DNA of 64,000 nucleotides. It comes from Ruditapes philippinarum (taxonomy: Eukaryota). Positions 1 to 64,000 of this stretch are shown here, one piece after another. The stretch spans positions 62,001-126,000 of the forward strand of contig NW_026858506.1 of assembly GCF_026571515.1 (NCBI RefSeq), written 5' to 3'. Below the pieces are notes generated by a model. It was not told the origin of the DNA, ran no database searches, and saw nothing but the letters and a program-made list of their open reading frames with translations. Positions within the stretch are counted from its first letter, which is position 1. Every line of letters starts with the position of its first letter. Both the position numbers and the translations under genes were made by a program.

Positions 1-3000
1 TAAAAAAAGAAGTAATTACAAATGCATTTCTTATGTTGTTATTTTTCAACATTTTTGAGGTTAATAGCAAATTAATTCAAATTTTGGTAAATAACTTGTT
101 TTTGTGCATACATTAAATTTCATGCATTTTAAGTAGTTTTTCTCATTGTTTCTTAAGTCAAGTGGCTCTTTACTGTCAAGGTTTTGTTTTTCTGCTGATG
201 TTTTGAAGAGATGAAACAAAAATCACAAACAATATAGATAGAACTGATAAGAGACTTCTGAAAATAAAATGACATATTTATAACAATTAAGAAAACCCCG
301 AATGACCTGCATAGAAGTAGTCAAAACGTAATAAATGCTCCATTAAGATCTATTTGAGGTTTGGCGGGAAAATAAAAGTGACATAATGTGATGATATGAA
401 TGACAGCGAGGTTTAGGCATCTTGACAGCTCTTATTATAAACTGCATGCTGAAACAACTGTACAAATGACCTTGGGGGGTCAAAGCACATGTAGATCGTG
501 TACACTTGTGTAACTTTGTGCTCATACACGCAGAAATGTGTACCTGACAAAGAATAAAAGTGAAACAACTGTCACTGAGCGTTACCAAAAATAGTAACAT
601 TAGCAAATGAGGCACAACCTCTGTTTCTCCATCATAAATCAGATTGTCCAATACATGAAAGAATTTCAGCAGCCATTTGCAAAGGGTTAATTAGTACAGC
701 TACTCAATTATGCTGCAATCTGACAACCTTGCTAAAAATGGCCATTCAAATGTAATCCTTCATAGTGAAAAAACTGGGCCAATCATAATATATGTAATGT
801 ATCATATTAGCACTTCATTTTTAAGTACAATAATAATGCAGCATGTGTATTTTGATTACTACTTAATTTAGTATAAAAATTATATACTTTAGTAGATTTT
901 CACATTTTTGTTTTCATTTTAAGTACCGCCGCACCAAAAAGATGTCAACATCAGCAAAACAACACATAATTCAATCACCGTGAAATAAAGGAACGTTAAA
1001 ATGAACAAATTTTTCTTTAGAAATTTTGAGCGCCACTTAAGGTCAATCACCGTCCTTTTGTGAGAACTGACTTGTGGCCCCGCTGGTTTGAAATCGGAGA
1101 TAAAGTCCCTGTTTAGAAAATCATTGACAGTATAATAGCCTGAATGGCTAATAATTTAAACATATTTCACTAAAATATGATTGGACAATTATATCTGTAC
1201 CGTAATTTTCATATGATACCCGCAAATTAAAGGGATCACTGACCTTTCGTGTGTCAAGTTTCATTTTTTTTAAAACAGAACCACCGATCATCTACGTTAC
1301 TTGGGACATAATAATTATATCAGAGACTGAAATCTTCATGAATGTAAAATTACCATTCACTATTATATTTCCTACACCGTTTCAACTTTTTTCGGTCCGA
1401 AAACTAATCCCATGAAATTAAGTGATATGTTAATTATATTCAAGGTTTGCCTTTAATCATATAAGTGCCTCTTTTACAATTTATAAATGAAATACACAAA
1501 ATTGATATTATTACTGTAAAATTAAACAAAATTATAGGAATATCACATTTTACTTTGGACCGATTTCTTTTACATACTTTGGCTATAAATAAGTCAATCA
1601 TGACATTTAAAACCATCTGATTTCATTCATAAGTATTTCAATCAAGCTTATTTCTTGTAAATAATAAGAAAAAATATATTGTAATTTCAAAAGAATATTT
1701 CGGCAAACTGTCGTCTGCTCAAAATTCATTTTCACCAAATTTGCAAAATCTTATCCAATATTACCTTTACTCCAGACTATATTGTTCTTCAATATCCATG
1801 GAGTTTTTATTTTCATTTTATCTATATAGAACTATACAAATTTTTGAAAGAAAAGTAAATTCACGATGAATAAATGCACAAAATAAAATGCCCCTCGTAA
1901 AAAGAAACGAGTCAATGCAATTGTCTTATGATTTTATCAGGTGTCATCAGTAAATCGTTCAGATGGAAATCAGGCTATTCAATCTACAAAACTCGAGACT
2001 GTGTAAGGACACAATAGATTTTAATTACTCGTAACATATAGACATAATATTACATAGACCCCAGACTAAATTAACACCTGACAACCTAAATTTTACACTT
2101 AATTTGACCTCAGCCAATTGCTTCAAGTTACTTCATTTTCCTGTCATGACATGTAAGTACAGTTGGAAAGTTTAGCCTCAATTTTAAAATGAAACTTTTT
2201 TTATATAATGTAATCTAACCACAGAGTTGAAATTGGCTCTAAACTTTAAGTTGCATTACTAACAAGATCGTGACTGCAAATTTAATCAAAATATACAATT
2301 AAGATGCTCTTATATTTCTACTCTGCTAAAAGAATTTTCATTCGAATATTTTTAGATATTTTGCAGAAACTTTAAAAACAATCTTAAAAAAAATTGTTTT
2401 TTAACAAATATAACTTGTACAAAAATTTCTTTTTACGTCACAACAATATGGCTGCCTTAGTAATTACAGGTACCTTATAGAAGAAATAGGCTGGGAAAAA
2501 AATGAGATACCAAATGTTTTGTTTCGCAGTTCTGAAGAGATATAAGATTTTTATCAAACTTCACAGAACATGTTCACTGCATTTCTTACGCAAAATCTGT
2601 TGACAGGTGCGCATCTGGAGGACGAAAAATGTACGACAACTAACGATTTTATTACAGTTTTACAACAATAGTAAATTAACCCTTCAGGATATACTATTTC
2701 TTGTAACTTTAGACATCTGCTGTGCTTCAACCTCATCAAAATAATTATTTATTCAATTTTTTTTCTCTCCAGGCTAGAGCTGTCAAGGTGACATAGGGTT
2801 GTCAGGACACCGTTTTCTAAAAATTGAAATAATTATTTCTAATTATATTTTTGTAACATGACGTAAAGAACGAAATTTGATAACATCATTAAGTTAAACG
2901 TAAATTTACTCAAAAGCAAGTAAGCAGAGGATGTTAGAGAATTTTTGCACTTGTGTTACAAACAGTTTTTCTTCGCCAATTTTAAACGTTTTGTTGAATT

Positions 3001-5153
3001 TATTAAAGTTTTAAGCGTAGGTACGCCTAACTTCCTCTTGTCAAATGACGATTAAGTTTTAAAACTCGTAATAATTTTATGAAAATGGTTTGCCTTAGGT
3101 GACAAATAGTTGAATGATTACTCCTACAGTTAAACTTTTTGTACAAATAATGTTACGGTTTATAAATGAATGTTATGAATAATGACCATTTAATTTAAGA
3201 AGTCCAAAGAATGTACCTTTAACATAGTTTTAACGACAAGCTGGACAAATATTTGTTTGACCGTTAAAATTAATATTTGTTTACGTTACTGAACTATTGA
3301 TGTTCTAATGTAATATATATAAAGCATTGATGACTTCAAAGCATAGAGCACAATTACAAAAAGAATATTTTTCGGTGCTAGTAAAAGAAACGAGAAATTA
3401 CATTTATACAATCAAATAACTGTATATCCCCCTTCGTTATTTTGCAAAACAACATGCAAAGATATATTAAGAAACGCTCATTTACCGCATATATTTTACT
3501 GTCGCAACTGTAATTAATTGCGAGGAATTTCATGCGTTTACGATTTCAGTGATTTATGACGCTCCATTATCACACACGGATAAACCCACCGAAAGCGGTT
3601 ACGCATGCAGCAAAAATATTTTACGCAAAAACAAAGTCTTAAAATGCACAAAAATGCACTACATCAGTAACAACCAAATATGCATTAGTTTCAAAAGTCA
3701 TTAATAATTATAGTAGCTCATGTACATAGAATAGCCACACACAAAAGGAAGTATGGCTGAATAAGTATACTATATAAACTGCATTCTTTCCTGTCTCGAT
3801 CTTTTCATGCAAAAAAATGTAATTAAACTACACATGTTATTGTTCAGTTAATATGTATGTTTCGTGTTTTCTGTCGTAATTTTTTAGTAATTAGTCATGG
3901 TGATATTTATCCGATCTAAAATATATAACAAGTATATATTTAAAAAAAAAACTGAATGGTGAAACTTTTCCCTAGCCTTAATATTTATAATAACAGCTAT
4001 AACAATCAAGTTTTGGGTGTTTTTATTAACAAGATTGAACAAAAAATATTGTTTTATCATATAACATCTGCATGTCATTTTTCCTTCAGATAGCAAAAAA
4101 ATAATATATGGACATTAATGCATCTGACTACCTTATTTTGGTTATTCGTGTATCCAAATCTAGACCTTAGCTTAAAATAGCAAAAAAATATCGCTTGATT
4201 ATGTCGTAAACATATTACAGTTAGTTACAGAATCATAATCTTCTACACTCGGCTAAAACCAGTAAAAACTGACCAAAAACAGTCTTGTTTTGACTGGAAA
4301 GCGAATTAAGGATTGTTATTTTATTATAGTCTTAGCACCTGGATTTCAAGTTTGTGCAACTAAGTCGAAAAACAGACTATTGTCCACTGCAATACATTAC
4401 AATATATGATATAAGTGGAGAATTTCACAAGGCAAAGTGAAATGTATAGTACAAAAGGTGGTTAAGTACTAAGAGGAGACAATAAAAGACCAGCCCAGCC
4501 AGTTCTCACACCTCTGACCCCAAATAAAGGTCATAACGGAATGCACTTGTGACAAACAAGTTTCATCACGACTGTTTAAATAGAAGTTATCATTTTAGCA
4601 CAATCATTAGCTTTCTCAATAACACATTATCACCTTCAAACACTTTGACATCTTATTATTAAACTATTGCTCTTTAGCACAATAGAAAACTATGCATAGC
4701 AAATGACCGGTTCTTTGTCCGACCTGTTTCAAAATATGCATACAATCTATGGTCTAAATTAATAACATCCCAGGAGTAGAATCCTTCGTCAATATACAAT
4801 TATAGTCACTGATATACCAATATCTAGGTTGACAAAATAAATACCATATTCCATTAGTCTTAGGTCAAAGTATCATTCGGTCAATGGTTGTTCAATATCT
4901 GAAGTATATACCATTTATCAGGAAATTCAAGTGTTAAAAGCCCAAAATAAATTCAAACTTTGTAGGCTTGTTTATCAGTGACTTTATCAACAAATTTGCA
5001 GCAGTTTGAAGGCTAGCTATTGAAATATCTGTGAATTTACAGTGGAGGGACTTTGGAGCAGATTCAAGCGCAACAGCAATGTTGAACCACAATGACGACT
5101 ACTTTGAAAAACGGAAAACGACGCTGAAAAAATAACTTTGTATCATTACTCAC

Positions 5154-5327
5154 CGAGACTGTGTCTTTTCTGCGACTTTTTGTGTTTGAGAAAGAATTCG
5201 TATTTTCGGTTGTTGGCCTGCATCTCTTTAATGATGCGTTCAATCTCCAGCTCGGTCAAGTTGTCTTCGGTCCTTTTCCCAAAGTCTCTGATCTGATTCA
5301 ACTTGATTGCGTAAGGCAACTCGTGGC
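5154..5327 (-). CDS. ARHGAP20: Coding exon, 174 nt: (G)HELPYAIKLNQIRDFGKRTEDNLTELEIERIIKEMQANNRKYEFFLKHKKSQKRHSL (end of RA domain)
   Basis: Acceptor tgttttctttcAG, donor G|GTGAGT, phase 1 to 1. GHELPYAIK continues the EAPYPL motif across a 10-kb intron. Confidence 0.95.
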
Positions 5328-8300
5328 CTGAAAGAAAACAATAAATAGCTAATTGAAATTTGATACACTTTCATCATAGCTGGCAATTCTTGCGAATACT
5401 AATTTATATTTCGTAATGTCTTACAACCAATTTTGTTCAAATTAAAACAGGAGAAATTCATTTTCAGACATACAAGATAAAACTGTCATTATAATTAAAT
5501 CTATTAAGGGCATTTCTGTAATTTATTTCCTAATTTGCACATGTTTTAAGTTTATTTCTGGTAATTTAATTAGTGTCAAACAAACATTATTAATCGCAAT
5601 TAGAGGGCAAAAGTCAATGAAGAGAGAATGAAAATTTTAATTGTTACTATTATTTAAACTACTATTATTAAATCATATAGGCATCTTGCTATTTCCATTA
5701 ATATTAGATATATTATTAGATTTTTGCTTTTTTTAGCATCTTTTTATCTTGATGTACTTTAAATAGGATTATAATTTTTTTACACTATCTTTTAATCTTT
5801 TATATAAACGCTACATTTTTGTTTTTCATAATCTCAAGTTATGCAGTATTTTAAGCTGCGTTAAAATAGGATCAGTTTTTGACATCTGAGTACAAGTTGA
5901 ACAAATAAGAACTCAAAGTGTTACTCTTCAACAACAACTAAAACAATAAGATAAAGAATTTTAAGACATAGTCATAAAATTGTTAAGGGGCCCATAATCA
6001 TCAAAACATGGAGTTAGTCATCACCTGACTGCTATTTTGACTAATACTATATTTTATCTGATAACATGGATAACAAAAGCTACGTGGAATTTACATGTCT
6101 AGCGCATAGGTTTTAAACAATTAGTTCCTAAATAGGGGTAGAAAAACACAAATTTACAATTTCACAGTTCAATGAATTTTAAAAGTAATTGTAAAAATTT
6201 TGAGAATAGATAAACAATACATCATAATTGCCCGCTAACGTTTTCAATTTTTAGTCCAAATTTCATATTCTGTCAAGCAAACTACAAACTTTTTAATAAA
6301 CTTGCAACATTTTTCAATTTAAAATCAAAGTTTACAAAAGCATTTAATAATTATATTTTTTGTAATGACCCATTGATATATATACCTAATATTTTCTTTT
6401 TATATAATGTCCTTATTAAACAGTATTTAAGTGTTGTTTTTTTACTTTTGCAATTGAATTAAAGTTAATTCAATTAAAATTATTATATAATAATCATCAA
6501 ATTCAATTGAAAACTAATTTAATAAATTACAAATTCAATTTACCTTGTGTTGTTTGTACATCCAACAGCATTTTTGTATATTTTTATATCAATTTGAAAT
6601 AACACACAAAAATTTAATCCAGATTTATAAATATGTCAATATTTTGTGAAATTAAATAATATTATATTTAATCACAAATTTATCCATTTTAAAACAAACT
6701 GTTTCAATTTTTACTATTAAATACATCCACATAGGACATTAACAACTTATTGATGTAAACACGTTTACTAACTGGAGTAGTTCACAGGTAAGTAGTAAAA
6801 TTCTCATTGTGTCACATGACAGCTTGACAGGCTTATCTCGACCAATCAGAGCACGTTACTTTAAATAAACCACTAATGATCAGAGCTGTCCAATTTAAAG
6901 AGATGAAGTATACAGATATACTTGTGTTAAAAGAGTTTTGCATTTAAATTGAATGAAACTAAGTTTATCAAAACGTGTGACCTTTTCAAAAATTAAAGTA
7001 AAATTGTTTTTTTATAACAAAATATATATATTTAAAGATGTACACTGAAGATTTTTATCAAAACATATATCGGGGCAATTTTCTTGTAAAGGGTGGGGAT
7101 AAAGATATTTGTACTTTTGAAAAGAATTAAAACTGCTTAAGATCTTGTCAAAAGAATTGCGCAAACATAATTATAGATAGTAGGTGGGTTAAGAAACAAT
7201 ATTTTTGCAATTTGAAAGGAAATATTTTAAAACAACCTTGAAAATATTTTTCCCTCAAGAAAAAAAAGAAAAGAAAAGATTGATATATATTATCTTTATC
7301 TCATACCACACAGATAAAATACTTTGGCTATGACTAATCATTGTGCACTCCATTACAATTATTACGTAAAGTTTCCATTTATTTTAATGATCCAAATTAT
7401 TAAATTTCAATGCCATATTTTGAAAAGAAGCGTTTAATTTTTTTATAAAGGATAAGTCTATAAATAAGACGGCATGCACCAGATATTGCCTTATAAGGTA
7501 ATTACTTGTCAAATTTCATAAAGCAAAATTAAATATTCTAATCTTAAAAATATTAATAACATAATGTAATTAAATCTGTCTCGAAATATTTTATATATCT
7601 ATCAATAAGCATTCACTAGGAATGAGGAGAAGTTGGACCAGGTTAAGTGGAGAAAAGAAAATTTAGAAAGTTTACAGAAATCCGGGATTATTCCATTGTG
7701 TATATGCAATCCTCTTGACATACTTCATCTTAATCAAAACAAGCATCTAACCTTGAATAACTTCATGATTATGTAACAAATATTTAAAAACTTCGACATT
7801 TTTTTTCATTAAGAATAATCGTGGGAAAAAGAACAATTGAGACTTTTCCTGCTATTCATATAATGAATGTATAAGAACCTCTCGACATTTTGGGACCAAT
7901 TTGTAAGTTTATTGTAAATTTGCTGGAGACAATAAAAGTATATCTACTACAATACAAGACGGACACCACCTTCTTGAAGTACTTCTGACACCAAACTGTG
8001 TTCTATTTTTAGAAGACTCTTTATTATGCCATTAAAAATACTATCCAGCTAGCTTTGATGTTTTCTCTTTATTTTGCAATTTTTCAATTTTACAACAGTA
8101 GCATTGCCTGTATTTTTCGAGGGTCTAAAAATTCAGTAAAAAGAAATAAAATAAAATAGCAAACTAACACAAGAATTCTGCAAATTTTTTAAAGACCAAA
8201 GCTAAAAAATGGCTGACCCTTTGTGAACCTTTCAACAATTTACCATATTTAAAGTCTTCAAGTAGTTTTATTACTAGGGGCATTGCAGTTTAACAGAGAC

Positions 8301-11267
8301 AACAACTTATTTATTGACTTTTAATATTTTACAGAAAAATCGTCACTACCATGCAAAAACGTACAGTCAAGTGATTTTGAATAAAATATCTAAATAAATA
8401 AACAAGTTATCAACCTATGTTACGTCAATATCACATATTCATAATCAGATTACTGACTACGATTTCATCAGGTGTCATGTCTTTCTCCTGTATAAACAGC
8501 AAAAATTGTTTTGTCCCCTTAAAAGTTTAAAGACCTACTTAAAACATGCTATGAGAACACAAGTGTGCATTGTCCAAATGGGTTAAATCTTACTGACCAG
8601 TGGCCAAAACAACATTTTTGAGGTACTAATCCATAAGTTGTTTTTCAATAGGAGAGGTCCGTAATCTTCTTAAAGTTTTCATTCACCATAGGCTGTTTTT
8701 TTCTGTGACCTAATTCTATTCAGATATTACAATGAATTAGGACTCTCTTCTCTTGTTTTTATTTCTGGCATTCCCCACACCTTGATCTTGATTGTATAAT
8801 GATTTTGACCTTTAAACATGAAAACACAATGTTTTTGAAGGAAGTCAGACCAACAACTTAATTATTTACATTATAACTGAAGCCACTTAAAGTTTCTGGT
8901 TGGGCTTACCATTACTTTGCAATACATTTTTCCCTTAAAGAGTTTCTTTGGAGCCTTGCAAAGGTATCTTTGCATATTTCATAAAAGTGGTTTTTGCTGT
9001 CATTTTGATGCTTGGCACAATGGTTCTTTCTGAAGCCAATTGCAACATACTAGAGGGACCAATAATATCACTGTGATACTCTCATAAAACTGACCTTTAT
9101 TTAAAATGTAAACTCAAATCTGTTGACCTCTTCACCCTTTTTCACACAGGCAGGAAAATATTTTAAGAACCCATTCATAAACCTAATTTATGAGGTAAGG
9201 ATATTTTAGCTCCAGTTTTGTTGTCCCAATAAGGAGTGTATTCTCAAGTATATCATTATGTAAATTATGGGAAAATATGAAGTTTGGTTGTAAAGGTGAT
9301 TAGAATACAAGAGGACCACGTCGCCGGACACTAGAAAACCTTAGTGAAACAAATATTCCAGCAGGAATAAAATCATGTGTGACATACATTATAAACATGA
9401 TTTATCAATTATCATGAAAATTCATGATTTACTTTGACGTCATCGCAAATAATAATTGCTTTTTTCTTTTCAGTTAAAGGTAAAACGTGTCAGATAAATT
9501 TGTCACTGTAAGATGGGTTTGATAGGGTCACAAATCAATTGGATTTCCAGGTATAAAATAAGGATGTCACAATATCCGTTGGATTTTCAACCATAACTTA
9601 AGGATGAAGACCTACCAGTATCTTAAATAATAATATGACCTATTCTGTCTTGGTGCATCATAAAACCAAACAAACAGACCTAACTTATAAGCAATTTTTC
9701 ACTTTTTTGTAAGCAATATCTCATTTTTCAGTAGCTTAATTCATAAGCAAAATTTCACTATCTTATAAGAAGTATCTTACGAAATGTTAATAAAACAATA
9801 TCATGCCTACTAAGGCATTTTCTTACATACTATTGCGAGAACTTTAACAATGGATTTGGGATTATAAATATCTTTAGATTAAAATCATGCAAATATTAGA
9901 TTATCCATAATCCTTTAATCCTTCAAAAAAGAATATATCACAACAAAAACAAAGCCTGTGAAATTCTCGCAGAAATTTTCAAATAATTTTTTTTTTTCAC
10001 AACATTAAATGGATTTGTTACTATAAGGACAAAAGTCCAAATTAAGAGACTTAAACCTCAATATGGCAGAATATTCAGGAAAGGACAATATCCAATATAC
10101 TGATCTATATGACTATTGTCCATTTATTGAGCAATTTTTAATCTTAACCCCATTGGAAGCAAAAGAGATTATCCTTTGCCACCAGGATAAAGCCTGAGGC
10201 AAGCCTGCATGTTCATGGAGTCAGACCAGGCTTTATATTGACGTCTGACCAACTCTGCAAACTTTCATCTTGATATCCCTAAAACTGATAATGGACTGTT
10301 GAAAAAATGGAAGCTGGACAAGTCCATTTAATAAAGAATTTTGACAGATTAAGGGTATCAAAAAGAGACTGCTTGGTAAAGAGATGTTTGAGTTCAAACA
10401 GTGTGACACAGGGGTCAACAAGTACATTCTGTGACTGTCTGCAGGCTGTTGCTATCAAGTGTAAACAAATATCGTAAATATTGCGGTCCGTCTGATCGGT
10501 AACTATCAGAAGCTCACATGGTCATTGTTATATTGTCCATTATTTACTCAATGATATTACGTATTGTATCACAGTATCCAATACTTGATTATTATATTAT
10601 GTCTGACAAGAAAGTGTAAATAAATCGCGATATGAAAGGGAGAATATTGTAAAATAATCAATAAATAAATTTTTATCTTTATTTTTCAATAGGTTATGTC
10701 ATATTTGTTTGATCTATACTACATTGTTTATAATAATACAACATTTTGATGCGCACTTTATTATATTGAACATTCACACGATTACAGAAAGATAGATACA
10801 GTAATGTAGTATGATGGATTCAATTTTTTCTAACATTCAAAAGATTTGATATTTATTTTCTATTTTTCAATAATAAAAAAGCTTTTTTTGTGTTTGAATG
10901 TAAGAGAATTCTTTGTCAACAATTATCAAATGAAAATTTAAGATCCCCGCACCCTCTCCATAAAAAAAAATAAATAGAAATTAGAAGACATCTACGTTAA
11001 AGCTTAGATAAAACTGCCCATTGGTTGCTAGGAAATGTCATATATTGCAATCAGTAAATCAGCTTAAAATATTTTGGGCTAATCGGTCCAACAAAAAGCG
11101 GGGTTCCGCTCTGATAAGATGAAGGCCAAAGAAGTGTTAAAGATGCTATAATGGTCTTTTCAACTTTAATCATTATTACTGATAGGGCTTACAATACCAT
11201 CGTTTATTTAAATACTTAATTCCCACTGTCAGAATTTCACAGTTTTGAAAATGGTCATCTCTAAGAA

Positions 11268-11457
11268 AAGCATGCCAGTAATCAAGCTTCTTTTTGATTG
11301 TGATTTTTAAATTGAAATAAGCCATGCCAGTGATCAAGCTTTCCTTTGATACTGACTTTGTAATTAATATTAAGCAAGCCAGTAATCAAGCTTTCTTTTG
11401 ATACTGATTTTGTAATTAATATTAAGCAAGCCAGTAATCAAGCCTCCTTATGATACC
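11268..11457. repeat. Minisatellite, 52-bp unit, about 3.6 copies
   Basis: gccagt(a/g)atcaagc at 11274, 11326, 11378 and 11430. Confidence 0.9.
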
Positions 11458-12977
11458 TTTTTTTTTTAAAAGAAATAATCTGATTGGTGATTGGTTGTTG
11501 TTTATTTTAAATAAATTTCAAAATTTTAATGTTTACAAAGTAATTTTTTGTAAATTACATTTTGTACTGAAATGCCTTTGAAAAGCGAAGTTGAAAAAAA
11601 AAATCTAAATTCAATAAAATTAAAATAACTTATCATTTAACACCTAAAAAATGTTGTTATCTTCATTCATAAAGATAACAAAAAAAAAAGAAGAAGAATT
11701 CTATAAGGATTTAGCTGCATTCACATTTTGTGCCCGGGCCTTCAAATATTTTGAATAGTTGTACTGAAATTGGGACAATAAGTTACTGTTCGAGCATAAA
11801 TTCATTTTTGAAATACATTTTTTTCCATTAACAATATCATGAAAACAAACTTCAAGGATGTGTATCAAAGAAAAAATGTAAACAACTTGCCAATCCTCAT
11901 TGTTGTTCATTTTTTCACCTGATTTTCACAATTTATCACAAAAATTTTATTCAAAGCATGGTCAGGCATGATGGATTTTTCTATCTTCATTTATCAAAAA
12001 GTAAGTAAATTGTGTAACAAAAAAAAAATTATTCAGTAATTAAGTTTCTTGCCCATGAAGTTCAAGGTTAAAATCAGTACATTTCCCAACTGTAAACAAA
12101 TATGATTCTTAAAAAGAAGACATATGAGGGGATATCCAAAAGTATGCAGGCTTTTCTTAGAGTTTTAAAATTGCAATGGTTATAGTTACAAATGGAAATA
12201 CACCAGCAGTTTTTTAAATGAATTTTGTTTTGAAAGTCATCTCAGAGCCATATTCTGTCATAGCATCTGTTTTTTGTTTGTTTTTGGTTGGATTCAGTTC
12301 AAACATCAATTTCAACCAATAGAAACTTACTTTACACATCCCTAAAAACTCTAAATCAAGTGATACCTTTTTTTGATTTGCATATTATGTAACATTTACA
12401 CTGCAAAACATTTTTTTGTTATTCCATAAAACCTTGATACTATGACCTCTGTAAAGTTCATTGCATATTTAAACTTTACAACTTTTACATAAAAAATGCT
12501 GAAAATGTCACTAAATGGATAAATCATCATAAAATGCTAGCATTTATAGTTTTGCTGATTTTGTTAACTGCACGAGCGTGGTGATATTTTTTCAACAAAG
12601 CAAACTGCGCAAATAAACAATCGGAAATAATTCTGCACCTATTATCTACAATAAACTTTCACCCCGTAGATAATGGGCGAGAAATCGGTACCAGTTTTTA
12701 CCGTGCACAAATTTTCCCAGGCTTAATTTCGGTGATAACATCGTAAATTGTTACGTTATTAATAATATTATTAACAAAAGGTAAACAAGTTTAAAACATG
12801 ATAAGAGGGCCATAGTTATTATATAGGAAAGGTCATACATTTTGTAATTATCTTATTTTCTGACCTTTTTTACATCAAATTTATAAATAGCCCAAAAAAG
12901 TGTTATCTTAAATCAAATTACATGAATACATTTTTCTATTACAAATAACTTTTAATTTTGCGTGTAAATTTACATAT

Positions 12978-14891
12978 AACAAGATATGTTTGTAAAACAT
13001 GTATGCCCCCTATCTGCAGCCAATTAGTCATGTGATAAGGTTATTATGCATGACTTCTGACCCAGTGATCAAACAATTAATAAGGGTTATCAAGTATCTA
13101 CTGGTCATGACCTTAACCTTTGACCCCTTGACCCATAACTCAATAGGGGTCATCTGCTGGTCACGACCAATCATCATACAAAGTTTGAAGTTCCTAGGCC
13201 TAAGCGTTTTTAGTTAATTGATCGGAAACCGTTTTTACCTACAAGGTCAATGTGACCTTGACCTTTGACCCCTTGACCCAAAATAAATAGGTCATCTGCT
13301 GGTCATGACCAATCACCATACCAAGTTTGAAGTTCCTAGGCCTAAGGGTTCTTTAGTTATTGATCGGAAACCGTTTTAACATACAAGGTCAATGTGACCT
13401 TGACCTTTGACAACAAAATCAATAGGGGTCATCTGCTGGTCATGACCAATCACCATGCCAAGTTTGAAGTTCCTAGGCCGAAGCGTTCTTTAGTTATTGA
13501 TCAGAAACCGTTTTTACTTACAATGTCAATGTGACCTTGACCTTTGACCCCTTGATCCCAAAATCAATAGGGGTAATCTGCTGGTCATGACAAATCACCA
13601 TACCAAGTTTGAAGTTCCTAGGCCTAAGCGTTCTTAAGTTTTTGATCAGAAACCGTTTTTACTTACAAGGTCAATGTGACCTTGACCTTTGACCCCTTGA
13701 CCCAAAACTCAATAGGGGTCATCTGCTGGTCACAACCAATCATCATACAAAGTTTGAAGTTCCTAGGCCTAAGCGTTTTTAGTTAATTGATCGGAAACCA
13801 TTTTTAACTACAAGGTCAATGTGACCTTGACCTTTGACCCCTTGACCCCAAAATCAATAGGTCATCTGCTGGTCATGACCAATCACCATACCAAGTTTGA
13901 AGTTCCTAAGCCTAAGGGTTCTTAAGTTATTGATTGTAAAGCATTTTTACCTACAAGGTCAATGTAACCTTGCCCTTTGACCCCTTAACCCCAATATCAA
14001 TAGGGGTCATCTGCTGGTCATGACCAATCACCATACCAAGTTTGAAGTTCCTAGGCCTAAGGGTTCTTTAGTTATTGATCGGAAACCGTTTTAACCTAAG
14101 AGGTCAATGTGACCTTGACCTTTGACCCCTTGACCCCAAAATCAATAGGGGTCATCTACTGATCATGACCAATCACCATATCAAGTTTGAAGTTCCTAGG
14201 CCTAAGGGTTCTTTCGTTATTGATCGGAAACCGTTTTTACCTACAAGGTCAATGTGACCTTGACCTTTGACCCCTTAACCCAAAATCAATAGGGGTCATC
14301 TGCTGGTCATAACCAATCACCATACCAAGTTTGAAGTTCCTAGGCCTAAGGGTTCTTTTGTTATTGGTCAGAAACCGTTTTTACCCAAGAGGTCAATGTG
14401 ACCTTGACCTTTGACCCCTTGACCCCAAAATCAATAGGGGTCATCTACTGATCATGACCAATCACCATACCAAGTTTGAAGTTCCTAGGCCTTAAGGTTC
14501 TTTAGTTATTGATCGGAAACCGTTTTTGCTTACAAGGTCAATGTGACCTTGACCTTTGACCCCTTGACCCCAAAATCAATAGGGGTCATCTACTGATCAT
14601 GACCAATCACCATACCAAGTTTGAAGTTCCTAGGCCTTAAGGTTCTTTAGTTATTGATCGGAAACCCTTTTGGCTTACAAGGTCAATGTGACCTTGACCT
14701 TTGACCCCTTGACCCCAAAATCAATAGGGGTCATCTACTGGTCATGACCAATCACCATACCAAGTTTGAAGTTCCTAGGCCTAAGGGTTCTTTAGTTATC
14801 ACTCGGAAACCATTTGGTCTACGGACCGACGGACCGACGGACCGACAAGTGCAAAGCAATATACCCCCTTTTCTTCGAAATGGGGGCATAA
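12978..14891 (-). mobile_element. Non-autonomous Helentron/DINE-1-type (HINE, pearl-like) element, copy 1, with about 12 tandem units of ~144 bp
   Basis: Read on the minus strand: subTIR TTATGCCCCC with a nearby inverted repeat (ggggg), a (GTCG/GTCC)n microsatellite, the central tandem array, the complementary subTIR GGGGGCATA, a short stem-loop (atgttttacaaacat), then cttgtt into an A/T site. No TSD. This is the DINE-1/HINE layout. Confidence 0.88.
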
Positions 14892-15386
14892 TTAATCAAT
14901 ATTAAGCAATTGGTTCATCTCCGACATTGTTTTCATTCAGAAATAAAGTTTGGGTGCATACATTCTGGATATTTCCTTACAAATGATAGAAGAGTTTTGT
15001 CCAGTCTGAAATATGGACAAAGCCCCGAGAAATCTAACCTGGTAATAAACTTTTTCCGATTCATGCCTATGAGAAATCCATGCACCAACATAATTAAGTT
15101 CATATGGGGAAATCAGTATCAGAAAAGATGATTTTGGCTTACCTCGAGTGTTACAAACTTAAAGCAACACCAGTGGTCAAAACCACCTCACCTGCTGAAG
15201 CAAAGAGATACACAGATTCCAGAAATTTAAACCCATTAAGTCGCCTCTAACGATAAAGCAGGGATAAACGTTGACTGCAATTCTGATGCCTCAACCTTTT
15301 GAGGTAACCCTCTCAAATGTCACCTAACAAGATGTTAGAATAAAAAAGATCTCTGTCAGTTTTTCTATGTAACAAAATAAACTTAC

Positions 15387-15456
15387 CACAAAGTGGGTAT
15401 GGAGCTTCATCAGGTCCTAGCCGGACCCACAACTGATAGTCTTTCGCCTCTGACTC
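15387..15456 (-). CDS. ARHGAP20: Coding exon, 70 nt: ESEAKDYQLWVRLGPDEAPYPLC(G) (RA domain)
   Basis: Acceptor tctatattttcAG, donor G|GTAAGT, phase 0 to 1. Contains the DYQLWV...EAPYPL motif. Confidence 0.95.
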
Positions 15457-18400
15457 CTGAAAATATAGAAATATAATATTGTCAATTAAAAAGCATTAAA
15501 AAGTCTTTGGTTTGTGATATGAACAAGCATTGAAAGCTCTAGCAAGAAGAAACTGTGTTTGTTCCGTAATATCATTTTTTCTCTAGAAATATAATATATA
15601 AAAATTATGTCTCAGTTCAGAACTGTTCACTATTTTGGAAGATAATCTGTAAGGTGCCGGGTAGTTCAGTCTGTTGTACCGCAGAATGGTATTCCGCGGG
15701 TCGTGGGTTCTATTTGTATCACCAGACTATGTTTGAACCTTGAACTTACTAGTACCACCAGACTATAGATATAACTAGACATTTATCTAACTGCTGAGTT
15801 TATTATCTGACATTATGATTATACGGCAATTACAGAAAATTTAATAAAACCAAAAATTCACTATAATTGCATTATCAAATGCAATATTTCTTTACCACAC
15901 CAAAATTGAACAACAACAGCAAGAAACAACACTAAATATTAAGATCTATTAATTAAAATTCAAATGAGGCATAATAGAATTAGTTAGCAAACGAAACGGT
16001 AATTATAAAATCTAAAAAAGCCCATGACTCTTGTGTCATTTTGCCATTGTTGCACGAAATTTCATTTAAATTTTCGCCCCCATTGTCCAAAACGCCCCCG
16101 TACAATATTCAGACTTAGTCAAGATAATCAAATTAACCACCATAGCATTAAAATAGCCACAAAATTTGTCAATGTCCAGTCAAATGTACATGTATTATAC
16201 TTAACGACATAAAATATGTCATTTAATTGGTCAGATATATATTTCATTGTCCAGTCTTAAATTAGTAATGCCTGACCAACACCAAGATAGTGACTGGGGG
16301 AAAGTATAGAAAAAAAAAATTTTTTTAAAATTTTTTCATTATAAAAAATTTTTTGAATTTTCAAAAAAAATTTTTAAATTTTAAATTAACATAAATCTGT
16401 AAATTTTTAAAAATTTTCTCCAAATGAAAAAAAAAGGTTTAAAAATTTATTCTTAAAAAATTTTTAAATTTTTAGTACTTTTAAAAGTCAAGTTTTTTAA
16501 AAAAAATTGGTCTTTTCCCTTTAATTACATATAAAATAAAAACCAAAAAAAAATATCCATAAATTTTACACCTTTAAGATAAACAATATTTTGCTTTAAA
16601 AAAATATAAATTTAACTATAAGTGAAAAATAAATACAGACCTTTATGCGCACACAATGTTAATTGTCTATGATATTTTTTCCCATTCATAACACAAGATA
16701 AATTTCTGAATGGAAAAAACTTACAATTTCTTTATATTTATATACATGTAACTAGTTGGAGCACAAACACCATTGACGTAATAGCCTGATTTTTTTCTAC
16801 ATGAATTTTCATGGAACTGTCAAAGACATGGTCAACAATAAATTGTACATGTCAGACAATAATTGATCTGATTATGACATGAAAACATGACCAAATAAAC
16901 ATGTTTGCTTCAATTAATTTGACTGTAGTACAAGAGTCAAGGAAATTTCCAAAATATAGGTTGGTCAGAACTTTTCAGACCAGCAGATGTCAATCATCCT
17001 TCAGACATTTGTGCTATTTGCTTTTAAGTGTCCAAAGTTTCCACATGAACACCAAAATGTTTTCAATAGCACTGCCAGGATCACTCTGCCATAAGCAATT
17101 TTAGTCATAATTATATCAAAATTGCGTCAGAAGTTATAGTTTGGCTGTAACACGATTTCCTGCCAAAGTTACCAGTATGCAAAATCATTATATCAATTGA
17201 TTAGAAATCTACTGAAATCTAGTATACTATTGCTGAACGTATTTCATAACTTGTTGATTGAACATATAGATGCTAATACCATGAATAATTATAAAAGTAC
17301 AATTGAGATCTTGAATGGCATATGCAAACTTTAAACACTAAATAAATAAAACTCAGGGCTTCAGCAATTTCTATTACATGCCACCAAAATAATGCTCCTA
17401 CCAAATAAGAAATAAACCCTAGTTCAATATTCTAATAAACAATCCCAAACATATTTTGTTACTTTTCTGCTGTACTTTGCAGACACACATCTTTACATTT
17501 TAAAATTTGTACTTTTAAGCAGCTCTCCCTCATTAAACAATACAGTTCATTGTGTATGTCAAAATCAGGTGAAAAGTAGTGCTGGCGTATTAGTACATAA
17601 CTTCCTAACGTAAGAAATGAAGAAATACGTGGTATACTAATGAGATATGTCAAACGCAGCAGTTACATGCACTTAAAACTGTCCTCTTGTCCTGTCCTTG
17701 CATTTTTATCTTTCCCGGTCAAATTTGGGCGGGCTTTAAAATTTTTTAAACCAACCCACCAGGGTTTACCCCCGTTTATCGTTTTGGGTGATAAATTTTA
17801 GTAAACATGTGTACTTTTAAATTTTAAGCATAGTTACTACAAAACCTTCTGACGTACAGTTTTTCTAATGTATGTCACTCCTTTTGCAAAGATGACTGAC
17901 TTTTTGTTTTTTTTACCAGATAAACTTTTTAATGTACATGTTTTAGTAAAATTTCATAATTTAAAAAAAAGAAAGAAAAAAATTGTGTGTATTGCCATGG
18001 TAACTGACATAAATAATTTAGCAATAAGTTTAATCCTAAGAAATTGAAAAACCTTTGAAAGCAACACTATTTTTGTTTGTTTGTTTCATTTTACGCCTTT
18101 TCCCCAACAGTAATAAGTATTTCAGTCATATAGACGGAAGCAACACAAAAGTTAACCCCATCACCACACAATATCCTTACTTATTCTATCATTTTTGAAC
18201 CTTCCAGGTACATCGTTTTTGGTTTTGTTGAAATTAACAATGCAATTAAATTTAAAACACTGTCACGAAAAAAGGCTTAAATAGAGCCATGTATATTAAC
18301 TTTTCTTGCAAATTCAACAAAATTTTGTTCCCATGGTTTTTGACCAGTTTGCACCGACAAGACAAAAAAGGGTCCAAGAAAAAATATATCATGAGGGGTG

Positions 18401-19706
18401 ACACATCATAATGTACCAGTGACATCAAAAATTGCCTAAAACCAAAATGCTAAATTCTATTGTTTTTACAAGAAATGACGAAAAGTCAATCACTTCTAGC
18501 GTATTACAAATGTCATTTTCTAAACAAACATGCAAACACTGCACTAAAACATCATACTCCTTTGATCTTTTCCCCACCAAAAATGTCTTCAACTCACATT
18601 TGACAAAGCATTTGTTTTTATATCTATGACAATGAAGTATATAAATTTCCAATGTTTTGACATCTCGCACATTAAAATTTTTTACCTGCCGAAATCATCA
18701 TTTTGTGCCCGCCACAATGAAAATCATCTGAAAATCCTTACAGTTATTTCTGATATAAACCATATTTTATATTTCCTACCTTTTTGTCTATAATTTATTT
18801 CATAAATGAACATGTTCATATTCCGTGAAATCTATTTTTAGTGACGTTAAAAATGCAGGGAAAAGAGATCCACATGTTTATCACCAATTTTGGACAAAAT
18901 AAATGTAGGAGTAGTGGCTATATTTAAATAATACAAAGTTTATTTACATCAATTGTTCACCATAATTATACAAATTAACCTAATAAGATTAATATAGACA
19001 TTATCAGATAAGATAACTAAATATTATTATTACAGTAATACTATTTGCAGTGTGATAATATTATCATGATAATAGAAGGATAACTGATAATTTTAGTTTG
19101 ACCATCACAAAAACAATTAGGTCAGTATAAAATAACATGCATGTCTGCTTTAATACTAGTCAAATCAGTACTGGTGTCAGCATAATTCATATTAAACCAG
19201 TACTGCGGAACCATATATCAAACACTAACATAAACCTAACAAGGGACATAGTCAAACACCACCCCATCAAAAGATGAAAAATGACAAAGTTAGGCAAAAA
19301 AGAGTTAACCTCATCATTTTGTGCTTTTTTCCTTTATATATTTCAAATCAGGGCTTCCATTAGTTCCAGAACTTGGAAGTCAGAGACTGCAAAACGTCTG
19401 ACATAATCACATTTGAAGTCCCATTATATAGGTAAAGAAGAAAAAGCATTACATTTTGAAAATTCACAAGCCAAAAACAAGGAGTAAATGACTCCAAAAC
19501 TTTAAACTAATGGTTGAACCATAAACCCTAAAAACAGAGCCAAACATATCAATTGTATCATCTTTAAGTTCTGAATAAATTCATGTCTAATTTATGTCCA
19601 TGTGAAGTTTCTATATAATCCAGACATTGTTTCAATGTTTTTAAGTTGGAATTCCCTGATTGCAAAAAACAAATTCAAGTTTGAAATACAGAATAATAGT
19701 ACTTAC

Positions 19707-19784
19707 GGTCATATTTAGCTGTTCAACACAAGACTTGACCACTGACAAGACATCAGTTACACTTTCTACTTCCACCTGGCATGC
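19707..19784 (-). CDS. ARHGAP20: Coding exon, 78 nt: ACQVEVESVTDVLSVVKSCVEQLNMT (RA domain)
   Basis: Acceptor gattatttcAG, donor CC|GTAAGT, phase 0 to 0. Positionally equivalent to ARHGAP20 KTITVMNSDTANEVINMSLPMLGIT. Confidence 0.88.
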
Positions 19785-21250
19785 CTGAAATAATCATTCA
19801 AATCATGGTAAGATAAAAATCAACATCACCTTAAATAATTTACAACAAAAATAATATGATTTTCATATAAAAATAATTTCAAACAAAATAATTTCACAAC
19901 CAAATTTAAACAAAAATAATATGCTTTTCATATCAAAAATAATATTTTTTCATAAAAACTTTCATAAATAAATTTTAAAAAATGAACTAACATAACTAAC
20001 TTCCTCTACTCCAAGTCCTACTTGAAATCTTGTTCCTGATGACCCCATTTAGAAATAGCATAAATAGCAATTATAACATATAATTTGCCTTCTGAATTTT
20101 CACAACTTTCAAATCTCAAAAATTACTTTTGTATGTACATTTTAAATAAAGCACATTAATAATTCCCACAAAATCTAGAATACAAATATTATTAATATAT
20201 TGTCTTTGTAATTTATCACATTATTTATTTCATAAAAACATCTTATATATTTATAAATCCTTTTATTTTGCTCTGTAACCTATGTGACCAAAACAATTTT
20301 TAAACTGAATTTTTATTTTTATTATTCAAGATATATATGATACTGATGATGAAAAAAATACCAACAAAAAGGCACCAGTAATAAAACTGTCAGATATATG
20401 GTGAAATGAATTCAGACTCTTCACTTCAGTCCAATTAAGTGGATCAACCTAATCTTTATTTGTATATTGTCACCTAATTATTACTTTACAATTACATGTC
20501 ACTTTCATGCCATTCATCGTCCAATCACCAACTTGATTAATCAAAGAGTTTTAATGGTCAACTTGTTTGCAAAAATTTTGTCACACTTCCAGAGAACGTG
20601 TTATAAAATCTTTTGACCAGTTAATAAAATTTCACAAGTTTACAAATTTTCTCCCCTCCTTGCAAAATATTTGAAACTTAATTAATAACAAAGCATAGTT
20701 ATTTTCCTGTAAATGATGGATTAACAGGATGTTCTATATTTAGTAACAACAATTTTTAAAGCACTGAAATCTTTTAAGAATGATAAAGTGAAATTTAATC
20801 ATTTATCTTTTGCATGACTTGAATATGTCATTATGTTTATATTGTATTAAATCTTAAGATAATTTCTGACAAGAATCAAACCAAACCTATGTGATTAACA
20901 GTTGAAAATTACATCAAAATATACTTAAGACATCTTTTTAAGATATTCTTAAGTAAAACAACAATCTGTGTTTTTTTTGTAATATGTGATGTAAACTTGA
21001 AATTTCAATTAATGAAAAAGGTACATTTTTTGTATTTTTGTTGGCTTTTATTTCCTGTTCAATATAATTATGTGCACACTTAATCCTTGCAAATATTTCA
21101 TATGTAAATGAAATCAATGTATATTGCTAAAGCTTTTTTATACCATATTATGTTATGTTGTGTAAAATACTTGTTTGTTACATGTGTCCCAATTACAGAA
21201 GTTATATGGGTTATTTTTCCTCCATAAATAATCTTGTCAAAACTACATAC

Positions 21251-21326
21251 CTTATCACTTTCTTTACTTTGCACATTTATTTGTAAACATTTTGGCTTTA
21301 ATTTGGCACGCTCCTCGTCTATTTGT
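21251..21326 (-). CDS. ARHGAP20: Coding exon, 76 nt: QIDEERAKLKPKCLQINVQSKESDK (PH-RA junction)
   Basis: Acceptor tttctgtctttcAG, donor AAG|GTATGT, phase 2 to 0. Lies inside ORF 21098..21397. Confidence 0.9.
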
Positions 21327-21419
21327 CTGAAAGACAGAAATAAAGCATCACAATAAACAATGCTCAAGTCTACAAAATGACCAATGAAATCTGTCAAAGA
21401 AGTAACATTTTCAAAAGAG

Positions 21420-21623
21420 TTAAAACCCTTTTCTAAATGGACTTGTCCATCCTTTAATCAGGACAGGATGAAACCATTCATCATACTTAGGGTAAGTTTT
21501 AAAATAATTACTGAGTAGCGAACAGTGCAGACATTGATCATACAGCATTGCTGTGCTGGCTGATCATGCTCTGCATCAGTTGCATGGGCAGAAACTGTTG
21601 CTGTCTGGCAGGCTAAGGGTTAA
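21420..21623. mobile_element. Representative of an old ~200-250-bp TTAA-flanked MITE family with about 8 copies in the window
   Basis: Ends in agggTTAA. The motifs aaatggacttgtcca and aacagtatagagcctgg/aacagtgcaga recur near 10144-10355, 37812-37985, 42370-42570, 48226-48440, 53490-53640, 56980-57140 and 61085-61320, in both orientations. Confidence 0.6.
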
Positions 21624-21993
21624 AGTGGATTGGTCTACAATGGTCACATTTTCCGTATTTATAATACCGATAAAAACAATAGAAATGTATCACCTGTATA
21701 TCCTTACAAAATATTTCTTGAAAAGAATATTGATATAGTTTTCAGTGATTTAGTAAGAACATTTATATGATGAAAAATAATACTTTGTTCTAGAACAATT
21801 TATTATCTGCTACATATAGATATAATAATATGTCTCTCACACGATCAACAACTTTCATATTATATATAATTCTTTCAAGGTTTTTTGTCATGTATGATAC
21901 AAAATACTATCAACGTAAGTATTTATGGTACAACAGACTTTCCGTTATGGACCAATCCACTTTAATATGCAGTATTTGTAAGGACCAACTTAC

Positions 21994-22185
21994 TCTTTGA
22001 ATTTATTGAGCCATGTTTCTTTTAACTCCAGACTTTTGAATGTAGCAACAAAGTTTGTTGTAGGCCAGCCTATCACGAATGATCGGTCCGTGGGTCGTGT
22101 AATTTCCGTGACAATATCTATACAGTCGGCAATCCACAACTCGCAGACACGTATTCGGTGCTTCAACTTAAATGTTGTGTTGGAT
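21994..22185 (-). CDS. ARHGAP20: Coding exon, 192 nt, PH domain: SNTTFKLKHRIRVCELWIADCIDIVTEITRPTDRSFVIGWPTTNFVATFKSLELKETWLNKFK(E)
   Basis: Acceptor tttctatttgtAG, donor GA|GTAAGT, phase 2 to 2. Contains the GWPTxNFVATF motif and the C-terminal PH helix Trp (ETWL). Confidence 0.95.
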
Positions 22186-25100
22186 CTACAAATAGAAACA
22201 AAATTTCATGAAATATATAATATTATCGTCAATAAAATTTAGAAAATTATAACATGAAAAGGGTGAATTTTTAACAGGTAGAGGAAGAAAAGAAATTGAG
22301 CTAACAACAGAACAGAGCCTTGTGGCAAAGACTAATCTCTTTCGATAAGGATTTATATTAACATAGGAAGTTATCAAAGTTTACATTCCTATATTGGTTA
22401 ATATATTCTCCATTCACATTCTTCAAATTTGATGAGGAACATTTTGTGCATCATGCATGAAATTCATGGCTTGTAAATTCTATTCAATAGATGCATGCAC
22501 AGTTGCTGCCTTTTATGTTGATGAAAATTTTTTTTTCTTAAAAAGTTACCAGATAGATAAGTTTAACTCGACTTAAATCATGCTAAAATATTTTAACGAT
22601 TTTTATCTCGATTCATAGCCAAAACATGTTGATTTTTATCTGATCACATGCAAAACAATTTTCCCTTCTTTTAGAAACATTATACTAACATGAAAAAGTT
22701 TAGAAATATGCTAAGCATGCATAAAAATGCAAAACATGCATAAAAGTACATAAAAACCTATAATCGACATAAAATGTATGCAAAATTTGCATAGGGAAAT
22801 TCTTAAAAGGATGCAAATATCTAAATTCATGATTTTATTTACTTATTTATGTTCTTATATTATTTACATATTTTCTTTTTCAGGGAGAAGAGGGGATGAT
22901 GGACTTTCACTAAGATTATCGCAACTTTTGGATTTTATTGGTGATGAGGGAAACCAAAAGTGCACCGAACATTAACATGCATAGGCCTTTAAGTATATTT
23001 TTAATCTTAACATCTTAGCATATTCTAAAGCATCAACATTGTGCTCTTTTGCTGATTCAAGACCTAAACAAACTACATAATTATGTTATGTTCTTAAACA
23101 GGAAAAGGTGATTCAAGCCACAAATGACTCACTTTTTTAGTTGCGTTTACTATTTGTTTTGTACAAAAATGTACTTTCATTTTGATGACTTTTCACCTAC
23201 CCACCTTTATGACCCCTATTAAATCTTGCACCTTTACCCCATCAGAGAAATAAAACTGAATATTTGCACCATTAAAAGATTTCTGTAAATTTGTGGTCTA
23301 TTCATATGTTGTAATGGATGAGATTTTGATCAGCTAACAGTACCTTTAAAACCACATTAGATTTTTGCGGTTTTAAGATCAATATATATGGTGGTGTAAG
23401 AATTAATTGGTGTGGGGATTATATATCACCAATGTTGAAAAAAAACCTACAATAACAAAAATAACAACAAAAGAACATGTACCGCTCAGAACTTGAACAT
23501 TACCCACAATTCAACAGAGACTGGTAAACTAATGATGCATTTCCCACAATTCTTCACTAACAGGATGTTGAAGTTAATGTACACATTTGATAAAAAAAAC
23601 CCCAAAAAACCTGCACTTTAGAACTACTCAAAAGTAGAAAAGACATTGTCAGCAGCTATTTTGGTAGATTTTATTTCCTTTTGTGTGAATGACTTCTTTC
23701 CTGAAACATTCCCCCTTTCCTTTTGGAATCCATCTTAATGATTTCCTTTAAATTCAAATTTCAATTACTTTTTTCACACTCCATCCATTCTCATATTCAA
23801 ATAAGACATTGAATTGTTATAGTAAGAAGTATGAGCATATCATATTACTCATTCATTGGTTGGTAAGGTCACAATAATGTACCAATAAAATGAATATTAC
23901 ACATACAATGTACTTAATAGGAGAATTTTTCTTCTTATTTTTTTTTATGCATTTCTGTCTCTTTTATGTTAAAGGCTCGACTAGTTTTAGTCATAATTGA
24001 AAAAATATTTATTAGGATGTTAAATGAAAGCAGTTTCCTTCATGAAAGTGACCAAGTGCTTATTATGTCATTATTTGTGGTACCTGCAGTGCTTTAAAAT
24101 AATGAATGACCCAATTTTTGCATGTACTTGTAACTATGTTAATTTACAATGTCATTCATACAATCGTAATTCAGTGAGACTGTGTAACTGGCAGGGATTT
24201 TTAGTCCTGCAACTGACAGAAAGAGGACACAGACTTTTTGGACAGAAAGAGGACAGTAAACTTTTTGTTGTAAACATGAGGACCTCTCTAAAAGCAACAA
24301 ATAACAATACATAAAACATCTCAATACCATAATGCTCTATAACACACATATCAGAAGAAACCTTAATTTCTTAAACCATTCCAAGGGCCATGACTCAAAA
24401 CTAATCAGGGGCCGTATTCATAAAGCTCCTAAGGGAAAAAATTCCCTTAGATTCTAAGATTTCCCTTAAAAAACGTAAGATTTCCCTTACTTTTTAAGAA
24501 TTTCCCTTACTTTTTAAGAATTTCCTTAGTTGCTATTCATAAAACTCCTTAGGACAAAAATTCCTCAATTTTGGCCGATTTTTCCCTTAAATATTAAGGT
24601 AGCCATATGCTCCATTAACTTTTAAGGGAAAAAGTTAAGGGATAAAAATGAAGAAGAAAAAAATGGCCGATTAGCAGACGATTTGTTCATTCCCTTTCTC
24701 AAATAACAAATCCAGCTACTATCCATTTTGGAATCGACGGAGATTTAATCATAATAATATCCGATGAAAATAATTCGTTCGTATATTAGCCAAACAACGC
24801 AGCTAACCGGAAATCTCCGTTCCAGCGGAGGCAATTTTCTGAATATTTTAACATTTTAAATGAATGTTTTATTGTATGAAGAACGTATTTTACGAATGCA
24901 GAACTGACTTTTTATTGTCTTAAAAAAAGAAACAGTATGTTTCCTGGATAGCCAAATCCTTACATGATGTTGGGAGCTTGCGGTAAATCGGAGAGCTAGA
25001 AGTCTAATAGTGCCCGGATTGATATTTCGGATACGGTCTAAAATCTACAAAAGTAAAAATTATAATGAATGTAATCAAGTTATAATAAGAGAATATGGAA

Positions 25101-25591
25101 GAAAATTTAAGATTTATATTCAATACACTCTTGATGAGGTTTCAAAAATGTTAAAAAAAAACCTCCATTTTTACAAATATACACTCGAGAAAAAGATGTA
25201 CAAATCATTCACCTGCCGACCTGGATTCAGGACTTAATTTGCTAAAAACTTTTGGTAAGTAGATGTACGTTGATATGTATTTCTTTAGCTTACACTCAGA
25301 TAAAAGGAACTTTAAGCATAATATTATAAAAATTTTAATTTAAAAGTAGAAATGTGACATGCAACTAGAGACTAGGGTTAAATTTCCAATTCTAACAAGA
25401 CCCGCATTTTTTCCTATTGAACATAGAAGAACAGAAAGTGTTTGTTATTATGCATGTGACGTAATCATTATACACGTGACGTAACCACTAAAAATCCGAC
25501 GCGCTGAAAATAAGTACGGAAACAAATCAGGCGCAAATTTGCTTAACTATCAAGTACGGCAACATTTATTTGTTGATGTTGTGTTAGAATC

Positions 25592-25763
25592 GAAATAATA
25601 TATCCAAATCAGTGATTTTATCGCTTGATAACATCACTGTTTGTCGTTCGGATGCGCATATTATATCACTCGGGCTAAGCCCTCGTGATATAATTCCTCG
25701 CATCCGAACTCCAAACAGTGATGTTATTGAGCGATAGAATCACTGTTTGGGATATATTATTTC
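25592..25763. repeat. 172-nt imperfect palindrome (long hairpin), the end of a Crypton-like repeat
   Basis: gaaataatatatccaaatcagtgatt...cactcgggc-taa-gccctcgtg...aatcactgtttgggatatattatttc; the arms pair along their whole length with small internal bulges. The hairpin is directly visible, the Crypton label is tentative. Confidence 0.75.
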
Positions 25764-26345
25764 TTAAACAACTGTTTTATATAGAGCTTTATTGTCTGAA
25801 GGGTAGGAAGACACTTCACCCCCAGACGGCAGACACTTCACCCGTCAAGACACTTCACCCCTCATCCAATTTTTTTATTTATTTAAATTATTTTTAATAT
25901 TATTTGATTAATAACTTTTTAATTAAAGGACTAAATAATATTGTATGTAAAATAAATAATACTGTATTGTATGAAAGATAAAAATATACTGGTTTCCTAG
26001 CAGTTTCCGTCCCCTAGCAGTTTTCTGGTCGTTTATCATTTTCGTCCAGTAGTCTATTTTTACCAGTAAGGCATCCACATTACTTCATCAATCAGAGAGA
26101 CATTTGATTTCTATGCTAAACAGTACAATGATTTATTTGTTTTGAAGTTTTTCCTTTTATTTAAAGTTACATTTGTAAGAGAACTTGCGACTTTCAAAAA
26201 TAAGCAACACCTGGGGAATTCTAGTTTGAATATCCATGCGCAAAAACTTAACCCCATTTTAGGTAAATCAATACTTCAGAAAATATTTTTGCAGACGACA
26301 CGGAAAAGGTTGGGAAGTTCTGTTTGTCTGATAAAACCATCTTAA

Positions 26346-26823
26346 CCTTTTACCCCATGAGCATATTGCGAAAAATGGCCGTTTTCATTGAAAAGCCTCC
26401 TGTAACAAGTTCAAACTGCTATGAAACTATGAAAAATGCTTCAATACTGATGAAACTTGGCACAAATGTTGACTACACCATAGCCTCTGTAACAGCATGC
26501 TCAATCGTAAATTTCCTGTTACCATGGCAAGGGGGGGACGTCTCAAATTGCCAAAAATCACTATTTTGCATTGTTTTTTTCCATCAGCCCTCCTCCAAAC
26601 CCCCCAAACAGAAGGGGACATATCCCCCTTCTGGCAACCCCCTGATGTAACATTTGGATGGGGGACCGCGCCGAAAAAGTGGTCACTTTTTTTAACAACA
26701 TTTCTCAAACGAAAACCAGTGCTTGGGGCCTAAATAGAGCATTTTTTCAATGTTTGAGGCCTTAAAAAGGGAGGGGGGGGGGGGGCGAAAAGCCGTCGAA
26801 ACACGCTTATATGAGGGAAAAGG
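26346..26823 (+). mobile_element. piggyBac-like MITE, copy 1 (internally deleted)
   Basis: TTAA on both sides (26342-26345, 26824-26827) and imperfect TIRs CCTTTTACCCCAT / ATGAGGGAAAAGG. Reverse-complement homologue of 57524-58164. Strand is arbitrary. Confidence 0.8.
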
Positions 26824-26839
26824 TTAACATTGCTTTATG

Positions 26840-27568
26840 GTATAAATACATTTAAGGAAAATCAATGATCCCTGGGGTGGGGCCAATTTTAACCCAAGGG
26901 CCCTTATTTGAACAAAAATGGTAGACACCTATTAGAAGATGTTGATGCTAAATATCTTAGCTCTAGCTCTAAAGGTTTTTTAAAAAGAAGATTTTTTAAG
27001 TTTTTGCTATAAACATAAAGGGAAAAAAACGACCCCCTGGGGTGGGGCCAATTTTGACCCCAGGGCTTTTATTTGAACAAACTTTGTAGACACCCACTAG
27101 AAGATGTTTCATGCTTAATAGCTAAGCTCTAGCTATTTGGGTTTTTTAAAAGTAGATTTTTTAAGTTTTTACTATATACAAATAAGGAAAATCAATGACA
27201 CCCCCCCCCCCCCCGGGCGGGGCCAATTTTGACCCCAGGGCATTTATTTGAACAAACTTGGTAGACACTGACTAGATGATGTTTCATGCCAAATATTTAA
27301 GCTCTAGCTCTTACGGTTTTCTAAAAGAAGATATTTTAAGTTTTTTCTTTTTGTTGCCATGGTTACCAGAGTTCTGCTTGGAATTTAATTCTTTGAATAA
27401 TTTTTAAAGTTGACTACCAAAGGAACATTTCTGTGAAGTGTGGATGAAATTGGCTTAGTGGTTTATGAGGAGATGTCATTTAAAGTTAAAGTTTACGGAC
27501 GGATGACGGACGGACGAAAAGCGATCACAAAAGCACACCATGGCACTTTGTGACAGGTGAGCTAAAAA
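26840..27568 (-). mobile_element. Second HINE-type family, one end truncated, with about 3 units of ~165-175 bp resembling the bivalve Cg170/BIV160-type satellite
   Basis: Three repeats of ggggccaattttgaccccaggg..ttatttgaacaaa..ggtagacacc..agctctagct..gaagattttttaagtttt, then a ggac microsatellite and a terminal aaaagcacacca...ggtgagctaaaaa inverted pair. The family resemblance is from memory. Confidence 0.65.
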
Positions 27569-27700
27569 TTTTCCATTAACTGTGATATGAGCCTTTTTTG
27601 TAGGGCAAAAGCAACAATATATCCATTTTATTATACACGTCTTATAAATGAAATATTGAGAAATATTGATGAAATAAATTGCGTATTTTCATTTTCCGTA

Positions 27701-28107
27701 TTTTCACTGTAAAAATTTATTTTTCACTGCAGTGAAACATATTTTCCGTATTTTCACTGGTGTCTTGCCGGACTACTTTCTTTTAAATTCTGCCAGTACA
27801 CAAATTTTAAGGGAAAGTCCTTCATTTTTATCGCAAAAAAAGAGTAAAATGTATATAATATTAATAAACAGAAAATTCAAGTTTTTTCTATAAATACATG
27901 ATTTTTTCACTGTAAAAATTTATTTTTCACTGCAGTGAAACATATTTTCCGTATTTTCACTGGTGTCTTGCCGGACTACTTTCTTTTAAATTCTGCCAGT
28001 ACACAAATTTTAAGGGAAAGTCCTTCATTTTTATCGCAAAAAAAGAGTAAAATGTATATAATATTAATAAACAGAAAATTCAAGTTTTTTCTATAAATAC
28101 ATGATTT
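27701..28107. repeat. Direct tandem duplication of 203 bp
   Basis: 27701-27903 is repeated at 27904-28106 with a constant offset of 203 at every point checked; no differences seen. Confidence 0.9.
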
Positions 28108-28226
28108 ATTTCATCTTGTGGCATGAAAATTACCATATTTCACTTGTGGCTACCGCCACTGATGAAATATTTATTTTCATACCACTCGATGAAAATAAAT
28201 CATGTATCTATAGAAAAAACTTGAAT
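28078..28226. repeat. ~150-nt imperfect palindrome (long hairpin) of a second Crypton-like family
   Basis: attcaagttttttctataaatacatgattta...gtggc-tacc-gccac...taaatcatgtatctatagaaaaaacttgaat. Confidence 0.75.
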
Positions 28227-28713
28227 ATCCTCTATGTCTTTGGTCAATTACATGATAGAATAATAATAAAATATGTTATGACATATATATCTTAACGTCT
28301 TGGTTAAAACAATAAAGATACTCAATCACTATTGAATACATTTAACATTTTCTACAGAAATAATTGTTAAACACAAAAGAAAAAAAATGGGGATTGAAGT
28401 GTCTCAATCAAATTTCTTAAAATGAGGGGTGAACTGTCCGAGGGCTGAAGTGTCTGCAAAAAAGGGTCTAGGGTGAAGTGTCGGGGGTGAAGCATCTGTA
28501 AATTGTATGAAGTAAAATACTTGTCAAAAATCTTTAATATTTTTAATCAAGACAGAAAAGTACAGTGTAAGTGTATCCAAATTCTCTGTTCTATTTAAAT
28601 TTAAGTGAATGATTAAATGTAGAATTTATCACAGCTATTCATGGTGTAAATGTACATGTATAAAAGTAGCCCCTTTTTAATATAAAAATCTTTCATGGGC
28701 TACCAGTACAGAC

Positions 28714-29087
28714 TACGGCTGTCATTTAATATCGCTATATCATCCAATACAATATCGATACACACTTTCAAATATCAATAAAAGCTAAAATTTATTTACC
28801 GGTATATACCTCTCTATTTTGCCTAATAAGAGAAGTCACTTTTTTCAAGTTTTCTTGGCTAACTTTGTCTTATAATGAACTTAAAACTATTTTTCAAATG
28901 TCAGTGACAAAAATAACAGAAAAAACTTTCTGTTAGTTTGTAGTATTTGTAGTGTCTAATACAAGCATGCATAACACCATGATTCCAATTCATAATGCAT
29001 ATTTTAATGTTTTCATTTATCTACTTTCAAAGTCGATATTTGTCTCTTGATATATCAATACAAAATTTTCCATCAATGACAGCCCTA
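28714..29087. mobile_element. hAT-like MITE, 374 bp
   Basis: TIRs TACGGCTGTCATT / AATGACAGCCCTA (1 mismatch) and an 8-bp TSD gtacagac / gttcagac (7 of 8 match). Confidence 0.7.
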
Positions 29088-29974
29088 GTTCAGACAGAAA
29101 TATTTAGCTAGAGGGGAACTGATTAGGATAGGAAAGAGACTTGGTTGATTTTGAGCCACCTAGATATTTACACTAATACCTATATATTCTAACATTTATA
29201 AGTGATAATTGTGTTCTGTTTCTTATTCTGAAATATTTGCCTTTGGTTGATCATTTTCAGGTGGTATGTACTTGCAAATGATAATTTAAATAAAACTACT
29301 TTTGTTTTTATTTAGATTCAGCACAAAACAAGTAATTTGCATTTTATGTCACAACTTCACTCTTGTTTCAGTTTCTGTTTTTAAGCTTCTTTGTTTAAAT
29401 TAATATTAATTAAGTATTAAAATACATTTGTTTGTTTTTTCCAGCATACTCAAGATATTGAAGATTGGTTTGGAAACCCTACAGAAGGAATAAACAACAA
29501 AACAGAATTTTTTATTGGCCAGTGACTAAGTAAATGAAATGTCATACTCATTATAAATGTGAAATCAATGACTTTTGTTGACAATTTGAAAAAAAATACA
29601 ATATACTAACATATGGTATTGATATCCTTGCAATATTGAAAAAGTGTGATTGCAATTACTGACAAAAGTGATCTATTGAAGATCTTGAAAAGTGTAAAAA
29701 CTACAATGTAGGTGACAACATAACTAAGTAATAATCTTTGGAAGTGTGATTACTTATTACATCAGTGATAATCTTGGAAGACTCTTTATGATGTTTTTAT
29801 GACTTATTGTACATGAACTCATTCTTCATGAAATAAACTTTCATCCTGAATTCAATATTTTTTGTAAAATAAAAGTATAAACTCTCACACTGATTTATAT
29901 TGTTATCCACCATTAAAGATAAAGGTTTCTTTGTGATATTGCAAGGATATTTCAAGTTCAATTAAATATTGCTA

Positions 29975-31440
29975 CTGGTTCCTGAGATGGGGACGGTCTG
30001 TTACATCACAAAAAAATCAATTATTTGACCTTGAAAGTCAAGGTCATTTATGACTTAAGATCAATGTAAGTTTCATCATCTTGAAGGTCTACAATGTATC
30101 CACAAGGACAATTCATTCATGAATGATTAAGCTTTAGCCACTTTGGTACATTTTTGTGATATTTTCTAAGTTAAAAAAGACAAATAGTCAGAGTTATGAA
30201 ACTTGACACACAGATAAAGATGCATTGTAATTTTAATAATTTCCATATACTCATTGCAAAGTTTAATCGCCATTCCAAGCAAAAACAATTAACAAATTCA
30301 GTAATTGCATCTTTAAGGCCAAGGTCATTTAAAAGTCAAGGTCAAAGATAATTTGATCTTCATGAATGTCTTGTCCTAAAGGTTATTCAGTCTAATTATG
30401 AGACAATTCATTAATACAAAATTTGTAGTCAGTTACAGAAAAAAAGAGAGCAAAATTCAGTTATTTGACCTTAAAGCTCAAGGTCGTTTGTGACTCAAGG
30501 TCAGGGTAAGTCTGGTCATCTTAAAAGAACAATCCAGAGAATGTTATTCCATATATGAAATTCATTCATTAACACTAAAGTAGTAGCCACTTTGGTCGTT
30601 TTTTTTATGTGGAATATTCCTAAGCTAATAACAAGGGCCATCTGACAGTGATAACATGTGTCGCCTCATGATTGCCAGTCACATGTTGCAGCTACCAAGA
30701 GACCCAAAAATCATTAACTGGGCAAAACACTTTTTTATTCAAGGGCAATAACTCAGCTGAAAATCATTCAAGTGAAAAGTTTGTGTATTATCAATTTATG
30801 CACAAGTACTTGACCTACCTATCAATCCTGTAAAGTTTCATTGAAATTGCAGTAATTGTATAAGAGGAGTAGTCCTGACAAACTTTATTAACATCCTTTT
30901 CATTCAAGGGCCATAACATGGCCAAAAATCATTCAAGCGGGAAACTCGAGTAATTTGTGCTTGTGCAAGTACTTGACCTATCAATCAATCCTGAAAGTTT
31001 CTTGGAAATTGCATTAGTGGTATAATAGGAGTAGTCCCAGGGCTTGAGCTAGGTCAAATTTTTAGGGAGAAGTGACTTCTCCCTCCAGCTGATTTAGGGA
31101 GTAGTGAGGAGACTTTAGGGAGAAGTTGGGAGACATATAAGGCGTCATCGTCTGGAGAATTATAAGCTTAGAAACTTTACAAACCAGAAAAGAAATTAGA
31201 AACACTTCTCAAATACTGTCCGGACAAACTTTAAAAAAATATATAATTAAAGGGCCATAAATCCAACAAAATTTATTGAACCATAAAAGCTGATGATATG
31301 CACACAAGACTTGGACTGCGTTCATTGAATGCCGCCTTTCCTTGTCGATCTTGTTTATCATATTTTTTGGTACTGATCATTCCTGTAAATTTAGAAAGAA
31401 ATTGCACCAGTAGTTTTTGAGAAGTAGTCCAGCATGGGTA
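29975..31440. repeat. Decayed HINE/satellite-like remnants, interrupted by a hAT-like end (CAGGGCTT...) at about 31038-31215
   Basis: Recurrent ttatttgacctt..aaggtc units (about 30020, 30315, 30460) and aaggg(c/a)ataac..aaaatcattcaa..caagtacttgaccta..aggagtagtcc units (about 30740, 30905, 31250). Confidence 0.5.
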
Positions 31441-34400
31441 AAATGAACAAAAATTCCAGTCTGCTATGCAAGAATTTCCAGTCAGTATACTATAGGTATC
31501 CGGTGTAAGATCCTTATAAGAGTCTATGTACTTGGCTTACTTGCATACTTTAATAATTTACTACTTTTTGTCAATTTGTTCTTAGTGAAAGGAATCTGGC
31601 ATACTTGAATGACAGCTATTAAAAAATTATTAAAAATATATTGTGTGAACACAGCTGAAGTCATTACTTTGACATAAATTAAACATAAGGATGGCTAATA
31701 CAATGATTTCCCCCCCTACATTTTACAGCCAAAAAGGCTGTTTCCCCTAGCCCAAAATAAGTATATTTTCCCCTAAAAGTGTTAATAATATTTTCCCCTT
31801 AAATGCCCTGTGCACTTTTTTACCAAAACCATGACTTAACAGCATCTCACTTATATCTGACAGCTGTCCCTATAGATAGCCTGGCTGACTTATATCAATA
31901 ACCTCTCCCTATAAATAGCCTCTGCTATGTACCATGCATGTTAAATTGAATTGAAAAGTGAAAATTTTATCAAATGTGAATTTGATGTCACTAGATTTCC
32001 CTGTTTTCTGGTAAATCACACTATATTTTCCCCTTCAGAAAGCCACAGGTTGTTTTTAAAATTGGAAAAAAAATCACTGTGATACATTGACAGATTTGTT
32101 TTAATGGCTTCAAAGATATTTGTTATTGAATCAAATAAGAAAGTTATAGCACAGGAATCTGATTATAATAACCATATGCAAGCCACAATTATTCTTTTAA
32201 TCATTTTACTATGGTGGTTATTTTTGCTCAGTTCCCTTACTGACTACTAAAGTGACAGGTTTACAGTATCATGTGTAAAGGCTGGTATGCACAGTAATTC
32301 AGGTGCTCTCAATATAAAATGAAAGCTAAATAAATTATAGATTACAGTAAAGTAGTATCTACTTTAGCCCAAAACTACAAATGAAGCTTTGAGAAAAAAT
32401 CTGCAATGTAATATTCAGTTCAATTTACACATGAAAACTACAAATTTTATGTGTCCATAAGCCATGTCATAGTGCCAATGGCATATTTATATACTTAAAT
32501 ACATATTATATGTATATAAGATATTTCATAAAGATTGTGTTCTATCAATGAGACAAAACTGTTTGTTGTAATTATACTGTTTAATTTATCATAGTACATT
32601 ACTACAGTTATGTTGCTTGCAAACAAATAAATAAAATTGTTTTGATCCTTCAGATTCATGCTGGTTAATAATGCATGTAATGTAAGGATACACCACATAG
32701 TAATAATGATTTGCCATAGTTGAATAAAAATATTCGACAAGAATTTTTTTCACAATCATTTACAAACTGTTGATGAAATCCTTTTATTTTTTTCCATTGT
32801 AAATTTCATTACTGATTAGTTGATTATGTAGAGGAAAAATATAATTAAAAAGCCTTTCTTGAATAAAAACACATGAAAACAACCACTTTTTTACCAAAAT
32901 TACATAACACATAGTGAATATGTTAACATGTCAAAACAACTTTAATGAACCTTTATTTTAATATATATTATTTTTCTTGTAAATATACTCTTACAATGAA
33001 GTTACTCTTTGATAAATTCAAAATAATTGAAGGCCTTATATTATGAGTTCAAACATTGTCATTGTTCTTGTCAATTATTTTTTAAAATGTTCATGTCCTT
33101 TTCCTTCAGTTAATTTAACTAAGACCAGTCATACTGAAACAATTGTTCTTTATCATTTATTTTATTCCCTTGTGTCAATGATCTTCATTTAATCAAATAC
33201 CAAATGAAAGAACATCAATTACTTAAATTTGCAATAGAGAATAATTAACATACTATTGTATTTTTTGATATCAATTTTATCAGACAAAGCTGATATGAGC
33301 TTGTTTATGTCATATATAATAAATTAAAAGCAGACATAACAGCAACAAAATAGAGAAAATAAAGAATCCCTAAAGAAAGCCCATCATGGTAAAATTATAA
33401 AATGTTGCATGCTTGGTTTGATTGTGCCTGTTCATGGACGGTACTGTCAAGTGCAAACCACTGTCCACGCCCCCTTGGCTTAAGCAGAATTCAACATTTA
33501 ACATGAACTGGTACAACTTTGAATTTTGAAACATCCGCAGATGTGTTCATATGGCCGTCATCATGGAACCTTCAATGTGACACGTAAGTGTCATTCCATG
33601 AAAAGCGGCATATGATCCCCAAGTAAAAAAATGCGTGTGCCCTAAACGAGAAAACAATGGGAGGAACTAAATAAAATGGAATTTCGAAAGGGGATCAGAG
33701 GTTATGAGTCTATGATTTTAAGGAATTTCTTTTTTGTTTGAGTTTTTATTCTCTAGGGCAGTAAACCATGCAATAAATGATAGTAACCAATGTCTTAAAT
33801 GTTTAAATAAAATAAGCTAACATACTGAAGTCCATAATTTAATTTATCTATTAGTATTATAATTGCATGAATGATAAAAACATTAATTAATGATATTGTA
33901 TTTGTTAAAACACTATTTACTTATTTTTTCTATATACGGTATGTATATTTAACTTTTTGATCTTGTAACTATGAACTATGCAAATAAAAATAAGTAAATT
34001 ATTGTAAACAAAATTAAGAAACAAGATAATATTAAACATGGAAGGCTACATGTACATGTATGATGTATATACGGTATATACCTTGGACTTTATAAGTTGA
34101 TAGTGTTTAAAATTAATAAAATTTGGCAATTGTCCAATAACCCCCTTGCAACACGGCTTTTTAATTTGTTACAAAGATGGGTTTTTTTTTTCAGAAAAAA
34201 ATATCAACTTCCAACAATTTACCAAAAAGGCAAAATGTGCACGAAGTAACCAGGGGACGAATAATTTGAGTTATTGACTCGAAATTCAGAAAATAGTCAA
34301 ATGTATCGTCAAGAAATCAATTAGGAGTGAAACAATGGTTCTTGTATAAACATGCTATTACGTATGTTTAATCATATCGGCCTAATTTATCAGTAAAATA

Positions 34401-35353
34401 GTAAACACTTACCCTACTTTCACTTTGTAATTTCGGAAAATTTCGAAGCGAGTTAGGTAAACAAGAACGACATGCGAATGAAACTGATATTGTTTAAAAA
34501 ACGTCAGTCTCAAACCATGTCACTAGTGTTAAACCCACAATCGTTTTCCTCTGCCTTCGTCCTATGATGATTGTCCGAATAATTCCATGAAATACAACAA
34601 ATATCCATGAAAGGTCTGAATCGTCGCGCATTTCCTGCTCTAGGTCAGCCATCTTGTTTTTGTTACTATTTTTAGCACAGTCAGTGCTCTCCAGTCGGTA
34701 ATTACAAATAGAAAAACTGCTATTAAACGAAATTTTCGCCTTAGGATAAAATTTAAGTTAAGGAATTTCTTGCCTAAGGAATTCACTTAAGGGATTTTTG
34801 ACCTCTAAGTTAAGGGAAAATTTTACCTTAGGGAGTTTTCTTGAAGATAAGGAAATGTTTCCCTTAAAACTTAAGATCCTTTATGAATACGGCCCCAGAT
34901 CAACACCTTAATAGGATTTCTAAACTGTACCATTCAAGGCCGTAACTTCATGAATAATAATGAATTCATCATCCAAATATATATGCTTTTTTCAAAATTG
35001 TACCAAGGGCAATAACTCTATATTGTATACTCTAATTATCAATACAACACTTAAATATATAAGCTATTTCAAAATTGTATCAATGGCAATAATTCTACAA
35101 ATATGCAGTTAGGCACATAAATGCTAGTTAAGGAGCCCATACCTTTATATAATAATTAGTTCAACATTTCATGCTATTCCTTAACCGGACCATCACTTTC
35201 AATATAAACACGTAAATACCTTTAATGCTGTTTAAAAACTTGATCAAGGGCAATAACTCTGCCATCAGTTCAAAACTCAAAGGGGTTAAACGGAGTGTTA
35301 CATACAGAAGTGCAAAATGGGATGGCAGTCCGAGGAAATATAAGAATACATAC

Positions 35354-35527
35354 TTTTGTTTAGCTACAAGCAGCAGATCACTAAAGAGGAACAGGTAACG
35401 GTCCTGCGTCTGCATCCCACGGGAAAACTCCACAATTCCCTCCATAAGGTACTGTCGGTTGAAATTGTTGTTAGTCCGTGAGGGACGGAAAAATTCCATG
35501 TCCTTTTTCCCCATGCTTGGTGTTGGT
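35354..35527 (-). CDS. ARHGAP20: Coding exon, 174 nt, start of PH domain: PTPSMGKKDMEFFRPSRTNNNFNRQYLMEGIVEFSRGMQTQDRYLFLFSDLLLVAKQ(K)
   Basis: Acceptor cttattatttcAG, donor AA|GTATGT, phase 2 to 2. Contains the classic PH signature RYLFLFSDLLLVAK and overlaps ORF 35161..35514. Confidence 0.95.
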
Positions 35528-35620
35528 CTGAAATAATAAGAACAGGTGTGTGATAATTAAAGCATTGCAAAAATAAAGCATAAGAAAGAATTTCTCCTTT
35601 TTTTTTCTGAACATAAATAT

Positions 35621-37553
35621 AACAAGATATGTTTGTAAAACATGTATGCCCCCTATCAGCAGCCAATTATTCATGTGATAAGGTAATTATGCATGACTTC
35701 TGACCCAGTGATCAAACAATTAATAAGGGTTATCAAGTATCTACTGGTCATGACCTTGACCTTTGACCCCTTGACCCAAAACTCAATAGGGGTCATCTGC
35801 TGGTCAAGACCAATCATCATACAAAGTTTGAAGTTCCTAGGCCTAAGCGTTTTTAGTTAATTGATCAGAAACCGTTTTTACTTACAAGGTCAATGTGACC
35901 TTGACCTTTGACCCCTTGACCCCAAAATCAATAGGGGTCATTTGCTGGTCATGACTAATCACCATGCCAAGTTTGAAGTTCCTAAGCCTAAGGGTTCTTT
36001 TATTATTGATCCGAAACCGTTTTAACATACAAGGTCAATGTGACCTTGACCTTTGACCCCAAAATCAATAGGGGTCATCTGCTGATCATGACCAATCACT
36101 ATGCCAAGTTTGAAGTTCCTAGGCCGAAGCGTTCTTTAGTTATTGATCAGAAACTGTTTTTACTTACAAGGTCAATGTGACCTTGACCTTTGACCCTTGA
36201 TCCCAAAATCGAAAGGGGAAATCTGCTGGTCATGAAAAATCACCATACCAAGTTTGAAGTTCCTAGGCCTAAGCGTTCTTAAGTTATTGATCAGAAACCG
36301 TTTTTACTTAAAAGGTCGATGTGACCTTGACCTTTGACCCCTTGACCCAAAACTCAATAGGGGTCATCTGCTGGTCACCACCAATCATCATACAAAGTTT
36401 GAAGTTCCTAGGCCTAAGCGTTTTTAGTTAATTGATCGGAAACCGTTTTTACCTACAAGGTCAATGTTACATGACCTTTGACCCCTTGACCCTAAAAACA
36501 ATAGGTCATCTGCTGGTCATGACCAATCACCATACCAAGTTTGAAGTTCCTAGGCCTTAGGGTTCTTTAGTTATTGATCGGAAACCGTTTTTGCCTACAA
36601 GGTCAATGTGACCTTGACCTTTGACCCCTTGACCCCAAAATCAATAGGGGTCATCTACTTGTCATGACCAATCACCATACCAAGTTTGAAGTTCCTAGGC
36701 CTAAGGGTTCTTTAGTTATTGATCGGAAACTGCTTTTACCTAAAAGGTCAATGTGACCTTGACCTTTGACCCCTTGACCCCAAAATCAATAGGGGTCATC
36801 TACCGATCATGACCAATCACCATATCAAGTTTGAAGTCCCTAGGCTAAGGGTTCTTTCGTTATTGATCGGAAACCGTTTTTACCTACAAGGTCAATGTGA
36901 CCTTGACCTTTGACCCCTTAACCCCAAAATCAATAGGGGTCATCTACTGATAATGACCAATCACCATATCAAGTTTGAAGTCCCTAGGCCTAAGGGTTCT
37001 TTCGTTATTGATCGGAAACTGTTTTTACCTACAAGGTCAATGTGACCTTGATCTTTGACCAACTTAACCCCAAAATCAATAGGGGTCATCTGCTGGTCAT
37101 AACCAATCACCATACCAAGTTTGAAGTTCCTAGGCCTAAGGGTTCTTTTGTTATTGATCGGAAACCGTTTTTACCCAAGAGGTCAATGTGACCTTGACCT
37201 TTGACCCCAAAATCAATAGGGGTCATCTACTGATCATGACCAATCACCATACCAAGTTTGAAGTTCCTAGGCCTTAAGGTTCTTTACTTATTGATCGGAA
37301 ACCGTTTTTTGCTTACAAGGTCAATGTGACCTTGACCTTTGACCCCTTGACCCCAAAATCAATAGGGGTCATCTACTTGTCATGACCAATCACCATACCA
37401 AGTTTGAAGTTCCTAGGCCTAAGGGTTCTTTAGTTATCACTCGGAAACCATTTGGTCTACGGACCGAAGGACCGACGGACCGACAGACCGACGGACCGAC
37501 GGACCGACAAGTGCAAAGCAATATACCCCCTTTTCTTCGAAATGGGGGCATAA
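35621..37553 (-). mobile_element. HINE element, copy 2 (same family and orientation), about 12 units of ~144 bp
   Basis: Termini are near-identical to copy 1 (aacaagatatgtttgtaaaacatgtatgccccc ... cttcgaaatgggggcataa). The GGAC/CGAC microsatellite at about 37460-37508 is longer. Confidence 0.88.
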
Positions 37554-37584
37554 TTATCTTTATTTTATTGTACATAAATCATTA

Positions 37585-37780
37585 CTAAGTTTACGAATGT
37601 ACAAGTTTATCTTAGTCTGATTGTATTGGAAACAATCTCGAACCAACCAGTATTAAGCAGTGAGTGTAAAGTTTCTTAATCATGGAAAAAAATGGCTTGC
37701 CCTCGACGGGATTTGAACCCACTTGGCCAGCAATCCTTAGATTAGTTATTCAATGCATTAACCACCTGGCCATGCATCCA
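37585..37780 (-). mobile_element. tRNA-derived SINE (decayed)
   Basis: Minus-strand head with TGGCCAGGTGGTTAA (A box) and GGGTTCAAATCCCG (B box). The core aagaaactttacactcactgcttaatactggttggttc resembles the copies at about 39500 and 46545. Confidence 0.6.
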
Positions 37781-40700
37781 CTTCCATTACTTGTACATGT
37801 ATCTATTTATCTAACCCTTTCCCTGCTGGAACTAATAGTGATTAGTCTTTACCACAAGTATAGAGCCAGGCCATGCTGTACACTCATGCAATCTGTCCAG
37901 ACTCTATACTGTTGGCTGAATTGACTTAAAATTTTTGTCTTGATTGGGAGCTGGGCAAGTCCATTTAAGAAATAAGTAGTTAAATTGTAAGGAAGCAAAA
38001 TATTCTGACTTTTGTCCGAACAGTTTGTAATTGATGTCAATTCTTATATATAAACTATTTATTTTTTAATGAACACAACAAGGGCATGACATGGTTTTGA
38101 CCTAGTTTTCTTGTTAATTCTATGACCAAAAATAAATGTGAAGTACATAATGAATGATATCGATGTATAATGTTAACAAAAAGGCTTTCAAGTCTTTCAT
38201 TAACATTTCTTTAAATATTATGATTAATTGGGCAAACTTTAAATATTGACAATACATCATCTTAGTTTGTTTTATGTGCATTTAAATTCATTATAACACA
38301 TGTGAAGATAGCGAAGTTCCCTTTTCATATTTTACTTTTGTAGAAATTTTAATGTGACATGCATATTGAGTCAATCTTAAAGGAACTCCACTGAGGTCCA
38401 AAAGGCATGAAAATATAAAATTAGAAAAATATTATCAAGTGAAGCATATAAAATGGAAAAATGTACAAAGGCCAAAAAAGAATCAACTTTTGTGTGATTC
38501 TTAGCCGGATTTGAGTGAAAAGCGTACATTGCAACTGTTTTATTTTTGGGTCGTTTTGCACAATTAAAAAAAATATTCCGGTAAAATGGGTTAGGGAACA
38601 ACCTGAAAATTTGCACACAAGTTAATGGTCTAGACTTTCATCTATAATGCACGGTACACAGATCTTGGAAAAATATTTCCTGTTCTGTCATGTCAAAAAA
38701 GCTAAGTCGAGTCCCTTTATGACTTGTTTCTCATACATGTATTCAAAAAGAAAAAAAAAGTTAGTTACCAAAGATGATGCAGAATTTAGTCTTCTTATAA
38801 ACAGTCCAATATTTCACATGTTCTTTATTTTTTAACGAGAGTGTTCAATGTTAAACCACCATTTTGTTAAATTAAGTCCATAGTAACAGAAACCATGAGC
38901 AAATGTTATTGTCCGACACTTTTAATATGCGTTATCCTATATTTGATCACTTTTCATATAATTATATATTTTTTTATCACAACAATTTATCATTTCATCA
39001 TTCTCCATTTGAATGAAGCGTGATGTTTAAAGGATGATCCATGAATTTATTATTTTGTAACAAAAAATAAATCGAGAAATATCTCAATGGAATTGTTCAT
39101 CACCGTCCATGACCTTTCACAGTGAATTGTCAACAAGGCTTTATTCAAAAGATTTTCAAAAGAGTTTCATTGACTTAGTGGGTGGATAAAAAAAGACGTA
39201 TAAAAAAATTCTTATTTGAAGAAACCCGTGAATTTCAAGTGTTGAAACCTCTTTAAATAGGATTTAAAACCGATTAGGAGTTATTTAAACTTGAACATAG
39301 TTGCTGTTTAGTTTGTAAAGTACTGTAAAACCTTTGTAACAATGGCTTTCCAAAGGACTAGAATATACATTCGGCACTTTTTTGGGGATGGCAATTGGCC
39401 AACTGGTTACTGTCATCAGACTAATAATCTATAGATCACTATTCACATAAGCCCAAACCATGTCAGGGACAAGTCGGCTGCCGCTGTTTCTTTGAGCCAG
39501 AAACTGTACACTCATTGCTCAGTACTGACTGGTTTCAGGGTTTTAATGAAAATTGAGAATATGTCTAAATTAACTCAAAGCTTCCTTCGCAGTCAAACTA
39601 AAATATTTTCTGTATAAACTAAACAAGTAAATCTTTATATCAGTGTAGAAATTCATTGCATAAGAATCTTTAATAAGAAGAATAAGATTATGTCAGAAAA
39701 GTATGAGGAAGGAAAGAATGACTGATTTAAATTTATCAAATTCATTTCCTTGAACATTCTGCACAAACTTCTGCTTGTTTCCATAGAATGGGTCTCTGTT
39801 CACTGATTTTATGCAACAATACCTATAACAGTATAATGCTTGTTAGAGTGTGCGACCCTGCTGACTTTTGTCTGAGAATTGCGCCATTGATTTCAAAAAA
39901 TTAAAAATTCCCCAGCACGCACTTCTTTAATTTAATTTTCAAACAAAACAATTGATATGAAATAAAAAATTCCCATGATGCTGACTTTGTTAGATTCATT
40001 ACTGTCTTCATAAACAACTTTTTGCACCTTTGATTTATCATAATGAACTATGGTACTTTTGTATTAAACAACTTACGTATTCAACTTGCGCTATTTCTGT
40101 CACTGAATTGGTAATAAATAAATTTTCATTTTAGAAACTGCATCCAATAGAATATTATGAATAATTTCGATGTTTATTTTATAATTTTAAGTGAAAATCT
40201 CAGTGTGGAGTGCACTTAAACAAATCAATTAACATAAAATTAGATCTAACGAGTTTCAATCCAAATTAAAATTCAAACGATTAAAATGAAACCATGTGTT
40301 TTTATTTCCCAGTCTATCATCATATATTGTTCACCGCTTATTAAAATGATTTACGTTTGACGTATTTGGCTGCGTTCCACGCTGATTTATGAACAGTAAC
40401 AAATTATAAATATATATACGCCCTACCTCTAAAGAAAAGAGTTGAAGCAGTTTAAGAAAATTAAGAAAATATATCTGTCAATACATGTGACACGAAAATT
40501 AGCAGAGAAATTTCAACAATAAAAGCCTATATGATACTCATTATATCATTTAATAAACTAGAATTAATTTCACCATAACATGTCAACAGTTACTATTTTT
40601 GGCATAAAGCAAAAGTTTACAAAAAATTTACATTATCTCTTTTTTGATTTACTTTGACATTATAACATTAACTAGATCAATCTGCTGTCCAGCTAAACAT

Positions 40701-42610
40701 TTATTTCATTATATGCTTTTTTAAATATTTAAAAAAAAAATATATATATCTATTAACTTAAATGACCTGCATTGCATTTGCAAGTGTCCATTCTTCCTTG
40801 AGGTCAGTTTCGATAGCAAAATGCTATAACCAAACAGCCAAATATAGATTCCAGTCAGAATGTATCAACAAATAAGTGGGCCTGGCTCCGCACTTAAGGC
40901 AATAGGTCCTTATAACTGCCATTTGAGCTTTAAAAAATTCAGCTAACTCGGTCGCTATGCCATGTATCTATATTCTACATTTGTAAAATCTTTTAGCTTT
41001 AGCTGTCATGTAACGCCGACATAATATTTGTGACAAATAACGTGTTACTTTCGTGACAATATCATCTCTCATATTGTGAAAGCTTTAGCTACAATTTATA
41101 CTACACGTTTAATGTAAATATAAAATGCTTACATCTATTTATTATACCCTGCCCCTCACTGCAAGACTTTCGTCACAAGGAAATATGAATTTGAGATGGT
41201 AAACGTGCATAATCTTTCACAAGTCTTTCCCCTTCCAAATATTTAAATAATATTTGAACAAGTAAAGGATGTGGAGTATCGAAAATAAAGGTTCACTTGT
41301 TATGCCATAAAAATTGGACTATAAAAAGAGGCGAAAATATTAGTTTTTCCTATTGGGGGAAATATATCATTATCTAAAAGACACCATGTGTGTTCTTTAA
41401 TAAAGTACGCAAAAATGAATACTTGGCATCCAGGTTCAAAGGATCATAACTTATTCCACAAAGTATAACCAGTTAGGACAGTTTTGTTTTCTGCCGTTCA
41501 TATATCAACCACCAAAATTGTTCACTCGTATATATGATCATTATCATTCCGCTGGAATAATTAAATAGGTTGAATTCTCACACTTGGGTGACCCAAACCT
41601 TAATTACGCTAAGGTGAAATAAGAATGGGATGGATATCGCTATATTAAACACGTTCTTTAAACAAGTATCAATTGAATCTCGCATTATCGTCAAAATCTA
41701 TTCATTAACTTAAAGAATGAAATCCGGGGCAAGCCCACTTCGTATCTAAAAATTTCACCTTTGTAGCATTCCCTACAGAATCAACTTGGCGTGAATGGCT
41801 CTTATTACATTATAAAATTCGTATTTCATATTTCACCTTACATTATTTCTGAATACATTATCTTCAGCTCAAATGTCTTCACTTAAATCGTTATGACAAT
41901 TGAAAACATTTCTTTGATAACTTACATAATTAAAACCATCTTACAAAAAAAGACTGGTTTCTTGTATGTAAAAAAACTGAAAATTTTCCGTCATGAAAAA
42001 ATAAAGTTTGTTTAAAACATGTCAAAATTTGATTGATGAACACTTTAAGATTTGTCTGTACTAAGTTTTTGTTAATTATCAAATCTTTTTATATGTTTAT
42101 TTATTTTCTTGTTACTGTCACCTTCTGATATAAATAGTATAATTAGGTTAAAAAAATAAATCAAATGCCAGAATCATATACATTGTATATCTAAAACATT
42201 GACTCTCGTCACTGTTATTGGGCACAGTGAGTTAATGTTATTTATAAACACACAAACAAAAGATTCCCCATTAAATTGTATGTAGATCTTTTTCAGGGAA
42301 TTTCATTCAAATATGGGGTTTAACACATATGCAAGTTCTACCCTGAATCAACAATTGTAAAGGCCTTTATTAACCTTCTGAATTTATGTATTGGATTTGC
42401 CCGGCTTTTAATTCGGAACAGTTCATTCAAAGTTATAGGGATTTTAATATTAAAATACAAAAAAGAAGTTACCAACAGTATAATACCTGGTCACATGGTG
42501 CACGCTAGCCTACCTCTATAAAATGTTAACCATGCACATGTGGTTCCAGCAGGTTCAAAATTTACAAGGGCAATAGTAAAATGTTTGTATTACATATTTA
42601 ATGTACTTAC

Positions 42611-42699
42611 TGTAAATTATTTGAGCTTTTTGTTTTTCCAAGTGTCTTGAAGAGGACTGCCCCAGGGGCAGATTTCCTTCTTGCAGACAAATGACGTCT
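42611..42699 (-). CDS. ARHGAP20: Coding exon, 89 nt: RRHLSARRKSAPGAVLFKTLGKTKSSNNL(Q)
   Basis: Acceptor aatttcAG, donor CA|GTAAGT, phase 0 to 2. RRKSAP..L.K.L matches the ARHGAP20 RRRSAPSLILDKAL motif. Confidence 0.88.
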
Positions 42700-43395
42700 C
42701 TGAAATTATACAAAAACAACATTTATCAATGATATGCTAAAAACATAAAACCTATTGTCTAAAGTTTGTTAATGAAAGGGAGGTAACTGCAATCTACATT
42801 TCATAGATATTTGCAAGATGAAACCAATATTTACAAACAATGAAAGAAGGTAACTAAATCCTGATATTAAATAAATACTTCTATTTACGCAGTAAATCAG
42901 TCATAAAACACAAATCCAATTGAATCCAAGAAAAAAATCCTAATTTAAAAAGATTTGGTACAAAATAAATATCCAACAAAATATTAACCAATTACAACAG
43001 CAACCACATTTAGAAAAGTCAGATACACATGTATCTTATAATAAACCTTCTTGTGACAAATGAATTTAAATTGTAATTATTTTCCTTGAGTTTTGACAGA
43101 CTCGATAAATCCTATAAAAAAATTATCTACTTATGTCTGAAAATGAACTACTGTAAATAATGAAAAACGAAAAACTAAATAATAGCATAGCAACAAGGTC
43201 ACCACCTTGTTTGACACCAGGTTATATTTTTATTGTAATATCATCTGATAAAGGTATGTAATAAAGCACTTGTATTATTCTCAAAAAAATTGCAAAAATT
43301 TAGAAATAGGTCTGTTATTTTTCATTTTTTTATGAAATACATTTTTAGTAAGTTTATCATAAGCTGAAGTTTTATTGTAAACATCCATTGCTAAA

Positions 43396-43610
43396 GTGAT
43401 GATGATGATGACAATACCGATAACGGTTATGATAAAAGTGATGATGGTAATGCTAGAAGTGATAATGATAAGTACAGTGATGATGATGATCAATATGATA
43501 AGGGATACAAATGATTAAAGTAATGAGGATGATGTTAGCAATCAAGATGATGATGATGACAACAATACAGATGATGATGATAATGATTTTTTATGTTAAA
43601 CATGATGATG
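43396..43610. repeat. Degenerate (GAT)n microsatellite
   Basis: Interrupted gat/gatgat runs; these explain the Ile/Thr-rich ORF 43281..43493. Confidence 0.85.
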
Positions 43611-46441
43611 AAAAGATATTGCCTGTATGATAAAGGCCTGATATGATGCAGAAAATTAACTCATAATGATTATAAATGTAATATATTTCCACAGATAAAA
43701 CTTAATACATTAGTGAATTAATCCAATGTTCAACAAATCACACTTCAATCATCCTTGTATTCCTTCTTTCAAAAAATCCATTTCATTTTCACACTATCTT
43801 ACAAACTAACAAAAAAATCTGCAATGTTAAATCATCAATCTGTTATCAAAGTTACATAAAATTAGTGAACTTATGGGGTCATATTTGAAATAACGTCTGA
43901 CAAGACGTACCTACAGACCCCGAATATCTACCATACAAATCTGAGAGCCATCTAACACTAAACAGACATTAAATTGGTATGTATGTAACACGATAACATA
44001 ATATACAGAATAAAATGGAAATTTCCAAATATAAGTGTCCATACCCGCTCTTCATCATAGAAAAACCCTCTGTTATGTAAATAGGGGCATAATCCCATAA
44101 TTCCGAAAGATATCGTTTCAACCATAAACTATTTAACTGTATCATATATGATGTTATCCGATCTTAAAACCGTCAAAAAACACAATGAGATACAGAAATT
44201 AAGAGGCAAAAATTGTTCTAGCAAAAATACATAAGACTCGTGCAAAACAAACTGATAAATGTCAGGATTACGGAAACAATATGATTAAGCGGAGGAAGGA
44301 GCGAACATGTTGTAGCATCGGCACTCAGACACGTGGGTCACGTTATCATTCACTTTCCCAATTAAGGCGAACAAATGGCCTCACTAATTACGCGAAATTT
44401 TAACATTTTAGCCACAAATTACCTAACAACTGGATTATTTCCGTTCAACACCGACTGCAGATATTTGACTCTCTATCAATTACCCATGCAGTTGTCTCCC
44501 TTTACTGGTATGTTCAATATAAAAGGGGAAGTAACTTTGTAAGTAATAGATACTTAATTGTTGATCTTTGGATTACAAATGACCCAGCATCATCCTAATT
44601 GCATAACATACCTTAAAAAGTTTGTGTATACATAAGAAAACTGTGTAGGCAAACAGTGGGCAAACATTACGGTTAAATACAATGACACATATTCACCTTT
44701 GAAACCCCCACAAAGATTATCTCTTTTAATCTCTTTGAATCAATTAACATTGCAGTGTTTCTAATGCATCATTTAGCCAAACGAACTATCTCTTAATTTT
44801 CCAAATACGTAAAGTCTTTAATGATAGTGCTTATGATTATTCATAGACATATGTTTTATTTTTCATGACGCCAAACAAATTAGTAAAATTATATTAAGTC
44901 AAAACACAATAAGTCACAGACACATTTAAGCCATCATGATCATGACAATTATAAAGGAGTCACACCAAAATCCTTATAATCATGAAACTGAAAGTCATTT
45001 AACAGAAGAAAAAGACGGTTCAGTTTAAAATAGCCAAATTGAGGAACGTTTTGGATACTATAAAAGTACATCGAAATTAAAAAGCTTCTGAGAAATAAAA
45101 ATAATTTAAAAGCTTTTCTGAGGCAAAATGGGCCTTTAAATGAGAAAAATTGCAAAAAAAAAATATTGCAGTAATAATCATCTATTATAATATACTATAA
45201 TCTTAGGCATTTGTCACTACAAAGTAAACTATCCTATGGTCTAGTACGAAGAAGTATTCTTAAACAATGTATGACGTCAAATTAAATTGTAAATCAAGTT
45301 TTTTGTTGTAAGATAACGGAACATGCACCGATTAATAATTTATACACCCATCAAATAACACTACATTACAAAAAACTTGTATACAAATAGATTAACCAGA
45401 CAAGAGATGATATGTTTTTTACCTTCCGCTTTTTTTTCGGACGACCACCCAGTGTGTGAATCCATCAGAAAATCACAGAATACTCAAATACAGAGGGACC
45501 ATAGTGGTTGAATATCAAAAATATTAATAAACAAATACCTTTAGAAGTTTGGGTACCAGAAATTTTCTAAGAAGTTCATAAAGGGAAATAATTTTGTAAA
45601 TATGATTCCTTCTGTATGGTCAGCGACTAATAAGTAAAATTCCACAGATATAAGTAAAGCTAATGCTTAGTTATTTTAAAGTCCATCAAGGAATGACAGA
45701 ATTGCTGTGTGTATATTTGGTTTATTTACCCTCGCCTCGAACCATATGGGCGAGCATATGACTGTACATCAATATCAATGCACATTTTTGAAAATTTCAT
45801 TTGGAGTCAAAATGTGACCTTGACTTTTGAGCTACAAGTGTGGGTCTTGCACGAGACTAATTGTCTCAATGTGCTACAACACATTTTTGCAAAATTATTT
45901 CAAAACCCATCCATTAATAGAGTTATGAACCAGACACAAAGAGTGGTTGGATGCAAGAACACCTGAAGGATGAAATACCGTATATGCCCTACCATTTTAT
46001 TTTTTTGCGGCGTTGGTGGGTGGGGGGCAGAAGTAAAAAAAAATCCGGTCAAAATCTACTTTCATTCCTGCTTCAGTTTTACAATAACAATCAAGCATAA
46101 ACAAACAAAACAAATATCAAGAATGAATCAAATCAAGTAATGTATCATCACCTTAGCCTCATGTTTTACAAGCCTGTACTAGTGTAGTAATATAACCTTA
46201 CACATTGCCCTGCATGTTTCAGGGTTTGATTATATGTTGTAACAGGTATCATTTAATGAGAGAGATTGGTAAAACACCATCTTAACATAACAACAACAGC
46301 ATTGACAAGAAACAACAACCACCCACCAGTTTACAGGAACTGTTGCGGATCTTGTTTGAGCTTTTTGTTGAAAGGAGTATCACTATATGTAAGGTCAGTG
46401 ACTTGTCATGAATCATAAAACATAATATCTAAAAATATTTA

Positions 46442-46640
46442 GGGGAGCGATGGTCTAGTGGTTAAGTTGTCTGCCTCTCAACCCAGAGATCATGGGTTTG
46501 AGCCCTACTCTGGCCACAATCATGCTTCTTTATATGACACCAGTACTGGTTGGTTCCAGGAAGCAGACTCGAAAGTGATTAATATAAGTTGCAAGAACTT
46601 GTTTCGCAATCAAGCTAAAATATTTTTAATATGTTAAACC
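46442..46640 (+). mobile_element. tRNA-derived SINE
   Basis: A box TGGTCTAGTGG, B-box-like GGGTTTGAGCC, a body containing ccagtactggttggttccagg and an A/T-rich tail. Related decayed copies at about 52355-52530 and 39480-39625. Confidence 0.65.
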
Positions 46641-47327
46641 AATCTAAAAATATTAATAATCAAGCAGAAAGTAATGTGGAACAAAAGACACAGTTATTGT
46701 AATCAAGTAATCCTGTATTTCTTTTTACCAGTATTGTTGCTAACCCTGTTTTTAAGCAGGACACTTAAAAACAGGGCTGGTAACACTGAACTGGTTGCTC
46801 AAATGTCAAATTGGCTCATATTATTTTTATCAAATTGTCAAAGATATCTACCATAATTATGTGGCATGTGAGGGATTCAAACTTGTGCACAAGAGATTGG
46901 GATGGCTAGACAAAGAAGGGCAATAGTTTTAATATCTCCATACCCAAACAAACAAACCTTAAATTCCCCTGCATTGCTGTACTAAAATCACAGTGCAGCT
47001 GCATGCACTGACAAAGAGCACTTAGGTAATGTAAACATATAAGTAACATGGCAACCATTCAACAAATTAACTATGTAAACACCAGCAATGCCACCTGTTG
47101 GTAACTCAATTTTAGTGTTTAGATATAAATTTTTGTTTGTTCCCTTTTAGGTCAGTCTGACACTGTGACTTTTACAGCTTTACTGGTGGAAGAAGACCTC
47201 CGATGTCTGTCTGTGCATTATTTCACGGGATGAAGGGCCGCCTGAGTAGAACCACCGACATTGACCTTCTGCAAGCTAGCTGGATACCTTATATTAATAA
47301 CCGGACATTTCAAATTCTATGCATCAG

Positions 47328-47546
47328 CATACATGTGAATTTTTTTTCGATGATCAAGTGGGAGATTTTTCTTCAAAAAGAGGGAGATTTTAGAATTTGC
47401 AATAAACAAAGGAAGTTCTGACATCAAAAATATGGAGTTTTTTTTTTTTATTTGTGAAAAAAAAAACCATTTTAAGAAAAATCTTTGAAAATATGGCTGC
47501 AGAAAGTGGGAGTCTCCCGCTTTAAGTGGGAGAGTTCACATGTATG
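47328..47546. mobile_element. MITE of 219 bp with a 6-bp TSD
   Basis: TIRs CATACATGTGAA / TTCACATGTATG, flanked by catcag on both sides (47322-47327, 47547-47552). Internal gggaga repeats. Confidence 0.7.
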
Positions 47547-50500
47547 CATCAGGCAAGTCCATTAAAGAATGGTTGAACCGTAAAAAACCCATTGAGCCAA
47601 GATTTCAGACATGTTCTTACAACAACTTGTAAATCAAGCTTGAAAAATTGAAAGGACATAATTTAATCCCCTAGCTTATAAAACCACTGAATATTCAGAT
47701 GAGGACCTAAAAAATTACAAAACACAAATTATAATATATGCGTCACTGATGGGCGTTAAAGATCACAAATAGTTAAAGAAAAATTCACGAACATAATAAT
47801 ATTTTTCGCTAGAATAGAGATCGAACATATCTTTATGGTTTTGTTAATACATCCGAACATTTATTTAGAATATTAAGTGCTTCAAATATTTTTCCAAATG
47901 TTTTCTTTTCACGAAAGTGTCTCTATCTTTTTCCACCTGATCTCTCACCCGATAAATTGCCCAGCGTGTCACTAAAGATTTTAATCTAGTGGGCTGATTA
48001 TATTAAACAGCCCCTGAAGAAGTACATCTTGTATGTGACATTGTTAGCGATTGTAATACTGTTAATGTAACAGTCGATTATAATGCAACACCAACGAAGA
48101 CAAATGTCGGAAAATCCAGATTCTCATAAACATTTTTAATGTCTTTACATCATTTTTAATTTTTTCTTTTTTTTTTCAGGCTTGATTTATTTCAAATTTA
48201 TTTCAAATTTTATAATTATAAAAAGTTAACCCCTTACATTTATGAACTGAAAGTGATAAACTTTTGCCACCAGTATAGAGCCTGGCCGATCTGCGCATTT
48301 GGCTGCATTGCACATTGGTGCAGTCTCACATTGGTGAAGTCTGACGAGGCTTTGAACTAGCTGTTGGCTGACAAACCTGATATCCCCAAAAATGTTAATG
48401 GGCAGTTTCAAATGGAAGCCGGACAAATTCAGCAGGTTTAAAATTAAAAAGATAACTGTTCATTTTTAGATTGAGGAGAAATTGTTTCATTTCATGCAAA
48501 GAAAGGTTACATTAAGGAACCTATAAAAGCCTAATTTCAATACAAAATTGATTCAGTATTTTGATAAAAATGAAAGAACGAGTTTCCACAAATAGCTGAC
48601 AACTTCTTTATATGAATAAAAATTTACATTTTTATGCAAAAATGCAAAGTGAATCAATCAATGACAACTAACTCATTGCAATAATGCAATTGAGGTCAAT
48701 CAATAACAAATAACTTATTAATGTACTGCAGTTTTAAAACACTGAACAAGTACAGCAGTAATGCAAAGAAATAACACAATACCAAGTGCAATACAATACT
48801 ATCATGCAATCATGAATGTACAATGCAAGTCTGCATTGCTTTAGTGCAAAAACAACAGTTAATACAATGCAATAATGTAATCTTGAATGCAGAACACTGA
48901 AAAATTACTTATTGTCATTATTAAAATTATTATGATAGTTAAAAAGAATTATTTAATTCCACAAACACTTTTGCAATAACATAAACACAGAGTGTCGTAA
49001 CATAAAGAGAGTGCAAATTGGCCTTTATTCTGAGGCCTGACAACACTAAAAGAAAAGTGCTTGCCTGCAAACAGTCAACTAACCTGACTATTATGTCTTG
49101 TATTTACAACTGAATTTAGTTGCTTTAGGTTCCGCTAAAAATAGAACAATCTAAAAATAAATTCTCTGAATTTAATTAAATTTTCATAAATTTATCACAT
49201 ACGAAAGTAGACAAAATGTTAATCTAAATTTTTCAAGTATACCTATAACAAAAGCCTTATATGGAAATTGTATTTACTTTTTTGATATCAATAAATTGAA
49301 CTTGCACATTTCAATTTATATTTTCAAAGAATAAAATCTGTAATGTTGTCTTGTTGATTTTGGACAACGAAAGATTTCAAATGTCGCAACTGAAAAATGC
49401 TTTTATTTCCAGTTTAGGTAATAAAATAAGTAATTCATTGAAAACCTAATAATGCATTATTTGATTAAAAAAAAGGACCTCATTGCAACACATGATAACC
49501 TATCTGAAATGACACTGCATTTTTAGCAAGGAGGCGAAAAGCCCCAACATTACATTGATTATAAACACTAAACATGAAAAGAAAACATAAAAAAATTCAA
49601 ACATTATTTCAAAAAGCAATGATTCAATGTAAATGTTACCGTAAGTCATTTATTTTTAAAAGAATGCTTAAACATTTACTACCAAACTGCCATGTCATTG
49701 GGTTGTCTGCTACACAATTCATTTTAAAAGATGGCTATGATACAATCGATACTTGTCAAAAACCTATCATATATATAGATACAATCCAAATAGTATCTAT
49801 CAAAATAACGTCCTATCTTCGGTAATTTAACGCCAATATAAATATGAAAAGGATTATCGTTACATAGATAGCTGTCTCCACACTATCCGATCATTTATGA
49901 CCTCAATTAATTTTGCACAGAGCATTTCCTTCGGATGGAATAATGATATTAACGTAACTATGTTGAAGTGAACGTCTGTCATCATGTTTGTTTACATTTC
50001 GGTTGTGAAGAATTTAATTAACTCCCAAAATATTGACGAAATATTATAGAAACTTAAATTCAAATTCCAATTAATCAATTCTTAATCAATGTTGTATGTT
50101 TTTACTGATTATTCAATTTCTACAAATTTTTTATAGTTTTCATGGTCATTCTTATTTGCATAATTCATTTTATTAAATTTAATCAATTAATTGTATATTT
50201 ACATTACAATAATTTATTGTACAATTTAATACATGTAGTTTAATGTATTTAGTTAAACATGGAAAATTTCTTCCTGCATTGTTTTTACAATTAATACAAT
50301 AAATCAAAACAAATTGGGGGCCTCACAATTTATATTAACTTACTAGTAAGTTAATATGATCTTACACTTTTTTCAAGAAGCTAATAAATAAAATTAAATG
50401 CAACTATTTCTTTTATGAAATATACCTTGGTACTCTTGATAACTCTAAAATTGTAACATTAAGGTACTGCATTTGTTATTTTACATAAAGTTGTGTATAA

Positions 50501-53500
50501 TATACTATAAATATGTTTTTAAGAAAAATTAAAAACACTGCTGAAAAAAGGTGTTAAATATAGATTTAATTTTATAACTGTATGTTTTACCTCATACTGA
50601 GGCCTCAAAACACTGGTAATAGTAAATACTGCGCCATATTCCAACAAATCGGCACTTCTCGAACGTCTGTGTTGATATATCTGATACATTTCCAATTACG
50701 TAAGAATATAACAATATTTTCAATTAACACACTTGACGAGCAATGTGAAACCACTGTCTTGTGCCGCTTAAAAACACATTTTTGCATCTGGCGCGTTAAT
50801 CCCAAAATTAAATTACATTGTGTTATGAAAAAATAGCAAAAGATAGCAATTTATTTTAGGAACGTTAGATTATCACCTGTGACAAGTTCAAGGGTCAATT
50901 TAAAGTGATAATTCCGCTATGTTTGTTTACATTCATGTATCATAAAACTCAATGGAAATGCCACAACGTTCAATCTATTTCTTTTTCTCACTAAATCCAC
51001 CACGAGGATACCCCAAATAGTTTTAACTCTAGCAAACTTTCTAATAAATCAAATGCCAACTCACAACACGCAAATAAAAAAAATAAAATTTATGGAACAT
51101 AATTCATGCCAAGACAATGACGAAGGAATATTTTTGATAATCCATTCACGTTTTTTAATTTCATTTTAAGAAGTTTGGTATAAAATAACCAGGGTCACTC
51201 CAACAATAAATTCTCTGTGACGCAGAATTTAGCATGAGATAACACTTCTGTTAAATAGAATTATTTACATATGTGTTTATGAACATAAAATTCTCTCTTC
51301 AGATCACATATCAAAACAAAATGTTATCTTTCATCATATCATTATTATAAAATAAAATTCAAAATTTTGCATAATTCTTCAAAAAATGAGGTTCGGTCGG
51401 GATGGTAAACAATTATTTTAACATAAGACTAATATCCGAGGGTAAATTTATAGATGTACACCACCATTTGGCAAAAAGTCACCTAAATTTTCAAATAACA
51501 TAATTCATACAAAGGAACCTTTGTTTTTAATAACATGGATCTTTCTCTTCAATATGAAATTAATGAAAGGTTAACAAAGCTGTTATGGGATGCAGCTCTG
51601 TTTACCATATGGTACGCTTGCAGTAGTATATATATAGTTATCAACCTTCTTTCAAAATAACTTCAATTCAGTGGTAATAAACTAATAGTCACCACTAATG
51701 GCAATATAAGTGGAGGAACAGAAGGAACATGTATAGTCACTAAGATAAAAGTTAAAATTCATCATGCGAAGCTTTCCATACAGTGATTTTGGACCTGGCA
51801 ACTTTTTTCAGAATTTCTATAGCAGCCAACATTAGAGTCTTCAAGCCAAGTACACTGGTATGTGGTTTGCCTGCTGTAACTCTGCTTTAATGGCAGGCTC
51901 CATATTAAGGTGACACACTATATTTAAGGCATAGCTTCTATCAAAGGAAACATGAAGAAAATTCATGAATTAAATACAACTGTAATAGTGAAGTTGTTAA
52001 AGGAGGGGTTAATTAGACATTGACAAACTGTCTCCTGTCATCTACAGATGTTTCTCCATTGATCTGATGTTCTTTTGAATTTGGACTTGTCAATTACTTC
52101 ATAGTCAAAAGGATCATAAAATTCAAATCAAAAGATAAGTGGAGAAAATTTAGGTAATGACCTAGCACTATATAAACTTGTTGGCATCAATGGTCCTTTT
52201 CTGCAACAACACATATTACAAATTCAAATATTAACACTGAAGTTATTAGGTGATGTTAAGCATATTTAGGGAAGATGGTATTTTAAGATAATGTTTCAAG
52301 GTTATTTGATAAAAGACAATCTATTTAATACAAAAGGTGAGCATTTGACTTACTGCAGATAGGGAACTGTCTATGCCTGTGAACCTAGGGATTGTAGGTT
52401 CAAACCCTACTTAGGTTCACGATAATTCTAAGGGCAATTGTTGTTTCAAGGATGCAGACAAGAGTGCGGTTCAAGTTAACTTCAAGTCTTAATCAAAATC
52501 AAGCAAAAATAGGTATTTTTAAACTAAAAAGGTCTCTAAATCGGCAATAATCTTATCAAACATCTTGCCCTGTCATTACTGACCCGACAAAATCATGTGT
52601 CACAAGGTCTCGAGGAAGTATTTGGTTACATTTCATTTCGATCTGATGAGACAATTCATTGTGATATGTTATAGTTACTATCAGGTGTCTTTGATGTGCT
52701 ATATTTAAAAAAAAATGTAAATAAAACCAAGATTACGAACGCTGCACGCTTTTCGAAAGCCACAATCAGGGCCTCGTGCATTCTTTCATTTATTACAGTT
52801 AACCGAATAAATCAGAAATAGCATATGAAACTATGGGATGGAACATTGATTCTCCTAGCATCAAGAAATTCAAACAAGATCAGAAATAACTTTACGAGTA
52901 TTTCATTACTTCATGGCTTAATGACCGTCTTTTGAAAAAATTTTGTTAAAGTATTTTCAATATGCAGGTCTTCTTGACACACAGTGTATAATACAATGAC
53001 TGTTGAATAATTTCTGCAATTTATTGCATCTGGGTAAAAGTTAAAAAGTCTAATGGAAATTGCAGATTAAGTAATTAAACTCTATGATAAACATATTTTT
53101 TTCAAGATCGATTGTGAATAAAAGTTCTTTATGACTTTCAATTGATCAATTTTGAGTATGCTTCCTGAAACTAAACCAGTGCTGTTGTCATGTGACGAAG
53201 TAAGGTCCTATAAACTGATATAGTCAAAATGGAAACCTTAAAGTCCATAAACAGTGAAAACCTGAAAATTTTACAGACTCAGTTCGATTGTACCTTTCAT
53301 GGACTGTTGTGGGAAAAAAATGCAAGCTACTGTCCAAAAAATGTGAATCCATACAGTCATAGTAGTGATACTCTACTAAATGACCACTTGATCCAAGGAG
53401 TTGCTTTCATACCAAATCCTCTCATCCTTACAAATTGGCTCAAACCCTTTTAATCATATTTTGAAACCTAATAACATACTGAATGTCTTAAGTTAAATGG

Positions 53501-56500
53501 ACTTGTCCAGCTTTCAATTTTAGGGATATCAAGATGAAAGATTCAAAACATGCTGGTCAACAGTATAGAGCCTTGCCGGTCTTCTCACATGATTGTGCAG
53601 ACTGGCCTTAGAATGGTTCATTCTGTATACTGAAAGACATCAATGTCTTGTCTGAAACATAACTTACCAATGCTTTTTGTCTGTGCATTTAGCCCTAAGA
53701 GGACAATAGTAGCACTGGACAATAAGTTCAAACCTACAGTTTCTTAAGTCAGTGTTGGACCTGGTTCAAACCCCACTTTTCTTCAGTTATGTATAAGAAA
53801 TTCCTCTACATTTAAAATCTCCCATCATGCACAAGCATGCTTTATTATGGTATTTATAAAATCATTGTGCTCACTTTAATTTTTACACTGATTTGCATAT
53901 GAAAATAATAGCATTGTATAATATTACTGCTTAATATGTATCATGTGCAGAAGAAACAAGCATCTGAATGCATATTTGCTCAACAAAAAAACACCAAACC
54001 CAGTCGAGCTGTCAGTAAAATTTACAAAATAATGTCAAAATAATGACAATCTGACACTATTTTATCACTTGCCCAGTTCAAACTTGTGTAAAGTTTATTA
54101 TTTTTAATAAACGGTCTTAAAAAATGCCAAAACAAACTCACCTATGAAGTATTTGTTCCACTTACCAGTCAATAAGCTAAATTTATAAACTTTACTTTGT
54201 AATTCCTACGTTTATTTTTCACTTTTTTATCACAGATGTTGAATGTCGTAATAATTATCCACCATGTTCAAAAATTCAAATACGAGGAATAAAATTATCA
54301 TAATCACCTTTATAAAAATGTCGTTCTCGGTCTATCCAAAGTCAATACTACGGTAAATGTTTATTTCATATATTTAATTCATTTACGAACCCGAGAGTGT
54401 TCGGGAAATTGTTAATTTAAAGATGTTATCTGCTAATTTGTCCCAACACATGCTTTTAAGTTTATATGCTCCCAAAAACCTATAAAACGTATAAAACTGT
54501 GACTGGGCTTTGGCCTATACATTATTGTAAACAGAGATTAATACCAGTTCACAGTGTGCATATAGGTGGAATAAAACCCTCTTTAACACCCAAATTAGAA
54601 GGTGAAACGATGGACAAATCTTTTGTCACCATATACGTATGGTTTAATCTATATAGACCGTGTAAGATTATTTCATTTGGTGTTGTACCAAACGGGACAG
54701 TACACTTTAAACAATCAGTCTTTTCTTTAATATCATAACTATTTGCATAGTGTACACAAGCTCGTAATGCTAATTTTATTCTGGCATACCGTCTCACATG
54801 ACTGATCGTTTGTAAGATGAGAAATTAAAACTATAAATCTTTTTAAAAACGCCTGGTAAGGCCACGGTTTAAACTGTACATCAGCGCACAACGATAACGC
54901 AGTGGAGTAAATTCATCTGAAAAATATGTGTCCATTAATGACAAACTAGGAGTGCGATTGTAAATTTTAACTTTCTAATTTACTAATTCATTGTTAAACC
55001 ATCCTAATTTTATAGGCGGAAAATTTGGCAAATGACTTTTAAAGTAATGAATAATTAAGTGTAAAGTTTCCATTTACGAACATTACAATCTAATGAGTCG
55101 TGTATCTTATCAAATTAAAGAAATCATCTATTGCCATGGTTACCAATTGAAACTTAAATTCTCATGTTTTGAGACTAAACTGGTAATGCACAAGTAAAAA
55201 TAACAAATGTTCTCAGAAAAAGTTGAAAAAAAATAAAATTATTTAACACGTCAAAAACACTTTCTATATACTAAAACATTTTGCCATCAAGCGTCAAACC
55301 ATTTTCGGTAAATAATTAAAAACCTGTGTGGAAAATACCATATGAGGGATTTGAACCTAGGATATTTACACTTAATACTGATTAAAAGCAGCAATGCTGG
55401 GCGGTATAATTTCACACGACTATATTTAGGTTGTACATGACCATATAGGATCCTTCTTACTTAAACCATATTGAAATTGCTATTGTGTCCATTGATAATA
55501 CATTTTTCACTAAATGAAGGATAATCTTTTAAGACACACTGGATTAAAAGGTAAAGAAAGATAATAAAATGTAACCTAAATATCCATGATTACTGGCCTT
55601 GACACTTTCTGAAGCATAAAAACGTAACCAGTCTTTAACAGGTGTCTGATCCCAGTCTGGTTTTACCCATAATCCCCGGGCTTCTGTAACTTCCTATGAT
55701 AATACAAGTTTTCACCTTAATTGACTTTTCAAGAGATTCCTTTAAAGTTTAATTATGGCTATGGGATTTAATTTAATTCCAAATAGGACCACACATTTTT
55801 GTCACTCATAGCCTGTGTTAAGATCAAACAATTTGGTCACTTTAAGGTCTTAAGGGCAAAATAACGATCAATCTGGACCAGATACTTGTCAATAACTATA
55901 CTGATTTCAACTGAGAACCTTAGTACTAATCTGTGGTTACCTAGTTGTGTTTGATGACCAAGGGAAGCTTTTGACGCATATTTGTCAACTACATATGAAT
56001 ATACAAATGTATCATACCTGTCGATATATTTCACTTTCAGCCTATAGTTTAAAGGTGCTTCTCTTATTTCTTTTTTCCTCTGAACATAATAAGTGTTCTG
56101 TCATATAAATGACATTTGACCAAAAGTCAGAATATATTCCTTAAAGATAAGCTAGTAATATTAATCAGATCAGAGAAAACGCAAATTAAGTATGAATGGA
56201 GTAAAGATTTCCTAATAAAAGAATAACTTTATGTATATCTTACTCAATATTTGACACATAACTTTACTCTATTTCAGTTCTTTTACTCTATTTCAGTATA
56301 TTATCAATGTTAAAAAAAACAAAACTTTGTTATGTTGATTTTGTCATTCTTAAACGCTAAAAAAACCCAACAAATGTGAGCTTTAAAACTGGTCACAAAC
56401 ACAGTGAGATAATATTACATCTTTTCTAATTTTAATAGCATTTGCAGATAACACAGTCTTGCGCTCAACACTCTCCGGCATTAAAATTCATTTGCAAGTC

Positions 56501-57340
56501 CATTAATATGCGTACACCATTAAAACATCAATGGCAGAATGATGCTGCATAAATATGCCCCAATATTTATGCAGTTACGTTAACAGATCATTATGATTTA
56601 CTACTAGGCGGTGGATGTTTTCCGCCCAGGTAAATAACACAACTTTATATTTTCTATCACTGCTGTGCATGTAATAATATTAATTAAAAAGTCGTTAAAC
56701 GTGACACTCAAAATATAGTTTGCATCTCTTCACACAGTTTTTGTAACCCATTCTATCCTTTGCAAACTTAATGAATGAAATTGTATGCTGTTTAGGCCTA
56801 TTTTCATTTTTTGATGATCACATTAAGTAAATGTTTGAGCAAACTTACATTAAAAGCAGTACTCAAATGCAAGTTTACTGACAAAACTTTAAAACGCAAG
56901 CATTGGTTTGGTCTGAATTATAATTTTTTTTGGATGTCTTTTATTAGTAGATTACATTGACCATATCTGTAATTTAATCACCTTTACCTGCTGAATTTCT
57001 TAAATGGACTTGTCCAGCATCTTGTTTCGGAAATTAAATTTTAGACATATCAAACGACAATTTGAAGTTGGTCAGCCAACAGTATAGAGCCTGGTCAGAC
57101 TGCACAGATGCAAAGGCTTATCAGCAGGTTATGGGTGAAAGCAAAACATTTAAACTGCAACAATCTTAAACTTGACTATACATTTTATTTTATGACATCC
57201 AACTAATACATATTGTAATACGGTCAAACCATATCTGCGCCCTAAATCTTCCAATTTAGACAAAGGACATTGTCACTTCATCTACAAGTTGTTTGATTGA
57301 CACAAGAATTTATAATCAGTCATCAAGCTTATCAACTCAC

Positions 57341-57454
57341 CTGAAGGTCAAGGTCACGAAGCTGAAGGTCATCGTGAGGAAATTTGTCCTGGACACGTTC
57401 CATACGTTTCTGATTGTCCATGTTGCCCAATTCATCCTCCCTCTCCTTGACCAT
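57341..57454 (-). CDS. ARHGAP20: Probable N-terminal coding exon, 114 nt: MVKEREDELGNMDNQKRMERVQDKFPHDDLQLRDLDLQ
   Basis: Acceptor ttttatttctatatttAG|ATG and strong donor CAG|GTGAGT. The frame is open and ends in phase 0, matching the next exon. I recognise no homology, so support is splice signals and phase only. Confidence 0.65.
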
Positions 57455-57523
57455 CTAAATATAGAAATAAAATTCTTATTAAGGTCAAAGGTTAATGAAG
57501 CTTCAAGGTCAATATTGACTTAA

Positions 57524-58164
57524 CCCTTTACCTCATATATACGCGAAACAACGCACTTTCGACCCCCCCCCTTTTCTAGGCCTGAAATAGTGAAAAAATG
57601 TCCTATTTGAGCCCCAAACACATGTTTTCGTTTGAAAAAGGTTGCTAAAAAAAGTGAGCACTTTATTGGCACCGCCCCCCATCAGAAAGATACATCAGGG
57701 GGTTGCCAGAAGGGGGATGTGCCCCCTTCTGTTTGGGGGGTTTGATGGGGGGGCGGAGTCCCCCTCACCGCCAAGAAAATTTTGGACTTGTGAGAGGCTA
57801 AAAATGACCCCAGGTCGATCATAAGGTAACGTGTAACAAACGCTGAAAAGCCTTTGACTCTATCTCAATCCCTTGAGAAGTTGCAGCACTTTGAAATAAA
57901 TTTTGATGGAAAAAATCGAGGCAAAATAGTGATTTTTGGCAATTTTGAGATGTCCCCTCGTTGCCATGGTAACAGGAAATTTAAGACTGAGCATGTCGTT
58001 ACAAAGGCAATGGTCAAGTCAACATTTGTGCCAAGTTTGATAATGGTCAAGTCAACATTTGTGCCAAGTTTGATTAGTATTGGTTTCATAGCAGTTTGAA
58101 CTTGTAACAGGAGGCTTTTCAGTGAAAACGGCCATTTTTCACAATATGCTCATGGGGGAAAGGG
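57524..58164 (-). mobile_element. piggyBac-like MITE, copy 2 (inverted relative to copy 1)
   Basis: TTAA TSD (57520-57523, 58165-58168) and TIRs CCCTTTACCTCAT / ATGGGGGAAAGGG. Internal 33-bp tandem duplication at 58009-58074. The shared pseudo-peptide ILxKLGTNVD.TIA.VT.CS..NFLLPWQ appears in the ORF track for both copies. Confidence 0.82.
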
Positions 58165-58460
58165 TTAACCATACTGGGTAACTTATGCTTTGAAATTCAC
58201 TGACTGCTCAGCAAAATTAACATCCTAAAATAACCACATTGTCAAAACAATAGAAGAAAAAGACTTGACATCAAATGCTAGTGACACAACGGGAAATTTT
58301 CAGAAAAAAATCATGACCTATATAAAACCAAAGTTAATAATAACTACTTGATTGTACAAAATGTACAGGAAAAGCAAATCTAACAAGATGATGGAAATCA
58401 TATCTCATATAGAATCTTACCATCTCAAGTAAGTTAATTAAAAATTACATACACAATATA

Positions 58461-59288
58461 CAGTCAAACTTGTATTAAGCGACCGCGCAAGGGAAACACC
58501 CAAAACGGTCGCTTAATGAAACGGTCTCTTAAGACAGTCAGCATGATATAAAGTCAAAATTTATAAATGACATCTTTCTTATGAAGTGGGAATGTTTTTC
58601 AACTTTATTTTTATATAAATGTTGAATAATTAGTACTTTCCGATGCAAATGTAAAAAAAAACCTTTCTGATATTTATTGACAAATTACGTACATGTTTGA
58701 CATTTTTTCCAGAATATTTTAACTTCTCCGTTGTTTTTCCTTGTCTCCAACACGAAAACCGTATTAGTGAAGATGTTTTCTGTTGTGCATTTTTTCATTT
58801 GAAATAAACAAACTACGTCTAACTGTTACGATTAATTTAATTGCTGATCAAGTTCAAGGTCAATTCAATGCAGTCTAAAGTCAACAAGCGAAGCGTATAC
58901 ACCATCTCAGTAGGGGCGGAGCGTTGCATTGTTTATCCGATATTATTGGATAATACACGTCACGGGTATACTTAACTTCATTTGCAAACGCTAAAACGGT
59001 TTGGGAAATAGAGTTTTTCACACGTTTATTTGTTGTGTTTTGATTGTTGACACTTGTGACATTACGAGGTGGCGTTCTCTAAAAACACAATTACTTGACA
59101 GGTAAAAGTGGTCGTTTAATGAAAAGATTGATTTCAATTAGGTGACTAATTAGCGGTCGCTGGTCGCGTTGAGCAAAAGTCGCTTAATACATTAAAGATA
59201 TAGAGAGAAAATGATCGGGGGGGATGTAAAGTGGTCGTTTAAGACAAAAGTCGCTTAATACACGTGGTCGCATGGGCAAGTTAGACTG
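58461..59288. mobile_element. Tc1/mariner (pogo/Tigger-like) MITE, 828 bp
   Basis: TA|CAGTCAAACTTG ... CAAGTTAGACTG|TA, with several subterminal GGTCGCTTAA/TTAAGCGACC repeats at both ends. Confidence 0.82.
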
Positions 59289-60017
59289 TATTGCACAACT
59301 GTCAAAAATATCACAACAATCCAGTATGTGATACAGTAAATCAAATATTCCAAATTACCAAAAATGTTAAATACAAATCCTGTTGACTGACAGATTGACA
59401 ATACGCTAAATGCACGGAAATACATGAGTAAATGAAGAAAATCAAATTTCAATTTATTTTACCCTTTACATTACAGAACAAGATGACAACTTCAGATAGA
59501 TTTCACAAAAAGATGAGTGACATTTTGATAATTATAATGGGCTTTTTTTTTGTTGAGTGTTGCCTCTTTTTCTTACTTTAAAATGAAGCAGGCATGTTAC
59601 GCTTTGAAAGAATTTTTCAATTTTAACAGATAATGAAATTATTCAATTTTGAAAGCATTATATGAAACAATTTTCTTTGCTATAGGTATGTGGTTGATTT
59701 GGTGTGGAATTTGAAGATTCTAAATTCTAATTGAATAAAATTAAATAGTTTTATATACTTGGCTAATAATCATTAAAAACTATTATGAAATTCAACTTTG
59801 ATTTTTTTTATAATATTCAAGATAATGACGAATTGTAATTGTATTTCCATGTAATTTTCTTTTTAGTACAAGAATGTGGCCTTTAAGCAAATAATCATTT
59901 TACATTGCAGTTTTAAAAAAGGCACAAACATTTTTAGAAATATTTATTTGAGCAGGTTCTATTGCAATGGGCTGCCTAGCCAGGATGTGAATTTGATAAT
60001 TAACAAGGTTTTTTTTA

Positions 60018-60223
60018 TTGTTGTTGGATTTCATGTCACACCAACACTGTATAGGTCATATGGCAACTTTCCTGATTTACTTGTGGAGGAAGACCAGGTA
60101 CCTGAGTAGAACCATCAACATTCCGTAAGCTAGCCAAAGTTTATAGTGAGACTTGAACCAACAGCGGAGAGGAGCAAGTGGTTTGAAGTCGACGACCTTA
60201 AACCACTCAGCCATGGCCACCCC
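60018..60223 (-). mobile_element. tRNA-derived SINE of another family
   Basis: Minus-strand head GGGGTGGCCATGGCTGAGTGGTTTAAGG...GGTTCAAGTC and a (caa)n tail. Shares cctgagtagaacca..agctagc and ggaagacc with the partial copy at about 47130-47290. Confidence 0.6.
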
Positions 60224-61638
60224 TACTAAAAAGTTGGTGGCAACAGATTCTACATGTATTCATGTGACTGATACAGACCAGGATCTGATGTCATACATGC
60301 CGTCTGATCATGGTCTGTTACCTAACTGTTCCTTTAATTAGCAAACTTAATGTTCTGATAATTTTCAAGACAAATGGATTTGTTCAGATTGTAAAATACA
60401 CAAATCCATGTTAGATATTTAATGTGGTATCATGTTAACAGAAAACATAGATGAAAATTATATTCCATTTTAAAGATTTTATAGCATTAGGTTCCATCTA
60501 TTCATCAAAATAAATTGTATCGATCATGAAAAAACTTACTTACAAGCTTTTGTAATAAATAAAATTGCATTATCGTTGTCTTGTCCATTCTTGCTTTTTT
60601 ATTTTTTTTAATCAAATATTCCTATTATTTGAATAAAATTCCAAAATAAATCCAAATGAACAAAAGAACAAAGCACAAAACAGAAGCTACGAGTCTAAAA
60701 CAAATTTCTAACTCATTTTGTATGCATTGGCAACATCAAGCTTCCCATTGGCAATCAAACATTCACTGACTCAAACCATTGCTAAAATACAACTGAGTCC
60801 TTGGACACAAAGGAAACCGTTAAAATTACTAACTATTATGAGAATCTAGTGCCTAATCTTTTATAATTCCCTAAGTTTTGGTTAGTCAGTAGTCAATTTC
60901 TCATTTTAGACTTAGAAAAAGTATTTAATATATACATCAGATCAGTGGTTCGGTGAATGGCTGTCGTATTAGAGCCCTCATTTCTAAAGTCAATTGGACA
61001 ATTAGCTTTGATATAAGCTACTTAAGGGTTTTAAACTAAACATATATATTGAATAGTATTATAATTTTGGAGTAACTTATATAATATAAACCCTCTTACT
61101 GCAGAGAATTTTTTTTAAAACCTGTTTGGTTACTGCATGAATATTAACCCATGTGACCAGCGCAGACTGGAAACAGCCTGCACATCGGTTTGCCATCTGA
61201 ATCATGCTCTGAAATGTTCGCTATTCTGTCCCTTATTTTGAAATTTCCCCTAAACTTGGTCAATGAAATTGTCCAGATTTAAAGATGGACAAGTCCATTT
61301 AAGATATTTAGTGTGGGTCAAGATAAGTGAACTATGAAAAAAGAGAAAATGAATGATGAAAATCAAAGGCACATTTAGCCTCAGAAATGAATAAATTTCT
61401 TCTTCTTTAGAAAGGGGCAAACATGTTTTATAATAATTCAGTAATGGATTTACAACATGTTAGATGATTATCATTAAAAGAAAGTAATGCTGATTGTTAA
61501 GTTATTTGTCATAAAAATTGCAAAATGTAAATTTTACTTCCACATAAAATACTACATCACTTTTACTGTACTAAATCGCCAACATGTAACAGACGCAGAA
61601 GAAGCCCAGCAGGAATTTAAAACATAAACCAAACCAAT

Positions 61639-61915
61639 AACAAGAGCTCTGTATGAGCTGTTATAAGGCTTGTCTGTTAAAATAACCACTTTTGACAATG
61701 AGTTTAAAAGGGGCATAACTCCAAAAACATAGCTTTCAGAATTATGCCCCTTGTCTTACAACTGTCTCTTGTCATGATAAGCAAAGTACATCAAGTTTCA
61801 TATATAATGATATATCTTTTAAAATTGTCTGAGTAATGGCCTACATTAAATTTTTTGCATGACGACAATGATGACGATGCTGCAGCTATCAAAATAGCTC
61901 AACTTTTCCGCTAAA
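61639..61915 (-). repeat. Short decayed HINE-like element
   Basis: Starts aacaagagc, contains aggggcataactcc...ttatgcccctt and a gac/gat microsatellite. A similar relic lies at about 45725-46030. Confidence 0.45.
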
Positions 61916-63710
61916 CTACAATGTATTGTTGTCACAAAAGCTATTTTATATGGAATATTTTCTTTTGAAATTTTAGTTGCAACATTTTGCCAATTGGGAA
62001 AAAATCAACTTGTTAAAGATCAAAAAGAATCTGTTGTAATCTTCACTATCTAATATATCACAGATGAATTTGACAGCATCTTTGTGTATACACATGTTGC
62101 ATATTAACACAGGTATCAGCATGATTGCTTCACAGAAATGTTATGTAATTGACAGTGAAATAATCTGCGATGAGAATAGTTGTAAAACACATATCACTAC
62201 ATATTGAACAAAACATATCATAAAAGGATGTAATTAATAAATTTAATACATTGTATATTGTTCAAAGGGGGGACTTTGTGAAACAAAAAAGGCATCTAAG
62301 TTTCAGTTACGATATTTCATTTTTGGAAGTTCTGATTGGGAGTACATGAAACAATAGCTTAGATTTCTTAGAAAATAATATTGTGATTGAATTGACATGA
62401 TGAAATGAGTCAAAATCACGATGCAAATTTAACCATGCTACAGTGGAAAGGTTCAGGCCGAACATTTACTACTTTAGAGTCATCTACAAAGAACTGAAAA
62501 CACTTACTGTGTACTGTAAAGTCCATTTCAACATTATGTCACATTAACCAAAATAAGTATAGCTAAAAGCAGTTCACAAAACTTCATATTTTTTCTAATA
62601 TGTATGTTTCTTTCTCACTTGAAATTGATCGCAAAGCCAAAATACATCTGTAACATACATGTAGTCCATTTTAAAATCGGAATAGTACATCTCCTTTAGA
62701 ATTCATTATAATATCTTGGCAAAATTTTCGAACATGCAAATGCACAAAAAAAAAACCCCATCCTTTTTCACTTTTTTACACAATTTTAAAACACACGAGT
62801 GCAAAATGTCACTGGCAATTTCTTAAATCATTTTAATTATGAAATGAACAAAACACATCTTGATTACATGATCCACAATTTGCACGACCTAGAACGATCT
62901 CGGGCATCTATCACACTGGTAGCTCTGCGATCTCCCGACCCAGTATCGTTAATTACGTTATTCCACACAGATTGATAGTGTCTCGTACTGTAAATAATGC
63001 ATTAAGGACTAACAATGACTCATTTTTTATTTTTTACTGGAATGCACTTATCCTGATTTTTGTATTCTGTTTTAAAACACGAAAACGAGATAATGAAAAT
63101 CTAATTGCACAAACAAACTCCATTCCCAGGCCCTCCCATGATAACAAATCAATTGTAGTTAAAATGACACAAAAAAATCACTAAATGCACGGAAAATATA
63201 TCGATGAGATGAGACGTAAAGAAAAAAAACAACATCATAACTTGATCAATATATCACCTTTTAAGATGATGAAATTATAGCATTATAGCATGGCCGATCA
63301 ATTGTAACTGCCATTCAATCTGTCGCGATGTCAATTGTTAATTGATTTACTATCATGTCACAGTAACTGTGGTGCAGTAATACAGTAGAAGACCTTGTTC
63401 TATATTTGTTGCACACATGCACTTTATATCATATGGTGACTTATGAGATATTAACTTCACCCCAAAAGCATAAATCTTGAACAAGCTGGCCGAGGGTTTT
63501 TTATATAATGTTTGAAAATAGTTTAAGGTCATTCGTACATCACTTGCAATTCATTGAAAGGCATGTAAAAGTTAATACAATGTACCGAAAGTATTGGGGA
63601 CAGGGGAGGGGGGGGGACGTAACTGGAAGCCAATTAGGGAGGGGGATGTAACTGAGGAGGGAGGGGAGGAGCTTCAACATAGCTTTGAGGAGCAATTCTA
63701 GGACACATAC

Positions 63711-63811
63711 TGTGGACATCAACATCACTAAATTGGTGATCTCTAGATTGAGAGATAGACACATTTCGTTAACCAAATGGCCATGTGACTCCCCTAAATT
63801 TAATTTCTGTT
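63711..63811 (-). other. Candidate upstream exon (5'UTR or coding), 101 nt
   Basis: Acceptor aaaatttcAG, donor CA|GTATGT. Open in the frame ending in phase 0 (QKLNLGESHGHLVNEMCLSLNLEITNLVMLMST), which is compatible with exon 57454. No homology recognised. Confidence 0.3.
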
Positions 63812-64000
63812 CTGAAATTTTCTATGCATCTCATACTGGACTGAATCTGTGAGATATATTTTATATTATAAACTCATTAACTGGATATCACTCAGTATTT
63901 TCTTTAAAACGATAAAAAAATTAACAAAACTTTCTAAAGCTTATATACCTTTTACTAAAAAATTAATGTTCATTAAACTAAAACTTGCCCATCACACATA

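Follow-up and report, generated by a model that had tools for sequence, protein, structure and literature searches.

Non-autonomous Helentron derivatives of the Cg_HINE/DINE-1 class, described in Crassostrea gigas, carry subterminal inverted repeats (subTIRs), a further inverted repeat (IR), a GTCY-type microsatellite, a 3′ palindrome and a central tandem array with units of 140–180 bp, and they insert into T-rich targets, also in introns, without target duplication (PMC7492417, PMC4067079). The central repeats have been treated as captured or intrinsic filler (PMC7492417, PMC4067079), and in the sections of the oyster study used here no nuclear-receptor motif is described (PMC7492417). Rolling-circle elements that supply most sites of one factor in dense clusters are known from Caenorhabditis, where Helitrons hold 61% of the HSEs; binding, Pol II occupancy and gene induction were shown, and the authors proposed that the sites first served the transposon (PMC6927752). 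Transposon-borne estrogen response elements (EREs) usable by ER occur in human Alu and MIR copies (PMC2853111). At ALT telomeres, tandem A/GGGTCA repeats bound by COUP-TFII and TR4 form an orphan-receptor platform tied to DNA transactions, a telomeric case from human cancer cells with no transposon, which serves as an analogy only (PMC6785246). Snail ER binds the consensus ERE ligand-free (PMC3778743), and mollusc ER LBDs are constitutive (PMC3886901); the snail study noted that it was unknown where, and to what extent, EREs occur in mollusc genomes, which left the meaning of ER–ERE binding unclear (PMC3778743).

We analysed 64,000 nucleotides of the Ruditapes philippinarum genome (contig NW_026858506.1, positions 62,001 to 126,000; hereafter the window), in which a periodic array of perfect ERE palindromes had been assigned to a HINE in a preliminary description. 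The layout and ends bear out this identity (Table 1): the element is a HINE, a non-autonomous Helentron. On the minus strand it reads, in order, subterminal repeat and IR, GTCG/GTCC microsatellite, array, second subterminal repeat, palindrome and CTTGTT, with subterminal inverted repeats at both ends, an IR at the 5′ end, a palindrome near the 3′ end and a microsatellite in the left module. Its ends are common to 38 and 31 oriented termini elsewhere with unrelated flanks, and AA (plus strand; TT on the minus strand) follows each of the 31 termini at the right side of the window. For one of the 11 full copies (most had no known empty counterpart), which was inserted inside another repeat, close empty paralogous sites (95% and 93%) aligned gap-free, so insertion at TT occurred without a target-site duplication. 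The element is non-coding, interspersed and multicopy, its longest stop-free frame being at most 73 aa. The clam element and Cg_HINE were compared by description rather than by consensus sequence (PMC7492417).

Table 1. Positions of the element, its second copy and neighbouring host-gene parts in the window
Feature	Position	Strand	Basis
Whole HINE element, copy E1, family A	12978..14890	- (canonical orientation)	Termini recur at other loci; E2 93.4% identical
Left end: subterminal inverted repeat 14882-14890 and nearby IR 14860-14868 (one mismatch)	14860..14890	-	Sequence; architecture as in PMC7492417 (sections used)
GTCG/GTCC-type microsatellite, left module	14821..14846	-	
Tandem core, 145-bp unit x 11.9, 90% matches	13108..14815	-	
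First of 11 IR3 palindromes (9 perfect, 2 one-mismatch); 8-bp arms, 3-nt loop	13244..13258	unstranded	
First complete train GGGTCA-A-AGGTCA-AGGTCA (DR1+DR0) after an ERE; one half-site shared	13253..13271	-	
Right end: subterminal inverted repeat 13002-13010, short palindrome 12986-13000, CTTGTT terminus	12978..13010	-	
Second full copy E2: 9 perfect and 1 one-mismatch IR3	35621..37552	-	
Exon part of host gene, ARHGAP20 PH domain	35350..35451	-	Pfam PF22286, E 1.7e-10, 41.4 bits (cut-off 27.7)
Host-gene exon preceding the ~10-kb intron (5328-15386) with E1	15387..15456	-	AG/GT ends, phase fit, next exon starts at 5327

Both E1 and E2 are intronic in a minus-strand ARHGAP20-like gene. A Pfam search of four other candidate host-gene exons, including those beside E1, returned nothing significant; the exons flanking E1 presumably encode the RA domain.

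All palindromes described previously were recovered at their positions: nine perfect copies of AGGTCAnnnTGACCT start at 13244, 13386, 13668, 13813, 14101, 14246, 14390, 14535 and 14680, and two with one mismatch at 13523 and 13956. They fit the AGGTCA-nnn-TGACCT consensus of the ERE. In the whole window there are 21 IR3 matches with at most one mismatch, 10 of them in the second array, versus 0.10 expected from shuffles. The minus-strand block GGGTCA-A-AGGTCA-AGGTCA (DR1+DR0) and the TCAAGGTCA within it are likewise present. The array had been described as ~144-bp units over 13240..14720; its periodicity holds, but the period is 145 bp (units 137–146) and the 11.9 copies extend over 13,108–14,815. 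Similarly, the IR3 block named as the content of the unit is there, but the consensus unit contains eight GGTCA/TGACC half-sites in total, comprising the IR3 with 8-bp arms, a repeat train of TGACCT/TGACCC and further hairpins, with one half-site common to IR3 and train. The argument that the spacing is special for being near-nucleosomal was rejected, since 145 bp falls within the 138–181 bp monomer range of oyster HINEs (PMC7492417) and such a period is generic for HINEs.

Genome-wide, perfect AGGTCAnnnTGACCT sites number 21,847 in 1.41 Gb, versus 93 with the pattern reversed and an expectation of 38 from base composition. The family-A spacer, used as a proxy for family membership, is present in 18,146 of them (83%) and the spacer of a sister family B in another 1,730, so that the two families hold 91%. 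By this proxy a rolling-circle element supplies most of the genomic consensus sites in clusters, as the preliminary description had anticipated in proposing that such an element may spread site arrays through the genome. One young rolling-circle family thus likely supplies ~83% of the perfect EREs, compared with the 61% of HSEs in Caenorhabditis (PMC6927752). Unlike the HSE Helitrons, the clam element is a Helentron derivative whose sites are of nuclear-receptor type, with any receptor binding putative. It also differs from the human Alu/MIR case, in which mostly single imperfect sites lie in retroelements and ER is ligand-dependent (PMC2853111), in that its perfect sites are periodic and lie in a DNA element, with an ER that is presumably constitutive. 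The human genome has 2,310 perfect 13-bp ERE cores (PMC2853111); in the clam one transposon family dominates a perfect-ERE landscape with ~20 times the human density despite the stricter motif (taking the standard human genome size).

As spacing controls, 153 IR2 and 237 IR4 sites were counted genome-wide. Reading these low counts as selection for IR3 was rejected, since a single amplified family accounts for the IR3 excess. The clustered IR2/IR4 sites that were inspected were mostly indel-ridden family-A copies. Copies on several contigs (L124, L125, L127, L129) are full of single-base indels, probably from unpolished long-read assembly, which inflates the IR2/IR4 counts. A 22-bp minisatellite of GGTCA...TGACC units, not of HINE type, was found at L123:1100-1500 (G000 C3259).

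Searches with the two element ends gave 1,577 and 1,367 first-look candidate copies, and we infer ~2,000 copies of family A from the depth of two Hi-C-like runs taken as DNA. These runs, X21 and X22, are labelled RNA-Seq, yet have GATC junctions and 65% run-on reads, as in Hi-C, and were of use for copy number, not expression. The best copies are 99% identical, and the median nearest-neighbour distance between family-A units is 2 of 145; the family being young, the site counts reflect amplification. These figures, together with the tracing of nearly all of the excess to two related families, are what would be expected if the module were a neutral passenger, with half-sites held by chance in a founder unit, multiplied by recent amplification and bound by nothing effectively. 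We consider this unlikely, since the train is kept in otherwise dissimilar contexts, its place within the HINE skeleton is fixed, and lineage variants avoid it.

Conservation within family A was measured on 528 of 595 units, a sample biased toward young copies, after one duplicate locus was excluded, as were the final two complete units wherever the query that picked a locus covered them. Variants at a frequency of at least 5% affected 46 of the 145 unit positions versus one of the 15 ERE positions (base-matched P = 0.009), and the ERE 15-mer ranked 13 of 131 in exact retention; the summed rarer variation in the ERE was not lower (P = 0.34). With substitutions only, the Fisher P value was 0.058 for the ERE and 0.007 for ERE plus train, and lineage substitutions fell on two of 28 positions at 64–91 versus 32 of 103 elsewhere (P = 0.007). 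Rare events, counted once per locus, reached 0.70 of expectation in the ERE (Poisson P 0.006–0.009, with counts overdispersed 1.8-fold), 0.46 in the half-site shared with the train and 1.17 in the spacer; the ratio of 0.75 for the ERE-completing half-site, its variable position left out, was not significant (P = 0.13). The half-sites therefore vary somewhat less than the remainder of the unit, mainly the one shared with the train. The expectation that the palindrome would be the more conserved part was borne out weakly, and mainly through that half-site; signs of constraint on the ERE as one unit are modest within family A and weak across families. Slippage or hairpin correction could be an alternative source of the family-A pattern.

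The preliminary description suggested that such arrays may serve as a portable enhancer or a receptor sink; the version weighed here is that the ERE arrays enhance expression through the constitutive mollusc ER, or titrate it, with real effects on host genes. The mollusc ER orthologue it presupposed has a counterpart in the genome, which encodes an ER-type DNA-binding domain (DBD exons examined; L156, first finger, P-box CEGCKA) whose best matches, at E 1e-18 to 4e-16, are AncSR1 and ER structures. DBDs presumed to resemble ERR, RXR, COUP-TF, TR2/4 and FTZ-F1 are present as well. Intronless nuclear-receptor DBDs that lie in long open frames and have CEACK/CEPCK P-boxes form an expanded group (L141–L150), three of its members being clustered on contig C10081.

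With such a receptor, the ligand-free binding of snail ER (PMC3778743) and the constitutive LBDs (PMC3886901), the excess of perfect 15-bp sites over the human 13-bp cores (PMC2853111), the deficit of rare variants in the 15-mer relative to its spacer and the C. elegans precedent (PMC6927752) all speak for ER as the effective partner. We nevertheless find this reading improbable, because the deficit is concentrated in the train-shared half-site within overdispersed counts, the other half and the cruder variation test are not significant, and most of the sister family's spread took place with the ERE broken. In human cells, moreover, only 51 of the 2,310 perfect EREs are among the high-confidence bound loci (PMC2853111). 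The reads point the same way: in two RNA-labelled runs the right end of the element was present at ~15–22% of its genomic share, equally in both directions, and no start or end piles over the element were found in the reads of the RNA-labelled runs. Of the four runs, two resemble Hi-C, and the libraries seem to be unstranded. Loose read ends at the element boundary fit read-through from many loci, and element-initiated transcription was dismissed for want of start piles. The reads speak against a strong internal promoter in those samples; they carry no information on enhancer activity.

Comparison across families separated the two parts of the module. Sister family B, ~72% identical to family A outside the module, has 3,424 copies of the broken form AGGTAA versus 1,730 intact EREs, and the two forms alternate within its arrays. 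At 164 loci of the same genome not chosen for the ERE, 167 train anchors fell into 61 clusters, many of them singletons, of which two had a mostly perfect ERE partner and eight one within one mismatch. When 140 six-base windows were ranked over 14 related clusters, the two train half-sites came 3 and 10 and the ERE-completing half-site 48; spacer identity was 0.43 versus 0.66 outside.

A metagenome scan with the 19-bp train as query, which selects for the train and so tests only its flanks, gave at least 121 loci with at least 124 contexts. Among the matches listed, GGTCA at IR3 spacing was present in two of 123 scorable contexts, both in contig L188, and a further TGACC downstream of the train in 58 of 124, 43 of them at DR2 spacing; 54 of these 58 unselected half-sites match RGGTCA versus a background of ~50%. 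The HINE landmarks (AAGTTT box, microsatellite) lie at fixed offsets from the train among these matches, and a tandem array is visible in three of 121 of the loci listed. L188 carries a HINE unit 77% identical to family A with an IR3 of CTG spacer, adjoined by a second HINE with IR5-like spacing. Since the IR3 is recognisable with different spacers in several relatives (L188, L347, L363, L122), it is probably old in the 145-bp clade and was repeatedly degraded. It is the TGACCT direct-repeat train (DR0/DR1/DR2), not the ERE, that persists across families. The idea of the ERE as the functional core is not supported by this comparison, in which its completing half-site is labile and the train is the conserved part.

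The genome yielded 94 Rep hits, and the upstream DNA of 50 was inspected. Most Rep loci examined carry a Rep motif 2 of Helentron type, and the Rep domain of L312 was confirmed. The left-end microsatellite lies upstream of Rep in sense at 19 of the 50 loci and in antisense at one (the loci are not independent, several being of one family). Upstream of the ORF, three copies of a single Helentron have a 166-bp array in common; the 166-bp family, represented in the window by an array of 166–175 bp units, also makes up the left arm of several autonomous Helentrons. A complete ~10-kb Helentron (L333-334) has a homologous 145-bp array upstream of RepHel with an intact train (DR0) and no ERE. Another (L366+L387), with exact family-B ends and likewise a homologous 145-bp array upstream of RepHel, has four tandem half-sites, an intact train and a broken ERE in its unit; the assembly interrupts its ORF. 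The tandem arrays thus belong to the left arm of autonomous Helentrons; the oyster HINEs, in contrast, were unlinked to autonomous partners in the sections of that study used here (PMC7492417).

No autonomous partner with exact family-A ends was found among the 50 of 94 Rep hits inspected. In L363 a family-A-like left end and 1.5 units (88.6%) lie upstream of a Rep frame that is broken, but its contig stops without a matching right end. Of the 50 Rep loci, only three had arrays with a clear train (one antisense), and the AGGTCA train is absent from many abundant HINE units of the same genome; not all Helentrons therefore need it. Also noted were several Helentrons having open frames of ~2,000–2,640 aa and internal N-terminal coding repeats of 63–177 bp (L327–L346; G000 C14714, C4213, C3781, C11722 and others), which are possibly still active.

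From these patterns we tentatively favour, at somewhat less than an even chance, the reading that the train is a conserved cis-module of the left arm to which a direct-repeat receptor binds, to the element's benefit, with the ERE as a labile extension. The array core would likely descend from an autonomous Helentron's left arm, and the AGGTCA direct repeats in it would recruit a host nuclear receptor of the COUP-TF, TR2/4, RXR, HNF4, ERR or FTZ-F1 class. The element might profit from such binding through transcription of the transposase in autonomous copies or through the opening of non-autonomous ones. Because related elements keep the train far better than the palindrome, it is the train that likely recruits a receptor; the palindrome is probably a by-product, which the constitutive mollusc ER could bind in family A only as a side effect.

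The match to receptor sites might instead be coincidental, the motif being read by the Helentron's own RepHel or acting as a single-strand structure (8-bp hairpin plus slipped repeats) in rolling-circle copying. This would explain why non-coding copies keep the block within a lineage, and the IR3 hairpin does fold in single-stranded DNA (unit z = −2.5). Conserved arms with a freely varying loop are also expected from hairpin correction, and other boxes of the unit are about equally conserved, a control 15-mer from one of them having 18,438 sites genome-wide versus 18,146 for the ERE. However, the part lost across families is precisely the hairpin partner, the spacing varies from DR0 to DR2 while the sixth base follows RGGTCA, and many HINE families are mobile without the train, so that we regard this explanation as unlikely, though worth keeping in view. 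Rather unlikely, too, is a more far-reaching version of the receptor-module reading, in which an ancient direct-repeat module in the left arm of the Helentron clade lets orphan receptors switch on or license transposition, and the ~18,000 EREs of a young HINE redirect or titrate a ligand-independent ER and define most of its binding landscape.

Our open-access literature search found no description of AGGTCA arrays in Helentrons or HINEs; the motif is not described in the sections used of PMC8268682 and PMC8149454, the latter of which masked repeats from ATAC peaks. ERE scans or ER ChIP in Ruditapes philippinarum must account for HINE-borne sites, and the arrays offer a direct test of constitutive ER action. 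The train in autonomous left arms suggests a function for the central repeats of HINEs.

Other repeats were noted in the window. An HINE-like element at 26,342–27,570 has an array of 166–175 bp units at 26,870–27,345, and another HINE-like element lies at 57,520–58,168, where a stretch near 57.5–58.2 kb is repeated in inverted orientation. Decayed repeats at 30,012–30,603 and 57,340–57,530 contain everted and IR4-like AGGTCA half-sites, and self-inverted MITE-like stretches with a 203-bp duplication of 99% identity lie at 25,592–25,763 and 27,701–28,226.
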